Source: Halomicronema hongdechloris C2206 (GTDB lineage Bacteria; Cyanobacteriota; Cyanobacteriia; Phormidesmidales; Phormidesmidaceae). Taken from it: DNA of 32,000 nt. Under the pieces are notes generated by a model, which was not told where the DNA came from, ran no database searches, and worked only from the letters and a program-made list of their open reading frames with translations. The DNA lies in assembly GCF_002075285.3 (NCBI RefSeq), contig NZ_CP021983.2, positions 3,510,001 to 3,542,000 of the forward strand, given 5' to 3'. How positions within the stretch are numbered: the first letter of the stretch is position 1; each line of letters starts with the position of its first letter. This document shows positions 1 through 32,000 of the stretch, piece by piece. The position numbers and the translations under genes are program-made.

Positions 1-1713
1 TCCCATGTCATGGCGATGGCGGTGCAGCGGCTGTTTCCGAAGGCTCAGGTGACCATTGGCCCCTGGATTGATTACGGCTTTTACTACGATTTCGATCATC
101 CCGAGCCCTTTACGGAGCAAGACCTCAAGGCCATCAAGAAGGAGATGATTAAAATCATCAAGCAGGGATTGCCATTAGTGCGGGAAGAGGTCAGCCGGGA
201 AGAAGCCAAGCGGCGCATCGAAGCCCTGGGGGAACCTTACAAGCTAGAGATCTTAGCAGACCTGCAAGAGCCCATTACTCTCTACCACTTGGGGGACAAG
301 TGGTGGGATCTCTGTGCCGGTCCCCACGTAGAGACCACCAAAGATCTGCACCCCAAAGCCTTCGATCTGGAAAGTGTAGCTGGTGCCTATTGGCGCGGAG
401 ATTCTCAGCGAGCTCAGTTGCAGCGTATCTATGGCACCGCCTGGGAGACACCGGAACAGCTGGCGGAGTACAAGCGGCGTCGGCAGGAAGCCAAGCGCCG
501 CGATCATCGTAAATTGGGCAAGGAGCTAGGCCTGTTCCTCTTCGCCGATGAGGTAGGCCCGGGATTGCCCCTGTGGACCCCCAAAGGCACCATTCTGCGT
601 TCGACCCTGGAAGATTTTCTGAAGCAAGAGCAAGTCAGCCGCGGCTATCTGCCGGTGGTGACTCCCCATATCGGGCGGGTAGAGCTGTTTAAGATTTCGG
701 GACACTGGCAGAAGTACAAAGACGATCTGTTCCCAATGATGGGGGATTCTGAGGATGAGGGCTTTGTGCTGAAGGCGATGAATTGCCCCTTTCATGTGCA
801 GATCTATAAGTCAGTGCTGCGGTCCTATCGGGATTTGCCGCTGCGACTGGCGGAATTTGGCACCGTCTATCGCTATGAGCAATCGGGAGAGTTGGGGGGA
901 CTGACTCGGGTACGGGGCTTTACCCAGGACGATGCTCACCTATTTGTCACCCCCGAGCAATTGGATGATGAGTTTCTCAAGGTGGTCGATCTAATCCAGG
1001 CGACACTGAAGGCCCTGAAACTGGACAATGCTTTCCGAGCCCGCCTCAGTTTCCGCGATCCGGATTTGGATAAGTACATCGGTGATGATGCCGCCTGGAC
1101 CAAGGCCGAAAATGCCATCCGCCGAGCGGTAGAGACCCTGGGCATGGACCATTTCGAAGGCATTGGTGAGGCGGCGTTCTATGGTCCCAAGCTGGACTTC
1201 ATCGTCACCGATGCCCTGGAGCGGGAGTGGCAATTGGGCACCGTGCAGGTGGACTATAACCTGCCCCAGCGCTTTGAGTTGGAGTACGTGGCCGAGGATG
1301 GCTCGCGGCAACGGCCGGTGATGATTCACCGGGCTCCTTTTGGTTCCTTAGAAAGGTTAATTGGCATCTTGATTGAAGAGTATGCTGGCGATTTTCCCCT
1401 GTGGTTGGCGCCAGTGCAGGTGCGCTTGTTGCCTGTCACCAGCGAACAACTGGGCTACAGCAACCAGGTGGCCGACCAACTGCGCAGCCAAGGCGTGAGG
1501 GTGGAAGTAGATACTAGCGGCGATCGCCTCGGCAAGATGATTCGCAATGCCGAGAAGGCCAAAATCCCGGTGATGGCGGTGATCGGCGCTAAGGAAGTGG
1601 CGGCCAACAGCCTCAGTGTGCGCACCCGCGCCTCGGGAGAATTGGGCACGCTGCCGGTGGCAGGGGTAGTGCAGCGGTTGAGTGATGCGATCGCACAGCG
1701 CCAAGACTTCTAA
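1..1713 (+). CDS. thrS: threonine--tRNA ligase, 5' end cut by window edge
   Basis: Frame 1 is open from base 1 (S-H-V precedes the first Met). Class II aaRS core strings are present: 'LRLAEFGTVYRYEQSGELGGLTRVRGFTQDDAHLF' and 'MIHRAPFGSLERLIGILIEEYAGDFPLWLAP'. A C-terminal anticodon-binding region follows. Confidence 0.93.
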   Translation, partial: SHVMAMAVQRLFPKAQVTIGPWIDYGFYYDFDHPEPFTEQDLKAIKKEMIKIIKQGLPLVREEVSREEAKRRIEALGEPYKLEILADLQEPITLYHLGDKWWDLCAGPHVETTKDLHPKAFDLESVAGAYWRGDSQRAQLQRIYGTAWETPEQLAEYKRRRQEAKRRDHRKLGKELGLFLFADEVGPGLPLWTPKGTILRSTLEDFLKQEQVSRGYLPVVTPHIGRVELFKISGHWQKYKDDLFPMMGDSEDEGFVLKAMNCPFHVQIYKSVLRSYRDLPLRLAEFGTVYRYEQSGELGGLTRVRGFTQDDAHLFVTPEQLDDEFLKVVDLIQATLKALKLDNAFRARLSFRDPDLDKYIGDDAAWTKAENAIRRAVETLGMDHFEGIGEAAFYGPKLDFIVTDALEREWQLGTVQVDYNLPQRFELEYVAEDGSRQRPVMIHRAPFGSLERLIGILIEEYAGDFPLWLAPVQVRLLPVTSEQLGYSNQVADQLRSQGVRVEVDTSGDRLGKMIRNAEKAKIPVMAVIGAKEVAANSLSVRTRASGELGTLPVAGVVQRLSDAIAQRQDF

Positions 1714-1816
1714 CCTGCATGGGCTGAAAGCGGCTCCTCCCTAGCGACCTCAGCAACGTGGCCCCAAAAAGGTGATAGGATGCCTCTCGCCTATATCTCA
1801 TCACTGCCACAGTGTC

Positions 1817-2749
1817 ATGGTTGCTGCACCGATTATCGTGTCCGTTCCAGCTACGACGGCTAACCTAGGGCCGGGTTTCGATTGCCTAGGGGCCGCCCTG
1901 AACTTACAGAACCACTTTCAGTTCACATCACTGTCGGCAGCACCAGATACGGTCGACATCGTGGTGCAGGGCTCAGAGGCTGAGCGTCTGGCCACCGACG
2001 CTAGCAATTTGGTCTACCGGTCCTTCGCTGCCCTGTTTCGCCAGTTGCAGCAATCTCCGCCTGCCGTTCGCATCGATATCGACTTGCGGGTGCCCCTGGC
2101 CCGGGGGTTGGGGAGTTCCTCTACGGCTATCGTTGGTGGCTTGCTGGGCGCCAATGCCATGGCCGGTAGTCCTCTGGATGTGGAGGCCATTGCCCGCCTA
2201 GCCACTGAACTGGAAGGCCATCCCGATAACGTGATACCGGCTTTGTTGGGAGGCTGTCGCCTGGCAGTCAGCCATGGGGAGGGAGGTTGCACCCTCTGTG
2301 AGGTGCCCTGGCATCCAGAGGTCATCCCGGTAGTGGCGATTCCTGAGTTTGAGCTATCTACGGCGGCGGCCCGGCAGGTATTGCCCCAACACTATAGTCG
2401 AGCCGATGCCATCTTCAATCTGGCCCATATGGGCCTATTGATCCGGGCTTTAGAAACCGGCAATGGCGACTGGCTGCGGCAGGCCCTGTGCGATCGCATC
2501 CATCAGCCCTATCGCCAATCCCTGATTCATGGCTATGGGGCAGTAGCCATGGCAGCTCGTGCAGCCGGAGCCTATGGCGTGGTCATCAGCGGCGCCGGCC
2601 CCACCCTCCTAGCCCTAACATCTGCTGCTCAAGCAACTTCTGTCCAGCAGGCCATGGCCGAAGGTTGGCAACAGCAAGGCATCGCCTGTCAAGTGCTGCA
2701 GTTGTGCATTGATGCCCAGGGCGCTCGGTATGCAGAGTTCCCACCTTGA
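1817..2749 (+). CDS. thrB: homoserine kinase (GHMP family)
   Basis: '[19 protein letters not shown]' and the GHMP ATP loop '[16 protein letters not shown]' are present. ATG at 1817 gives the usual ~310 aa. The track's GTG at 1772 adds an implausible Cys/His-rich leader. Confidence 0.9.
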
Positions 2750-2816
2750 CGGCTGCAACTCCCGATAGCTCAGAGGGAGTGCTCGATTGCCCCGGCAGTG
2801 CAGATATAGCCGAGGA

Positions 2817-2843
2817 GGGACACGAGATCTTGTGTCCCTTTTG
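2817..2843 (+). terminator. rho-independent terminator candidate after thrB
   Basis: gggacac (2817-2823) / gtgtccc (2832-2838) form a 7-bp stem with an 8-nt loop, followed by ttttg. It lies 68 nt after the thrB stop. Confidence 0.6.
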
Positions 2844-2958
2844 ATTGATGCCCTACCCCATGGCAAATGGGACGCTCTCCGTAGTGTCCCGGAGGCCATG
2901 GCGTCCGGAAATGCCCAGGATAGAACTGAAGGTATGAATAGCGTTCTTAGGGTATTTC

Positions 2959-3108
2959 ATGGGCCGACAATCTTCTCATCAATGCCCCCACTGCCATCAC
3001 TCTGACCTCAAAAGCACTGGGGTCAGGGGCATTCGTAAGTGTTCAGCCTGCGGTGCCTTTGTCGACCTGCGTCGACGCCACTGGTTGCGACGATGGCTGT
3101 CGGCTTAA
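2959..3108 (+). CDS. small zinc-ribbon protein candidate (49 aa), below the ORF-track length cut-off
   Basis: ATG..TAA translates to MGRQSSHQCPHCHHSDLKSTGVRGIRKCSACGAFVDLRRRHWLRRWLSA. It has two CxxC pairs 16 residues apart and a basic tail. No homology check was possible. Confidence 0.35.
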   Translation: MGRQSSHQCPHCHHSDLKSTGVRGIRKCSACGAFVDLRRRHWLRRWLSA

Positions 3109-3312
3109 GAGATGATTTGCAAACGGCGTGGGCCCTGCACTCAGCGTGACCGAAGGTCGCCCCATCCAACGTGACATTTTGGCGCGACATTTTTGGCAAG
3201 CAGCCTAGCTAATTTGCTGGAATCCGGGTGGCGCTTCCCTTGCCCGGAATGACCCATTGCAGCCTCTATCAATAGTCGTAAGATTGGACGTTCTCAGCGT
3301 TGAGCAAATCGC

Positions 3313-4251
3313 CTATGCATCTGCATCCGGCAGAATTAGTAGACTAATCTGCCCTAGTCTGGCCTCTACCTGAGTGTCTACCACCAGGGCACTGAGTTGG
3401 GTTGGCTCGAGAACATCTAGGGTGAGGGTATCGGCATAGCCATTGAGTACCACCCAGGCGATAGTCGTCTCAACGCCGGTTTTGTGCAGGATGAACTGGC
3501 CGCCGTGCAACCACACCAGCACCCAGGGCTCGGGCTCGAATTGGCTATTGCCAAAGCAGCTCACGCCCCCCTTCTCGATACCGATTAAATAGGTGCCCGG
3601 CACCAGGGAGGTGGTAGTGGCTACCTGTTCTAAACTAGATGTTTGCTCGGCATCTAGGCCATAGCTGTGCTGTTGGCTATCGATGGTGAGGTGCTGTTGG
3701 CAGCCTACCCGGAGTGGAGTCCTCGGCAGGGATGGGGCTGGGGGAAAGGAGGCGGGCTCAACCGGAGCGGATATCGCCTCGGGGGCATCAGTGGCATGGG
3801 CGGACTCAGTGACCTCGGTAATCGAGGCCCGTTGATGGAGAGACCGCACCAACCCATGCCACTGGCCCTCGGGGGTGTAGTAGCCTAACTCGGCCACATA
3901 GTCGCGCTCTCCGACAGGAGCGGTGATTCGCAGGGATGAGAGTCCTTCACAGGGATAGTCATAGACCGCGTGGGCGGGTTGTCGATCTAGGTCAATGGCG
4001 GTGGCGTCATAGAGGCGCAGGCCGAGAGGCAGCTTGCGATCGCATAGGGTTGCCCGCACGAGATCGGGCAGGGTCCACTGGGCCAGTAAGACTTGCTGGG
4101 GCTGGGCCACAAGGCTGAGGCTAGCGGCTGAGGCAGCCTGTCGCAACTCGGGGCTGTCGGCCCAAACGGAAGGTTGATCTACCTGGTCGGCCCCGGGCAG
4201 AGATTTCCTCTGGCGCCACGATGGGCTCAGTAGTGTTGTCTGCAACCTCAA
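3313..4251 (-). CDS. hypothetical protein: DUF4912-like unit plus conserved C-terminal beta-rich domain (CTD copy 1)
   Basis: 'LRLYDATAIDLDRQPAH...ERDYVAELGYYTPEGQWHGLVRS' repeats the unit in ORF 4121-4762. The last ~125 aa ('PGTYLIGIEKGG...EPEPWVLVWLHGGQFILHKTGVE...VLNGYADTLTLDVLEPTQL') recur at 6403-6790 and 5952-6350. The listed start lies inside the upstream ORF, so this may be the 3' part of a longer broken gene. Confidence 0.7.
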   Translation of the reverse strand: MRLQTTLLSPSWRQRKSLPGADQVDQPSVWADSPELRQAASAASLSLVAQPQQVLLAQWTLPDLVRATLCDRKLPLGLRLYDATAIDLDRQPAHAVYDYPCEGLSSLRITAPVGERDYVAELGYYTPEGQWHGLVRSLHQRASITEVTESAHATDAPEAISAPVEPASFPPAPSLPRTPLRVGCQQHLTIDSQQHSYGLDAEQTSSLEQVATTTSLVPGTYLIGIEKGGVSCFGNSQFEPEPWVLVWLHGGQFILHKTGVETTIAWVVLNGYADTLTLDVLEPTQLSALVVDTQVEARLGQISLLILPDADA

Positions 4252-4762
4252 GGGCAGACTCGGAGGGAGCCGTCGGAGCGGCTATGCGGGCATGCAGGGA
4301 GCGCCCCAGACGAATCCAGTGGTGCTCGGCATCGGTGCAGCCCAACTCGGCCACATAGTCGCGGTCATAGGCGGCCACCTGAATCGGTAGGGTCCCCGAT
4401 ATCCCGGCAACGGGGATAGTTTGGGTGTGATGGGGAGGCTGATGATCGAGATCGATGGCGGTGGCATCATGCAGCTTTAGCACCAGGGGAACTGCTGCCA
4501 GGCGCGCCGCCGCCTGCGCTGGGTCTGAAAAGGTCCAGGTCACCGCCCAGGCGTCCGTGGCCAGGGGCTGTAGGGCGATCTGAGCCGTTGGCCAGGGGGA
4601 ATCTGGGGATTGGGGTTCCCCTGCCGGGGGCGAATCACCTGCGTCTGCTGGGGCAGCCGCGGCAGCGGCCAGACCGCCGGCCAGGGCTGCCCCCTGAGTA
4701 TCCATCCGCGCTGGGGCAGGGGGAGGCTCCGCTGGAGGACTCTCAGGCGATGGCTCAGCCAC
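4121..4762 (-). CDS. hypothetical protein: Pro/Ala/Glu-rich linker plus DUF4912-like unit
   Basis: 'LVLKLHDATAIDLDHQPPH...YDRDYVAELGCTDAEHHWIRLGRS'. This frame stays open upstream to about 5085 and reads as a P/A/E/T-rich linker, so the GTG at 4762 is probably not the real start. Confidence 0.6.
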   Translation of the reverse strand: MAEPSPESPPAEPPPAPARMDTQGAALAGGLAAAAAAPADAGDSPPAGEPQSPDSPWPTAQIALQPLATDAWAVTWTFSDPAQAAARLAAVPLVLKLHDATAIDLDHQPPHHTQTIPVAGISGTLPIQVAAYDRDYVAELGCTDAEHHWIRLGRSLHARIAAPTAPSESALEVADNTTEPIVAPEEISARGRPGRSTFRLGRQPRVATGCLSR

Positions 4763-4958
4763 TGCCTCTGGGGCAGGGATAGACTCGGTTGCAGTGTCTT
4801 CAGGTGCGGGACTGGTGGATACGGCGGTGGTGAGGGGCAGATCTGCCCCAGCAGCAGTGGATGCTGGAGGAGAGGCTGGGCTGGAGCCAGAAATAGTAGC
4901 ATCTGCATTGACATCTGCATCTGCTTCCGGAGCAGATGTTGCCGCCGAGGTCGGTGTC

Positions 4959-5867
4959 TCAGCCCTGGAGACTCGGCCCCTGGAGACTCGGCCCCTGGAG
5001 ACTCGGCCCTGGAGGGCTGTAGGAGAGCGGTGCCTGAGTTGAGGGGGCGGACCGGCGACTCCGCCACAGCCAGTAGAGCAGCGGCAGGCCTAGCAGTGGC
5101 AACAGTAGCCACCACCACTGCCCAGGGGAAGTATCTGCCGTTGGGGCTTCGGCAGTGGTGCCTGGAGCCGTCGACACCGGATCGTCTGGGCCAGGGCCGG
5201 TGGGTTCAGGGGCAGTCTCTTCGCCGGGGTCTGGGGGCTGGGAGGTCGGGGGCTCCGCCTCTGAGGTGTCGCTGCCGCCCTCACCGGCAGCTGCCTCATC
5301 GGCGGTTGCTAAGCCAGCGTCTCCCGACGCTGGCGTTGACGCTAGGGCCTGGTCGATGGCCTCGCGGTTGAGGGGATCGGTGGCGACGCCGAAGAAGGCC
5401 CGCAGCACCGGATCAGGGTCAGGACCTGCATAGACATAGGCGAGGTTCCCCTGGATGGGATGCGATCGCAACCCCTGCAGCCGCTCTTGGGGCGTCAACG
5501 GCCGCTGCACCGCGGCTAAATCTAGGGTACCAGCGGCGACGGCAGCCAAGGCAGCGTCGGGGGCGAGGGTGACCAGATCTACCGTGGTGCCAGGATATTG
5601 CTGGGTAAAGGCCCTGCCCAACTGCTGATTGAGACTGGCCAGGGTATCGCTGCCACCAATACGTAGGGTGGTACCCTGCAGAGTCTCCCTGGCGGTGGGT
5701 GGTGATTCCCCTGCAGCTGCCTCGGGTTCGGCGGACTCTGGCACCACCAGATAGGTGTTATCGGAGGCCAGGACAACGGTCCTCACCCCCCCAAACGGAA
5801 TGGTAGACAGCGACAGCAATAGTCCAATGGCGACAGGACGTTGCCCTAGCGACCACCCATGTCCCAT
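4959..5867 (-). CDS. secreted/membrane protein with truncated PstS-like (PBP type 2) domain, acidic linker and TM helix
   Basis: N-terminal hydrophobic segment 'RPVAIGLLLSLSTIPFGG'. 'LRIGGSDTLASLNQQL...LDLAAVQRPLTPQE' aligns with paralog 7545-8690. TM 'WWWLLLPLLGLPLLYWLW' is followed by RSRRS. The ORF ends in (GPSLQ)x3 created by a 15-bp repeat. Confidence 0.7.
   Translation of the reverse strand: MGHGWSLGQRPVAIGLLLSLSTIPFGGVRTVVLASDNTYLVVPESAEPEAAAGESPPTARETLQGTTLRIGGSDTLASLNQQLGRAFTQQYPGTTVDLVTLAPDAALAAVAAGTLDLAAVQRPLTPQERLQGLRSHPIQGNLAYVYAGPDPDPVLRAFFGVATDPLNREAIDQALASTPASGDAGLATADEAAAGEGGSDTSEAEPPTSQPPDPGEETAPEPTGPGPDDPVSTAPGTTAEAPTADTSPGQWWWLLLPLLGLPLLYWLWRSRRSAPSTQAPLSYSPPGPSLQGPSLQGPSLQG
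4964..5008. repeat. 15-bp perfect tandem repeat x3 (cctggagactcggcc) inside coding sequence
   Basis: Units at 4964-4978, 4979-4993 and 4994-5008. Depending on frame they read GPSLQ, AESPG or GRVSR on the minus strand. Confidence 0.9.
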
Positions 5868-5951
5868 AGTCCGGTCTCCCTAGCGTGGCATCTCAGCAAA
5901 ACAGTTTGACTCCCATGACAGCCCTACTCGGCTCGGGGGCTGGGACAGCGT

Positions 5952-6350
5952 TTATCGGTCCTTCAGGATGGAGAGCACCCCCTGGCCCTTGCTGGCGTTG
6001 GCCTTGGGCATCGAAGAATAGCCCACATAGGGTAGTGGTTTCCAGCACTTCTAGGGTAAGGGTATCGTCATAGCCATGCAGGGACGACCCAGGTGGCTCC
6101 CACTTCTGATATTGGTCTTCCTATTGATAAACTGGCCGCCGTAGATCCAGAGCAATACCCAGGGGGCTTGCTCCCAGGATTGGGCCTCGGGGCCGTGGCG
6201 CCACCCTCCCTGCTCAATGCGGATGATGTATAGCCCTGGCTCCAGGGGAATGGCATTGGTGCCTGACTGTAGTTGCCCGAGGCGGGCCTCATCTAATACA
6301 TAGCAGTGGGCTCGGCTATCGACGGTTAACCGCACGGGTTCACTCCTCAC
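5952..6350 (-). pseudogene. stand-alone copy of the cluster's C-terminal domain (CTD copy 2), broken by about three frameshifts
   Basis: Similarity to the other CTDs runs through three frames. 'RLTVDSRAHCYVLDEARLGQLQSGTNAIPLEPGLYIIRIEQGG...APWVLLWIYGGQFINRKT' (ORF 6051-6350) is followed by 'EVGATWVV' (ORF 6068-6292 frame). Next comes 'LHGYDDTLTLEVLETTTLCGLFFDAQG', then 'GQGVLSILKDR*' with its stop at 5952-5954. Confidence 0.65.
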
Positions 6351-6402
6351 AAGATGCTGACACGAAAAATCTAGAGCTAACGCCAGAGGTAAATCTCAGA
6401 GG

Positions 6403-7800
6403 TTAGGTCATCTCTAGGATGGAAATATCCACCTGACCGCTATTGTCTTCCCGATAGGTATCTAGGAACAGGGCCCAGAGATGGGTAGGCTCCAGGACTC
6501 GCAGTACCAGGGCATCGCCATAGCCGTTCAAGACTGCCCAGATGCTAGCCACCTCGACCCCGGTTTGCTTATTAATCACACGGCCTCCATGAATCCACAG
6601 CACCACCCAGGGTTCGGGAGCAAATCCCTGGCCGTCGCTCCAATAGCCAAAAGCACCCTGGCTAATCCGGATCATATAATCGCCCGGTGTCAGGGAGGTG
6701 GTGTTGGCGGTGGACTGCAGGCTGGCCAACTGCTGCGTGTCTAAGCCATAGCAATGTGGTGGAGCCTCAATCACCAGGCGACGATAGGTGCATTCCTGAC
6801 AGCTATTGAGCAGGGCGTCTCTGAGTAGGGCGACGGCATCGGTGGGATCAGCACCCAGGGTGCGACTGAGGCCCCCGGTGCTCTGGGCCAGGCGACTCTG
6901 GCTATTCCAGACAGCGGTGTCATCCCGTGGTGTCCAGTCGGTGTGGAGCCTCACCTGGTTTTGGTGGGCCCTAGCGATCAGGGACGCGGTTGCCAAGTCA
7001 GCCTCTCTCAGTCCGTCACTATCGGTAGCCCCCAGGATCCAGATGGCCCGGGTTGCCTCTAGGCGCCAGCCGCCGTGGTCCACCAGGATTTCCAGGATCT
7101 GGGCAGGCTCCTGAGATGGAGCAGTGACATCTCCCTGGGTAGCTAGAAACTCTGCCACGGAACGATCGCAGCGGGTTTGGGGCCAGGGGGCCTCGAGCCC
7201 CAGCCAGACCAGCCGTAGATCCAGGGGCTGTAGCTGAGTCACCTGTGCGATCGCAGCCTCAGCGGCGCTACTCAGGGCAGCAACAACTGGTCCTAAGGCA
7301 GGCTCGTTATCGATCACGATCAGCAAATCCACGCTGGCGGCGGCCACTGAGGTTCGCCCCGGGCCTGGGGGTGATAGTCCCTGGGCTCGCTCATAACTAT
7401 CGCGAGCGGCCACAGTCTCCCCCAGTCGCACCAGGGCATCTCCCCGTCCTTGCCAGGCCTCAATGGCCCGATCATCGGCGGGGATGCCAGGAGTTGCCGC
7501 TGGGGGTGGCTCCTGAACCTGGAAACTCTCTGGGGTTGCTGCGTCTATTGCTGGCCCTGTTTTTGCTTCCCTAGCGACGTCCCTGCCTCCTCTGGCGCTG
7601 GCAGCCCCATCAGTGGCGGCCGTTGGCATGGCTGGATCGGCGGCGGCGGTAGTTGACGTTGCCGCCTCCGGTTCTGCCGCCTCCGGTTCTGCCGCCGTTT
7701 GGCAATCGGCAGACTCCGGAGACGCAGCCGATTTGCCCGCTGGCGCTGGCTGAGCCACCAGCCTAGCCATAGCAGCAGCCCCCCCAGTAGCACCCACCAA
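6403..7800 (-). CDS. hypothetical protein: A/E/P-rich linker, TPR-like helix pair, possible MIDAS-less vWA-like region, CTD copy 3
   Basis: C-terminus 'CYGLDTQQLASLQSTANTTSLTPGDYMIRISQGAFGYW...APEPWVVLWIHGGRVINKQTGVEV...VLNGYGDALVLRVLEPTHL'. Middle region 'VDLLIVIDNEPALG...AIWILGATDSDGL' (vWA-like is inference only). The 5' 256 nt overlap ORF 7545-8690 in another frame, so the true start is unclear. Confidence 0.7.
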   Translation of the reverse strand: MVGATGGAAAMARLVAQPAPAGKSAASPESADCQTAAEPEAAEPEAATSTTAAADPAMPTAATDGAASARGGRDVAREAKTGPAIDAATPESFQVQEPPPAATPGIPADDRAIEAWQGRGDALVRLGETVAARDSYERAQGLSPPGPGRTSVAAASVDLLIVIDNEPALGPVVAALSSAAEAAIAQVTQLQPLDLRLVWLGLEAPWPQTRCDRSVAEFLATQGDVTAPSQEPAQILEILVDHGGWRLEATRAIWILGATDSDGLREADLATASLIARAHQNQVRLHTDWTPRDDTAVWNSQSRLAQSTGGLSRTLGADPTDAVALLRDALLNSCQECTYRRLVIEAPPHCYGLDTQQLASLQSTANTTSLTPGDYMIRISQGAFGYWSDGQGFAPEPWVVLWIHGGRVINKQTGVEVASIWAVLNGYGDALVLRVLEPTHLWALFLDTYREDNSGQVDISILEMT

Positions 7801-8690
7801 AATGGCAATAGTCGGTCGACGGGAGTGGTGGCCGTGCCAACGCCAGGACTGGAGCTGGAGGATCGTTGCCAGGGTCTGGGCTCCAGGGCCGCTGTGATCG
7901 CATCGGCTTCGGCGTCTTTGGCCTGGTTGATAGCCAGTTGTCCAGAGGGATCTTGTACCAGGTCCAGGAAGGCTTGAATCGCCGGATTATCGGCCCGATA
8001 GGCATAGCCCCGCAGCGAGGTGTAGGGATAGATGGCATCGCCGGGCAACGTATCCAGCAGCACGGCAATTTTTACGACCCGCACCTGGGGTTGATGCTGG
8101 ATCTGGGATGCGATCGCATAGCCGATGCCATCGCCACCGAGCCGCCGAATCACCGCCGCCGTATCGGCCACGGTCACATGATGCTCCTGGGAAGCCGGCT
8201 GCCCCTCTAAATCCTGAAACCGAGGATTGTTCAGTAGAGCCTGGCGGGTGTCACTGCCCTGGGGCCGATCGATGACCAAAATATTCCCCGGCTGCCGACC
8301 CAGCTCCGCCCAATCTGTGATCTCTCCCCGCAGAATCTGGGCAAATTGCTCGACGGTCAAACTTCCCATGAAGGGATTACTGCGGCCAACGATGACGGCT
8401 ATGCTGTCCTGGCTAACGGGAATCTGCCGTAGGCCCTTCGCCGTCTCAGCCTCCATCAGGGGGCGACCAATGGCAGCCAAATCAATGTCGCCAGCAATGA
8501 CCTCATCCAGGGCCGTCTCAGTACCCCGAGAATCTAGGGTGACCTCGATCTGGGGATAGCTCTGCTCAAATTGCTGCTTCAGCCAGCGGTTGATCAGCAC
8601 CATGGCATCGGAGCCATCAATCCGCAGCTGATCGCCAGCCACCGCCTTCACCTGCGTCACAGAAGCGGGGGGCGTCTCAGTCGAGTTCAC
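7545..8690 (-). CDS. PstS-like phosphate-binding-protein-fold domain (PBP type 2) plus TM helix
   Basis: 'LRIDGSDAMVLINRWL', 'DLAAIGRPL', 'RPQGSDTRQALL' and 'YPYTSLRGYAYRAD' are typical of PstS-family PBPs (from memory). TM 'FWWVLLGGLLLWLGWWL'. The GTG start at 8690 has no signal peptide. A signal-like peptide sits out of frame at 8710-8808. The Arg-rich tail after the TM looks like an off-frame read of the A/E/P linker. Confidence 0.75.
   Translation of the reverse strand: MNSTETPPASVTQVKAVAGDQLRIDGSDAMVLINRWLKQQFEQSYPQIEVTLDSRGTETALDEVIAGDIDLAAIGRPLMEAETAKGLRQIPVSQDSIAVIVGRSNPFMGSLTVEQFAQILRGEITDWAELGRQPGNILVIDRPQGSDTRQALLNNPRFQDLEGQPASQEHHVTVADTAAVIRRLGGDGIGYAIASQIQHQPQVRVVKIAVLLDTLPGDAIYPYTSLRGYAYRADNPAIQAFLDLVQDPSGQLAINQAKDAEADAITAALEPRPWQRSSSSSPGVGTATTPVDRLLPFWWVLLGGLLLWLGWWLSQRQRANRLRLRSLPIAKRRQNRRRQNRRRQRQLPPPPIQPCQRPPLMGLPAPEEAGTSLGKQKQGQQ
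7661..7696. repeat. 15-bp tandem repeat x2.4 (gccgcctccggttct) inside coding sequence
   Basis: Units at 7661-7675 and 7676-7690, with a partial unit at 7691-7696. They read AAEPE or RRQNR on the minus strand depending on frame. Confidence 0.9.
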
Positions 8691-8933
8691 CGGACTCGCC
8701 TGGGCTAGGCTAGGCCAACTGGAGCCAACCGCCCAATCCGAGGCCGATTCCCCACAGCAGGACTACCACTCGCCGTAGCCATGGCCGGGAGAATCGACAT
8801 GAATCCATCGCGTTTACCTGATAATGCGTTCAGTCAGGGGAAATATCCTCTCAACCCTATCAGGTCGGCGGCCTCTGCCGCCAAGGTGGTGTTCGACACA
8901 GGAGCGAAGGGGAGGGGGGTGATGGGGAGGAAG

Positions 8934-8961
8934 GAAGAGTGAAGAGTGAAGAGTGAAGGGG
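8934..8961. repeat. heptamer array (GAAGAGT)n, STRR-like
   Basis: gaagagt x3 then gaagggg. It is the reverse complement of the array at 9554-9588. Confidence 0.9.
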
Positions 8962-9062
8962 CAAGGAAAACAGGTAGCGTGGGTCGTTTTACTTAAGCGA
9001 GAGAAGTTATGAATGGTCAGGGAAGGACCCACGGGGGAAAGAGAGGGCTGAGGGCGGAGGAA

Positions 9063-9090
9063 AGTGTTGAGTGTTGAGTGTTGAGTGAGT
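9063..9090. repeat. heptamer array (AGTGTTG)n
   Basis: agtgttg x3 then agtgagt. The same unit recurs at 15383-15401. Confidence 0.9.
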
Positions 9091-9183
9091 GAATGGTTTG
9101 GTTCCCTGTCAAACCGGTGGAATGAGCGGAGCGAGTGGCCCGATGCGGATAGAGGGTAAGGGGACAGGGTGGGCGTGGGAAAA

Positions 9184-9252
9184 GGCAGAAAGCAGAGGGC
9201 AGAAGGCAGAAGGCAGAAGGCAGAAGGCAGAAGCAGAAGGCAGAAGGCAGAA
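9184..9252. repeat. heptamer array (GGCAGAA)n, about 10 units
   Basis: ggcagaa agcagag ggcagaa x5, one 6-mer gcagaa, then ggcagaa x2. Confidence 0.95.
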
Positions 9253-9273
9253 ACATACCCCTTGCCTTCCTTG

Positions 9274-9352
9274 CCGATGCGACGCGATCTATCACGGCTC
9301 ACCGATATGCCCTTCCGCAGGTCCAGGGCAGCGGTTTTGCCCTGGTCGTAGG
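9274..9352 (+). repeat. dispersed hairpin repeat, copy 1
   Basis: ccgatgcgacgcgatct...accgatatgcccttccgcaggtccagggca-gcggttt-tgccctggtcgtagg. The 8-bp stem is ccagggca/tgccctgg (9323-9345). It is near-identical to copy 3 at 25745-25866. Confidence 0.85.
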
Positions 9353-9436
9353 AGTCCGAGGGAAGCGAAATTCCCTCGGATGAGCGCTTTGACTGGTGCA
9401 ATTAAGTGTGGTCTTACCGAGGTCTATCATGCCTTG

Positions 9437-9514
9437 CCGATGCAGCGCGATCTTGAACGACCAACCGACAGGCCCTTCCGCAGGTCCAGGGCAGCGGTTT
9501 GCCCTGGTCGTAGG
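9437..9514 (+). repeat. dispersed hairpin repeat, copy 2 (more diverged 5' half)
   Basis: ccgatgcagcgcgatct...ggcccttccgcaggtccagggcagcggtttgccctggtcgtagg. It lies in direct orientation 163 nt after copy 1. Confidence 0.85.
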
Positions 9515-9553
9515 GGTCCGGAGTAAGCAAGCCCCTTCCCTTTTCACCCTCCC

Positions 9554-9588
9554 ACTCTTCACTCTTTACTCTTCACTCTTTACTCTCC
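9554..9588. repeat. heptamer array (ACTCTTC/ACTCTTT)n
   Basis: Five units. It is the reverse complement of 8934-8961, and the same unit occurs at 15539-15573. Confidence 0.9.
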
Positions 9589-9627
9589 CCCGCCCGCCCA
9601 CTTATCCACTGGCCTACTCACCTGGCC

Positions 9628-11052
9628 TCAAACCTGGGCGGTTTCCCGGGCCCACTCGGTGTGGAAGACCCCTTCTTTGTCCACCCGCTCATAGGTGTGG
9701 GCCCCGAAGTAGTCTCGCTGGGCCTGGGTGAGATTTTGTGGTAGGCGATCCCGCCGATAGCTGTCGAAGTAGTCTAGGGAGGCACTGAAGGCAGGCACCG
9801 GAATTCCCATCTGAGCGGCAGTGGCAATCACTTCGCGCCAGGCCTCTTGGCGATCGAGGATGGTCTGTTTGAACTCCGGGGCCAATAGCAGGTTGGGTAA
9901 CTGCCGGTTCTCATCGAAGGCATGCTTGATCTTGTTCAAAAAGCCAGCCCGAATGATGCAGCCTCCCTTCCAGATGCGGGCTGTCTCGCCCAGATTCAGA
10001 TCATAGTTATAGGTATCTGAGGCCTTGGCCAGAAGGGCCATGCCCTGGGCGTAGGAGCAGATTTTAGAGCAGTAGAGGGCATCGCGAATCTTATGGATGA
10101 AGCTGGCTCTATCGCCGCTGAATTGGCTGCTAGGCCCATTCAGTTGCTTAGAGGCCGCCACTCGCTCGCTCTTGATAGATGACATGATGCGAGCGTTCAC
10201 AGCCGCGGTGATAGTAGGAATGCCAATGCCTAATTCCAAGGCACTGATCACCGTCCAGCGACCGGTCCCCTTTTGACCGGCGGCATCCATGATTAGTTCC
10301 ACCAGGGGCTCTCGGATCTCGTCATCGAGCTTGGTGAAGATATCGGCGGTGATCTCCACCAGGAAGGAGTTGAGCTCATCGGTGGTGTTCCACTCGGTGA
10401 AGACCTCATGCAGCTGCTGGTGATTGAGGCCGACGGTGTTCTTGAGCAGGTCATAGGCTTCGGCAATGAGCTGCATATCGCCGTACTCAATGCCGTTGTG
10501 CACCATTTTGACGTAGTGGCCAGAGCCGCCAGGGCCGATGTAGGTGACGCAAGGGCCATCATCGACCTGGGCGGCGATCTTGGTGACAATCGGCTCGATG
10601 GATTCGTAGGCAGCCCGGGTACCACCAGGCATCAGGCTAGGACCATTGAGGGCACCTTCTTCGCCGCCACTGACCCCCATGCCGATGAACCGCAGTCCGG
10701 TGGCTTCCAGTTCTTCTACCCGGCGTTCGGTGTCTTCGAACAGGGAGTTGCCGCCGTCGATGATCATGTCGCCCTCTTGTAGCAGCGGTTTCAGCTGCTG
10801 GATGACGGCATCAACAGGCTTGCCTGCCTTGACCATGACCAGGATGCGGCGGGGGCGCTCCAGGGCGCTGACAAACTCTTCCAGGGAATAGGTGGCTTTG
10901 ACGTTTTTGCCCTGGGCCCGATTTTTCATGAAGGCGTCGGTCTTTTCGGCGGTGCGGTTATAGACCGCCACCGGGAATCCATTGCGCTCGACATTCAGGG
11001 CGAGGTTTTCCCCCATGACGGCGAGGCCGATTACACCAAAACTCTGTGCCAT
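9628..11052 (-). CDS. gnd: 6-phosphogluconate dehydrogenase, decarboxylating
   Basis: '[16 protein letters not shown]' is a Rossmann N-terminus. '[12 protein letters not shown]', '[11 protein letters not shown]' and '[22 protein letters not shown]' are present. ATG at 11052 is preferred over the track's TTG at 11067. Confidence 0.93.
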
Positions 11053-11170
11053 GTTGCTGTGTCCCAATAACTTGCCGGTCTGTGACCAGGGTAGTCAACA
11101 TTTTTAGGGATGGCGGCCACAGCACAGGTTTTCTTTAGGCATGGCAGCTCCCGATCTTCGCCTCAGGCTA

Positions 11171-11731
11171 CTAGTCGAGGGGGCCGTCACCCCGTTGCCT
11201 AGGGCCTCTAAAGGGACGGCCATTAAAGCGTCTCGGCCCTGGTACTTGCTCTCGCCATTGCTGCCGGCGTTGCTCTGCCAGCTCTGCCAGGGTAGCCCGT
11301 TGGTCTGGGGTCAAGACATCGCGAATGGCCAACATGGTTTCGAAGCGCTCGTCCCCCAGTTGTTGCTGTAGGGTCTGGATGGTGTCATGGTGCGATCGCA
11401 ACTCAGCCGCAGGAACATCGCTGGCCATCAGACCTCGCAGGGTCTGTCGTTCTTGCCTGAGCTCCTGATGCAGGGGCTGCAGCGTATCGCGAGCCTGATC
11501 CCGGATAGAGCGAATCTGCTGCAACTGGGTATCGCTGAGGTCAATGGCCTCGAACCAGCGGGGGTCAGGGGATTGCTCGGTGTCGGGGGGGAGCGGTGCC
11601 GGATCAGCTTGGGCCAGGAGTGAGGCCGTGGCCGGCGTGGCGCTGATGCCCGACTCTAGGGGGCCTAGGGAGCCAGCGACGGGTAAGAGTAATACCGCAG
11701 CGATCAAGGTAGATAGGGGATGCAATTTCAT
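11171..11731 (-). CDS. periplasmic Spy/CpxP-family (LTXXQ) protein
   Basis: Signal peptide 'MKLHPLSTLIAAVLLLPVAG'. LTXXQ-type motifs 'LSDTQLQQI' and 'LTPDQRATL'. ATG at 11731 is preferred. It lies directly downstream of the anti-sigma gene. Confidence 0.7.
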   Translation of the reverse strand: MKLHPLSTLIAAVLLLPVAGSLGPLESGISATPATASLLAQADPAPLPPDTEQSPDPRWFEAIDLSDTQLQQIRSIRDQARDTLQPLHQELRQERQTLRGLMASDVPAAELRSHHDTIQTLQQQLGDERFETMLAIRDVLTPDQRATLAELAEQRRQQWREQVPGPRRFNGRPFRGPRQRGDGPLD

Positions 11732-11767
11732 GGCAAATACCTGCTTGAATGTCGTCATAGGGGTCAA

Positions 11768-12154
11768 TCAGTAGTCAGCGGCGTAGAGCGCCACCATCCA
11801 CTCGGTAGGGGCAGCTTCCCAACGGCTAGAAGTGCCTGGACTAGTCGTATCGAGCCAGATTTCAACCACGAAGGTTTCTAGCTCTTCTTGCTGGCTGACC
11901 GCCGTTGAGGGAGGGCGCAACGCCCGATAGCCACTCCAAGCCAGCACTAGGGAGGCGGCCAAGGCCGGAACGGCCCATTGCCATTGCCATCCAGATGAAC
12001 GATGATGGGCAGTTTCAGCCCTGCTGACACGGGCCATCAACCGCTGCTCCAGAGCTGGATCGGCCCCTGGCGGTTGAGGCCGATGCTGGCGGAGAAACTC
12101 CACCAGCGATCGGTCTTCACGGTCTTGATTGGCCTGATTGGTAGGATGCGTCAT
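11768..12154 (-). CDS. anti-sigma factor, single-pass membrane
   Basis: ATGA start/stop overlap with the sigma gene at 12151-12154. 'LVEFLRQHRPQPP...LEQRLMARV' is followed by TM 'WAVPALAASLVLAWSGY'. Confidence 0.7.
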   Translation of the reverse strand: MTHPTNQANQDREDRSLVEFLRQHRPQPPGADPALEQRLMARVSRAETAHHRSSGWQWQWAVPALAASLVLAWSGYRALRPPSTAVSQQEELETFVVEIWLDTTSPGTSSRWEAAPTEWMVALYAADY

Positions 12155-12783
12155 AGGGAAATGCCCTCCCGTTGAAGAAACTGCCGCAGCTGAGCCCGAC
12201 CATGGTGCAGGCGAGACTTAACCGTGCCCACAGGAATCCCTAGAATCTGAGCCACCTGGGCCTGGGGTAACTGTTCTAGGTCATGCAGCACTAACACATC
12301 TCGGTGCTCTGGGCTCAGGTGCTGCAACCCTCGCTGCACCAAGTCTTGGTAGTGCAGGTGGGTGAGGCTAGCGGGGTCGTGGGCTGTCGATACCAGCTGG
12401 GGCAGCTGCTGACGCTGGGCCCTCATCCGAGCCTGTTGCCGTCGACAGTCACTGGCCACATTCCAGACAATCCGATACAGCCAAGTCGAGAACTGAGCCG
12501 ATTGCCGGAACCGAGGTAACCCCTTCCAGGCCCGCAGAAACACCTCCTGTACCAAATCATCCAGGGCGGCATCGGCGCAGAGCTGGTACAAGGTCGCTCG
12601 GACTCGCCCCTGATGGCGCCGATAGAGCCAGCGAAACGCCTCGGTGTCACCGGCTCGGCAAGCCTGTATCAGCTCATCGTCTGAACCCATTGTGGTCAGC
12701 GGCTTCATCTCGTTTATCCGAGTGGGACTGCCAACGTAAAAGCTGTCAGTCAGCGTGTACATAGGTTTAGACTCGGGAGCCAA
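12151..12783 (-). CDS. ECF-type RNA polymerase sigma factor (sigma-70 family, group 4)
   Basis: Region 2 'FRWLYRRHQGRVRATLYQL...LVQEVFLRAWKGLPRF'. Region 4 'LSPEHRDVLVLHDLEQLPQAQVAQILGIPVGTVKSRLHHGRAQL'. The real start may be an internal Met (MKPLTT or MGSDDE). Confidence 0.85.
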   Translation of the reverse strand: MAPESKPMYTLTDSFYVGSPTRINEMKPLTTMGSDDELIQACRAGDTEAFRWLYRRHQGRVRATLYQLCADAALDDLVQEVFLRAWKGLPRFRQSAQFSTWLYRIVWNVASDCRRQQARMRAQRQQLPQLVSTAHDPASLTHLHYQDLVQRGLQHLSPEHRDVLVLHDLEQLPQAQVAQILGIPVGTVKSRLHHGRAQLRQFLQREGISL

Positions 12784-12913
12784 TGCCTTGGTTCAAACGA
12801 AATCACCAATCTGCGCCTGACGTCGACGACAACAATGTTAAAAAATCTGCTCAATCCACGCTGAACTGCCAGATTCATGGCACGATTACAGCCACATATA
12901 GAACTAAATTTTG

Positions 12914-12939
12914 ATACTCCCTAGTTCGGGAGTATTTTT
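12914..12939 (+). promoter_or_regulatory. terminator-like hairpin in the sulfite reductase 5' leader
   Basis: atactccc (12914-12921) / gggagtat (12928-12935) form a perfect 8-bp stem with a 6-nt loop, then tttt. It lies 65 nt upstream of the ATG at 13004. Confidence 0.45.
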
Positions 12940-13003
12940 GTCTGTGCCTGGCCTGCATCACCGGAAACCGCCCAGCCGGCCTGCCCTAGTCCCAAGAGAG
13001 CTT

Positions 13004-15337
13004 ATGTCTACCGAATCATTGACCTGGAAAGACGCCCTGGCCGATCGCATGCCGCCGTCCATGGCCGACGAGATCGACACCTTTGAAAATCAAATGGCCC
13101 TGCGGCGCCAGGGTAAATTAGACGAGAAAGTCTTTGCCGAACTGCGTTTGCGGCGAGGAGCCTATGGTCAGCGCTACGACAATGGCTTCCGCAACGACGG
13201 GGTTACCTCTCAGGAAATTCCCTTTCCCCATAAGGAGTTGACCAAGGGGCCAGATACCAAGTGGGAGGCCCCCGGCATGCAGCGGATTAAGATTCCCTAC
13301 GGCGGCATGACCGCCGAGCAAATGGAAGTGCTGGCCGACATTGCCGAGGAATACTCCGACACCATCCTGCACATCACCACTCGCCAGGACTTTCAATTAC
13401 ACTTCATTGCCCTGGACGATACCCCTGACATGCACCGGCGACTAGCGGCTGTAGGCATCACCACCCGGGAAGCCTGTGGCAACTCCGTGCGCAATGTCAC
13501 CGCCTGTCCCTTGGCCGGCATCTGCCGGGATGAGGTCTTCGACGTCAGCGGCTACGCCAACGAAACCGCCCAATACTTCCTGGGGCACCGGGATGTGCAG
13601 GACTTCGGCCGTAAATTTAAGGTGGCCTTCTCCGGCTGTAAGCAGCATCCTTGTGGTCTCACCTTCATGCATGACTTGGGCCTGATTGCCACCAGCCGGG
13701 AGGTGGACGGGCAAACCCAGTATGGATTCGAGCTGTATGTCGGCGGCGGCCTAGGGGCGGTTCCCCACCTGGCCAAACTATTCGATGAGTTCGTTCCCCC
13801 CGAAGAACTCCTGCCCCTGGCCCAAGCCATTGCCCGGGTCTACGCCCGCCTGGGGGAAAAGAAAAACCGCAACAAGGCCCGGATTAAGTTCCTGGTGGCC
13901 AAGCTGGGCATCGATGAGTTTCGTCGCCTGGTGAAGGAAGAACGGGCCAGTCTGGAAGCGGATCCGGCCTGGACTACCTGGTTGGAAGGAATTGAAGGCT
14001 ATGCGGAATCCGGGTTACCCCAACCCGTCAGCCAAGGGCAGCCAGTGGATCTGGGAGATGCCGCCGCCGAGTATGAGCACTGGCGGGCCACCAATATCTA
14101 TCCCCAGCGCCAGTCGGGATTTGCCGCCGTTACCATTGCTCTGCCCCTGGGGGATATGACCTCCCGGCAGATGCGTGACCTGGCCGATGTCGTGCGCCGC
14201 TTCACCCGCGATACCATCCGGACGACCGTCGAACAGAACCTGCTGTTGCGCTGGATCCACGAGGCGGATCTGCCGGCTCTGTATCTGGCTCTGAAGGCCA
14301 TCAACCTCCACGCGGCCGGAGCCCAATCCATCGTGGATATTACCGCCTGTCCCGGCACCGACACCTGTAAGCTGGGCATTGCCAGTTCTCGCGGCCTCGC
14401 CGCTGAACTGCGTCAGCGGCTGGTGATGAAGGAGGTGCAATACGACGAGGCCCTGCGCAACATTCGCATCAAAGCCAGCGGTTGCTTCAACTCTTGCAGT
14501 CAGCACACCGTGGCTGAGATCGGCTTCTATGGCTCCAGCCGCGTCGTCAGCCGCCATCGCGTGCCCCACTTCCACTTGGTACTGGGGGGCGAATGGGACA
14601 ACAATGCCGCCGAATATGGTCAATCCCTGGGGGTGATTCCCTCCAAGAATATTCCCGATGTGGTGGAATTCTTGCTCGATCTCTACCTGAGGGATCGCCG
14701 CCCCGGCGAAAAATTTCCCGCCTTTGTCAACCGCGTCGGCAAGAAGGCCATCAAGGAGAAGGTACAGCCCTTTGTGGCCGTCCCCGACTATGGCACCGAC
14801 AAGTCGTTTTACACCGACTGGGGCGATGCCCGGGAGTACAGTATCGGCGACATCGGCATCGGTGAGTGTGCCGGGGAAGTCGTGACCTTGACCGACTTCG
14901 GGGTAGCCGTGGCCGAGAGTGCCCACTTCGATGCCACGGTGTTGTTAGAAGAGCGGGATAACCCCGCCAGCGCTCAGGCCTCTGCCAATAAGGCCCTGGA
15001 ATCAATGCTGCTGGCGGCCCAGGCCCTGATTAAATTGCAGAACATTGATATCTCGGATGATCCAGAGACCATCCTCCATGACTTCCGCACCTACTTCTAT
15101 GACACGGAGCTGTTTTTCGATCCCTTTGCCAAGGGTAAATTCGCCAGCTATCTGTTCAATGCTTACGAGCAACGGCAGCAACCAGCCAATCGTGAGCAGG
15201 CTAAGCAGCTGGTAGAAGAGGCGCGCCTATTTATCGAAGCCGCCCACGAATGTTATGCCCGCATGGCCCAGGCTGGCATCAATACCCCAGCCAGCTTTAA
15301 GACGTGGCTGATGGAGCAACAGATGCAGCTGGCGTAG
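13004..15337 (+). CDS. sir: assimilatory sulfite (nitrite/sulfite family) reductase, ferredoxin type, with ~160-aa C-terminal extension
   Basis: Two NIR_SIR half-domains. The siroheme/4Fe-4S cysteine motifs are 'ITACPGTDTCKLGI' and 'IKASGCFNSCSQH'. ATG at 13004 (MSTESLTWKD) is preferred over TTG at 12911. Confidence 0.85.
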   Translation: MSTESLTWKDALADRMPPSMADEIDTFENQMALRRQGKLDEKVFAELRLRRGAYGQRYDNGFRNDGVTSQEIPFPHKELTKGPDTKWEAPGMQRIKIPYGGMTAEQMEVLADIAEEYSDTILHITTRQDFQLHFIALDDTPDMHRRLAAVGITTREACGNSVRNVTACPLAGICRDEVFDVSGYANETAQYFLGHRDVQDFGRKFKVAFSGCKQHPCGLTFMHDLGLIATSREVDGQTQYGFELYVGGGLGAVPHLAKLFDEFVPPEELLPLAQAIARVYARLGEKKNRNKARIKFLVAKLGIDEFRRLVKEERASLEADPAWTTWLEGIEGYAESGLPQPVSQGQPVDLGDAAAEYEHWRATNIYPQRQSGFAAVTIALPLGDMTSRQMRDLADVVRRFTRDTIRTTVEQNLLLRWIHEADLPALYLALKAINLHAAGAQSIVDITACPGTDTCKLGIASSRGLAAELRQRLVMKEVQYDEALRNIRIKASGCFNSCSQHTVAEIGFYGSSRVVSRHRVPHFHLVLGGEWDNNAAEYGQSLGVIPSKNIPDVVEFLLDLYLRDRRPGEKFPAFVNRVGKKAIKEKVQPFVAVPDYGTDKSFYTDWGDAREYSIGDIGIGECAGEVVTLTDFGVAVAESAHFDATVLLEERDNPASAQASANKALESMLLAAQALIKLQNIDISDDPETILHDFRTYFYDTELFFDPFAKGKFASYLFNAYEQRQQPANREQAKQLVEEARLFIEAAHECYARMAQAGINTPASFKTWLMEQQMQLA

Positions 15338-15417
15338 TGAACAAGTGGGTAAGCCGGAGAGTGGGGGAGTGGATGAGGTCTCAGTGTTGGGTGTTGAGTT
15401 GCCAAGATAGTGGCGTC

Positions 15418-15438
15418 ATTCAAAATTCAAAATTCAAA
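15418..15438. repeat. heptamer array (ATTCAAA)x3
   Basis: attcaaa attcaaa attcaaa. Confidence 0.9.
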
Positions 15439-15538
15439 ACCCACCTACCTGCCCAACCATCTACCCTTGCCGTCCGCCGCTCTCCCCTAAGCCCTTCGGG
15501 CAGGCTCCGCCTACACCCCACCACCCCATCACCTATCT

Positions 15539-15615
15539 ACTCTTCACTCTTCACTCTTTACTCTTCACTCTCCGCTCTCCGCTCTCCGTTCTCCCTCCTC
15601 CCTCCTCCCTTTCCC
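15539..15615. repeat. drifting heptamer array, 11 units (ACTCTTC -> GCTCTCC -> CTCCTCC)
   Basis: actcttc x2, actcttt, actcttc, actctcc, gctctcc x2, gttctcc, ctcctcc x2, ctttccc. Confidence 0.95.
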
Positions 15616-15640
15616 TCAATATCTAGAGATACCAATAATC

Positions 15641-16021
15641 GTGACCCTAGACCGCTTCTGTGTAAAATTCCCGGCTCAGCCTCAGGCCTCCGTGGATGAG
15701 GCTGCCTTCATTCCCATCTTCCATGAGTGGATTCGCGATCGCACCTTGGCTGGCACCCTACTGGACGTGGCGGATTATCGCCATGTGCCGGATGGTCCCG
15801 GCATCATGCTGATCACCCACGAGATCAACTACGCCATGGATCGTGATCGGGGTGAATTGGGTCTCTATGCCCAACGCAAGCTGGGTCCGGGAGCAACCCA
15901 TCAAGAACGACTCCTACACCTACTGCGACAAACCGCCATCTTTGGTTCCCGCCTAGAAGCCGATCGGCGGGTAGCTGGCAGCCTGAAGTTGCAAGGGGGC
16001 AAGTTTTTACTACATAGCTAA
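15641..16021 (+). CDS. conserved-looking hypothetical protein, probably frameshifted near its 3' end (see finding)
   Basis: 126-aa ORF. The +1 frame stays open from 15987 to a stop at 16209-16211 with coding-like codon usage ('NDRLRAPNTEESFAALKPDLEAAAASLYPGQSIAMTRLETDPRQRLTILVD'). Confidence 0.6.
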   Translation: MTLDRFCVKFPAQPQASVDEAAFIPIFHEWIRDRTLAGTLLDVADYRHVPDGPGIMLITHEINYAMDRDRGELGLYAQRKLGPGATHQERLLHLLRQTAIFGSRLEADRRVAGSLKLQGGKFLLHS

Positions 16022-16207
16022 CGACCGGCTGCGGGCCCCCAATACTGAGGAAAGCTTCGCGGCTCTAAAGCCAGATTTAGAAGCCGCCGCCGCTAGTCTA
16101 TACCCTGGCCAATCCATCGCCATGACTCGCCTAGAAACCGACCCGCGCCAGCGCCTGACCATTCTGGTGGATACCCATAATCCGGTAGACATTACTGCCT
16201 TGGCAGC

Positions 16208-18430
16208 TTAGGGACGAGCGCTTTCCAACTTGGTGTTGTTCTGAACGAACCAGTCGCCATCGCGCCGCACCAGGTCATATTGCATCGTCAGGGTCTCATC
16301 ATAGGATTCCTGGGTATTCTCTACCCCGAATTCGAAGAAGTTGGCATCTTCCACCACCGTCGCCGTCACCTGTAGGGCATCCGCACTGGGATCATCCGGC
16401 ACCACTTCGTCGACTTGCACCTGGTGCTGATATTCCCAATACCGATCACTTTGTTGGGTGGCTTCAGCATTGCGAATCCATTGACTGAGCAGTGGATCAA
16501 CCAAAACGGTTTGCAAGGCCTCGAGGTTATGCTCTGGCCCCATGGCTTCCCGCTTGGCGGCTAGCCATTGTTCGATGGTGCGTTGGGCAATATCCTCCAC
16601 TCCGATTTGCTCCTCAGGGCTCGGCGGTGGTGGAATCGCGATGGGCGGTTGTTGCAATTCAATGCCTAAGGGGATCCCTGTGACTCTGGGGCCACTGAAC
16701 AGTCCTGTCACCCAACTCAGGGCTCGCATGCTGATGAATCCGACGGCGCCTATCCCTAACAGGCCCACCACCAATACCAGGGCCAATCGATCCCAGCGGG
16801 TCCCCGTCGAGCGCCGCCGTCGCGGTCGGGGCTGGGACGTCACTGGTATGTTGGGGGAGGGGGCGGTTGATTCGGGGCGACCATTGTGGCTGAGCTTGGC
16901 CTCTAGGCCCGTCACCTGGCGGAGAGAGGGTGCCTTCCGGAGAGAGTTGGGACACTCGTTCGGCCAGAGATGGGGTGGTACTGTCGGTAGCCGTTGTGTT
17001 GTGGCCTCCGCTGGGGAAGCGGAGGGGGGTGACCCAGGTTGAGGGCGTCGACCCGGGGGAGGGCCAGCAGCTGCGCGAGGTGCTCGGGGGCGCTGTAGAG
17101 GCGGCCCTCCCACCTGCATAGGTTCAGATGGCATCGCCTCCAGATAAGCCTGTACATGAGAATTGGCAAAATAGTCTTTGAGGGAGGTCTCCACCTGCCT
17201 CAGGTCACGGAAGTGGGAAAAAACCTCTTCCCGCAGCCAACGTTCTGCGTAAAGACACAACCCTGGCAGTAAGTCAGGTGCCTGTTGGGAATGCTCGCGA
17301 ATGAATGCCAGCGGTTCATACTCCTGGCTCAGCTCTAAGGCCCGGCTAGATTCTTCGGTCTGACCCAGCAGCAGGGCACAGACGGCCTGCTCTAAATGAA
17401 CATCCTGTTGGATGCCGATGCGCATGAGCAGTTGCTTCGCCCGCCGCACCAAGGCCGGCTGGTGTTGGGCAAACCCCCGAGCCAAGAGGGCATACACGGC
17501 CAGGTAGATGGCTACGGCGGAAGGACGGCGAGCCTCGGCCTCGAAGAGTTCTTGCTGCTCGGCGGCTGTCAGATAGCCCCGCAACTGCTGAATAAACCGC
17601 AGAAAGTCGTCAATGGATAGCCCCGAGAGATCATCTTCGGTACCATCAATGCCGCCGCGATCTTGCAGCATGGCTTTGAGTAAGGTTAGTCCTTGTCGTC
17701 GTTCCCGGCTTTGCTCTAGGGGACGGGCCAGAAGTTCTAAGATGCGATAGGGCCGAAGCTTGTAGAGATCGGCTTGGATCTCGGCTCGAATGGAGGGAAA
17801 TCGGTTTTCTCGCACCAATAACTCTTGGCCGGTTTCCAGGGATTCGGCGGCACTTTCATACTGTCGCTGTTGCCATTGTTCTCGTCCTAACTCTAGGCAG
17901 GCTAGGGCCAGGGTGAGGACAATATCAGATAGGACTGACTGGGACGGGCTGGCAGCGCTGCCTTCCAGACTCAGTTCTCCACTGCTGAGATAGGGGCGGC
18001 CGAGGCGAATCACCAGTTCATATTCTCCCAGCTCTAGCAGAATCAGCAGCGCCCCAACCAGTTGCTGATCCTCGATTTCAATGGTGGGAGTGTATGCTTC
18101 GCTGGATTCGTCTGCCAGAGACTGGAGAGCGGCTTCCTCTGGAGTACCTTCTGCTGGCGCCGGTTCAGAAGATGAGGCGGGAGTCTCGGCGTTGGGGTCT
18201 AGGGCATAGGCTTTGGTGAGGAAATGATTGTCATAGTCCTGGCGTTTTTCAGGATCTGACAACCGTTCGTACGCTTCATCTAACAGCTGCTTGCGGGCCT
18301 CGATAGCCGCCTCAGAATATTCTCGACGGGGTAGTTGTAAGGTGCGATCGCGATGGGCCTGTTTCAACTGGTCAGCAGTTGCCTGAATCGGCAACCCCAG
18401 AATGCGGTAGTAGTCCAGCGAAATTCGCAC
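16208..18430 (-). CDS. zipN: cyanobacterial cell-division protein ZipN/Ftn2 (ARC6 homologue)
   Basis: N-terminal J-like domain 'DYYRILGLPIQATADQLKQAHRDRTLQLPRREYSE...LSDPEKRQDYD'. A Pro-rich linker and a single TM 'LALVLVVGLLGIGAVGFI' follow. The C-terminal domain 'IEQWLAAKREAMGPEH...YWEYQHQVQVDEV...DLVRRDGDWFVQ' is typical of ARC6/Ftn2. Confidence 0.85.
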   Translation of the reverse strand: MRISLDYYRILGLPIQATADQLKQAHRDRTLQLPRREYSEAAIEARKQLLDEAYERLSDPEKRQDYDNHFLTKAYALDPNAETPASSSEPAPAEGTPEEAALQSLADESSEAYTPTIEIEDQQLVGALLILLELGEYELVIRLGRPYLSSGELSLEGSAASPSQSVLSDIVLTLALACLELGREQWQQRQYESAAESLETGQELLVRENRFPSIRAEIQADLYKLRPYRILELLARPLEQSRERRQGLTLLKAMLQDRGGIDGTEDDLSGLSIDDFLRFIQQLRGYLTAAEQQELFEAEARRPSAVAIYLAVYALLARGFAQHQPALVRRAKQLLMRIGIQQDVHLEQAVCALLLGQTEESSRALELSQEYEPLAFIREHSQQAPDLLPGLCLYAERWLREEVFSHFRDLRQVETSLKDYFANSHVQAYLEAMPSEPMQVGGPPLQRPRAPRAAAGPPPGRRPQPGSPPSASPAEATTQRLPTVPPHLWPNECPNSLRKAPSLRQVTGLEAKLSHNGRPESTAPSPNIPVTSQPRPRRRRSTGTRWDRLALVLVVGLLGIGAVGFISMRALSWVTGLFSGPRVTGIPLGIELQQPPIAIPPPPSPEEQIGVEDIAQRTIEQWLAAKREAMGPEHNLEALQTVLVDPLLSQWIRNAEATQQSDRYWEYQHQVQVDEVVPDDPSADALQVTATVVEDANFFEFGVENTQESYDETLTMQYDLVRRDGDWFVQNNTKLESARP

Positions 18431-18874
18431 GATATTAGATCCCCAGCAGCTAGCTCATTCGAAATCGTATCGAAAAACTATACGGCAGACACTCCCCCCG
18501 GATTGTTTATAGGTTCAAGAGCCCTGAATGTATAGAGAATATATAGATCACCCATGGCGCCTCGAGCTCGAGGTTAGACCACCGGCAAACTGTTCTATAC
18601 CTGACCATACTCAGCATGAGCCCCATATTAAACCGTTTCCATGGTCAGAACAGAGAGCTGCCAGGACACCGGTACCCCTGAGCCGATGTCTGGGCCAGGC
18701 TAGTTATCTTACTTGAAAAAATGAATAACCCTCAGGAAGACTGCCACAGCGTAGTAATCGCGTGCGGTAAAATTGTCCGGCAGCCGTTGACATACGGTGC
18801 CCAGTCTCGTCTGATATTAAAATTATTGATGAAATCTTAAGCGTTGGATACTGCGGCGAGGACACGACAATCCC

Positions 18875-19900
18875 ATGGTTCAGGAACGAACATTACCGGC
18901 ATTTCATGGCACGCCGGCCCAGATCACCAGAGACGAAGGGCTGATGCTCTACGAGGATATGGTGTTGGGGCGCTATTTCGAGGACAAATGCGCCGAGATG
19001 TACTACCGGGGCAAAATGTTTGGGTTTGTCCACCTCTACAACGGCCAAGAGGCGGTGTCGACCGGCGTCATCAAAGCCATGCGCCCAGATGACTACGCCT
19101 GTAGCACCTATCGAGACCATGTCCATGCCCTTAGTATGGGAGTTCCGGCTCGTCAGGTAATGGCCGAGCTGTTCGGCAAAGAAGCAGGCTGTAGCCGCGG
19201 ACGGGGAGGCTCTATGCACTTGTTCTCGGCGGAACATCACCTGCTCGGGGGCTTTGCCTTCATTGGTGAGGGCATTCCTGTCGCCTTGGGCGCAGCATTT
19301 CAGAGCCGTTATCGCCGCGAAGCCATGGGAGATGCCAGCGCGAATCAGGTGACGGCTTGCTTTTTCGGAGATGGTACCACTAATAACGGCCAATTCTTCG
19401 AATGCCTCAACATGGCAGCTCTGTGGAAGTTACCAATTCTATTCGTGGTCGAAAATAATAAGTGGGCCATCGGCATGGCCCATGAGCGGGCCAGTTCCCA
19501 GCCCGAAATCTATCGCAAAGCCAATGCCTTTGGCATGGCCGGGGTAGAAGTCGATGGTATGGATGTGTTGGCCGTGAGAACGGTGGCCCAAACCGCCATT
19601 GAGCGGGCCCGGGCTGGAGAAGGGCCTACCCTAATCGAGTGCCTCACCTATCGCTTCCGGGGCCATTCTCTGGCGGATCCCGATGAGTTACGCTCTAAGG
19701 CTGAAAAAGAAGTATGGCTGGCCCGGGATCCCCTGAAGCGCTTCGAAGCCTATCTATTGGAGCAGAATCTGGCTAACGAGAGTGAGCTCAAGGCCATTCG
19801 CCAAAAAATTCAAACCGAAATCGACGAGGCAGTTCACTTTGCCGAAGAGGCTCCAGAACCGACTCCCGAGGACCTCTACCGCTACGTATTTGATGACTAA
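18875..19900 (+). CDS. pdhA: pyruvate dehydrogenase E1 component, alpha subunit
   Basis: '[22 protein letters not shown]', '[17 protein letters not shown]' and the ThDP motif '[33 protein letters not shown]'. Confidence 0.92.
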
Positions 19901-20046
19901 ACGGTGGCTGCAGGCGGTAGGCTGAACTGGTAATTGTGGCAGATCGCTGCTTCTGTGGCGGCAGCGGACAGGAATTATCGCCCCGCTAGGTGGCGGCTGC
20001 TGATCAGACTGATTGTGTTTTTTATACCCTTGCGATATTCGAGACC

Positions 20047-21030
20047 ATGGCAGAAACCTTAATGTTCAATGCCTTACGGGAAGCCCTAGACGAAGAGATG
20101 GAGCGCGATGCCACCGTCTGTGTGCTCGGTGAAGATGTGGGCCACTATGGGGGGTCCTACAAGGTCACCAAGGATCTCTACAAGAAATATGGGGAATTGC
20201 GGGTCTTAGATACCCCGATTGCCGAAAATAGCTTTACCGGGATGGCTGTGGGGGCTGCCATGACTGGACTGCGGCCAATCATTGAAGGCATGAATATGGG
20301 CTTCTTGCTGTTGGCCTTCAACCAGATTGCCAACAATGCTGGCATGCTGCGCTACACCTCTGGGGGTAATTACAAGATTCCCATGGTAATTCGCGGACCT
20401 GGTGGGGTAGGACGGCAACTGGGGGCAGAACACTCGCAGCGGTTAGAGGCCTATTTTCAGGCGGTACCGGGGCTGAAAATTGTGGCTTGTTCGACTCCTT
20501 ATAACGCCAAGGGACTGCTGAAGTCAGCCATTCGCGACAATAACCCGGTACTGTTTTTTGAGCATGTCTTGCTTTACAACCTGAAAGAAGATCTGCCTAA
20601 CCATGAGTATCTCGTGCCCCTGAATCAGGCAGAAGTGGTGCGCCCGGGTAACGATGTGACGATTTTGACCTATTCCCGCATGCGCCACCATGTGATGCAG
20701 GCGGTGAAGTCCCTAGAGAAAAAGGGGCTGGATCCTGAGGTAATCGATTTGATCTCTTTGAAACCCCTAGATTTTGAGACGATCGGGACCTCTCTGCGTA
20801 AGACTCACCGGGTAATCGTGGTGGAGGAATGCATGAAGACGGGGGGCATTGGGGCAGAGATTATCGCCTCGATTAATGATCGGTTCTTCGACGAATTGGA
20901 TGCGCCGGTGGTGCGGCTGTCGTCTCAAGATATTCCCACCCCCTACAACGGCAAGTTGGAGAGCCTGACCATCGTGCAACCCCAGCAAATCGAAGCGGCG
21001 GTCGAAAAAATGGCGGCCCTGCAAGTATAG
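20047..21030 (+). CDS. pdhB: pyruvate dehydrogenase E1 component, beta subunit
   Basis: '[21 protein letters not shown]...[19 protein letters not shown]...[26 protein letters not shown]'. ATG at 20047 is preferred over the track's GTG at 19990. Confidence 0.92.
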
Positions 21031-21078
21031 TGAGGGCAGGCGAAGCCCTTTCGGAGGGCTGTCTTATAGAGAATCGAT

Positions 21079-22536
21079 ATGGCCAGACAACGACTACTCT
21101 TGGGGCTGGTGGTGGCCCTAGCCATCGCGGCGGTAATGGCGATCATTCAGGTGCCTACCCGCCTGGGATTGGATTTGCGCGGTGGGTCTCAGTTGACCTT
21201 GCAGGTGCAACCCACCCAGGAAATTCCTGATATTACAGACCGGAACATGGAAGCGGTGCGCCAGGTGGTGGAGGGCCGGGTCAATGGCTTGGGGGTATCT
21301 GAGTCGGTGGTGCAAATCTTGGGGAATGATCAGCTGCTGGTGCAGTTGCCTGGCATTAGCGATCCCGAGCAGGCGGAGCGAGTGCTGGGAGGCACTGCCC
21401 AACTGGAGTTTCGGCCCCAGAAGCCAGGAACTGAGCAGCAGTTGACGGTGGAAAATCAGGTGTTGCAGAGTGAACTCAGTGAGTTGGAAGCCCTGCGAGC
21501 GGCCCAGGACAATCAAGATGATGGGGCGGCCTCTACGCCTGAGACCATCGAGCAGCTGTCGCCTGCAGAGCGTCAGGCTCGCCTGGAGGCTCTACAACAA
21601 TCGGTGCAGGACAGTGAAGCTGCGATCGCAAACCTGTTCGAATCCACTCAACTCACTGGCGATAAGCTGGAGGATGCCATTGCCCGGCCCAACAACGCGG
21701 GTACTGGCTGGGAGGTGGTGATCGAGTTCACCTCAGAAGGAGCTGACCTGTTTGCCGACATGACCCGCCGCATCGCCGGCACTGGTCGCAGCGTTGGCAT
21801 TTTCCTAGACAACCGCCTGATCAGTGCCCCCAGTGTCGACGTGGAGTTTGCCGAGACCGGCATTACCGGCGGCGGTGCGGTTATCTCTGGTAACTTCGAT
21901 GCCCAAGCTGCCCGGGAATTAGAGATCCAACTGCGGGGTGGAGCCCTGCCCCTGCCGGTTGAGGTGGTGGAAAATCGCACCGTGGGTCCCAGCTTGGGCC
22001 GCGATAGCATCCGCAGCAGCCTTTATGCTGCCGTGGGCGGCCTGATCTTGGTGCTCATCTTCATGGTGGCCTACTATCGATTACCTGGACTCTTAGCCGA
22101 TCTGGCCCTGGTGGTCTACGCCCTGCTGACCTGGGCGGCCTTCAACCTGCTGGGGGTGACCATCACCCTACCGGGCATTGCCGGATTCATTCTCAGCATC
22201 GGCATGGCGGTGGATGCCAACGTGCTGATCTTTGAGCGCACCCGGGAAGAACTGCGCGCTGGCAAAACCCTCTACCGTTCAGTGGAATCGGGCTTTCATC
22301 GGGCCTTCTCCAGCATTCTCGATAGTAACGTCACCACCTTAATTGCCTGTGCGGCACTGTTCTGGTTCGGAGCGGGCTTAGTAAAAGGCTTTGCCCTAAC
22401 CCTAGCCATTGGGGTAGCCATCAGCATGTTTACCGCCGTCACCTGCAGCCGTAGCCTGCTGTTGTTCGTGCTGAGCTGGGCCCAATTCCGCAAGCCAGAA
22501 CTATTTTGTCCCGGGCTGTACCAGGCGCGCTCTTGA
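21079..22536 (+). CDS. secD: protein translocase subunit SecD
   Basis: N-terminal TM, large periplasmic domain, and C-terminal 6-TM block 'GIAGFILSIGMAVDANVLIFERTREELRAGK'. Confidence 0.92.
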   Translation: MARQRLLLGLVVALAIAAVMAIIQVPTRLGLDLRGGSQLTLQVQPTQEIPDITDRNMEAVRQVVEGRVNGLGVSESVVQILGNDQLLVQLPGISDPEQAERVLGGTAQLEFRPQKPGTEQQLTVENQVLQSELSELEALRAAQDNQDDGAASTPETIEQLSPAERQARLEALQQSVQDSEAAIANLFESTQLTGDKLEDAIARPNNAGTGWEVVIEFTSEGADLFADMTRRIAGTGRSVGIFLDNRLISAPSVDVEFAETGITGGGAVISGNFDAQAARELEIQLRGGALPLPVEVVENRTVGPSLGRDSIRSSLYAAVGGLILVLIFMVAYYRLPGLLADLALVVYALLTWAAFNLLGVTITLPGIAGFILSIGMAVDANVLIFERTREELRAGKTLYRSVESGFHRAFSSILDSNVTTLIACAALFWFGAGLVKGFALTLAIGVAISMFTAVTCSRSLLLFVLSWAQFRKPELFCPGLYQARS

Positions 22537-22539
22537 GGT

Positions 22540-23520
22540 GTGGCAATGAAACTCAGTGTAATCAAGCAGCGAACCCTATGGTGGACCGTGTCCATCCTGA
22601 TTACGATGGTGGGCATCATCGCCATGGGGCTTTCCTGGCAACAGTTTCAGGCCCCGCTGCGACCGGGGCTAGACTTCGTCGGCGGCACCCGGCTGCAGCT
22701 GACGCGGGATTGTGCTCAACCCCAAGTCTGTGACACTTCCCTGCAAACGGCTCAGGTGCGGGAGGTGCTGACTCCCTTGGGTTTAGAGGCTAGCAGCATT
22801 CAGGTGGTGGGCGACGATCGTCAGAGCCTCTCTATCCGTACCAAGACCCTGGATGTAGAGCAACGGGCCCAACTGCAAGATACTTTAGAGGAGGCTCTGG
22901 GGCCCTTCGACCCTCAATCAATTCAGATCGATTCGGTGGGTCCCGTAATCGGCCAGCAATTATTTGCTTCCGGTTTATTGGCTTTGCTGGTAGCCTTCGC
23001 CGGTATCGTGGTGTATTTGAGTCTGCGATTTCAGCTCGACTACGCCGTGTTTGCCATCGTTGCCCTATTCCACGATGTGTTCATTACCCTCAGCATCTTT
23101 GCCATCCTGGGGCTGACCCTGGGGGTAGAGGTAGATAGCCTCTTCATCGTGGCCCTGCTCACCATCGTCGGCTTTTCGGTCAATGACACGGTGGTGATCT
23201 ACGACCGCATTCGGGAGACGATCAAGCTCCACCCGCAGATGCATATCGATGAGGTGGTGGATGATTCGGTGCGTCAGACCCTGACCCGGTCCATCAACAC
23301 TACGTTAACCACAGTATTGACGCTGATTTCTATCGTGCTGTTCGGCGGCGATACCTTAAAGTTCTTCGCCTTAGCCTTGATCGTGGGCTTTATCTCTGGG
23401 GCCTACTCCAGCATCTTTATCGCCAGCACTCTGCTGGCCTTGTGGCGAGAGAAATCTGGCCATGCGATCGCAACCCCTGCCTCTGACCCCTTGCCAGACC
23501 AACCCGACAGCGTTGTCTGA
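22540..23520 (+). CDS. secF: protein translocase subunit SecF
   Basis: It starts 4 nt after the secD stop (GTG 22540, or ATG 22546). '[12 protein letters not shown]' and '[17 protein letters not shown]' are present. Confidence 0.92.
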
Positions 23521-23531
23521 CTAGTAACCCC

Positions 23532-23912
23532 ATGCCCCCTCGCCAAGAGCAGCAATTAGAACGCCTGAGGCGAGCTGTCCTGAAGCTCTGGTGGATGGGT
23601 ATCGCAGTGTTGTGGTTAACCGTAGGACTCCTGAGCCTGTGGGGACTGCGCCATGAAATTGAGCGGCTGGTCGAGTATTTCACTTGGGTAGAGGTACGCT
23701 ATGGCTTGGCCTACAATCGGGGACCAGCCATCGGTCTGGGGCTCTGCGTTGGCCTCACCCTAGCCCTGCTCATCACCGAAAGCCGACATATCCTCTGGGG
23801 GCTTTCCCGCTCCGAGCGACAACGGCTAACCAGATTACTCGACAAGATCCAACGCCAGGGGCCCCACCATCCCCTGTGGCGGTGGGTCATGGGCAAATCC
23901 CCGAAGCCTTGA
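23532..23912 (+). CDS. small membrane protein, hypothetical
   Basis: 126 aa with two hydrophobic helices ('LKLWWMGIAVLWLTVGLLSLWGL' and 'AIGLGLCVGLTLALLITE'). It starts 11 nt after secF. Confidence 0.6.
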   Translation: MPPRQEQQLERLRRAVLKLWWMGIAVLWLTVGLLSLWGLRHEIERLVEYFTWVEVRYGLAYNRGPAIGLGLCVGLTLALLITESRHILWGLSRSERQRLTRLLDKIQRQGPHHPLWRWVMGKSPKP

Positions 23913-24083
23913 AACACCCCTAGCCCCCGCCGTGGTTCCACACCAGCGCTACACTTACTGGTTGATCCGCTAAGGAAGGCTACTGCACCTCGTCAACGGC
24001 CGCTCAGCCAAAGACAAAGACGGCAATACCGACTAATCGATAAGATGTTAAGTAATGTAACTTGATGCTTAAGGCGTCTGATC

Positions 24084-25589
24084 GTGTCAAATCGAACACA
24101 ACGGGTCATCGTCATTGGGGCGGGGATTGGCGGCTTGACTGCCGCTGCCCTGCTAGCGCGGCGGGGCCATGAGGTCACCGTATTCGACCAGGCCTGGGTG
24201 CCAGGGGGTTGTGCCTCCACCTTCAAGCGGGGCGGATTTACCTTCGATGTGGGAGCCACCCAGGTGGCGGGATTAGAACCGGGAGGAATTCATCACCAAC
24301 TATTTTCTGAGTTAGGCGTGGCTCTTCCCGAGGCTAGCCCCTGTGATCCGGCCTGTGCCGTGTATTTACCGGGAGAACAGACCCCGATCCAGGTCTGGCG
24401 CCATCCCCTACGTTGGGCCCGGGAACGGCGACAGCAGTTCCCGGGCAGCCAACCTTCTGGCAACTGCTTAGAGCGGCTGTTTCGATCAGTTGGCAATTTC
24501 AGGCTCGACGGACCGGTGCTGCCGCCCCGCAATCTCTGGGATCTGGGGCAGCTGGTTAAGGCAGTGCGCCCGGCGACGCTGCTGACAGCCCCCTATCTGT
24601 TCCTGACGGTGGGTCAGGTGCTGCGCAGCTATGGCCTCGATCAAGATCGACGGCTCCAGACCTTCCTCGATCTGCAACTGAAGCTCTATTCCCAGGTGGA
24701 TGCCGACGCCACAGCTCTGCTCTACGCCGCCACGGCCCTAGGGGTATCCCAAGCGCCCCAAGGGTTGTTCCATCTCCAGGGCAGTATGCAGGTGCTCAGC
24801 CAGCGCTTAGTGGCAGGACTACGGCGTCACGGCGGTAGCTTGCGACTGGGGCATCGCGTCGAGGGAATTCACTGTACCCAGGGTCAAGCCACTGGGGTTA
24901 CCGGGCAACGGCAGAAAACCGGCAAGACCTGGACCGAGTCAGCCGATCACATCGTGGCCAATGTGACGGTGCAAGACCTGGTGCGGTTGTTAGGCTGCCA
25001 AGCCCCGGTTGGCTACCGTCGCCGGGTGGAGAAGCTGCCACCAGCATCCGGGGCCTTTGTGGTGTATCTAGGGGTAGATCAGGCGGCCATCCCGGCCGAT
25101 TGCCCGCCCCACTTGCAATGTCTCTATGACTATGAGGGACCGATTGCCGAAAACAATTCCCTATTTATCTCGGTCAGTCGCCCCGGCGATGGCCGCGCTC
25201 CAGCGGGCCAGGCCACGATCATTGCCTCGTCCTTTACCGATCCCGAAGTTTGGTGGCAGTGCCGCGACTATGAGGCCTTAAAGCGCCAATACACCGACAC
25301 TGCTCTGGCTCGCCTGAGTCAATTTTTCGATCTCAGCCCCCAGCATATCTACCACCAGGAAGCGGCCACCCCCCGCACCTTCGCCCGATTTACCGCCCGT
25401 CATCGCGGCATCGTCGGCGGCATCGGCCAGCGGCTCAGTACCTTTGGCCCCTTTGGCATTGCCACCCGCACCCCCATTTCCGGCCTGTGGCTGGTGGGGG
25501 ACAGCACCCACCCCGGGGAAGGGACAGCGGGGGTGAGTTACTCGGCCCTGACCGCGGTAGAGGCAGCTGGAGGCAGCAGCCTAGCTTAG
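24084..25589 (+). CDS. crtD: FAD-dependent phytoene-desaturase-family oxidoreductase, CrtD-like (carotenoid C-3',4' desaturase)
   Basis: Dinucleotide fold 'VIVIGAGIGGLTAAALLARRGHEVTVFDQAWVPGGCASTFKRGGFTFDVGATQVAGLEPGGIH'. C-terminal 'LWLVGDSTHPGEGTAGV'. The symbol comes from remembered cyanobacterial CrtD N-termini, not from a search. Confidence 0.7.
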   Translation: MSNRTQRVIVIGAGIGGLTAAALLARRGHEVTVFDQAWVPGGCASTFKRGGFTFDVGATQVAGLEPGGIHHQLFSELGVALPEASPCDPACAVYLPGEQTPIQVWRHPLRWARERRQQFPGSQPSGNCLERLFRSVGNFRLDGPVLPPRNLWDLGQLVKAVRPATLLTAPYLFLTVGQVLRSYGLDQDRRLQTFLDLQLKLYSQVDADATALLYAATALGVSQAPQGLFHLQGSMQVLSQRLVAGLRRHGGSLRLGHRVEGIHCTQGQATGVTGQRQKTGKTWTESADHIVANVTVQDLVRLLGCQAPVGYRRRVEKLPPASGAFVVYLGVDQAAIPADCPPHLQCLYDYEGPIAENNSLFISVSRPGDGRAPAGQATIIASSFTDPEVWWQCRDYEALKRQYTDTALARLSQFFDLSPQHIYHQEAATPRTFARFTARHRGIVGGIGQRLSTFGPFGIATRTPISGLWLVGDSTHPGEGTAGVSYSALTAVEAAGGSSLA

Positions 25590-25604
25590 CTGGAAAGGGG
25601 GAGT

Positions 25605-25690
25605 TGGGGAGCGGAGAGCGAAGAGGTGGGGTGATGGGGTGATGGGGAAGGGGAAAACGGAGGACGGAGAGCGGAGAAACGGAAAAGGGA
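25605..25690. repeat. purine-rich short-period (7-8 nt) repeat tract
   Basis: gcggaga gcgaaga ..., tgatgggg x2 ..., acggagg acggaga gcggaga aacggaa. The units are reverse complements of those at 15567-15594. Confidence 0.8.
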
Positions 25691-25744
25691 ATAGGGTAGG
25701 GGCGTGGTTGCCACGCCCAATGCAGAAAAGCCCTCGTTACTTCA

Positions 25745-25866
25745 CCGATGCGACGCGATCTATTACTGCTTACCGATATGCCCTTCCGCAGGTCCAGGGC
25801 AGTAGTTCGACTACGTTGCTCCTGCGGAGCCGCTTTGCGAACACTACAAGCGGTTTGCCCTGGTCG
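25745..25866 (+). repeat. dispersed hairpin repeat, copy 3, with ~48-nt insertion in the hairpin loop
   Basis: The flanks match copy 1 almost base for base. An extra 25802-25849 sits between ccagggca and gcggtttgccctgg. The repeat ends 2 nt before the stop codon of the convergent gene at 25869. Confidence 0.85.
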
Positions 25867-25868
25867 GA

Positions 25869-27848
25869 CTAGGGGGCTTGGTCCTGCCATTCTTGCAGCC
25901 GCAGTTGGGCCTGGGCATAGGCTTCAGTGCGGGGTGGGATGCGTTGGGCAATTGCGATCGCACGGTTCAGGTCATAGCGGGCCTCGGTCTCGGCCACCCG
26001 CAGTAGATCCCAACTCCACTGGTTGGCGGCCCCCACTGCCGCAGCCGACTCACTGCTGTCAGCCGGTATCTGTTGGGCCAGATCGATAGCCTCCACCAGG
26101 GCATCTACGGTACCCTGCTGAGCCACCTGATAGGCCCGTTGCAACTGCTGTTGTCCCTGTACTTTGCGACGCCAGGCCTGAATCTCACCCTGAGCTTCAT
26201 CGTAGAGCACCCGGCCGGCCCCGATCCGGGCAGCCACCGTCACCGCCTCCGAGTATCGTCCAGCGTTGGCCAACTGCCGCGCCTGCCGCAATAGGGGCTC
26301 ATCTTCCTGCCGCTGAATTTGGGCAGTCCACTGATCAATTTGATCTTGGGCCTCACGGTAGAGGACTCGCCCCGGCTCAATCCGCCTCGCTTCTTGGATA
26401 GCCGTCCGTAGGGCCTGTAGATCGCCCCCCCGGGCCAGCCCCTTAGCCCGCTCTAAGATCGGCCCATCCTCAATGGTTTCAATCTGCCGCTGCCAGCGGT
26501 CGATTTGGCGCTCAGCCTCAGACCAAGCAGGGCTAGTGCGGGAAATCTGATCGGCCTCTGAGATGGCTGCCCGCAAATCACTGACAGTACCTGGATCAGC
26601 CAAGCGCCGGGCCCACTCCAGCTTAGACAGCCCCTCGATTTGACTCTGCCAGCGCTGCATTAAGCCCTGGGCGCGAGCATAGAGGGGCTGATCCTGACCG
26701 ATACTTTGTAACCGCTGAATCCCGGCTTCTAACCCTGCCACCGTATCTCGCCAGGCCAACTCATAGGCCTGGATAATCACATAGAAGTCGCTAATCTCCG
26801 CCCGCAGACCAGCCTCCCGGGGCACGAGGTTGAGTAGCTGAGTGGCGGTACTGGCATCTTCCCGCTTCAGTGCCGCTTCCGCAGCATCTAGGACCTCCCG
26901 GCCCAATTGCCGCAGCACCCGTTGGGCCTCACGGTGTAGGGGGCTGTCTGGATCGATGGAGGCAACTAATTTGAAGGCTTCCTGGAACCCTTCCAAGGTG
27001 CCGCGCTGGCCCAGACGACGAGCTTGCCCCAGGCGATTTAGGTCTTGGCGGGCCTGGGAAATCAATTGAGTCAGGGCTTCGTACTGGGTGGTTTCCCAGT
27101 AGTCATTACCCACAGAGAGTAGCTGAGTCGCCTTGGCGAAGGCTTCCCGGAAGTTTTTCTGCTCTAGCTCAGCTTGGGCTGCTTCATAGATGGCTTCCGC
27201 CTCTTCCCAAGTCTCCTTCCAGCGGCTAACCCGAGTCCGAACTTGCTGAGCCGCACTAGTGTCCTGGGGGATGCGCTGGGCAATGGCGATGGCCTGATCC
27301 AATTTTCCCTGGTGAAAGGTCTGCTCGGCCAGATCGAGAATTTGCTCGGCCCAGACTTCGATGCGCTCGTTAATCTCGGCTCGCAGGGGATGATCCTGGG
27401 GCAGGCCGTCGATCAGATCAATAGCTGCCAGCAGGCTGTCTACTTCACCCTGGGCGGCATAGGCATCGGCACACTGCAGCCGGGTTGAGGCGGAAGCAGT
27501 CGGCCAAAAAATGGCTCGGCAATTGGGCAGATTAGGGATACGAAACAGGCTGACAGCAGAGACAGCCCCCAAGCCAGCGAAGATAACAACTACCGTTAGA
27601 GCCGAGAGTTGCCAGTGGCGAGCTAGACGCTGCCAGAGAGAAGAGGAGTCGGAGGGAACAGGAGGAGCGGAATGCATTTGGCGATGTAGGCGGGCTATTT
27701 CGTCGCTGCCAGAGGTGTGGAGACGAGGGGCAGATGACGGCACCGTATAGGTTGAGCTGAGTCGCTGAGCCTTCCGAGGGCTGGGCCGCCGATGAGTGTC
27801 ACCGGCAGACCAATGGGCAGAATCACGGCGGTTGGACATAGAGATCAA
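25869..27848 (-). CDS. membrane-anchored helical-repeat protein, hypothetical
   Basis: 659 aa. Single TM 'LSALTVVVIFAGLGAVSAVSLF' after a basic/Ser-rich N-terminus. About eight ~60-70-aa alpha-helical repeats follow, each with a recurring 'A...I..W......E' pattern. Confidence 0.85.
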   Translation of the reverse strand: MISMSNRRDSAHWSAGDTHRRPSPRKAQRLSSTYTVPSSAPRLHTSGSDEIARLHRQMHSAPPVPSDSSSLWQRLARHWQLSALTVVVIFAGLGAVSAVSLFRIPNLPNCRAIFWPTASASTRLQCADAYAAQGEVDSLLAAIDLIDGLPQDHPLRAEINERIEVWAEQILDLAEQTFHQGKLDQAIAIAQRIPQDTSAAQQVRTRVSRWKETWEEAEAIYEAAQAELEQKNFREAFAKATQLLSVGNDYWETTQYEALTQLISQARQDLNRLGQARRLGQRGTLEGFQEAFKLVASIDPDSPLHREAQRVLRQLGREVLDAAEAALKREDASTATQLLNLVPREAGLRAEISDFYVIIQAYELAWRDTVAGLEAGIQRLQSIGQDQPLYARAQGLMQRWQSQIEGLSKLEWARRLADPGTVSDLRAAISEADQISRTSPAWSEAERQIDRWQRQIETIEDGPILERAKGLARGGDLQALRTAIQEARRIEPGRVLYREAQDQIDQWTAQIQRQEDEPLLRQARQLANAGRYSEAVTVAARIGAGRVLYDEAQGEIQAWRRKVQGQQQLQRAYQVAQQGTVDALVEAIDLAQQIPADSSESAAAVGAANQWSWDLLRVAETEARYDLNRAIAIAQRIPPRTEAYAQAQLRLQEWQDQAP

Positions 27849-28427
27849 GGAGACACAGCGACAGGACTCGACGATGCCAACTTAAGCAAGACTTTTCTAG
27901 GATGAGGGGTGCTCTAAGACACCCTAAAACTCAGAAACAGTATAACGAGCCCCCCTGTAAACGCAATCATCTAGCAATATTTGCTGACAGAAGGCAAGGC
28001 CCAGCAGCAGGCAAGATAAGCCGTCGCTGCCGTCAGCCAGCCTCATATGTAAATATCCATCGGCAGGCGTAGAAATCTATCCGCAACGCCAGTTAAGGTC
28101 GGCAATCGGACTCGGTCTCTGCTGGCGTAGTAGGTTACTCAGGGCTTATTGCTCCTGGGGCAGGCGATTGCCGCCGTAGCATCAGCCATCAGGGAGAAGA
28201 CACCTGAGACGCTAGAGGAATTAGCTGCAACCGACCTGCTAAGGGGGGGAGAGCACATCCCCAGCCGAGAATCGCTGATCATTGGGGATTGGCTCGCTCG
28301 ACATTGCTCGTCTCCAATTCACAGCAAATAAGAGATATTGCCCGCCCAGTCGGCCCCGCCCAGTCAGAATGGATGCGCCAGAGCCCAGGACCTGGGTTGA
28401 CTGACAAACCTTTAACTCGGGGCGGTT

Positions 28428-28452
28428 AACCCGCGTAGGCGGGTTTTCTTTG
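28428..28452 (+). terminator. rho-independent terminator candidate with no obvious upstream gene
   Basis: aacccgc (28428-28434), loop gtag, gcgggtt (28439-28445), then ttctttg. Confidence 0.5.
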
Positions 28453-28500
28453 TATAGGCGCGGCTTCTAGCCACCAGCCATGAGGTTTTTGTCCGTCAAT

Positions 28501-28626
28501 CATCGCCGAGACTCTGGCAGTCATCGTCGAGACTCTGGCAGTCGTCGCTGATATCTGGAGTCTCGCGGTCGAGACTTAAACAGTCACCGCTGACACTCTG
28601 GTAGTCATTGTTGACACTCTCAATGC
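28501..28626. repeat. 21-bp tandem repeat, 6 progressively diverged units
   Basis: catcgccgagactctggcagt / catcgtcgagactctggcagt / cgtcgctgatatctggagtct / cgcggtcgagacttaaacagt / caccgctgacactctggtagt / cattgttgacactctcaatgc. Confidence 0.9.
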
Positions 28627-28784
28627 TTCAGGCGAATGGCATCGCAGACCTGATCCAACAGCGTCAGGCGGCCCGGCAGCAACGCGACTTTGTAAAGGCG
28701 GATGATATTCGCGATCAGTTAGCGACGGTGGGGATTACGGTGGTTGACCAAACCAATGGAGAAGTCCATTGGCATCGACAGTGA
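28623..28784 (+). pseudogene. cysS: orphan 3' fragment of cysteine--tRNA ligase (last ~50 codons only)
   Basis: 'MLQANGIADLIQQRQAARQQRDFVKADDIRDQLATVGITVVDQTNGEVHWHRQ*' matches the remembered CysRS C-terminal pattern I..LI.QR..AR....F..AD.IRD.L...GI...D...G..W.R. No catalytic part lies upstream. Confidence 0.7.
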
Positions 28785-28805
28785 ATCAACGATAGCGCCA
28801 ACAGC

Positions 28806-29828
28806 CTAACTATCTAGCGGACTTCGCACTCCCCGTCCACCCCGATTCAGCACATTCAAAGGCATTTCAGACCTGACAATGTTGTCTCGTGCTCTGAAAT
28901 ACGAAATACCTTTGGTATAGATCATGGTGGTTTTCACATCTTTGTGTCCCAACAATTCTTGAATGGTGCGGATGTCGTAGTCGTTTTCCAGCAGGTGAGT
29001 TGCAAAGCTATGGCGAAGGGTATGACAACTGACGCGCTTTTGCACACCAGCTTGCCTGACGGCTCGTTTGATGGCTCGCTGCAATCCACTCTCATGAAGG
29101 TGATGACGATGCACAATGCCACTACGCGGATCTTTGGAAAAGCGCTCTGCCGGAAATACAAACTGCCAAATCCATTCACAGTCCGCGTGAGGATATTTGT
29201 GCTCTAACGCAAAAGGTAGATAAACCGAACCATAGCCCTGCGCCAAGTCTTGTTGATGCAACTGTCAAACGCTTTGCAAATGCTGTTGGAAATCTTCGAT
29301 CAGGCTGGTTGGCAACATGGTGATGCGACTTTCGCCCCCTTTCGCATTTCTCACTGTGATTTGCTGTTGAGAAAAATCCAGGTCTTTGATGCGAAGCCGC
29401 AGTGCTTCATTGAGTCTCAAGCCGCTACCGTAAAGTAATTTGGCCACCAATTGATAGACACCCGAGAGGTTTTGTAGCACTTCTGTGGCCTCTGTCGGAG
29501 TGAGGACAGTCGGTAGATGACGCGATCGCTTAGCTCGCACCGCATTAACATCTATCCCCAAATCCTGCTTCAAAACCTGGCGGTAAAGAAAAACCACCGC
29601 ATTGAGCGCCTGGTTCTGCGTTGAAGCCGAGACCTTACCCACCACTGCTAGATGGGTCAAAAACGCCTCTAACTCAGCTCCTCCCATCTCAGCGGGATGC
29701 CGCTTTTGATGGAACAAGATGTAGCGGCGAATCCAATAAACGTAGGTTTGCTCAGTGCGATAGGAATAGTGCTTTAGTCGGATTTGGTCTCGAACTTGAT
29801 CCAGTAGTTTTCGAGGTTGAGCTTCCAT
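28806..29828 (-). pseudogene. intI: integron integrase (IntI), inactivated
   Basis: '[24 protein letters not shown]', '[12 protein letters not shown]' and '[14 protein letters not shown]' are present. So is the IntI-specific segment '[44 protein letters not shown]', and the tail '[14 protein letters not shown]'. There is an in-frame TGA at 29265-29267 and a 57-nt insertion right after the catalytic-Tyr motif. Confidence 0.85.
28858..28913. repeat. small palindromic insertion inside intI
   Basis: aaaggcatttcag (28858-28870) pairs with ctgaaat[acgaaat]accttt (28894-28913). An inner hairpin gacaa-tg-ttgtc is present. The insertion is in frame, adding '[19 protein letters not shown]' between MIYT and (H->N)VLNRGG. 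Confidence 0.7.
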
Positions 29829-29878
29829 CAGTGGTAGACACAGTACACATGTATCTATCTTCACTCATGTTCAGTGCA

Positions 29879-30059
29879 ATATACTGAGAAAACTCGGCAG
29901 ATATACTGAAACTTTCAGTATATCTACCTAACATGAGCGTACTATATGGACAGCTTGCTGCCTATCCACTGTATTAGGCAGGATATACTGCAAGCAATCA
30001 GCCTATCCACCCTGTTTGAGGTAGATATACTGCAACTGTCGATCTAATAAGAGTTGGAC
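29879..30059 (+). promoter_or_regulatory. attI-like region with ATATACTG iterons, ending at GTTGGAC
   Basis: ATATACTG occurs at 29879, 29901, 29983 and 30025 (direct) and at 29916-29923 (inverted). A 25-bp perfect palindrome lies at 29900-29924. Two 41-bp direct repeats lie at 29960-30000 and 30001-30041. A GTTRRRY match lies at 30053-30059. Confidence 0.55.
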
Positions 30060-30908
30060 AGCGCTCGAACACGATCGTGAAACGCACAGTGCCCGATGAG
30101 AGAAGTGCTATCTGAACACCTAGCCACGTTCATCCGGTCCCTCCCGGAGAAGCGCGAGTACGCCCGCGACGATCTTCTCGTTCCTGCGCTGAAGGTCGCC
30201 GAGGATGCCGACAAGGGGCTTGCCGTGTACGACGCTCCGTTCGGCTGGGGCAACCAAGAAGCGCGTGTGGCCCTGATTGGCGTGACGCCGGGTTTCACCC
30301 AGATGCAGATTCTCTATCGCGTAGTGCGGAGGCACCTCCTGTTGGGTGCGAGCCCCGAAGACGCTTGCAGGTTGGCCAAGTACGAAGCCAGCTTTGGTGG
30401 CACCATGCGCGGGAATCTCGTTCGGATGCTGGACGAGCTCGGGGTGCCGGAACTCCTCGAGGTCGCATCCACCGCCGATCTCTTTGGTTCCAGTTCCCAT
30501 CTTCTGCACACCACTTCGGCTGTTCGGTACCCGACGTTCCTCCACGGGCAGAACTACACTGGCAGTCAGCCGCGGCTCGTGAGGTCCGCCTTCTTGATGC
30601 GATACGTTCGGGACGTTCTTGCGCCGGAGCTGTCCCGGCTCCATGCTGCAGTCTTCGTTCCACTCGGCAAGAGCGTCGCCGAGGCCTTGGAGCTACTGGA
30701 GACCGAGCAGCGCATCCCGGCTGGTCGAACGCTACATGGATTCCCACATCCATCGGGCGCGAACGGTCACCGCGCGCGGCAATTCGAGAAGGGGAAGCCC
30801 GCGATGAGGCGGCGGTTCGAGGAGATCTTGTGTGGAGGTGCCTCGGCGGGCGCTGTCCAACAACAGCATGCAGCGGACGGCGCTGCGCGCCGCCGCTGAT
30901 GCCACACG
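30054..30908 (+). mobile_element. integron gene cassette (855 bp)
   Basis: It starts with TTGGAC after G30053 and ends at G30908 of GTTATGC. R'' GTCCAAC (30855-30861) is the exact complement of G+TTGGAC. In sampled 60-nt lines the interior is 62-65% GC against 37-43% in the flanks. Confidence 0.7.
30096..30899 (+). CDS. UDG-superfamily-like protein (uracil-DNA glycosylase fold), cassette-encoded
   Basis: Motif-A-like 'VALIGVTPGF' (compare GxxPG). 'ASFGGTMRGNLVRMLDELGV', 'LLHTTSAVRYP' and 'VFVPLGKSVAEAL' follow. Motif-B-like 'HGFPHPSGANG' (compare HPS). The motif order fits the UDG fold. This is from memory and was not searched. Confidence 0.55.
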   Translation: MREVLSEHLATFIRSLPEKREYARDDLLVPALKVAEDADKGLAVYDAPFGWGNQEARVALIGVTPGFTQMQILYRVVRRHLLLGASPEDACRLAKYEASFGGTMRGNLVRMLDELGVPELLEVASTADLFGSSSHLLHTTSAVRYPTFLHGQNYTGSQPRLVRSAFLMRYVRDVLAPELSRLHAAVFVPLGKSVAEALELLETEQRIPAGRTLHGFPHPSGANGHRARQFEKGKPAMRRRFEEILCGGASAGAVQQQHAADGAARRR

Positions 30909-30914
30909 TTATGC
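30855..30914 (+). other. attC-like recombination site (60 bp)
   Basis: GTCCAAC-aaca-gcatGcagcgg-a-cggcg-ctgcg-cgccg-ccgctgatgc-cacac-GTTATGC. It has 10+5 paired positions with two unpaired bases (G30870, A30877) on the R''/L'' arm. It overlaps the ORF stop at 30897-30899. Confidence 0.6.
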
Positions 30915-30976
30915 GGCTTTAACTTTTGGTGGTGAGACGGTATTTGAAGGCTACTGACTAGATGATGCGAGTTTAG

Positions 30977-31023
30977 AAAAGTCATGGTGAGATAGATCGC
31001 TCTTAGCGAGGAATATGACTTTT
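30977..31023 (-). terminator. hairpin between convergent genes, likely terminator of the WYL gene
   Basis: aaaagtcat (30977-30985) / atgactttt (31015-31023) form a 9-bp stem with an inner tcgct-ctt-agcga. On the minus strand it is followed by ttttct. Confidence 0.45.
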
Positions 31024-31030
31024 GTATAGG

Positions 31031-31876
31031 TTATGTTAAAAAGTTGTAGTGCTCACAAAGCTTCTTCAACTTGCTTATTAATTGATTTTGTACGCTTGCA
31101 GGAGATAAAACTAGACATTCTTCCCCATAACGTAGGATCTCTCGAATAAACCAGAATGTATTTGATACACGTCTAACTATGTAGCGAGCATCGTCCTTTA
31201 CCTCATTGGTTATGTCATCTGGTTTAGGTTCATAAGCTTTTACCAACCTTCCCAATACTTGTAAGTGCACTTCGATATATTCAAGCCGATCTTGCCAACT
31301 GCCACTTGCTGGCAAGACGTTGATAATTCTATCTAAACGGAAGCAACGGTTATGGATTAGCTCGGGTAGATTCAAGCTACCCTCCGTTTCCTCACACCAT
31401 GCTTCTAGATAGAATCGCTTTTCCCAAAAGCGAATTTCGCCGTAGCGAACGGTAAATTCCATCTGTTTGTTTTGAGAGTCTTCATAAAACAGATGAAAAG
31501 GCTGTTTAGCTTTAATTTGCTGATCAATGACTCTACGCCATGATTCAGTAGGATGACTAACTTGTTCCAGCAGTGCCTGGCGTAAAGGTGTCTCTAAATT
31601 GCCATGTTCTAGTAGGAAAAGGGCCAAAGTCTGTGCATCGGCAATATGACCAGAATCAACCAATAGTCTTATAGCTTGTCTGATGGCTGTATTTTGACTT
31701 GGGTCAAGTGCAAGTACACTGCCAACCTCAAGTTGGTGTTGAGCGATCGCCACGACTAACCCTGAAATACTGGGTTTATCGCCCCACATAATGCCTAAGC
31801 CATCAGCTATTGCCTCTAACTGCTCTTTAGTTCCAGGTGGGATGGAAAGTGTGATTGTCTCCTTTCTACGCGCCAT
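31031..31876 (-). CDS. ribbon-helix-helix + WYL-domain transcriptional regulator
   Basis: The N-terminus 'KETITLSIPPGTKEQLEAIADGLG' is RHH/CopG-like. The WYL core is 'FTVRYGEIRFWEKRFYLEAWCEE...HNRCFRLDRIINV'. A C-terminal extension follows. Sampled lines give ~38-40% GC. Confidence 0.75.
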   Translation of the reverse strand: MARRKETITLSIPPGTKEQLEAIADGLGIMWGDKPSISGLVVAIAQHQLEVGSVLALDPSQNTAIRQAIRLLVDSGHIADAQTLALFLLEHGNLETPLRQALLEQVSHPTESWRRVIDQQIKAKQPFHLFYEDSQNKQMEFTVRYGEIRFWEKRFYLEAWCEETEGSLNLPELIHNRCFRLDRIINVLPASGSWQDRLEYIEVHLQVLGRLVKAYEPKPDDITNEVKDDARYIVRRVSNTFWFIREILRYGEECLVLSPASVQNQLISKLKKLCEHYNFLT

Positions 31877-32000
31877 TTTAGTTATACTTGCACCTTTCAG
31901 GAAATGTCGTTAGTATACATATATAGTCCATTCTCTCAAAATCTTACCTGAGTTTACTCAATTGTATCACCGTCTCAGTGAGGGATTCCCAGCATTACCC

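What the first reader, a model, noticed from the sequence alone, without database searches (positions are those of the whole stretch)
3313..8808. Co-directional paralog cluster: PstS-like sensor domain, TM helix, low-complexity linker and an unrecognised C-terminal domain present three times
Seen: two loci on the minus strand (8808-6403 and 5867-3313) share the same order of parts. These are an N-terminal hydrophobic segment, a 'LRI(D/G)GSD...' PBP domain, a Trp-rich TM helix, basic residues and an A/E/P-rich linker with a 15-bp repeat. A variable middle follows. In one locus it is two 'L(K/R)L(H/Y)DATAIDLD...RDYVAELG' units. In the other it is a TPR-like region plus a possible vWA-like region. 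Both end in a ~125-aa domain with the signature '...PG.Y.I.I..G.......EPWV.LWIHGG..I...TGVE......VLNGY.D.L.L.VLEPT.L'. A third, stand-alone copy of that domain lies between them. Established: PstS-type PBPs bind phosphate or oxyanions in the periplasm. The DATAIDLD/YVAELG unit resembles what I remember of DUF4912. Inference: the topology (periplasmic binding domain, one TM, large cytoplasmic part) looks like a one-polypeptide transmembrane sensor or anchor of unknown output. I cannot name the C-terminal domain.
Basis: partly seen in the sequence, partly recalled or inferred. Interest (0 to 1): 0.7.

Follow-up and report, generated by a model that had tools for sequence, protein, structure and literature searches.

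The report
Interrupted PstS-like membrane protein gene cluster
Three neighbouring genes of the cyanobacterium Halomicronema hongdechloris belong to a real but unstudied family of membrane proteins with a phosphate-binding-like domain outside the cell and an undescribed end domain inside. In this genome record all three are broken by seven single-base slips, so what we see is a damaged or mis-sequenced copy.

Summary
Locus A (8808-6403), the middle copy (6350-5955) and locus B (5867-3313) are split across frames by seven single-base indels, five of them in short G/C runs. Undoing them gives clean ORFs of 801, 131 and 850 aa with no internal stop. The window is from Halomicronema hongdechloris C2206, a 454/early-PacBio/36-bp-Solexa hybrid assembly. 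The other genes I checked in the window are free of frameshifts.

The family is real. In 65 cyanobacterial loci, intact genes encode signal peptide, PstS-like domain, TM helix, disordered linker, 0-8 DUF4912 repeats (or TPR plus a vWA-like domain) and a C-terminal ~125-aa domain (CTD). Nearly all are preceded by a stand-alone CTD gene.

The CTD matches no Pfam or NCBIfam model. A pLDDT-91 model (beta-rich) has no significant PDB or BFVD neighbour.

The periplasmic domain is closest to Synechocystis Sll0540 but has altered phosphate-site residues. No transporter genes, output enzyme or Pho box are present.

The most likely function is a single-pass sensor or tether whose CTD pairs with the free CTD protein. 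This is inferred, not shown.

The parts
8713..8808 (-). Locus A, start codon and signal-peptide-like segment (hydrophobic core 8722-8769). It ends at a TAG in this frame.
   Evidence: Intact homologues begin with a similar signal peptide.
8708..8724 (-). Frame break A1. Removing one T joins the signal peptide to the PBP frame.
7956..8639 (-). Locus A, periplasmic PBP_like_2 (PstS-like) domain, within the deposited ORF 8690-7545 (ASC72384.1).
   Evidence: Pfam E 1.1e-24. Best PDB match is 9L8J Sll0540, E 4e-45. 100% identical to P0163.
7752..7811 (-). Locus A, Trp-rich transmembrane helix LLPFWWVLLGGLLLWLGWWL, followed by SQRQR.
   Evidence: The same motif occurs in homologues.
7728..7748 (-). 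Frame break A2. Adding one G to a GGG run joins the TM segment to the linker frame.
7660..7696 (-). 15-bp tandem repeat (x2.5) encoding AAEPE in the A/E/P-rich linker.
7360..7470 (-). Locus A, single remaining TPR motif. Orthologues carry arrays of TPRs.
   Evidence: Pfam E 0.003-0.04, below cut-off. PDB consensus TPR E 8e-11. TPR arrays in L003, L010 and L012. About 290 aa are missing relative to L003.
6784..7332 (-). Locus A, conserved alpha/beta-type middle domain (vWA-like, no MIDAS motif).
   Evidence: Profile hits to A-type orthologues at E 1e-80 or better, and to DxSxS-bearing relatives at E 1e-35 to 1e-41. Those relatives hit VWA families below threshold. The window copy itself has no VWA hit.
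6403..6786 (-). Locus A, C-terminal domain (CTD, class A) plus stop codon.
5955..6350 (-). Stand-alone CTD gene (class S). It is broken by three one-base insertions, whose contexts lie at 6095-6113, 6073-6091 and 5975-5994.
   Evidence: The intact orthologue P0001 and 55 other stand-alone copies.
5784..5867 (-). Locus B, start codon and N-terminal hydrophobic segment (ORF 5867-4959 = ASC72381.1, XM38_033380).
5454..5684 (-). Locus B, truncated PBP_like_2 remnant (profile positions 6-89 of 267). It is conserved as a remnant in the closest relatives.
5064..5117 (-). Locus B, Trp-rich transmembrane helix WWWLLLPLLGLPLLYWLW, followed by RSRR.
4953..5014 (-). 15-bp tandem repeat (x3.5, 4963-5014) and frame break B1 (one extra G, context 4953-4974).
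4274..4558 (-). Locus B, DUF4912 unit 1.
   Evidence: Pfam E 5.4e-12, 46.5 bits against a cut-off of 29.4. DNA repeat D5.
4182..4201 (-). Frame break B2 (one extra G in a GGGG run).
3838..4110 (-). Locus B, DUF4912 unit 2.
   Evidence: Pfam E 2.5e-10, 41.1 bits against a cut-off of 29.4.
3313..3696 (-). Locus B, C-terminal domain (CTD, class C) plus stop codon.

Best explanation
What it is:
- The region is a three-gene, co-directional cluster (A, small S, B) from Halomicronema hongdechloris C2206. It belongs to an uncharacterised gene family that I found only in cyanobacteria.
- The core of the family is a two-gene unit. The first gene encodes a ~125-140-aa soluble protein that consists only of the CTD. 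The second, a median of 78 nt downstream, encodes a single-pass membrane protein.
- The membrane protein reads: signal peptide, periplasmic PstS-like Venus-flytrap domain, Trp-rich TM helix with basic residues on the inside, long disordered Pro/Ala/Glu-rich linker, 0-8 DUF4912 repeats, C-terminal CTD.
- The Halomicronema / Leptolyngbya PCC 7375 group has an extra upstream paralogue (A). In A the DUF4912 repeats are replaced by TPRs plus a vWA-like domain. In much of this group, including this window, B keeps only a stub of the PBP.

How it most likely works (inferred, not shown):
- The proteins have no enzymatic output.
- The periplasmic domain probably binds a small anion. The altered site makes phosphate itself uncertain.
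- The cytoplasmic CTD probably pairs with the co-encoded free CTD, and in this clade with the second membrane protein's CTD.
- Ligand state outside would then be coupled to assembly or release of a cytoplasmic CTD complex. That is a sensor or tether acting by protein-protein association.

State in this record:
- All three genes are interrupted by seven single-base indels. Six are an extra base and one is a missing base. Five lie in G/C runs of 3-4.
- I judge it slightly more likely that these are local errors of the 454/PacBio-RS/36-bp-Solexa hybrid assembly than true mutations. The alternative, very recent inactivation of the whole operon, is nearly as likely.
For: Family and architecture:
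- 65 loci, all cyanobacterial, contain the CTD.
- 47 pairs of 'stand-alone CTD gene followed by a large CTD gene' have a median gap of 78 nt, and 41 of them have gaps of 150 nt or less.
- About 45 large proteins have PBP, TM, 0-8 DUF4912 repeats and CTD in a single ORF.
- An exhaustive HMMER search found only 175 representative proteins in 1.84 billion. They fall into C-terminal (77), stand-alone (36) and tandem (26) classes.
- Among 51 long members, DUF4912 occurs in 26, PBP_like_2 in 23 and TPR in 8.

Synteny of the three genes A-S-B:
- The arrangement is intact in L003, L004, L010, L012 and L016, and on the metagenome contig L001.

Pairing idea:
- CTD classes S, C, A, T1 and T2 are separate orthologous groups. 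Identity is 53-62% within a class and 38-47% between classes. They are kept as S+C pairs, or fused as T1-T2.
- Where B has lost most of its PBP, an A paralogue with a full PBP is present.

Cytoplasmic location of the CTD:
- Basic residues follow the TM helix.
- Tandem-CTD proteins start directly with the domain and have no signal peptide.

The CTD is undescribed:
- No Pfam or NCBIfam hit.
- It is unrelated to DUF4912 by profile-profile comparison.
- The AF2 model has pLDDT 91. The best Foldseek E-value is 1e-2 with TM 0.43 or less in PDB, and there is nothing significant in BFVD.

The indels:
- Seven one-base edits restore ORFs of 801, 131 and 850 aa with no stop codon and with conserved motifs intact in every frame segment.
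- The genome was assembled from 17x 454, 14x PacBio RS and 36-bp Solexa reads, and contigs were bridged by PacBio and Sanger sequencing.
- The cluster is GC-rich (62% against 57% for the rest of the window).
- The orthologous A gene of Adonisia turfae is cut by a scaffold gap, so this locus is hard to assemble elsewhere too.
Against: Function:
- No experiment and no informative conserved neighbour bears on function.
- The ligand is unknown. The phosphate-site residues differ from both PstS types.
- No Pho-box pair is present in the window.
- CTD-CTD pairing is inferred from gene order and domain classes only. No complex model or covariation test was possible.
- A structural-tether reading fits the long linkers and the variable repeat number equally well.

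Indels as artefacts:
- Thirteen flanking genes, covering about 20 kb, show no frameshift and carry full-length Pfam matches.
- That is despite 875 G/C runs of 3 or more outside the cluster against 236 inside it. The errors would therefore have to be confined to a ~4.6-kb patch.
- A functionally linked operon that decays together would give the same local pattern.
- One of the seven sites (6095-6113) is not in a homopolymer.
- No independent sequence of this strain was available.
Confidence: 0.5

Rival explanations
1. The indels are real. The A-S-B operon of H. hongdechloris C2206 was inactivated recently, in nature or during years of slow laboratory culture. After the first hit, all three functionally linked genes drifted and picked up slippage mutations in short G/C runs. 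Under this reading the region is a young pseudogene cluster.
For: - Seven frame breaks lie in 5.5 kb, against none in about 20 kb of checked flanking genes. Such a local pattern is expected if linked genes lose selection together.
- The window contains another truly broken gene, an integrase with an in-frame stop.
- Locus A has already lost about 290 aa of linker and TPRs relative to its orthologues.
- The assembly averaged 72x coverage and was manually curated.
Against: - Apart from the seven indels there is no nonsense codon anywhere in the 1,782 restored codons, and family-invariant residues are kept in all copies.
- Six of the seven changes are insertions. This does not fit the deletion bias generally reported for bacterial pseudogenes (my own background knowledge, not tested here).
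- 454 and early PacBio reads are prone to exactly this kind of error (plus general knowledge of those platforms).
Confidence: 0.42
2. The proteins are structural tethers rather than sensors. The PBP fold anchors the protein in the periplasm. The disordered linker plus a variable number of beta-rich DUF4912 repeats act as a spacer. The CTD docks onto a cytoplasmic structure, for example the coiled-coil proteins that carry tandem CTDs.
For: - The repeat number varies from 0 to 8, and the linkers are 100-200 aa of low-complexity sequence.
- Tandem-CTD proteins continue into long helical-repeat regions.
- In Iningainema (L039) a tandem-CTD protein, a stand-alone CTD and a PBP-type protein are adjacent.
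- B-type proteins with only a PBP stub are conserved intact in four relatives.
Against: - At least one complete PBP domain is kept in every complete cluster. This suggests the binding fold matters.
- No cytoplasmic partner structure has been identified.
- Most tandem-CTD genes lie in other loci.
Confidence: 0.3
3. They are ordinary membrane-anchored substrate-binding proteins of a phosphate ABC importer, as the deposited name 'putative ABC transporter protein' implies.
For: - PBP_like_2 scores well above the Pfam cut-off.
- The closest solved structure, Sll0540, binds phosphate weakly.
- Many relatives of ~310 aa are plain anchored PBPs.
Against: - No pstC, pstA or pstB genes lie in the window or are conserved in the 65 loci.
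- The score against TIGR02136 is 84 bits against a cut-off of 206.6.
- A transporter role does not explain 450-1,200 aa of conserved cytoplasmic sequence or the partner CTD gene.
- The key Ser/Asp position is Gly, and SGT is replaced by SDT.
Confidence: 0.07
4. The CTD and the vWA-like domain are modules of a conflict or immunity type system of multicellular cyanobacteria, and the A-S-B cluster is a membrane-bound branch of such a system.
For: - In tandem-CTD loci of several genera the neighbours include an AAA_35 NTPase, pentapeptide and TPR proteins, and a vWA-like domain fused to an EEP nuclease/phosphatase. A ~60-aa motif is shared between co-encoded proteins.
- This mix-and-match logic resembles the systems described in PMC7159879. 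That paper also notes TM plus PBP domains in a variable position of one of its systems.
Against: - The PBP-type S+C pairs, which are the majority of the family, show no such conserved neighbours.
- No effector domain is present in the window cluster.
- Text searches of that paper for PstS, DUF4394, AAA_35 and jelly-roll found nothing, and the single 'periplasmic-binding' passage concerns a different system. I therefore found no sign that it describes this domain.
Confidence: 0.12
5. The split is natural. Each locus encodes a short PBP-TM protein plus a separate cytoplasmic protein, or the full-length form is made by programmed frameshifting or by phase-variable slippage in G runs.
For: - Both A and B change frame shortly after the TM helix, in the repeat-containing linker.
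- Short PBP-TM-only relatives exist (P0181).
Against: - The other five breaks lie inside or between conserved domains. Three fall within 140 nt of the small gene, where a split makes no sense.
- All 45 or so homologues are single ORFs.
- The seven sites share no slippery motif or stimulatory element.
- The runs are only 2-4 bases long.
Confidence: 0.04

Closest known systems
Sll0540 of Synechocystis sp. PCC 6803 (PDB 9L8J), an S-type PstS-family phosphate-binding protein of unknown role
   Same: - It is the best solved relative of the periplasmic domain of locus A: E 4e-45, about 40% identity over the whole ~240-aa domain.
- It is also membrane-anchored.
- It is not encoded next to pst transporter genes, responds little to phosphate limitation, and its function is unknown.
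   Different: - Sll0540 is 307 aa: an N-terminal anchor plus the PBP only. It has no C-terminal TM helix, linker, DUF4912 repeat or CTD.
- It has Ser before the conserved Arg and an SGT loop. The window clade has Gly and SDT.
Periplasmic Venus-flytrap (PBP-fold) sensor domains fused through a TM helix to cytoplasmic signalling modules, such as BvgS-type sensor kinases (from my own knowledge)
   Same: The layout is the same: a PBP-fold domain outside, one membrane pass, and a large cytoplasmic part in one polypeptide.
   Different: No kinase, cyclase, HAMP, PAS or DNA-binding output domain is present in any of 51 members scanned. The cytoplasmic part consists of repeats (DUF4912 or TPR) and an undescribed beta-rich domain.
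DUF4912 (PF16258) proteins
   Same: Locus B carries two units above the Pfam cut-off. Relatives carry up to eight.
   Different: - The family itself has no known function. Only two papers in the searched library mention it, both in passing.
- The CTD is not a divergent DUF4912: hhalign probability is 0.1%.
Modular NTP-dependent conflict systems of multicellular bacteria (Kaur et al. 2020, PMC7159879)
   Same: Small shared modules occur both free and at protein termini within one locus. vWA, TPR and pentapeptide components occur, in the tandem-CTD loci only.
   Different: The window cluster and most S+C pairs have no NTPase or effector neighbour. This is a thematic resemblance only.

Membership tests
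PBP_like_2 / PstS-like periplasmic binding fold (PF12849) | Match to the Pfam model above the gathering score over most of the domain. | tested here: met
   Locus A scores 88.1 bits against a cut-off of 27, over profile positions 8-263 of 267. Locus B scores 34.7 bits but covers only positions 6-89 of 267, so it is a fragment of the fold.
PstS family phosphate ABC transporter substrate-binding protein (TIGR02136 / TIGR00975) | Score at or above the NCBIfam curated cut-off. | tested here: not met
   84.2 bits against 206.6 for TIGR02136, and 24.9 bits against 205 for TIGR00975.
PstS family phosphate ABC transporter substrate-binding protein | Discriminator residue Asp (D-type) or Ser/Thr (S-type) before the conserved Arg, and the S-G-T anion loop. 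| tested here: not met
   - The window has AIG-R-PL and R-PQG-SDT.
- Sll0540 has ASS-R-PL and SGT. C. perfringens PBP-1 has MAS-R-DL.
- The Gly and SDT pattern is shared by the whole fused clade.
[quoted passage not shown]
- The consequence for ligand binding is unknown.
PstS family phosphate ABC transporter substrate-binding protein | Genomic association with pstC, pstA and pstB, or Pho regulation. | tested here: not met
   No ABC transporter genes lie in the window or are conserved in 65 related loci. No Pho-box pair is present.
DUF4912 (PF16258) | Match above the Pfam gathering score. | tested here: met
   46.5 and 41.1 bits against a cut-off of 29.4.
TPR repeat proteins | TPR motif matches above threshold. 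| tested here: inconclusive
   - In the window the best Pfam hit is 18.4 bits against 23.5.
- One motif matches consensus TPR proteins in PDB at E 8e-11.
- Orthologues have strong TPR arrays.
von Willebrand factor A (vWA) domain | Significant match to a VWA model and a MIDAS motif (DxSxS). | tested here: inconclusive
   - The window copy has no hit and reads IDNEPA in place of DxSxS.
- A PDB profile search found nothing below E 0.08.
- The domain is clearly homologous (E 1e-35 to 1e-41) to domains with VIVIDTSPSM. Those domains hit VWA_4, VWA_2, VWA, VWA_3 and Integrin_beta, all below cut-off, with a best E of 1e-4.
Cyclic-nucleotide-binding / cupin-like jelly-roll folds (top Foldseek hits for the CTD) | Significant structural superposition. 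| tested here: not met
   The best E-value is 9.6e-3. The cyclic-nucleotide-binding hits have TM-scores of 0.34-0.36, and the highest TM-score of any hit is 0.43.
Sensor kinases and other transmembrane signal transducers with a defined output | A recognised cytoplasmic output domain. | tested here: not met
   None was found in the window proteins, in eight intact orthologues, or in 51 family members.
The CTD family defined here (no curated name) | Match to the profile built from CTD copies, and position at a C-terminus, stand-alone or in tandem. | tested here: met
   Window copies score 209 and 192 bits. The broken middle copy scores 123 and 45 bits in two pieces.

The most novel reading that the evidence does not exclude
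The CTD is a previously undescribed hetero-oligomerisation domain, found so far only in cyanobacteria. Together with the free CTD protein it forms the output of an enzyme-free transmembrane signalling or tethering device. A periplasmic PstS-derived domain with a re-wired anion site (Gly and SDT instead of Asp/Ser and SGT) would control, through a single TM helix and a long disordered linker, the assembly of cytoplasmic CTD complexes. These complexes would also recruit vWA-like and coiled-coil CTD proteins.
Probability: 0.2. Interest if true: 0.7.

Novelty: new variant of a known kind. Interest (0 to 1): 0.42.

Why it matters
- If the family works as proposed, it would be a way to pass information or anchorage across the cyanobacterial inner membrane without any enzyme domain. 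It would use a new beta-rich pairing module and a PstS fold that has been diverted from transport.
- It gives a concrete context for DUF4912 and for the so far unexplained Sll0540-type binding proteins.
- It defines a domain that could be curated: about 175 representative proteins, found so far only in cyanobacteria.
- There is a practical point for this genome. Three genes of CP021983 are probably mis-annotated as fragments. Seven exact positions can be checked by PCR.

Tried and rejected
- **CTD as a known family.** Pfam, NCBIfam, PDB sequence search, and Foldseek against PDB and BFVD with a pLDDT-91 model gave nothing significant. Profile-profile comparison with DUF4912 was negative.
- **Word-indexed protein searches.** A search with one CTD found only one relative. 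A 20-sequence profile found only 15. The exhaustive HMMER search and the genome scan were needed to see the family.
- **Conserved neighbours as a functional clue.** Only lineage-level synteny appeared: a C39 ABC exporter in 16 loci, an actin-like ALP_N protein in 9, plus SbcC, FtsH and GlgC. I rejected these as evidence.
- **vWA for the window's middle domain.** Single-sequence and profile searches were negative. It is only weakly rescued through relatives.
- **Independent sequence of the strain.** Exact look-ups of window proteins in the contig collection failed. A pattern spanning two frameshift sites found nothing in metagenomes. A second metagenome scan returned only a TPR match.
- **Proteome evidence for the locus.** The supplementary table of PMC6416890 is truncated before XM38_0333xx.
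- **Other checks.** No literature on DUF4912 function. No Pho box. No Rfam family or tRNA in the window.
- **Stand-alone CTD = first tandem CTD, C-terminal CTD = second.** Rejected. All five classes are distinct.

Full report
**1. What is in the sequence**

On the minus strand between 8808 and 3313 the mechanical ORF list does not show two long genes. It shows six shorter ORFs: 8690-7545 (381 aa), 7800-6403 (465 aa), 6350-6051 (99 aa), 5867-4959 (302 aa), 4762-4121 (213 aa) and 4251-3313 (312 aa). Several of them overlap in different frames.

- Locus A: signal-peptide-like start 8808-8713; PBP plus TM helix 8762-7548; linker, TPR, middle domain and CTD 7986-6406.
- Locus B: 5879-4962, 5089-4124 and 4281-3316.
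- Middle copy: four pieces.

Pfam confirms the following:
- PBP_like_2 in A (E 1e-24).
- The first third of that domain in B (E 2e-8).
- Two DUF4912 units in B, both above the cut-off.
- Weak TPR in A.
- Nothing for the C-terminal domain (CTD).

The three CTD copies are clearly related. Identity is 50% (E 3e-42) and 46% (E 1e-36). They are also visible at the DNA level. The 15-bp repeats are real.

**2. The frame breaks**

| Site | Context (window coordinates) | Edit that restores the frame |
|---|---|---|
| A1 | 8708-8724 | remove T |
| A2 | 7728-7748 | add G to a GGG run |
| mid1 | 6095-6113 | remove A |
| mid2 | 6073-6091 | remove C from a CCC run |
| mid3 | 5975-5994 | remove G from a GGG run |
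| B1 | 4953-4974 | remove G from a GGG run, at the end of the 15-bp repeat |
| B2 | 4182-4201 | remove G from a GGGG run |

- There is no other stop codon in the restored frames.
- Conserved motifs are intact in each frame segment.
- Six of the seven changes are an extra base in the deposited sequence.

**3. Where the window comes from**

The 381-aa ORF is 100% identical to ASC72384.1 / WP_088430368.1 of Halomicronema hongdechloris C2206. The 302-aa ORF is ASC72381.1 (XM38_033380).

That genome was assembled with MIRA from 17x 454, 14x PacBio RS and 41.5x 36-bp Solexa reads. Contigs were joined using PacBio reads and Sanger-sequenced PCR products (PMC6416890).

All flanking genes I checked show no frameshift and carry full-length Pfam matches: thrS (cut only by the window edge), thrB, gnd, an ECF sigma factor, an LTXXQ protein, sir, an ARC6/Ftn2-like gene, pdhA, pdhB, secD, secF and an amine-oxidase-like gene. 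The breaks are therefore local: seven in 5.5 kb against none in about 20 kb.

The breaks are not explained by homopolymer density alone. There are 236 G/C runs of 3 or more inside the cluster and 875 outside it.

Two readings fit:
- **A low-quality patch of the assembly.** The cluster is GC-rich (62%). The error type is typical of 454 and PacBio reads. No other decay is visible. The orthologous A gene of Adonisia turfae is cut by a scaffold gap.
- **A very recent loss of the whole operon.**

I put these at roughly 50:42 and could not decide between them. No independent sequence of the strain exists in the collections available to me.

**4. The family**

A word-indexed search with one CTD found a single relative. 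This was P0001, a 125-aa stand-alone protein on a 2-kb metagenome contig. That contig repeats the local synteny: a gene ending in TPR plus CTD, then the small CTD gene, then a gene starting with a hydrophobic segment and a PBP stub.

A scan of one genome per species found 65 loci, all cyanobacterial and mostly filamentous: Leptolyngbyaceae, Nodosilinea, Leptothoe, Spirulina, Oscillatoria, Coleofasciculus, Scytonema, Iningainema and Rhizonema. A stand-alone copy also occurs in the unicellular Gloeothece. The exhaustive HMMER search found 175 representative proteins in 1.84 billion.

Within the loci the recurrent unit is a stand-alone CTD gene followed by a large gene that ends in a CTD. There are 47 such pairs, with a median gap of 78 nt.

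About 45 of these large proteins have, in one ORF, an N-terminal hydrophobic segment, a complete ~240-aa PBP, a TM helix at residues ~330-410, 0-8 DUF4912 repeats and the CTD.

The closest relatives have the same A-S-B triple as the window, with intact A genes of 1,124-1,190 aa and B genes of 901-1,586 aa. They are Leptolyngbya PCC 7375, Adonisia, Leptothoe and several MAGs. The window's A lacks about 290 aa of linker and TPRs relative to them.

In several of these relatives, as in the window, B keeps only a PBP stub while A keeps the full domain. Where there is only one large gene, its PBP is complete.

A third class has two CTDs in tandem, no PBP, no TM helix and no signal peptide. It is often followed by long helical repeats.

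The CTD classes (stand-alone S, C-terminal C, A-type A, tandem T1 and T2) are separate orthologous groups.

**5. The individual domains**

*CTD.*
- No Pfam or NCBIfam model matches.
- It is not related to DUF4912.
- With a 17-sequence alignment AlphaFold2 gives pLDDT 91 and pTM 0.82. The model has one helix followed by seven strands.
- Foldseek finds no significant neighbour in PDB (best E 1e-2, TM 0.43 or less; cNMP-binding and other jelly-roll folds) or in BFVD.

*PBP.*
- The best solved relative is Sll0540 of Synechocystis (9L8J, E 4e-45).
- The literature describes Sll0540 as an S-type PstS with low phosphate affinity, little response to phosphate limitation and unknown function (PMC13614923).
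- Sll0540 itself is only 307 aa: an anchor plus the PBP.
- The fused clade has Gly where D-type and S-type proteins have Asp or Ser, and SDT instead of SGT.
- It scores far below the NCBIfam PstS cut-offs. Phosphate binding is therefore not assured.
- The same PBP clade is also fused to WD40 repeats (without a TM helix) or, after the same Trp-rich TM helix, to DUF2382.

*Middle domain of A (6784-7332).*
- It is conserved in A-type orthologues.
- It is homologous (E 1e-35 to 1e-41) to N-terminal domains in tandem-CTD loci that carry VIVIDTSPSM, a DxSxS motif.
- Those domains hit five vWA Pfam families, all below threshold.
- The window copy has lost the motif and gives no vWA hit.
- 'vWA-like' is thus plausible but unproven.

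**6. How it probably works**

Shown:
- The architecture.
- The conserved S+large gene pair.
- The lack of any output enzyme.
- The lack of transporter genes nearby.
- The absence of a Pho-box pair.

Inferred:
- The PBP lies outside and the rest inside. This follows from the signal peptide and the basic residues after the TM helix, and from signal-less CTD proteins.
- CTDs act in pairs or small hetero-oligomers. Distinct classes are always co-encoded or fused. B can lose its PBP when A is present.
- The device couples a periplasmic ligand state, or simply membrane anchorage, to a cytoplasmic CTD complex.

A pure tether model is a serious rival, given the variable repeat number and the long disordered linkers. 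A role as a plain ABC-transporter binding protein is unlikely.

In tandem-CTD loci the neighbours hint at conflict-system-like modularity. They include an AAA_35 NTPase, pentapeptide and TPR proteins, a vWA-like domain fused to an EEP domain, and a shared ~60-aa motif. This does not extend to the PBP-type pairs.

**7. Verdict**

The parts and their order are right. The ORFs are not continuous in this record.
- The family is real and uncharacterised, I found it only in cyanobacteria, and it contains an uncurated domain.
- It is best filed as a new variant of membrane-anchored or sensor-type PBP proteins, not as something categorically new.
- Interest is moderate. It is lowered by the broken state here and by the absence of any functional handle.

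Noticed in passing
window 8909-9602; also 15510-15580 and 25740-25808: The 820-nt spacer between locus A and gnd is full of heptamer tandem arrays: GAAGAGT, AGTGTTG, AAGGCAG x10 and CACTCTT. They form inverted arms (8913-8958 and 9557-9602). A 69-nt dispersed repeat occurs at 9269-9337, 9432-9500 and 25740-25808 with 86-87% identity. This looks like cyanobacterial short tandem repeats or a small non-autonomous element. There is no Rfam match.
   Followed up: partly
window 28806-29864 (minus strand): A tyrosine integrase is split by an in-frame stop codon into 29864-29265 (SAM-like domain plus catalytic positions 3-83) and 29261-28806 (catalytic positions 97-167). It is probably a true pseudogene.
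   Followed up: partly
L035 6986-7255, L035 8828-10738 (C-terminus), L063 8492-9397, L049 6221-8158, L025 1128-1445: In loci with tandem-CTD proteins, a ~60-aa motif (SFDSFGRxPAxDIVCVTPVRTVVRREEEIxxIRKVRKVEEVDASPxCPxNT) occurs as a small stand-alone ORF. It also occurs at the C-termini of several different co-encoded proteins, like an adaptor module.
   Followed up: partly
L035 12294-13943, L039 8120-12910, L063 8492-9397, L049 6221-8158: Relatives of the window's middle domain keep a DxSxS motif. They are fused to an EEP nuclease/phosphatase domain, a DUF4394-like propeller or tandem CTDs. AAA_35 NTPase, pentapeptide, TPR and thioredoxin genes are recurrent neighbours in the tandem-CTD loci.
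   Followed up: partly
L002 8998-9007 (Adonisia turfae CCMR0081): The orthologous A-type gene is interrupted by a 10-N scaffold gap in its TPR region. This locus is therefore hard to assemble in another genome as well.
   Followed up: yes
window 12911-15337: The ORF containing the ferredoxin-type sulfite/nitrite reductase domains is 808 aa when counted from the first possible start (TTG). The Pfam domains cover only part of it, so it has unassigned sequence, including a long C-terminal stretch.
   Followed up: no
window 25869-27848 (minus strand): A 659-aa protein with one predicted membrane segment and long helical, Gln/Arg/Ala-rich repeats has no Pfam match.
   Followed up: no
P0171, P0186, P0216 (relatives of the PBP domain): The same PBP clade (Gly and SDT signature) is fused directly to WD40 repeats without a TM helix. 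After the same Trp-rich TM helix it is fused to DUF2382. This suggests a wider set of PBP-headed proteins in cyanobacteria.
   Followed up: no

Follow-up and report, generated by a model that had tools for sequence, protein, structure and literature searches.

Introduction

The closest described counterparts of the locus studied here are the sedentary chromosomal integrons, for which the Xanthomonas integrons next to ilvD provide an example at a conserved site, and the class 1 integrons. The presence of integrons in Cyanobacteria, the frequent inactivation of intI and the carriage of non-resistance cassettes are already established (PMC4889954, PMC3108266), and integrons in general have been surveyed repeatedly (PMC4889954, PMC3108266, PMC12444791), while the locus itself was not found in the literature searched. 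It lies in a window of 32,000 nucleotides, by which we mean the whole stretch of DNA analysed, and is very probably a chromosomal integron of Halomicronema hongdechloris C2206 with a recently broken integrase gene and one genuine cassette inserted in attI.

With sedentary chromosomal integrons carrying an inactivated intI, the locus shares the IntI-specific domain, the divergent orientation of intI with respect to attI and the array, a housekeeping gene as neighbour (here cysS, as in relatives L006 and L087), an integrase inactivated through nonsense mutation plus indel, non-resistance cassettes and the occurrence of several integrons per genome. In contrast to them, it has a cyanobacterial host, cysS as anchor with this gene cut to a 47-codon remnant, a single visible cassette and a very recent inactivation (dN/dS of 0.06). 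The likeness to class 1 integrons (IntI1, attI1 and the 60-bp aadA-type attC) comprises an integrase with 53% identity, the crossover at G↓TT (the arrow marks the crossover point), a stop codon within attC, and an attC of 60 nt composed of R'', a spacer of 4-5 nt, an L stem bearing two bulges at a distance of 7 nt, a loop of 3 nt and R'. However, the locus has no Tn402/Tn21 context, 3'-CS or resistance cargo, its L'' extrahelical base on the bottom strand is C and not G, its attI is unrelated except for the L-spacer-R layout, and its intI is a pseudogene. It also fits the continuum of integron decay to which the CALIN and In0 categories of IntegronFinder belong (PMC4889954), the related relic L095 having lost intI but kept attI. 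Unlike In0 elements it possesses an attC, it does not qualify as a CALIN (two or more attC sites with no intI; PMC4889954), and to be called a "complete integron" it would need its C-terminal intI fragment to be recognized as IntI.

The features of the locus are as follows.

28641-28784, plus strand: 3' remnant of cysS (last 47 codons and stop), convergent with intI, left edge of the conserved integron block
28806-29828, minus strand: intI pseudogene, 321 aa expected without its two lesions (TIGR02249, PF00589, PF13495)
28857-28913, minus strand: in-frame insertion of 57 nt (19 codons) in intI, defined by DNA alignment with L006, L087 and L007
29265-29267, minus strand: in-frame TGA at intI codon 188, replacing a conserved Arg/Lys codon
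29829-30053: intI-attI intergenic region with presumed divergent promoters, repeats, a palindrome and the attI left half
30054-30908, plus strand: gene cassette in its integrated form, 855 nt with 63.3% GC, beginning with TTGGAC and ending on the R' box G
30096-30899, plus strand: cassette ORF XM38_033600, 267 aa, divergent UDG-superfamily-like protein (100% match to an H. hongdechloris C2206 protein)
30855-30914, plus strand: attC, 60 nt, delimited by covariance model R1, folds and family covariation
30909-31019: post-crossover sequence, which is either the right half of the ancestral attI with adjoining backbone or the opening of a further, truncated cassette
31031-31876, minus strand: gene of a WYL/WCX-domain regulator (Pfam WCX and WYL, PADLOC WYL) in a region of 41.7% GC

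Integrase, attC site and cassette junctions

Two open reading frames on the minus strand (29265-29864 and 28806-29261) had been proposed to form one frame with an IntI-type extra segment. Translation bore out both points: a single TGA splits the frame, and the IntI-specific segment LPFALE...HHLHES is present and aligns without gaps with seven IntI relatives. The NCBIfam model TIGR02249 scored 451.6 bits against a cut-off of 265, whereas the XerC (127.6 bits, cut-off 335) and XerD models (127.3 bits, cut-off 330) fell far short, which places the protein with IntI rather than with XerC/D or phage integrases. Pfam identified the tyrosine-recombinase catalytic domain PF00589 (121 bits) and the N-terminal SAM-like domain PF13495 (115 bits). 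The protein is 53% identical to IntI1 and, outside the insertion, 94% identical to P0121; two intact paralogues are encoded in the same genome, P0123 (83% identity) and P0184 (70%). In the IntI alignment the columns R138, K163, H269, R272, H295 and Y304 are invariant, the window sequence included, and we take these six to be the catalytic R-K-H-R-H-Y positions of tyrosine recombinases. Judged from these comparisons, the gene at 28806-29828 is an integron integrase gene.

The attC site was searched for with a covariance model, R1, built from 16 attC sites of other arrays with the window site excluded; the seeds were 18 candidates from a hand-written attC heuristic, which were not counted as evidence. 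Across the 32-kb window R1 gave one significant match over the full model length (30855-30914, plus strand, 47.8 bits, E 4e-10), the next best match reaching 13 bits, so that an independently trained model recovered exactly the predicted coordinates. Near IntI relatives R1 produced 78 matches, which were biased in strand and position, in IntI loci all but one being on the strand opposite intI. As controls, the class 1 attC sites lying immediately 3' of aac(6')-Ib-cr, dfrA14 and blaOXA-1 were detected with 22-31 bits. Covariation within the attC family is strong, with 92% of cells paired (25-44% in slid controls) and double changes in 191 cells. The elements of the site are the following.

30855-30861: R'' box, GTCCAAC
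30866-30883, paired with 30887-30902: L''/L' stem
30870 (G on the top strand, C on the bottom strand) and 30877 (A top, T bottom): extrahelical bases
30884-30886: loop of 3 nt
30908-30914: hybrid R' box, GTTATGC, with the crossover between G30908 and T30909

In its folded strand an attC site has an unpaired central spacer, an L stem and a terminal loop, and two to three bases of the R''-L'' arm are extrahelical (PMC2727003). As predicted, 30855-30914 forms an imperfect hairpin that overlaps the stop of the cassette ORF: the bottom strand folds with -19.4 kcal/mol (z -2.8, DNA parameters), and the TGA at 30897-30899 lies inside the 3' arm. When the site is rejoined as in the circular junction, the fold reaches -34.7 kcal/mol (z -6.6), a value attained by 0 of 200 shuffles, and exhibits spacers of 3-5 nt, a 3-nt loop and, on the R''-L'' arm, two bulges of one base each at a distance of 7 nt. 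The pattern of extrahelical bases is common to 71/78 and 77/78 family sites; on the bottom strand the T is canonical, and the C in place of the usual G recurs in 71 of the 78. The folded bottom strand could thus in principle still serve as an IntI substrate.

The short strings on which the original prediction was built (GTTGGAC at 30053-30059, GTCCAAC at 30855-30861 and GTTATGC at 30908-30914) are all in place. The cassette start TTGGAC following G30053 is the exact reverse complement of the R'' GTCCAAC side, and the inverted repeat at the cassette ends extends over 15 nt, 12 of them perfect (30053-30067 versus 30847-30861). Because the resident R' box GTTATGC is a hybrid, one base off RRR, a strict search for RYYYAAC...GTTRRRY misses the site.

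Both cassette ends had been expected at G↓TT, and this was corroborated from two sides. Relatives L087 (IntI 88%) and L007 (80%) match the window up to ...TCTAATAA(G/AT)AG↓TT and then carry different cassettes, so that their attI homology ends at 30053/30054. At the same position, G↓TTGGAC, begins the homology of the cassette to L005, which ends at G30908, the G of GTT. Homology thus breaks at both junctions, and 30054-30908 is not part of a longer collinear block in relatives.

The attI left half CTGTCGATCTAATAAGAG (30036-30053) holds the L-box-like motif ATCTAAT (30042-30048). The intergenic region is 86% identical to that of L087 over 189 nt and partly similar to that of L007, and contains repeats of AGATATACTG at 29899, 29916 (minus strand), 29981 and 30023. 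A simple scan found no sigma-70-like promoter directed into the cassette, whose probable promoter would lie in the attI/intI region. The idea that the palindrome at 29896-29928 is a LexA box was dropped, given its misfitting CTG-N7-CAG spacing and its imperfect form in L087 and L007; the E. coli-type LexA box has a spacing other than CTG-N7-CAG. Cyanobacterial LexA motifs differ as well (PMC3108266).

Taken together, these features very probably reflect the following events. A circular cassette, consisting of the UDG-like ORF and its 60-nt attC, was inserted by attI x attC recombination at the attI that lies upstream of the divergent intI and whose left half ends at the crossover G (30053). 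As a result, the left junction carries TTGGAC from the cassette itself and the right one a hybrid R' (G↓TTATGC). intI was broken by a CGA to TGA nonsense mutation and the 57-nt insertion.

Right flank of the cassette

The original prediction had also assigned an attI core to the locus, and its left half, ending in CTGTCGATCTAATAAGAG, was confirmed by the relatives; for the right half, TTATGC, the comparisons are less telling. The predicted empty-site 22-mer GTCGATCTAATAAGAGTTATGC is matched exactly by the related relic L095, which reads ...AATAAGAG↓TTATGC, followed by DNA unlike that of the window. TTATGC may tentatively be taken as the ancestral attI right half.

According to a competing explanation, which we consider possible though not probable, the array was cut short or disrupted on the right side of 30908, and TTATGC is the start of a lost or decayed cassette or of rearranged DNA. 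This would agree with the low GC content of the right flank (41.7%), resembling that of the first cassette of L087 (40.9%), with the WYL regulator as sole flank gene, whose module (31020-31899) occurs in ICE-like islands, and with the unrelated DNA that follows the attI left half and TTATGC in L095. In addition, GTTATGC is common as an R' box, accounting for 9 of 78 (12%) in these arrays, and one cassette of L005 begins with TTATGCGGC. On the other hand, no second attC was detected in 30915-32000 on either strand at E<=10 with filters off, and the exact empty-site string in L095 argues for an ancestral right half. The sequence between the crossover and the regulator module (30909-31019) gave no attC match and no similarity to the comparison loci.

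The predicted single cassette holds for the visible 1.1 kb downstream, up to the end of the window at 32000, and the array may contain only this one. The predicted GC jump needs a different emphasis: locally, GC does climb from 0.39-0.48 to 0.59-0.68 near 30060 and returns to lower values past about 30910, but the cassette (63.3%) is close to the host core (58.8%), and it is intI (48.7%), attI (40.7%) and the right flank (41.7%) that deviate.

Chromosomal setting

The cassette protein is recorded on a contig of 5.58 Mb, and the 28 kb to the left of the integron consist of housekeeping genes without a transposase. Pfam CysS_C and NCBIfam cysS both match the remnant at 28641-28784, and the intact 493-aa CysS of L006 matches the window by tblastn with residues 447-493 only. 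In L006 and L087, cysS adjoins intI. The same remnant occurs in L095 with different left neighbours. On the right, the WYL regulator has a homologue with 92% aa identity in ICE-like islands, and the DNA homology of this module is confined to 31020-31899, being 88% identical in such islands of other cyanobacteria with different neighbours; the gene is not demonstrably part of the integron. Given the other left neighbours of the cysS remnant in L095 and an ICE-island-type gene at the right, the block appears to have been rearranged or moved at least once. The window contains no tRNA genes and hence no tRNA-linked island boundary, and Rfam yielded nothing on 27000-32000 at E<=0.1. A smaller possibility is that the cysS'-intI-attI block, whose cysS is truncated at the same point in two neighbourhoods (that of the window and that of L095), travels as a single unit.

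Inactivation of the integrase gene

Codon 188 of intI reads TGA in the window, CGA in L006 and L087, and AAA in L007. The 57-nt insertion contains no stop codon, shows hairpin potential on folding and is located between IYT, with the catalytic Tyr, and HVLNRGG; a change from His to Asn adjoins it. Further copies of the insertion were found neither in the window nor in loci L001-L086 (approximately 1.0 Mb), and it may be a MITE or a slippage product. Because of the TGA and the insertion, intI is not intact and translatable and represents a pseudogene. Given that its dN/dS relative to the closest relative, L006, is 0.06 and that only 3 of 141 conserved columns deviate (mean 1.1, maximum 7 among 101 relatives), the gene appears to have been under strong purifying selection until recently, with inactivation as a recent event. 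The description of the integron as decayed therefore stands as far as the broken intI is concerned, but the decay consists of these two recent lesions only.

It could be argued that the integrase still works and the integron is active, with the TGA due to a sequencing error or readthrough and the 19-aa insertion tolerated. The small number of lesions, the low dN/dS, the nearly intact conserved columns and the invariance of all six catalytic-position columns fit this idea, as does the insertion being in frame and free of stops, and the TGA, as a single base, could in principle be an assembly error. We nevertheless regard a functional integrase as quite improbable, since every relative examined has CGA or AAA at this codon and none of the 101 IntI relatives (315-330 aa) has an insertion after the catalytic Tyr. 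Moreover, loss of intI recurs in the lineage, L095 having deleted the gene outright, and intI inactivation is reported to be common, at 43-46% (PMC3108266). The insertion is thus likely to be disabling and the local integrase non-functional, in which case the cassette would now be fixed unless one of the intact paralogues, P0123 or P0184, acts in trans.

Mobility and cargo of the cassette

L005 is an unrelated array in which the copy of the cassette (82% aa) is the fourth in a co-oriented array, with different cassettes on either side. The same gene family occurs as a cassette with a 60-nt attC in L097/L098, where the flanking attC matches reach 25, 37 and 35 bits, and decayed copies are present in L001 and L096. 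These comparisons indicate that the cassette family is mobile between arrays.

The 855-bp GC-rich segment might alternatively be regarded as a small non-autonomous transposable element, its 15-nt inverted repeat (30053-30067 and 30847-30861) serving as termini. This is highly improbable, as the foreign segment runs 47 nt past the right repeat to G30908, transposase and target-site duplication are absent, the repeats are the R'/R'' cores and an extension of an attC verified by the covariance model, and the cassette is flanked by other attC-bounded cassettes in both L005 and L097/L098. Copies of the segment with target duplications at sites other than attI and attC were not seen, and the reading was rejected. 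That there is no integron at all, but a Xer/phage-type tyrosine recombinase beside an ordinary gene and a terminator hairpin, has a negligible probability: the generic Phage_integrase Pfam matches would allow it, but it is refuted by the TIGR02249 score far over and the Xer scores far under their cut-offs, by a hairpin that has no T-run, is not called a terminator and matches the attC model, and by the cassette limits in L005.

The genuine cassette encodes a protein that NCBI lists as hypothetical, although UniRef gives it a name that starts with "Uracil DNA glycosyl...". The Pfam UDG model PF03167 scored 17.2 bits, under its cut-off of 24.3, while some homologues have a precomputed PF03167 match. 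For the AF2 model of the protein (pLDDT 91.3), the top 22 Foldseek matches all belong to the UDG superfamily (UdgX, SMUG1, TDG, UNG), with probabilities up to 1.0 but E-values of only 2.5e-3 and TM-scores of 0.38-0.47. A PDB sequence-profile search gave no match, nor did PADLOC and NCBIfam. The likeness to the superfamily (UdgX/family 4, SMUG1 and TDG-MUG) thus lies in the weak Pfam match and the best PDB matches of the model, whereas the sub-cut-off score (17 versus 24 bits), the lack of a PDB profile match, the TM-scores and an additional long C-terminal helix in the predicted model set the protein apart. Invariant G-x-T-P-G and H-P-S motifs are presumably located at the places of two UDG signature motifs. 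Among the copies dN/dS is 0.22-0.30.

The arrays and relics in which copies of the cargo gene were observed differ widely in GC content and neighbourhood, while the 60-nt attC is conserved in every copy.

We consider it conceivable, though unlikely, that the cargo represents an undescribed family of the UDG superfamily that spreads across phyla chiefly in the form of integron cassettes and has a role other than housekeeping repair, for example towards modified or uracil-containing phage DNA.

Conclusions

As far as sequence comparison carries, the identity of IntI, its two lesions, the attC site, both junctions and the mobility of the cassette family can be regarded as demonstrated. Independent comparisons fix both cassette junctions at single-base precision, and the integrase was caught shortly after its inactivation. 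The locus represents a well-documented cyanobacterial addition to the catalogue of chromosomal integrons, clean but ordinary, which changes no concept. It offers an example of textbook quality and a possible test substrate, since the locus supplies an attI and one attC and its genome also encodes two intact IntI paralogues.

The cassette and its junctions

One attC-bearing cassette sits precisely at the G|TT crossover of an attI site, the left half of which shows conservation among relatives. The elements of the locus are as follows.

28806-29828 (-): intI pseudogene
up to 30053: left half of attI
30053-30059: GTTGGAC, spanning the left cassette junction
30054-30908 (+): gene cassette
30855-30914 (+): attC site, with spacers of 4 and 5 nt and a terminal loop of 3 nt
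30855-30861: R'' of the attC, GTCCAAC
30870 and 30877: two single-base L-stem bulges of the attC, in the R''-L'' arm, 7 nt apart
30897-30899: stop codon of the cassette ORF
30908-30914: R' of the attC, G|TTATGC

The three heptamers GTTGGAC, GTCCAAC and GTTATGC lie where the original prediction had placed them. The strongest evidence pointing to an integron is a comparison of sequences at the junctions. The closest relatives, L087 (IntI 88% identical) and L007 (80%), share the intI-attI region of the window, in the case of L087 with 86% identity over 189 nt, and match it up to ...CTGTCGATCTAATAAGAG|TT, from where they continue into quite different cassettes (TTGGCC... in L087, TTAGAC... in L007). 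On the metagenome contig L005, a copy of the cassette ORF (82% identical) lies in a co-oriented array, as its fourth unit. Its DNA homology to the window starts exactly at G|TTGGAC, the G being the end of the preceding cassette's attC in L005, and its last shared base is the G of the R' box, followed by TTGGGC... in L005 and by TTATGC... in the window. Together, these homology limits define 30054-30908 as the foreign unit, and the predicted cassette bounds thus coincide with breakpoints on the left (L087, L007, L005) and on the right (L005). The cassette ends are complementary over 15 nt, and rejoining them to mimic the circular form gives a bottom-strand fold of -34.7 kcal/mol (z -6.6).

The cassette encodes a protein of 267 aa that is 100% identical to XM38_033600 of H. 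hongdechloris C2206. As this protein is listed on a contig of 5.58 Mb, the window belongs to the chromosome of this cyanobacterium. It matches the Pfam UDG family below threshold only. A sequence-profile search returned no relative in the PDB, and PADLOC and NCBIfam assigned it to no family. The best PDB matches of its confident AlphaFold model (pLDDT 91) are the UDG-superfamily members UdgX, SMUG1 and TDG, with modest scores (E 2.5e-3, TM 0.38-0.47). We call the predicted cargo a divergent UDG-superfamily-like protein. Movement between arrays is evident for this UDG-like cassette family. Its gene is again accompanied by a 60-nt attC and further flanking attC matches in the arrays L097 and L098, and decayed copies are present in L001 and L096. 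The gene copies are under purifying selection (dN/dS 0.22-0.30). In L001 (609-1497 and 2100-2990), the decayed copy (R'' GTCCGAC, degenerate R') is located beside a ParE/RelB toxin-antitoxin pair, adjoins polyamine-biosynthesis genes and resembles the relict end of a different array.

The attC site

The covariance model R1 was built from 16 attC sites of other cassette arrays, taken from L005 and from the genomic flanks of IntI relatives, excluding the window site and its homologues. R1 behaves as an attC detector. In two class 1 integrons it located the sites immediately downstream of aac(6')-Ib-cr, dfrA14 and blaOXA-1 (22-31 bits), and on 86 loci it returned 78 sites, in whose alignment (A4) 92% of the helix cells are paired in comparison to 25-44% with slid partners, and 191 cells are doubly changed in comparison to 62 in shuffles, indicating strong covariation. 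In loci fetched via the IntI gene and oriented with intI on the plus strand, all matches but one lay on the opposite strand, as is expected of arrays diverging from intI.

Applied to the 32-kb window with filters off, R1 gave one significant match, which covers 30855-30914 (+) exactly and at full model length (47.8 bits, E 4e-10; next best match 13 bits). The imperfect hairpin holding the ORF stop codon, as originally described, is thus recognized by an attC model, and it conforms to the canonical attC anatomy (PMC2727003). The bulged bases of its bottom strand are C and T, of which T is the usual base, whereas C replaces a usually conserved G. In the alignment (columns 19/28), the first extrahelical base is a top-strand G, i.e. 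a bottom-strand C, at 71 of the 78 sites, and the second is the canonical bottom-strand T at all sites but one (77/78). The C bulge is therefore a trait of this family and not a defect. In contrast, class 1 attC sites have the first extrahelical base reversed, with the conserved bottom-strand G of the literature.

The integrase gene and its lesions

The minus-strand ORFs 29265-29864 and 28806-29261 belong to one frame, as predicted, and only a single TGA separates them. Joined across this stop, the protein contains Phage_integrase and SAM-like domains and scores 451.6 bits with the NCBIfam model for integron integrases, TIGR02249 (cut-off 265), but only about 127 bits with the XerC and XerD models (cut-offs 330-335). 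It is 88-89% identical to P0121 and P0122 from TARA Oceans contigs and 53% identical to IntI1. Two more IntI, both intact and 321 aa long, are encoded in the H. hongdechloris genome (P0123, 83% identity; P0184, 70%).

The IntI-type gene of the window carries two disabling lesions. According to the alignment, codon 188 is TGA instead of the CGA of the nearest relatives. Furthermore, a hairpin-prone, in-frame insertion of 57 nt (28857-28913, -) follows directly after the catalytic Tyr codon, between ...MIYT and HVLNRGG, and the adjoining His is changed to Asn. The window and loci L001-L086 (approximately 1.0 Mb) yielded no second copy of the insertion; it may originate from a miniature element or be a slippage product. 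The dN/dS of intI against the TARA relative L006 is 0.06 (dS 0.46), and of 141 highly conserved columns, the window protein differs in 3 (mean 1.1 and maximum 7 among 101 relatives). This argues for a gene that was inactivated recently and not eroded, so that the term "decayed" used in the original prediction holds for the lesions, but not in the sense of erosion.

The attI region and a related relic

The reconstructed empty attI GTCGATCTAATAAGAGTTATGC has one exact match in the metagenome collection.

L095, metagenome contig ERZ1740065...NODE-24175: attI region at 511-700

There, the attI region is kept at 80% identity with the sequence ...AATAAGAG|TTATGC, and a TIR-domain-like ORF comes next. 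This match lends some support to the proposed attI core, but is not decisive, as the DNA after TTATGC is unrelated to that of the window and GTTATGC is a common R' box (9 of 78 in the arrays of IntI relatives). The short rest of the contig yielded no attC. L095 lacks intI entirely, the equivalent of window positions 28792-29881 being absent, which shows that integrase loss recurs in this lineage. Its cysS remnant (reverse strand, ~770-925) has the same truncation point as that of the window, but a SelO-like gene as left neighbour; the block cysS'-(intI)-attI has thus undergone at least one relocation or rearrangement and stands in different neighbourhoods.

The motif AGATATACTG (at most one mismatch) occurs four times in the attI region of the window (29896-30036), where two copies form a palindrome (29896-29928). 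L087 has three occurrences and L007 two, and in L012, L037 and L073 the motif recurs approximately 70 nt from the start of intI. Its background rate is 0.014 per 260 nt. These repeats may represent -10 elements, an operator or accessory sites for IntI.

Composition and surroundings

The GC content rises at ~30060 and falls at ~30910 as predicted, but the emphasis needs shifting: with 63.3% the cassette resembles the host core (1-27848, 58.8%), and the outliers, all of low GC, are instead intI (48.7%), attI (40.7%) and the flank to the right (41.7%). Left of intI lies a cysS remnant of the last 47 codons only (28641-28784), whereas cysS in L006 is intact (1074-2555, 493 aa) and convergent with intI. 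Approximately 790 nt of non-coding DNA, in which a 21-nt tandem repeat was observed (28500-28608, 5.2 copies, consensus TCATCGCCGAGACTCTGGCAG), separate the remnant from a 659-aa ORF (25869-27848, -) that is rich in repeated Q/R/A-type helical motifs and has no Pfam match. Farther left, the genes are of an ordinary housekeeping kind (ARC6-like, PDH E1, SecDF, sulfite reductase), and none encodes a transposase. A local GC peak of 65-68% at ~4000-5900 contains several long ORFs that overlap, on both strands.

Right of the cassette, R1 detected no further attC up to 32000, and the sole gene is a WYL/WCX regulator (31031-31876, -) on the strand opposite to the cassette. A 92% identical homologue resides in ICE-like islands of other filamentous cyanobacteria (CCP1/CCP2); these islands carry TrbI, TraC, an E1/E2/JAB module and a tyrosine integrase. 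Sharing with these islands is limited to a module the size of the WYL gene (31020-31899, 88% nucleotide identity), with differing flanks.

Proposed history and standing of the locus

Integrons in Cyanobacteria, genomes with multiple integrons, In0 and CALIN relics and frequent intI inactivation have been documented (PMC4889954; PMC3108266). Our literature search found no paper linking H. hongdechloris with integrons. Every sequence statement of the original prediction was correct and its reasoning from the raw sequence accurate, and the locus is a newly described, well-resolved integron of a documented type. We propose that IntI inserted the cassette by attI x attC recombination, acting on a folded bottom strand. 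Transcription of the cassette would enter from the attI/intI region; a simple promoter scan yielded only an intI-directed candidate. Judging from its lesions, the resident IntI would now be inactive, in which case the cassette would be fixed, barring action in trans by either intact paralogue (P0123 or P0184).

What the first reader, a model, noticed from the sequence alone, without database searches (positions are those of the whole stretch)
30096..30899. Cassette cargo is a UDG-fold protein of unclear family, compositionally unlike its flanks
Seen: the 267-aa ORF has GVTPG and HPSG motifs in the order and spacing expected for motifs A and B of the uracil-DNA glycosylase superfamily. It is GC-rich inside an AT-rich island. 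Established: UDG-fold enzymes excise uracil or modified bases. Integron cassettes and defence islands often carry nucleic-acid-targeting functions. Inference: it may be a glycosylase acting on unusual or modified (phage?) DNA rather than a housekeeping Ung. Its motif A (G-V-T-P-G) resembles the MUG/TDG-type GINPG more than family 1.
Basis: partly seen in the sequence, partly recalled or inferred. Interest (0 to 1): 0.6.

Follow-up and report, generated by a model that had tools for sequence, protein, structure and literature searches.

The report
Integron cassette encoding an unclassified UDG-fold glycosylase

Summary
ORF 30096..30899 (+) exists and is identical to a Halomicronema hongdechloris C2206 hypothetical protein. 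It has G62-V-T-P-G66 and H218-P-S-G221 and is GC-rich (0.63) between AT-rich flanks (0.41-0.49).

It is the first cassette of a chromosomal integron. The cassette runs 30054..30908, with a 60-bp attC (30855..30914) that contains the stop codon and encodes the last 14 residues. The divergent intI carries an in-frame stop and an insertion, so it is probably dead. The same gene with the same attC type recurs in Nitrospirota, Acidobacteriota, Betaproteobacteria and metagenomes.

The AlphaFold2 model is confident (pLDDT 92.6). Its top 25 PDB fold matches are all UDG-superfamily enzymes, but weak. Pfam UDG hits 30 of 35 relatives. The protein fits none of families 1-6, UdgX or Brig1.

It belongs to a separate family of about 1,900 clusters at 50% identity, defined by G-[VI]-T-P-G-[WF]-T-Q-M and F-P-H-P-S-G-A-N-G-H-R, with no conserved cysteine. 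Its catalytic-type residues are near-invariant, so an active monofunctional glycosylase is likely.

The role is unresolved: anti-phage about 0.4, accessory repair about 0.35. Firmicute relatives sit in stable housekeeping loci. I could not obtain the sequence of Brig2, a published integron UDG-like defence enzyme, so that comparison is missing.

The parts
28806..29864 (-). Integron integrase gene intI, degenerate. It has an in-frame TGA at 29265-29267, and about 60 nt (about 28854-28913) encoding a 20-aa insert that replaces the His of the catalytic IYTH motif.
   Evidence: TIGR02249 integron integrase matches both halves (6.8e-71 and 7.5e-59). Translation and comparison with the intact IntI of L009.
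29865..30053 (.). attI / intI-promoter region, AT-rich (GC 0.41). It holds four exact copies of GATATACTG and a 33-bp palindrome at 29896-29928, a candidate operator.
   Evidence: 4 matches against 0.13 expected; inverted repeat I2, 94% complementary; GC.
30053..30059 (+). Recombination core site GTTGGAC (attI x attC junction). The crossover lies between G30053 and T30054, which marks the cassette start.
   Evidence: Sequence. It is complementary to R'' GTCCAAC at 30855-61 as part of a 15-nt inverted repeat. Homologous cassettes start with the same TTGG(A/G)CAGC.
30054..30908 (+). Gene cassette, 855 bp, GC 0.633, containing one ORF.
   Evidence: Boundaries; composition.
30096..30899 (+). ORF for a 267-aa UDG-superfamily protein (XM38_033600). 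Residues 254-267 are encoded by attC and have low model confidence.
30279..30305 (+). Motif A and its extension, G62-V-T-P-G-F-T-Q-M70. T64 sits at the water-positioning site that is D in family 1 and N in families 2 and 3. G66-M70 is in register with the SMUG1 G87-M91 loop that reads the C5 substituent.
   Evidence: Conservation. Register with SMUG1 motif A in the HMM alignment. Residue roles from PMC5387724 and PMC6749576.
30393..30395 (+). F100 within S-F-x-G-x-M-R, the candidate base-stacking aromatic residue.
   Evidence: Conserved in 224/229. The role is inferred by analogy with F98 of SMUG1 (PMC6749576).
30552..30563 (+). N153-Y-T-G156, a candidate 'motif 3' Asn, which positions the water in families 4 and 5.
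   Evidence: N153 conserved in 217/229 and Y154 in 224/229. It aligns to GKNLT of Xenopus SMUG1. The role is inferred from PMC5387724.
30747..30773 (+). Motif B, H218-P-S-G-A-N-G-H-R226. H218 is the candidate leaving-group-stabilising His; the following loop is the candidate intercalating loop.
   Evidence: H218 225/229, N223 218/229, R226 219/229. It aligns to HPSPRN of SMUG1.
30855..30914 (+). attC site, 60 bp. R'' is GTCCAAC (30855-61), followed by an imperfect hairpin with two bulged bases on the '' arm, then R' GTTATGC (30908-14). It contains the ORF stop codon (30897-99).
   Evidence: Fold -25 kcal/mol, z -2.9. 91.8% of cells paired against 25-48% for slid controls, with 4 pairs showing compensatory changes across 6 cassettes. 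The core is identical in L083 and L006.
31031..31876 (-). Neighbouring AT-rich gene for a WYL-WCX protein with a possible N-terminal ribbon-helix-helix (RHH), a probable ligand-sensing transcription regulator. Whether it belongs to the integron is not established.
   Evidence: Pfam WCX 5.6e-8, WYL 7.3e-4, RHH 0.019 (below Pfam's cut-off); PADLOC WYL 3e-15; GC 0.423.

Best explanation
An 855-bp integron gene cassette sits first after attI in a chromosomal integron whose integrase is now a pseudogene. [quoted passage not shown] That much is shown or strongly supported.

Inferred mechanism: like other UDG-fold enzymes, it flips a base out of DNA into a pocket. The pocket would be built by motif A and its extension (G62-V-T-P-G-F-T-Q-M70), the stacking residue F100, N153 and motif B (H218-P-S-G-A-N223). 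H218 would stabilise the leaving base, and T64 and/or N153 would position the water. [quoted passage not shown] There is no Fe-S cluster and no partner protein.

The SMUG1-like register of motif A's extension and of HPSxxN points to uracil or a 5-substituted uracil as the most likely substrate class. This is a weak inference.

Physiological role, my committed guess at about 0.4: in its cassette-borne form it acts as a single-gene restriction factor. It would excise a non-canonical pyrimidine from invading phage DNA, as Brig1, Brig2 and Brig3 do, while unmodified host DNA is spared. The confidence of 0.75 given for this explanation refers to the core statement (a cassette carrying an active glycosylase of a new UDG family), not to the defence role.
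For: Cassette: the core sites, the 15-nt terminal inverted repeat and the attC hairpin with covariation; the adjacent divergent intI. The same gene with the same attC type occurs in a Nitrospirota cassette array rich in toxin-antitoxin genes (L085), in Vicinamibacterales next to IntI fragments (L006), in Betaproteobacteria (L005) and in metagenome contigs (L083).

Fold: AF2 pLDDT 92.6, pTM 0.88. The top 25 PDB fold hits are all UDG superfamily, with probabilities 0.44-1.0. BFVD top hits are also UDGs. Pfam UDG hits 30/35 members, best E 3.8e-7.

Distinct family: 1,940 clusters at 50% identity with E<=1e-3, and no spill-over into the far larger canonical families. hhalign against Brig1 gives probability 1.9%. 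No paper in the library holds the motifs GITPG, GVTPG or HPSGAN in a UDG context.

Likely active: T64, Q69, F100, R105, N153, H218, N223 and R226 are conserved in more than 94% of 229 representatives.

SMUG1 register: both motifs align with Xenopus SMUG1.

Accessory or mobile character: present in 493 of 185,579 species genomes and 29 plasmid records. Three identical copies are annotated in this one genome. Neighbours include ParE/RelB, Phd/YoeB and Phd/PIN toxin-antitoxin pairs, IS110 and AlpA. It is absent from 50,697 phage genomes and 2.9 M viral contigs.

Precedent: integron cassettes encode UDG-like proteins, and one of them, Brig2, blocks phages with modified thymidine (bioRxiv 10.1101/2025.10.29.685425).
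Against: No activity or phage assay exists for any member, as far as I could find. The window protein scores below Pfam's gathering threshold (17.2 against 24.3 bits). Fold matches are weak (E 5e-3 to 1, TM 0.32-0.55).

Thr at the motif-A catalytic position is not described for any characterised family in the papers I read, so catalytic competence is inferred.

Against a defence role: Firmicute homologues (Paenibacillus, Exiguobacterium, Bacillaceae) lie in syntenic housekeeping neighbourhoods such as HtpG, NhaC, ABC transporters and two-component systems. The pocket residues are near-invariant across phyla, which suits one common substrate better than an arms race. There is no PADLOC hit for the protein. 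The PADLOC matches among 54 island-type neighbours are all to phage-defence-candidate (PDC-S11, PDC-S65, PDC-S09, PDC-M03B) or homing-endonuclease models, none to a named system. In Getz et al. only 1 of 7 integron UDG-like candidates protected against the panel tested.
Confidence: 0.75

Rival explanations
1. It is an accessory base-excision-repair glycosylase: a back-up enzyme for a common lesion such as uracil, hypoxanthine/xanthine or oxidised pyrimidines (5-hmU, 5-fU). On this view it happens to have been captured as an integron cassette in some lineages and has no role in immunity.
For: Firmicute homologues sit in stable loci that are syntenic within clades, among housekeeping genes. In gammaproteobacterial MAGs the gene lies inside the liu operon with a decayed attC, so it has been retained long after capture. 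Candidate active-site residues are near-invariant across phyla. Motif B's SGAN is shared with family 6 hypoxanthine-DNA glycosylase, and HPSxxN with SMUG1 and family 5, which are all repair enzymes (PMC4787834). The PADLOC matches among the neighbours scanned are all to candidate (PDC) or homing-endonuclease models, none to a named system.
Against: The distribution is very sparse and patchy (0.27% of species genomes). The gene is carried on cassettes, plasmids and islands rich in toxin-antitoxin genes. It is absent from all phage collections, although phages commonly carry repair-type UDGs. Most hosts should already have canonical UDGs, but I did not check this.
Confidence: 0.35
2. It is a member of the already published Brig2 family, the integron-borne UDG-like defence glycosylase active against phages carrying 5-(2-aminoethyl)uridine or 5-acetylaminomethyl-dU. 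In that case the finding is a new member of a known defence family. This is a special case of the defence reading, not a separate possibility.
For: Brig2 came from a Vibrionaceae integron cassette and has a UDG fold with <=20% identity to Brig1. The phylum counts of its PSI-BLAST family are Pseudomonadota 735, Bacillota 274, Bacteroidota 32, Gemmatimonadota 19, Planctomycetota 9, Acidobacteriota 7 and Chloroflexota 5. These resemble the spread seen here: a large Pseudomonas/Vibrio/Endozoicomonas subclade, many Bacillota, plus Bacteroidota, Gemmatimonadota, Acidobacteriota and Chloroflexota. The SMUG1-like register would fit a 5-substituted-uracil substrate.
Against: There is no sequence comparison. 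The Brig2 sequence and its table (S9) are cut from the held text, and searches for this family's motifs and accessions in the supplement found nothing. The Vibrio members I inspected are on a plasmid or in ordinary or island loci, not in superintegron arrays. Getz et al. found 11 different UDG-like clusters, so the prior for any one of them is low.
Confidence: 0.25
3. It is a UDG-fold protein that is not a turnover glycosylase. It might bind DNA or cross-link to it as UdgX does, or it might act on another substrate such as RNA, a nucleotide or a base-modified precursor.
For: The best fold hits are UdgX structures. Thr replaces the usual Asp/Asn at the catalytic position of motif A. The family has a specific N-terminal module of about 55 residues and a helical insert of about 25 residues between motif A and F100.
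Against: It has no KRRIH-type loop and no Fe-S cysteines of the kind found in UdgX (PMC4787834). The motif-B His, the stacking Phe and the motif-3-like Asn, which suffice for catalysis in families 4 and 5 where motif A has no polar residue (PMC5387724), are all conserved.
Confidence: 0.08

Closest known systems
SMUG1 (UDG family 3; GMNPG / HPSPRN)
   Same: UDG fold, with Foldseek hits 5h98, 9ggs and 1oe4. It is the only UDG in the PDB reached by the family profile, with motifs A and B in register. Both share G-x-x-P-G-x-x-x-M and H-P-S-x-x-N. The distance from the catalytic position to the His is 154 residues in both (T64 to H218 here; N85 to H239 in SMUG1). Neither has an Fe-S cluster.
   Different: The sequence similarity is not significant (E 0.95). 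Thr replaces the catalytic Asn85, and Ala replaces the wedge residue Arg243. This family has an extra N-terminal module and a helical insert. TM-scores are only about 0.35-0.45.
UdgX / family 4 UDGs (GEQPG or GE(A/G)PG; HPS(S/A)(L/I)L or HPAAVL)
   Same: These give the best Foldseek matches (8iij, 6io9; probability 0.99-1.0). An S-F-x-G-x-M-R...L segment resembles the P-F-x-G-x-A-G..L segment of family 4; that comparison is from my own knowledge. An Asn lies after strand beta-2, like the motif-3 Asn (PMC5387724).
   Different: There are no conserved cysteines, so no 4Fe-4S cluster. There is no KRRIH loop. Motif A has Thr rather than Ala/Gly/Gln and lacks the Glu.
Family 6 hypoxanthine-DNA glycosylase (GSLPG / SSSGAN)
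   Same: Motif B shares S-G-A-N, and motif A shares G-x-x-P-G (PMC4787834). The M. acetivorans putative UDG 2l3f is among the fold hits (rank 23); that it is a family 6 relative is from my own knowledge.
   Different: Family 6 lacks the motif-B His, whereas here the His is near-invariant. The proteins here are about 90 residues longer than the 161-residue 2l3f chain. No sequence-level hit was found.
Brig1 / Brig3 (UDG-superfamily anti-phage glycosylases for alpha-glucosyl-5hmC and 5hmC)
   Same: Stand-alone proteins of about 260 aa with a divergent UDG fold, found in mobile or island contexts. Their mechanism, base excision producing abasic sites in phage DNA, is the model for the defence reading (PMC11078745, PMC13160076).
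   Different: hhalign of the family profile against Brig1 gives probability 1.9%, with only 19 columns around motif A aligned. Brig1 has GLNPG and no HPSGAN-type motif B. The Brig3 residues N50-P-S-R-x-E55 and D127 have no evident counterpart here.
Brig2 and the other integron-encoded UDG-like proteins of Vibrionaceae (Getz et al. 2025, bioRxiv 10.1101/2025.10.29.685425)
   Same: Integron cassette cargo with a UDG fold and <=20% identity to Brig1; a broad and similar phylum distribution; AT-rich surroundings.
   Different: I cannot say. This copy is in a cyanobacterial integron, not a Vibrio superintegron.

Membership tests
UDG superfamily (Pfam PF03167) | Alpha/beta fold with a central parallel sheet shared by UDG families 1-6 | tested here: met
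   AF2 model pLDDT 92.6. The top 25 Foldseek PDB hits are all UDG-superfamily enzymes, although weak (E 5e-3 to 0.85, TM 0.32-0.52).
UDG superfamily (Pfam PF03167) | Motif A (G-x-x-P-G/Y after strand beta-1) and motif B (HPS-type loop near the C-terminus), in that order | tested here: met
   G62-V-T-P-G66 follows strand 58-62, and H218-P-S follows. The Pfam alignment covers residues 49-232 against profile positions 1-128 of 141.
UDG superfamily (Pfam PF03167) | Score above Pfam's gathering threshold | tested here: inconclusive
   The window protein scores 17.2 bits against the 24.3-bit cut-off (E 0.0054). 30 of 35 relatives match at E<=0.1, best 3.8e-7.
UDG superfamily (Pfam PF03167) | N-glycosidic bond hydrolysis on DNA | not testable with these tools
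   Inferred only from conservation of T64, F100, N153 and H218.
Family 1 UNG | Motifs GQDPY and HPSPLS | tested here: not met
   The protein has GVTPG and HPSGAN; family motifs are taken from PMC4787834.
Family 2 MUG/TDG | GINPG with a catalytic Asn; motif B without His (MPSSAR) | tested here: not met
   Thr replaces Asn, and the motif-B His is near-invariant at 225/229.
Family 3 SMUG1 | GMNPG and HPSPRN; significant sequence similarity | tested here: not met
   Motif register is shared, but Asn is replaced by Thr and Arg by Ala. The family profile against 1oe4 gives E 0.95.
Families 4 / 5 / UdgX | Four Cys ligands of a 4Fe-4S cluster; GE(A/G)PG, GLAPA or GEQPG; KRRIH loop in UdgX | tested here: not met
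   No Cys column reaches 85% conservation in 229 sequences, and motif A differs.
Family 6 HDG | GSLPG and SSSGAN (no His in motif B) | tested here: not met
   SGAN is shared, but it is preceded by H-P. There is no sequence hit to 2l3f.
Brig1/Brig3 family | Detectable homology to Brig1 | tested here: not met
   hhalign of A1 against Brig1 (sequence from the PMC11078745 supplement) gives probability 1.9%.
Brig2 family | Homology to Brig2 (>30% identity and >70% coverage in the authors' PSI-BLAST definition) | not testable with these tools
   The sequence and Table S9 are absent from the held text.
Integron gene cassette | attC with inverse core sites R''/R' and an imperfect hairpin with extrahelical bases; boundaries at G|TT | tested here: met
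   R'' is GTCCAAC and R' is GTTATGC. In the circular form, the final G joined to the cassette's first bases TTGGAC gives GTTGGAC, which is perfectly complementary to R''. There is a 15-nt terminal inverted repeat and two bulges on the '' arm. 91.8% of cells are paired, with 4 compensated pairs.
Integron gene cassette | Sits in an integron: next to attI and a divergent intI | tested here: met
   intI (TIGR02249) lies at 28806-29864 on the minus strand, 189 bp from the cassette start.
Functional (complete) integron | Intact IntI tyrosine recombinase | tested here: not met
   There is an in-frame TGA at 29265-67, and a 20-aa insert replaces the His next to the catalytic Tyr.

The most novel reading that the evidence does not exclude
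The G-x-T-P-G / H-P-S-G-A-N proteins could be a further catalytic family of the UDG superfamily (Thr in motif A, His in motif B, no Fe-S). Its cassette-borne members would then be single-gene anti-phage restriction factors, moved between phyla by integrons, that excise a hypermodified base from phage DNA. The target could be an hmU-derived thymidine modification. Given the family-6-like SGAN motif and the cyanobacterial host, it could even be a modified purine such as the 2-aminoadenine of S-2L-type cyanophages. That would be a specificity not yet assigned to any UDG-fold enzyme.
Probability: 0.3. Interest if true: 0.7.

Novelty: new variant of a known kind. Interest (0 to 1): 0.45.

Why it matters
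UDG-fold enzymes are classified by two short catalytic motifs, and each new motif combination has so far brought a new chemistry or substrate. Examples are hypoxanthine in family 6, covalent capture in UdgX, and glucosyl-hmC, hmC or aminoethyl-U in the Brig enzymes.

This family has an undescribed combination: Thr at the water-positioning site, with the leaving-group His retained and no Fe-S cluster. It is moderately large, at about 1,900 clusters at 50% identity, and it has no tested member that I could find.

Its movement as one cassette with one attC type across at least four phyla shows it is useful enough to be kept after transfer.

If it proves to be a defence enzyme, it would extend glycosylase-based immunity to cyanobacteria and soil phyla and would give a new reagent for mapping a modified base. 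If it proves to be a repair enzyme, it would be a seventh-type UDG and a case of DNA-repair capacity spreading on integrons.

Tried and rejected
1. Sequence searches of the protein and of two family profiles against PDB chains found no significant hit. NCBIfam, PADLOC and PHROGs gave nothing for the protein.

2. Brig1 membership is rejected by hhalign.

3. I tried to get the Brig2 and Brig3 sequences from the papers and supplements. Only Brig1 was recoverable. The Brig2 tables are truncated in the held copy, and the Brig3 alignment is an image.

4. I looked for a conserved operon partner among 431 neighbouring ORFs of 78 loci. None exists; there is only clade-local synteny with housekeeping genes.

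5. An IntI homologue lies within 10 kb in only 3 of 80 genome loci. Most relatives are therefore not in complete integrons, although several still carry recognisable or decayed attC sites.

6. A strict RYYYAAC...GTTRRRY scan found no further attC in the window. Whether the WYL gene is a second cassette cannot be decided, because the window ends at 32000.

7. The look-up of encoding contigs has no record of the H. hongdechloris protein, and the single genome-contig scan did not return this genome. I therefore could not inspect the other two copies or the rest of the array.

8. Vibrionaceae members were inspected for superintegron context and none was in an array.

9. Phage genomes and IMG/VR viral contigs contain no member of the family.

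10. The literature search for the motifs found no relevant paper.
Full report
**1. The observation**

ORF 30096..30899 (+) is present, starts with ATG and encodes 267 aa. It is 100% identical to hypothetical protein XM38_033600 of the cyanobacterium Halomicronema hongdechloris C2206. UniRef already labels that protein 'Uracil DNA glycosylase superfamily protein'.

GVTPG is residues 62-66 and HPSG is residues 218-221.

The composition claim is right:
- cassette GC 0.633 (GC3 0.73)
- attI region 0.407
- intI 0.487
- the 122 bp downstream 0.41
- the next gene 0.423
- the other 28.8 kb of the window 0.586; these encode cyanobacterial housekeeping genes (sulfite reductase, Ftn2/ARC6, PDH E1, SecDF, 6PGD)

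**2. It is an integron cassette**

Immediately to the left, on the minus strand, lies an integron integrase gene (28806..29864). TIGR02249 matches both halves at 6.8e-71 and 7.5e-59.

Cassette boundaries and attC:
- The core site GTTGGAC lies 189 bp from the intI start, at 30053-59.
- The cassette runs from T30054 to G30908 (855 bp).
- Its 3' end is a 60-bp attC (30855..30914) with R'' GTCCAAC and R' GTTATGC.
- The first 15 nt from the crossover are the inverted complement of the R'' side (30053-67 against 30847-61, 93%). This is what a cassette excised and re-inserted at G|TT should look like.

The attC folds into an imperfect hairpin with two bulged bases on the '' arm. I aligned six homologous cassettes and counted pairs for that structure. 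91.8% of cells form standard pairs, against 25-48% when the partner columns are slid. Four pairs show changes on both sides. One example is GCAGCGG/CCGCTG in the window becoming GCAGCTG/CAGCTG in the Nitrospirota copy.

The ORF's stop codon (30897-99) lies inside attC, and residues 254-267 (VQQQHAADGAARRR) are encoded by attC. This explains two things. The same tail (HAADGAxRRR/S) recurs in relatives that are only 52-70% identical. The model confidence also falls to 60-65 over the last ~17 residues.

The integrase is probably dead. It has an in-frame TGA at 29265-67, at a position where an intact relative has R/Q. A 20-aa insert replaces the His of the catalytic ...MIYTH... motif.

**3. The cassette travels**

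The gene with the same attC type is found in several places:
- a Nitrospirota MAG, inside an array of small HicAB, BrnTA and HepT/MNT genes (L085)
- a Vicinamibacterales genome, next to IntI fragments (L006)
- a betaproteobacterial MAG (L005)
- several metagenome contigs (L083/84, with ParE/RelB next door in L081)

A Binatia MAG has an intact IntI 750 bp upstream (L009).

In gammaproteobacterial MAGs (70-73% identity) the gene sits between the isovaleryl-CoA dehydrogenase-like and methylcrotonyl-CoA carboxylase genes, with a decayed attC. That looks like capture at a secondary site followed by retention.

The identical protein has three GenBank accessions in the H. hongdechloris genome, two of them nine proteins apart. 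I could not reach those loci.

**4. The protein has a UDG fold but belongs to no described family**

With a 35-sequence alignment, AlphaFold2 gives pLDDT 92.6 and pTM 0.88.

Foldseek against the PDB returns only UDG-superfamily enzymes in the top 25: UdgX, bacterial, Xenopus and human SMUG1, TDG, BdiUng and a Methanosarcina putative UDG. MUG follows at rank 35. The matches are weak, however (E 5e-3 to about 1, TM 0.32-0.55, identity 11-21%). BFVD gives the same picture.

Sequence-level results:
- Pfam UDG hits the window protein below threshold (17.2 against 24.3 bits), but hits 30 of 35 relatives (best 3.8e-7).
- NCBIfam, PADLOC and PHROGs have nothing.
- No PDB chain is hit significantly by the protein or by two family profiles. 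The only UDG that appears is Xenopus SMUG1 at E 0.95, with motifs A and B both in register.
- An exhaustive profile search of 1.84 billion representatives finds 1,940 clusters at E<=1e-3 and 1,464 at <=1e-10. The family is therefore discrete and does not merge into the much larger canonical families.

In 229 diverse members the following are conserved in more than 94%: G62, T64, P65, G66, Q69, F100, G102, R105, S141, P146, F148, N153, Y154, G156, P159, P189, G191, P217, H218, P219, S220, N223 and R226. H138 is conserved in 89%. No cysteine is conserved, so there is no Fe-S cluster.

The published motif table (PMC4787834) reads:

| Family | Motif A | Motif B |
|---|---|---|
| F1 | GQDPY | HPSPLS |
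| F2 | GINPG | MPSSAR |
| F3 | GMNPG | HPSPRN |
| F4 | GE(A/G)PG | HPAAVL |
| F5 | GLAPA | HPSPLN |
| F6 | GSLPG | SSSGAN |
| UdgX | GEQPG | HPS(S/A)(L/I)L |
| This family | G(V/I)TPG | HPSGAN |

The combination here is new. It has a Thr where families 1-3 have the water-activating Asp/Asn. It keeps the leaving-group His of families 1, 3, 4 and 5, and it shares the SGAN of family 6. I found no paper containing these motifs in a UDG context.

**5. Relation to the defence glycosylases**

Brig1 (PMC11078745) and Brig3 (PMC13160076) are UDG-superfamily enzymes that excise alpha-glucosyl-5hmC and 5hmC from T-even phage DNA. I recovered the Brig1 sequence from the paper's supplement. hhalign against the family profile gives probability 1.9%, with only 19 columns around motif A aligned. 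This is not the Brig1/Brig3 family.

Getz et al. (bioRxiv 10.1101/2025.10.29.685425) report that Vibrionaceae integrons encode 27 UDG-like proteins in 11 clusters. One of seven tested, Brig2, blocks Pseudomonas phages carrying 5-(2-aminoethyl)uridine or 5-acetylaminomethyl-dU.

The Brig2 sequence is not in the held text, so I could not compare it. The phylum counts of its PSI-BLAST family (Pseudomonadota > Bacillota > Bacteroidota > Gemmatimonadota > Planctomycetota > Acidobacteriota > Chloroflexota) resemble the spread of the present family. Identity with the Brig2 family therefore remains a live possibility, which I put at about 0.25.

**6. How it most likely works**

Known roles come from PMC5387724 and PMC6749576:
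- The motif-B His stabilises the departing base.
- An Asp/Asn in motif A (families 1-3), or an Asn in 'motif 3' (families 4 and 5), positions the water.
- An aromatic residue stacks on the flipped base.
- In SMUG1 the G87-M91 stretch after motif A reads the C5 substituent.
- The loop after HPS intercalates into the DNA.

By register, this protein offers:
- H218 for the leaving-group role
- T64 and/or N153 for water positioning
- F100 for stacking
- G66-F-T-Q-M70, which has the same G...M spacing as SMUG1, for the C5 side
- the loop A222-N223-G-H-R226 for intercalation

Because these residues are almost invariant, I infer an active monofunctional glycosylase that produces abasic sites. The preferred substrate class would be uracil-like, possibly 5-substituted. 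Every step of this paragraph is inference from register and conservation. No coordinates could be inspected, and nothing has been assayed.

**7. Repair or defence?**

For an accessory or defence role:
- The gene is carried on cassettes in at least four phyla.
- Toxin-antitoxin genes, IS110 and AlpA-type island genes are neighbours.
- It occurs in 29 plasmid records.
- It is present in only 493 of 185,579 species genomes.
- It is absent from 50,697 phage genomes and 2.9 M viral contigs.
- The integron precedent above applies.

Against a defence role:
- The many Paenibacillus, Exiguobacterium and Bacillaceae homologues lie in neighbourhoods that are syntenic within clades. Judged by eye from their sequences, the neighbours are housekeeping genes: HtpG, NhaC, ABC transporters, two-component systems and a GDSL lipase.
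- No partner gene is conserved.
- The pocket residues do not vary.
- Of 54 neighbours in the island-type loci, the only PADLOC matches are to phage-defence-candidate (PDC) and homing-endonuclease models, none to a named defence system.

My estimates are: defence about 0.4 (including the Brig2-family case), accessory repair about 0.35, non-turnover or other about 0.1, and the rest unknown.

**8. Verdict**

The thing is real and coherent: a mobile cassette carrying a probable DNA glycosylase of an undescribed UDG family.

It is not categorically new. The superfamily assignment is already in public annotation, and the idea of integron-borne UDG-like defence enzymes was published in 2025.

It is nevertheless a clean, testable candidate for a new catalytic variant and substrate. 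Interest 0.45; novelty: new variant of a known kind.

Noticed in passing
window 29896-30040: The 9-mer GATATACTG occurs four times exactly (29900+, 29916-, 29982+, 30024+; 0.13 expected). Two of the copies form a near-perfect 33-bp palindrome (29896-29928) about 35 bp upstream of the intI start. A 21-nt copy lies just before the attI crossover. This is a candidate operator for intI or the cassette promoter. It does not look like a LexA box or the usual IntI-binding GTTRRRY repeats.
   Followed up: partly
window 28806-29864 (-): intI is a pseudogene. A single in-frame TGA lies at 29265-67. In addition, a 20-aa in-frame insert ([20 protein letters not shown], about 28854-28913) replaces the His next to the catalytic Tyr. 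The origin of the inserted ~60 nt is unknown.
   Followed up: partly
window 28608-28784 (+), and 27900-28600: A 58-aa ORF matches only the C-terminal anticodon-binding domain of cysteinyl-tRNA ligase (Pfam CysS_C, 4.5e-8) and abuts the 3' end of intI. The ~700 bp before it have no long ORF. This may be a remnant of cysS at the integron's insertion boundary.
   Followed up: no
window 31031-31876 (-): An AT-rich gene (GC 0.42, GC3 0.37) encodes a WYL-WCX protein with a weak N-terminal ribbon-helix-helix (RHH) match (PADLOC WYL 3e-15). It reads towards the cassette from the other side. Regulators of this kind are often found next to defence systems. Whether it is a second, inverted cassette, the integron's flank, or the binder of the GATATACTG repeats is unknown.
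   Followed up: no
whole genome of H. hongdechloris C2206 (outside the window): The identical 267-aa protein has three GenBank accessions in this one genome (ASC69405.1 and ASC69414.1, nine proteins apart, and ASC72403.1). This implies recent cassette duplication or several cassette arrays.
   Followed up: no
L001-L003 (about 10001-10800), L092 3884-4687: In gammaproteobacterial MAGs and metagenomes the 70-73% identical gene sits inside the leucine-catabolism (liu) operon, between the acyl-CoA dehydrogenase and an SDR/methylcrotonyl-CoA carboxylase genes, with a decayed attC. It appears to be a cassette inserted at a secondary site and then kept.
   Followed up: partly
window 30096-30899, residue 46: The cassette-borne subclade, including the window protein, has Asp at a position where 196 of 229 family members have Tyr (VY-D-APF against VY-Y-APF). 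This is a subclade-specific change in the family-specific N-terminal module, and its significance is unknown.
   Followed up: no
L083 10600-14736 (-): A gyrB gene carrying an intein with a LAGLIDADG homing endonuclease lies 2 kb from the homologous cassette in a metagenome contig.
   Followed up: no
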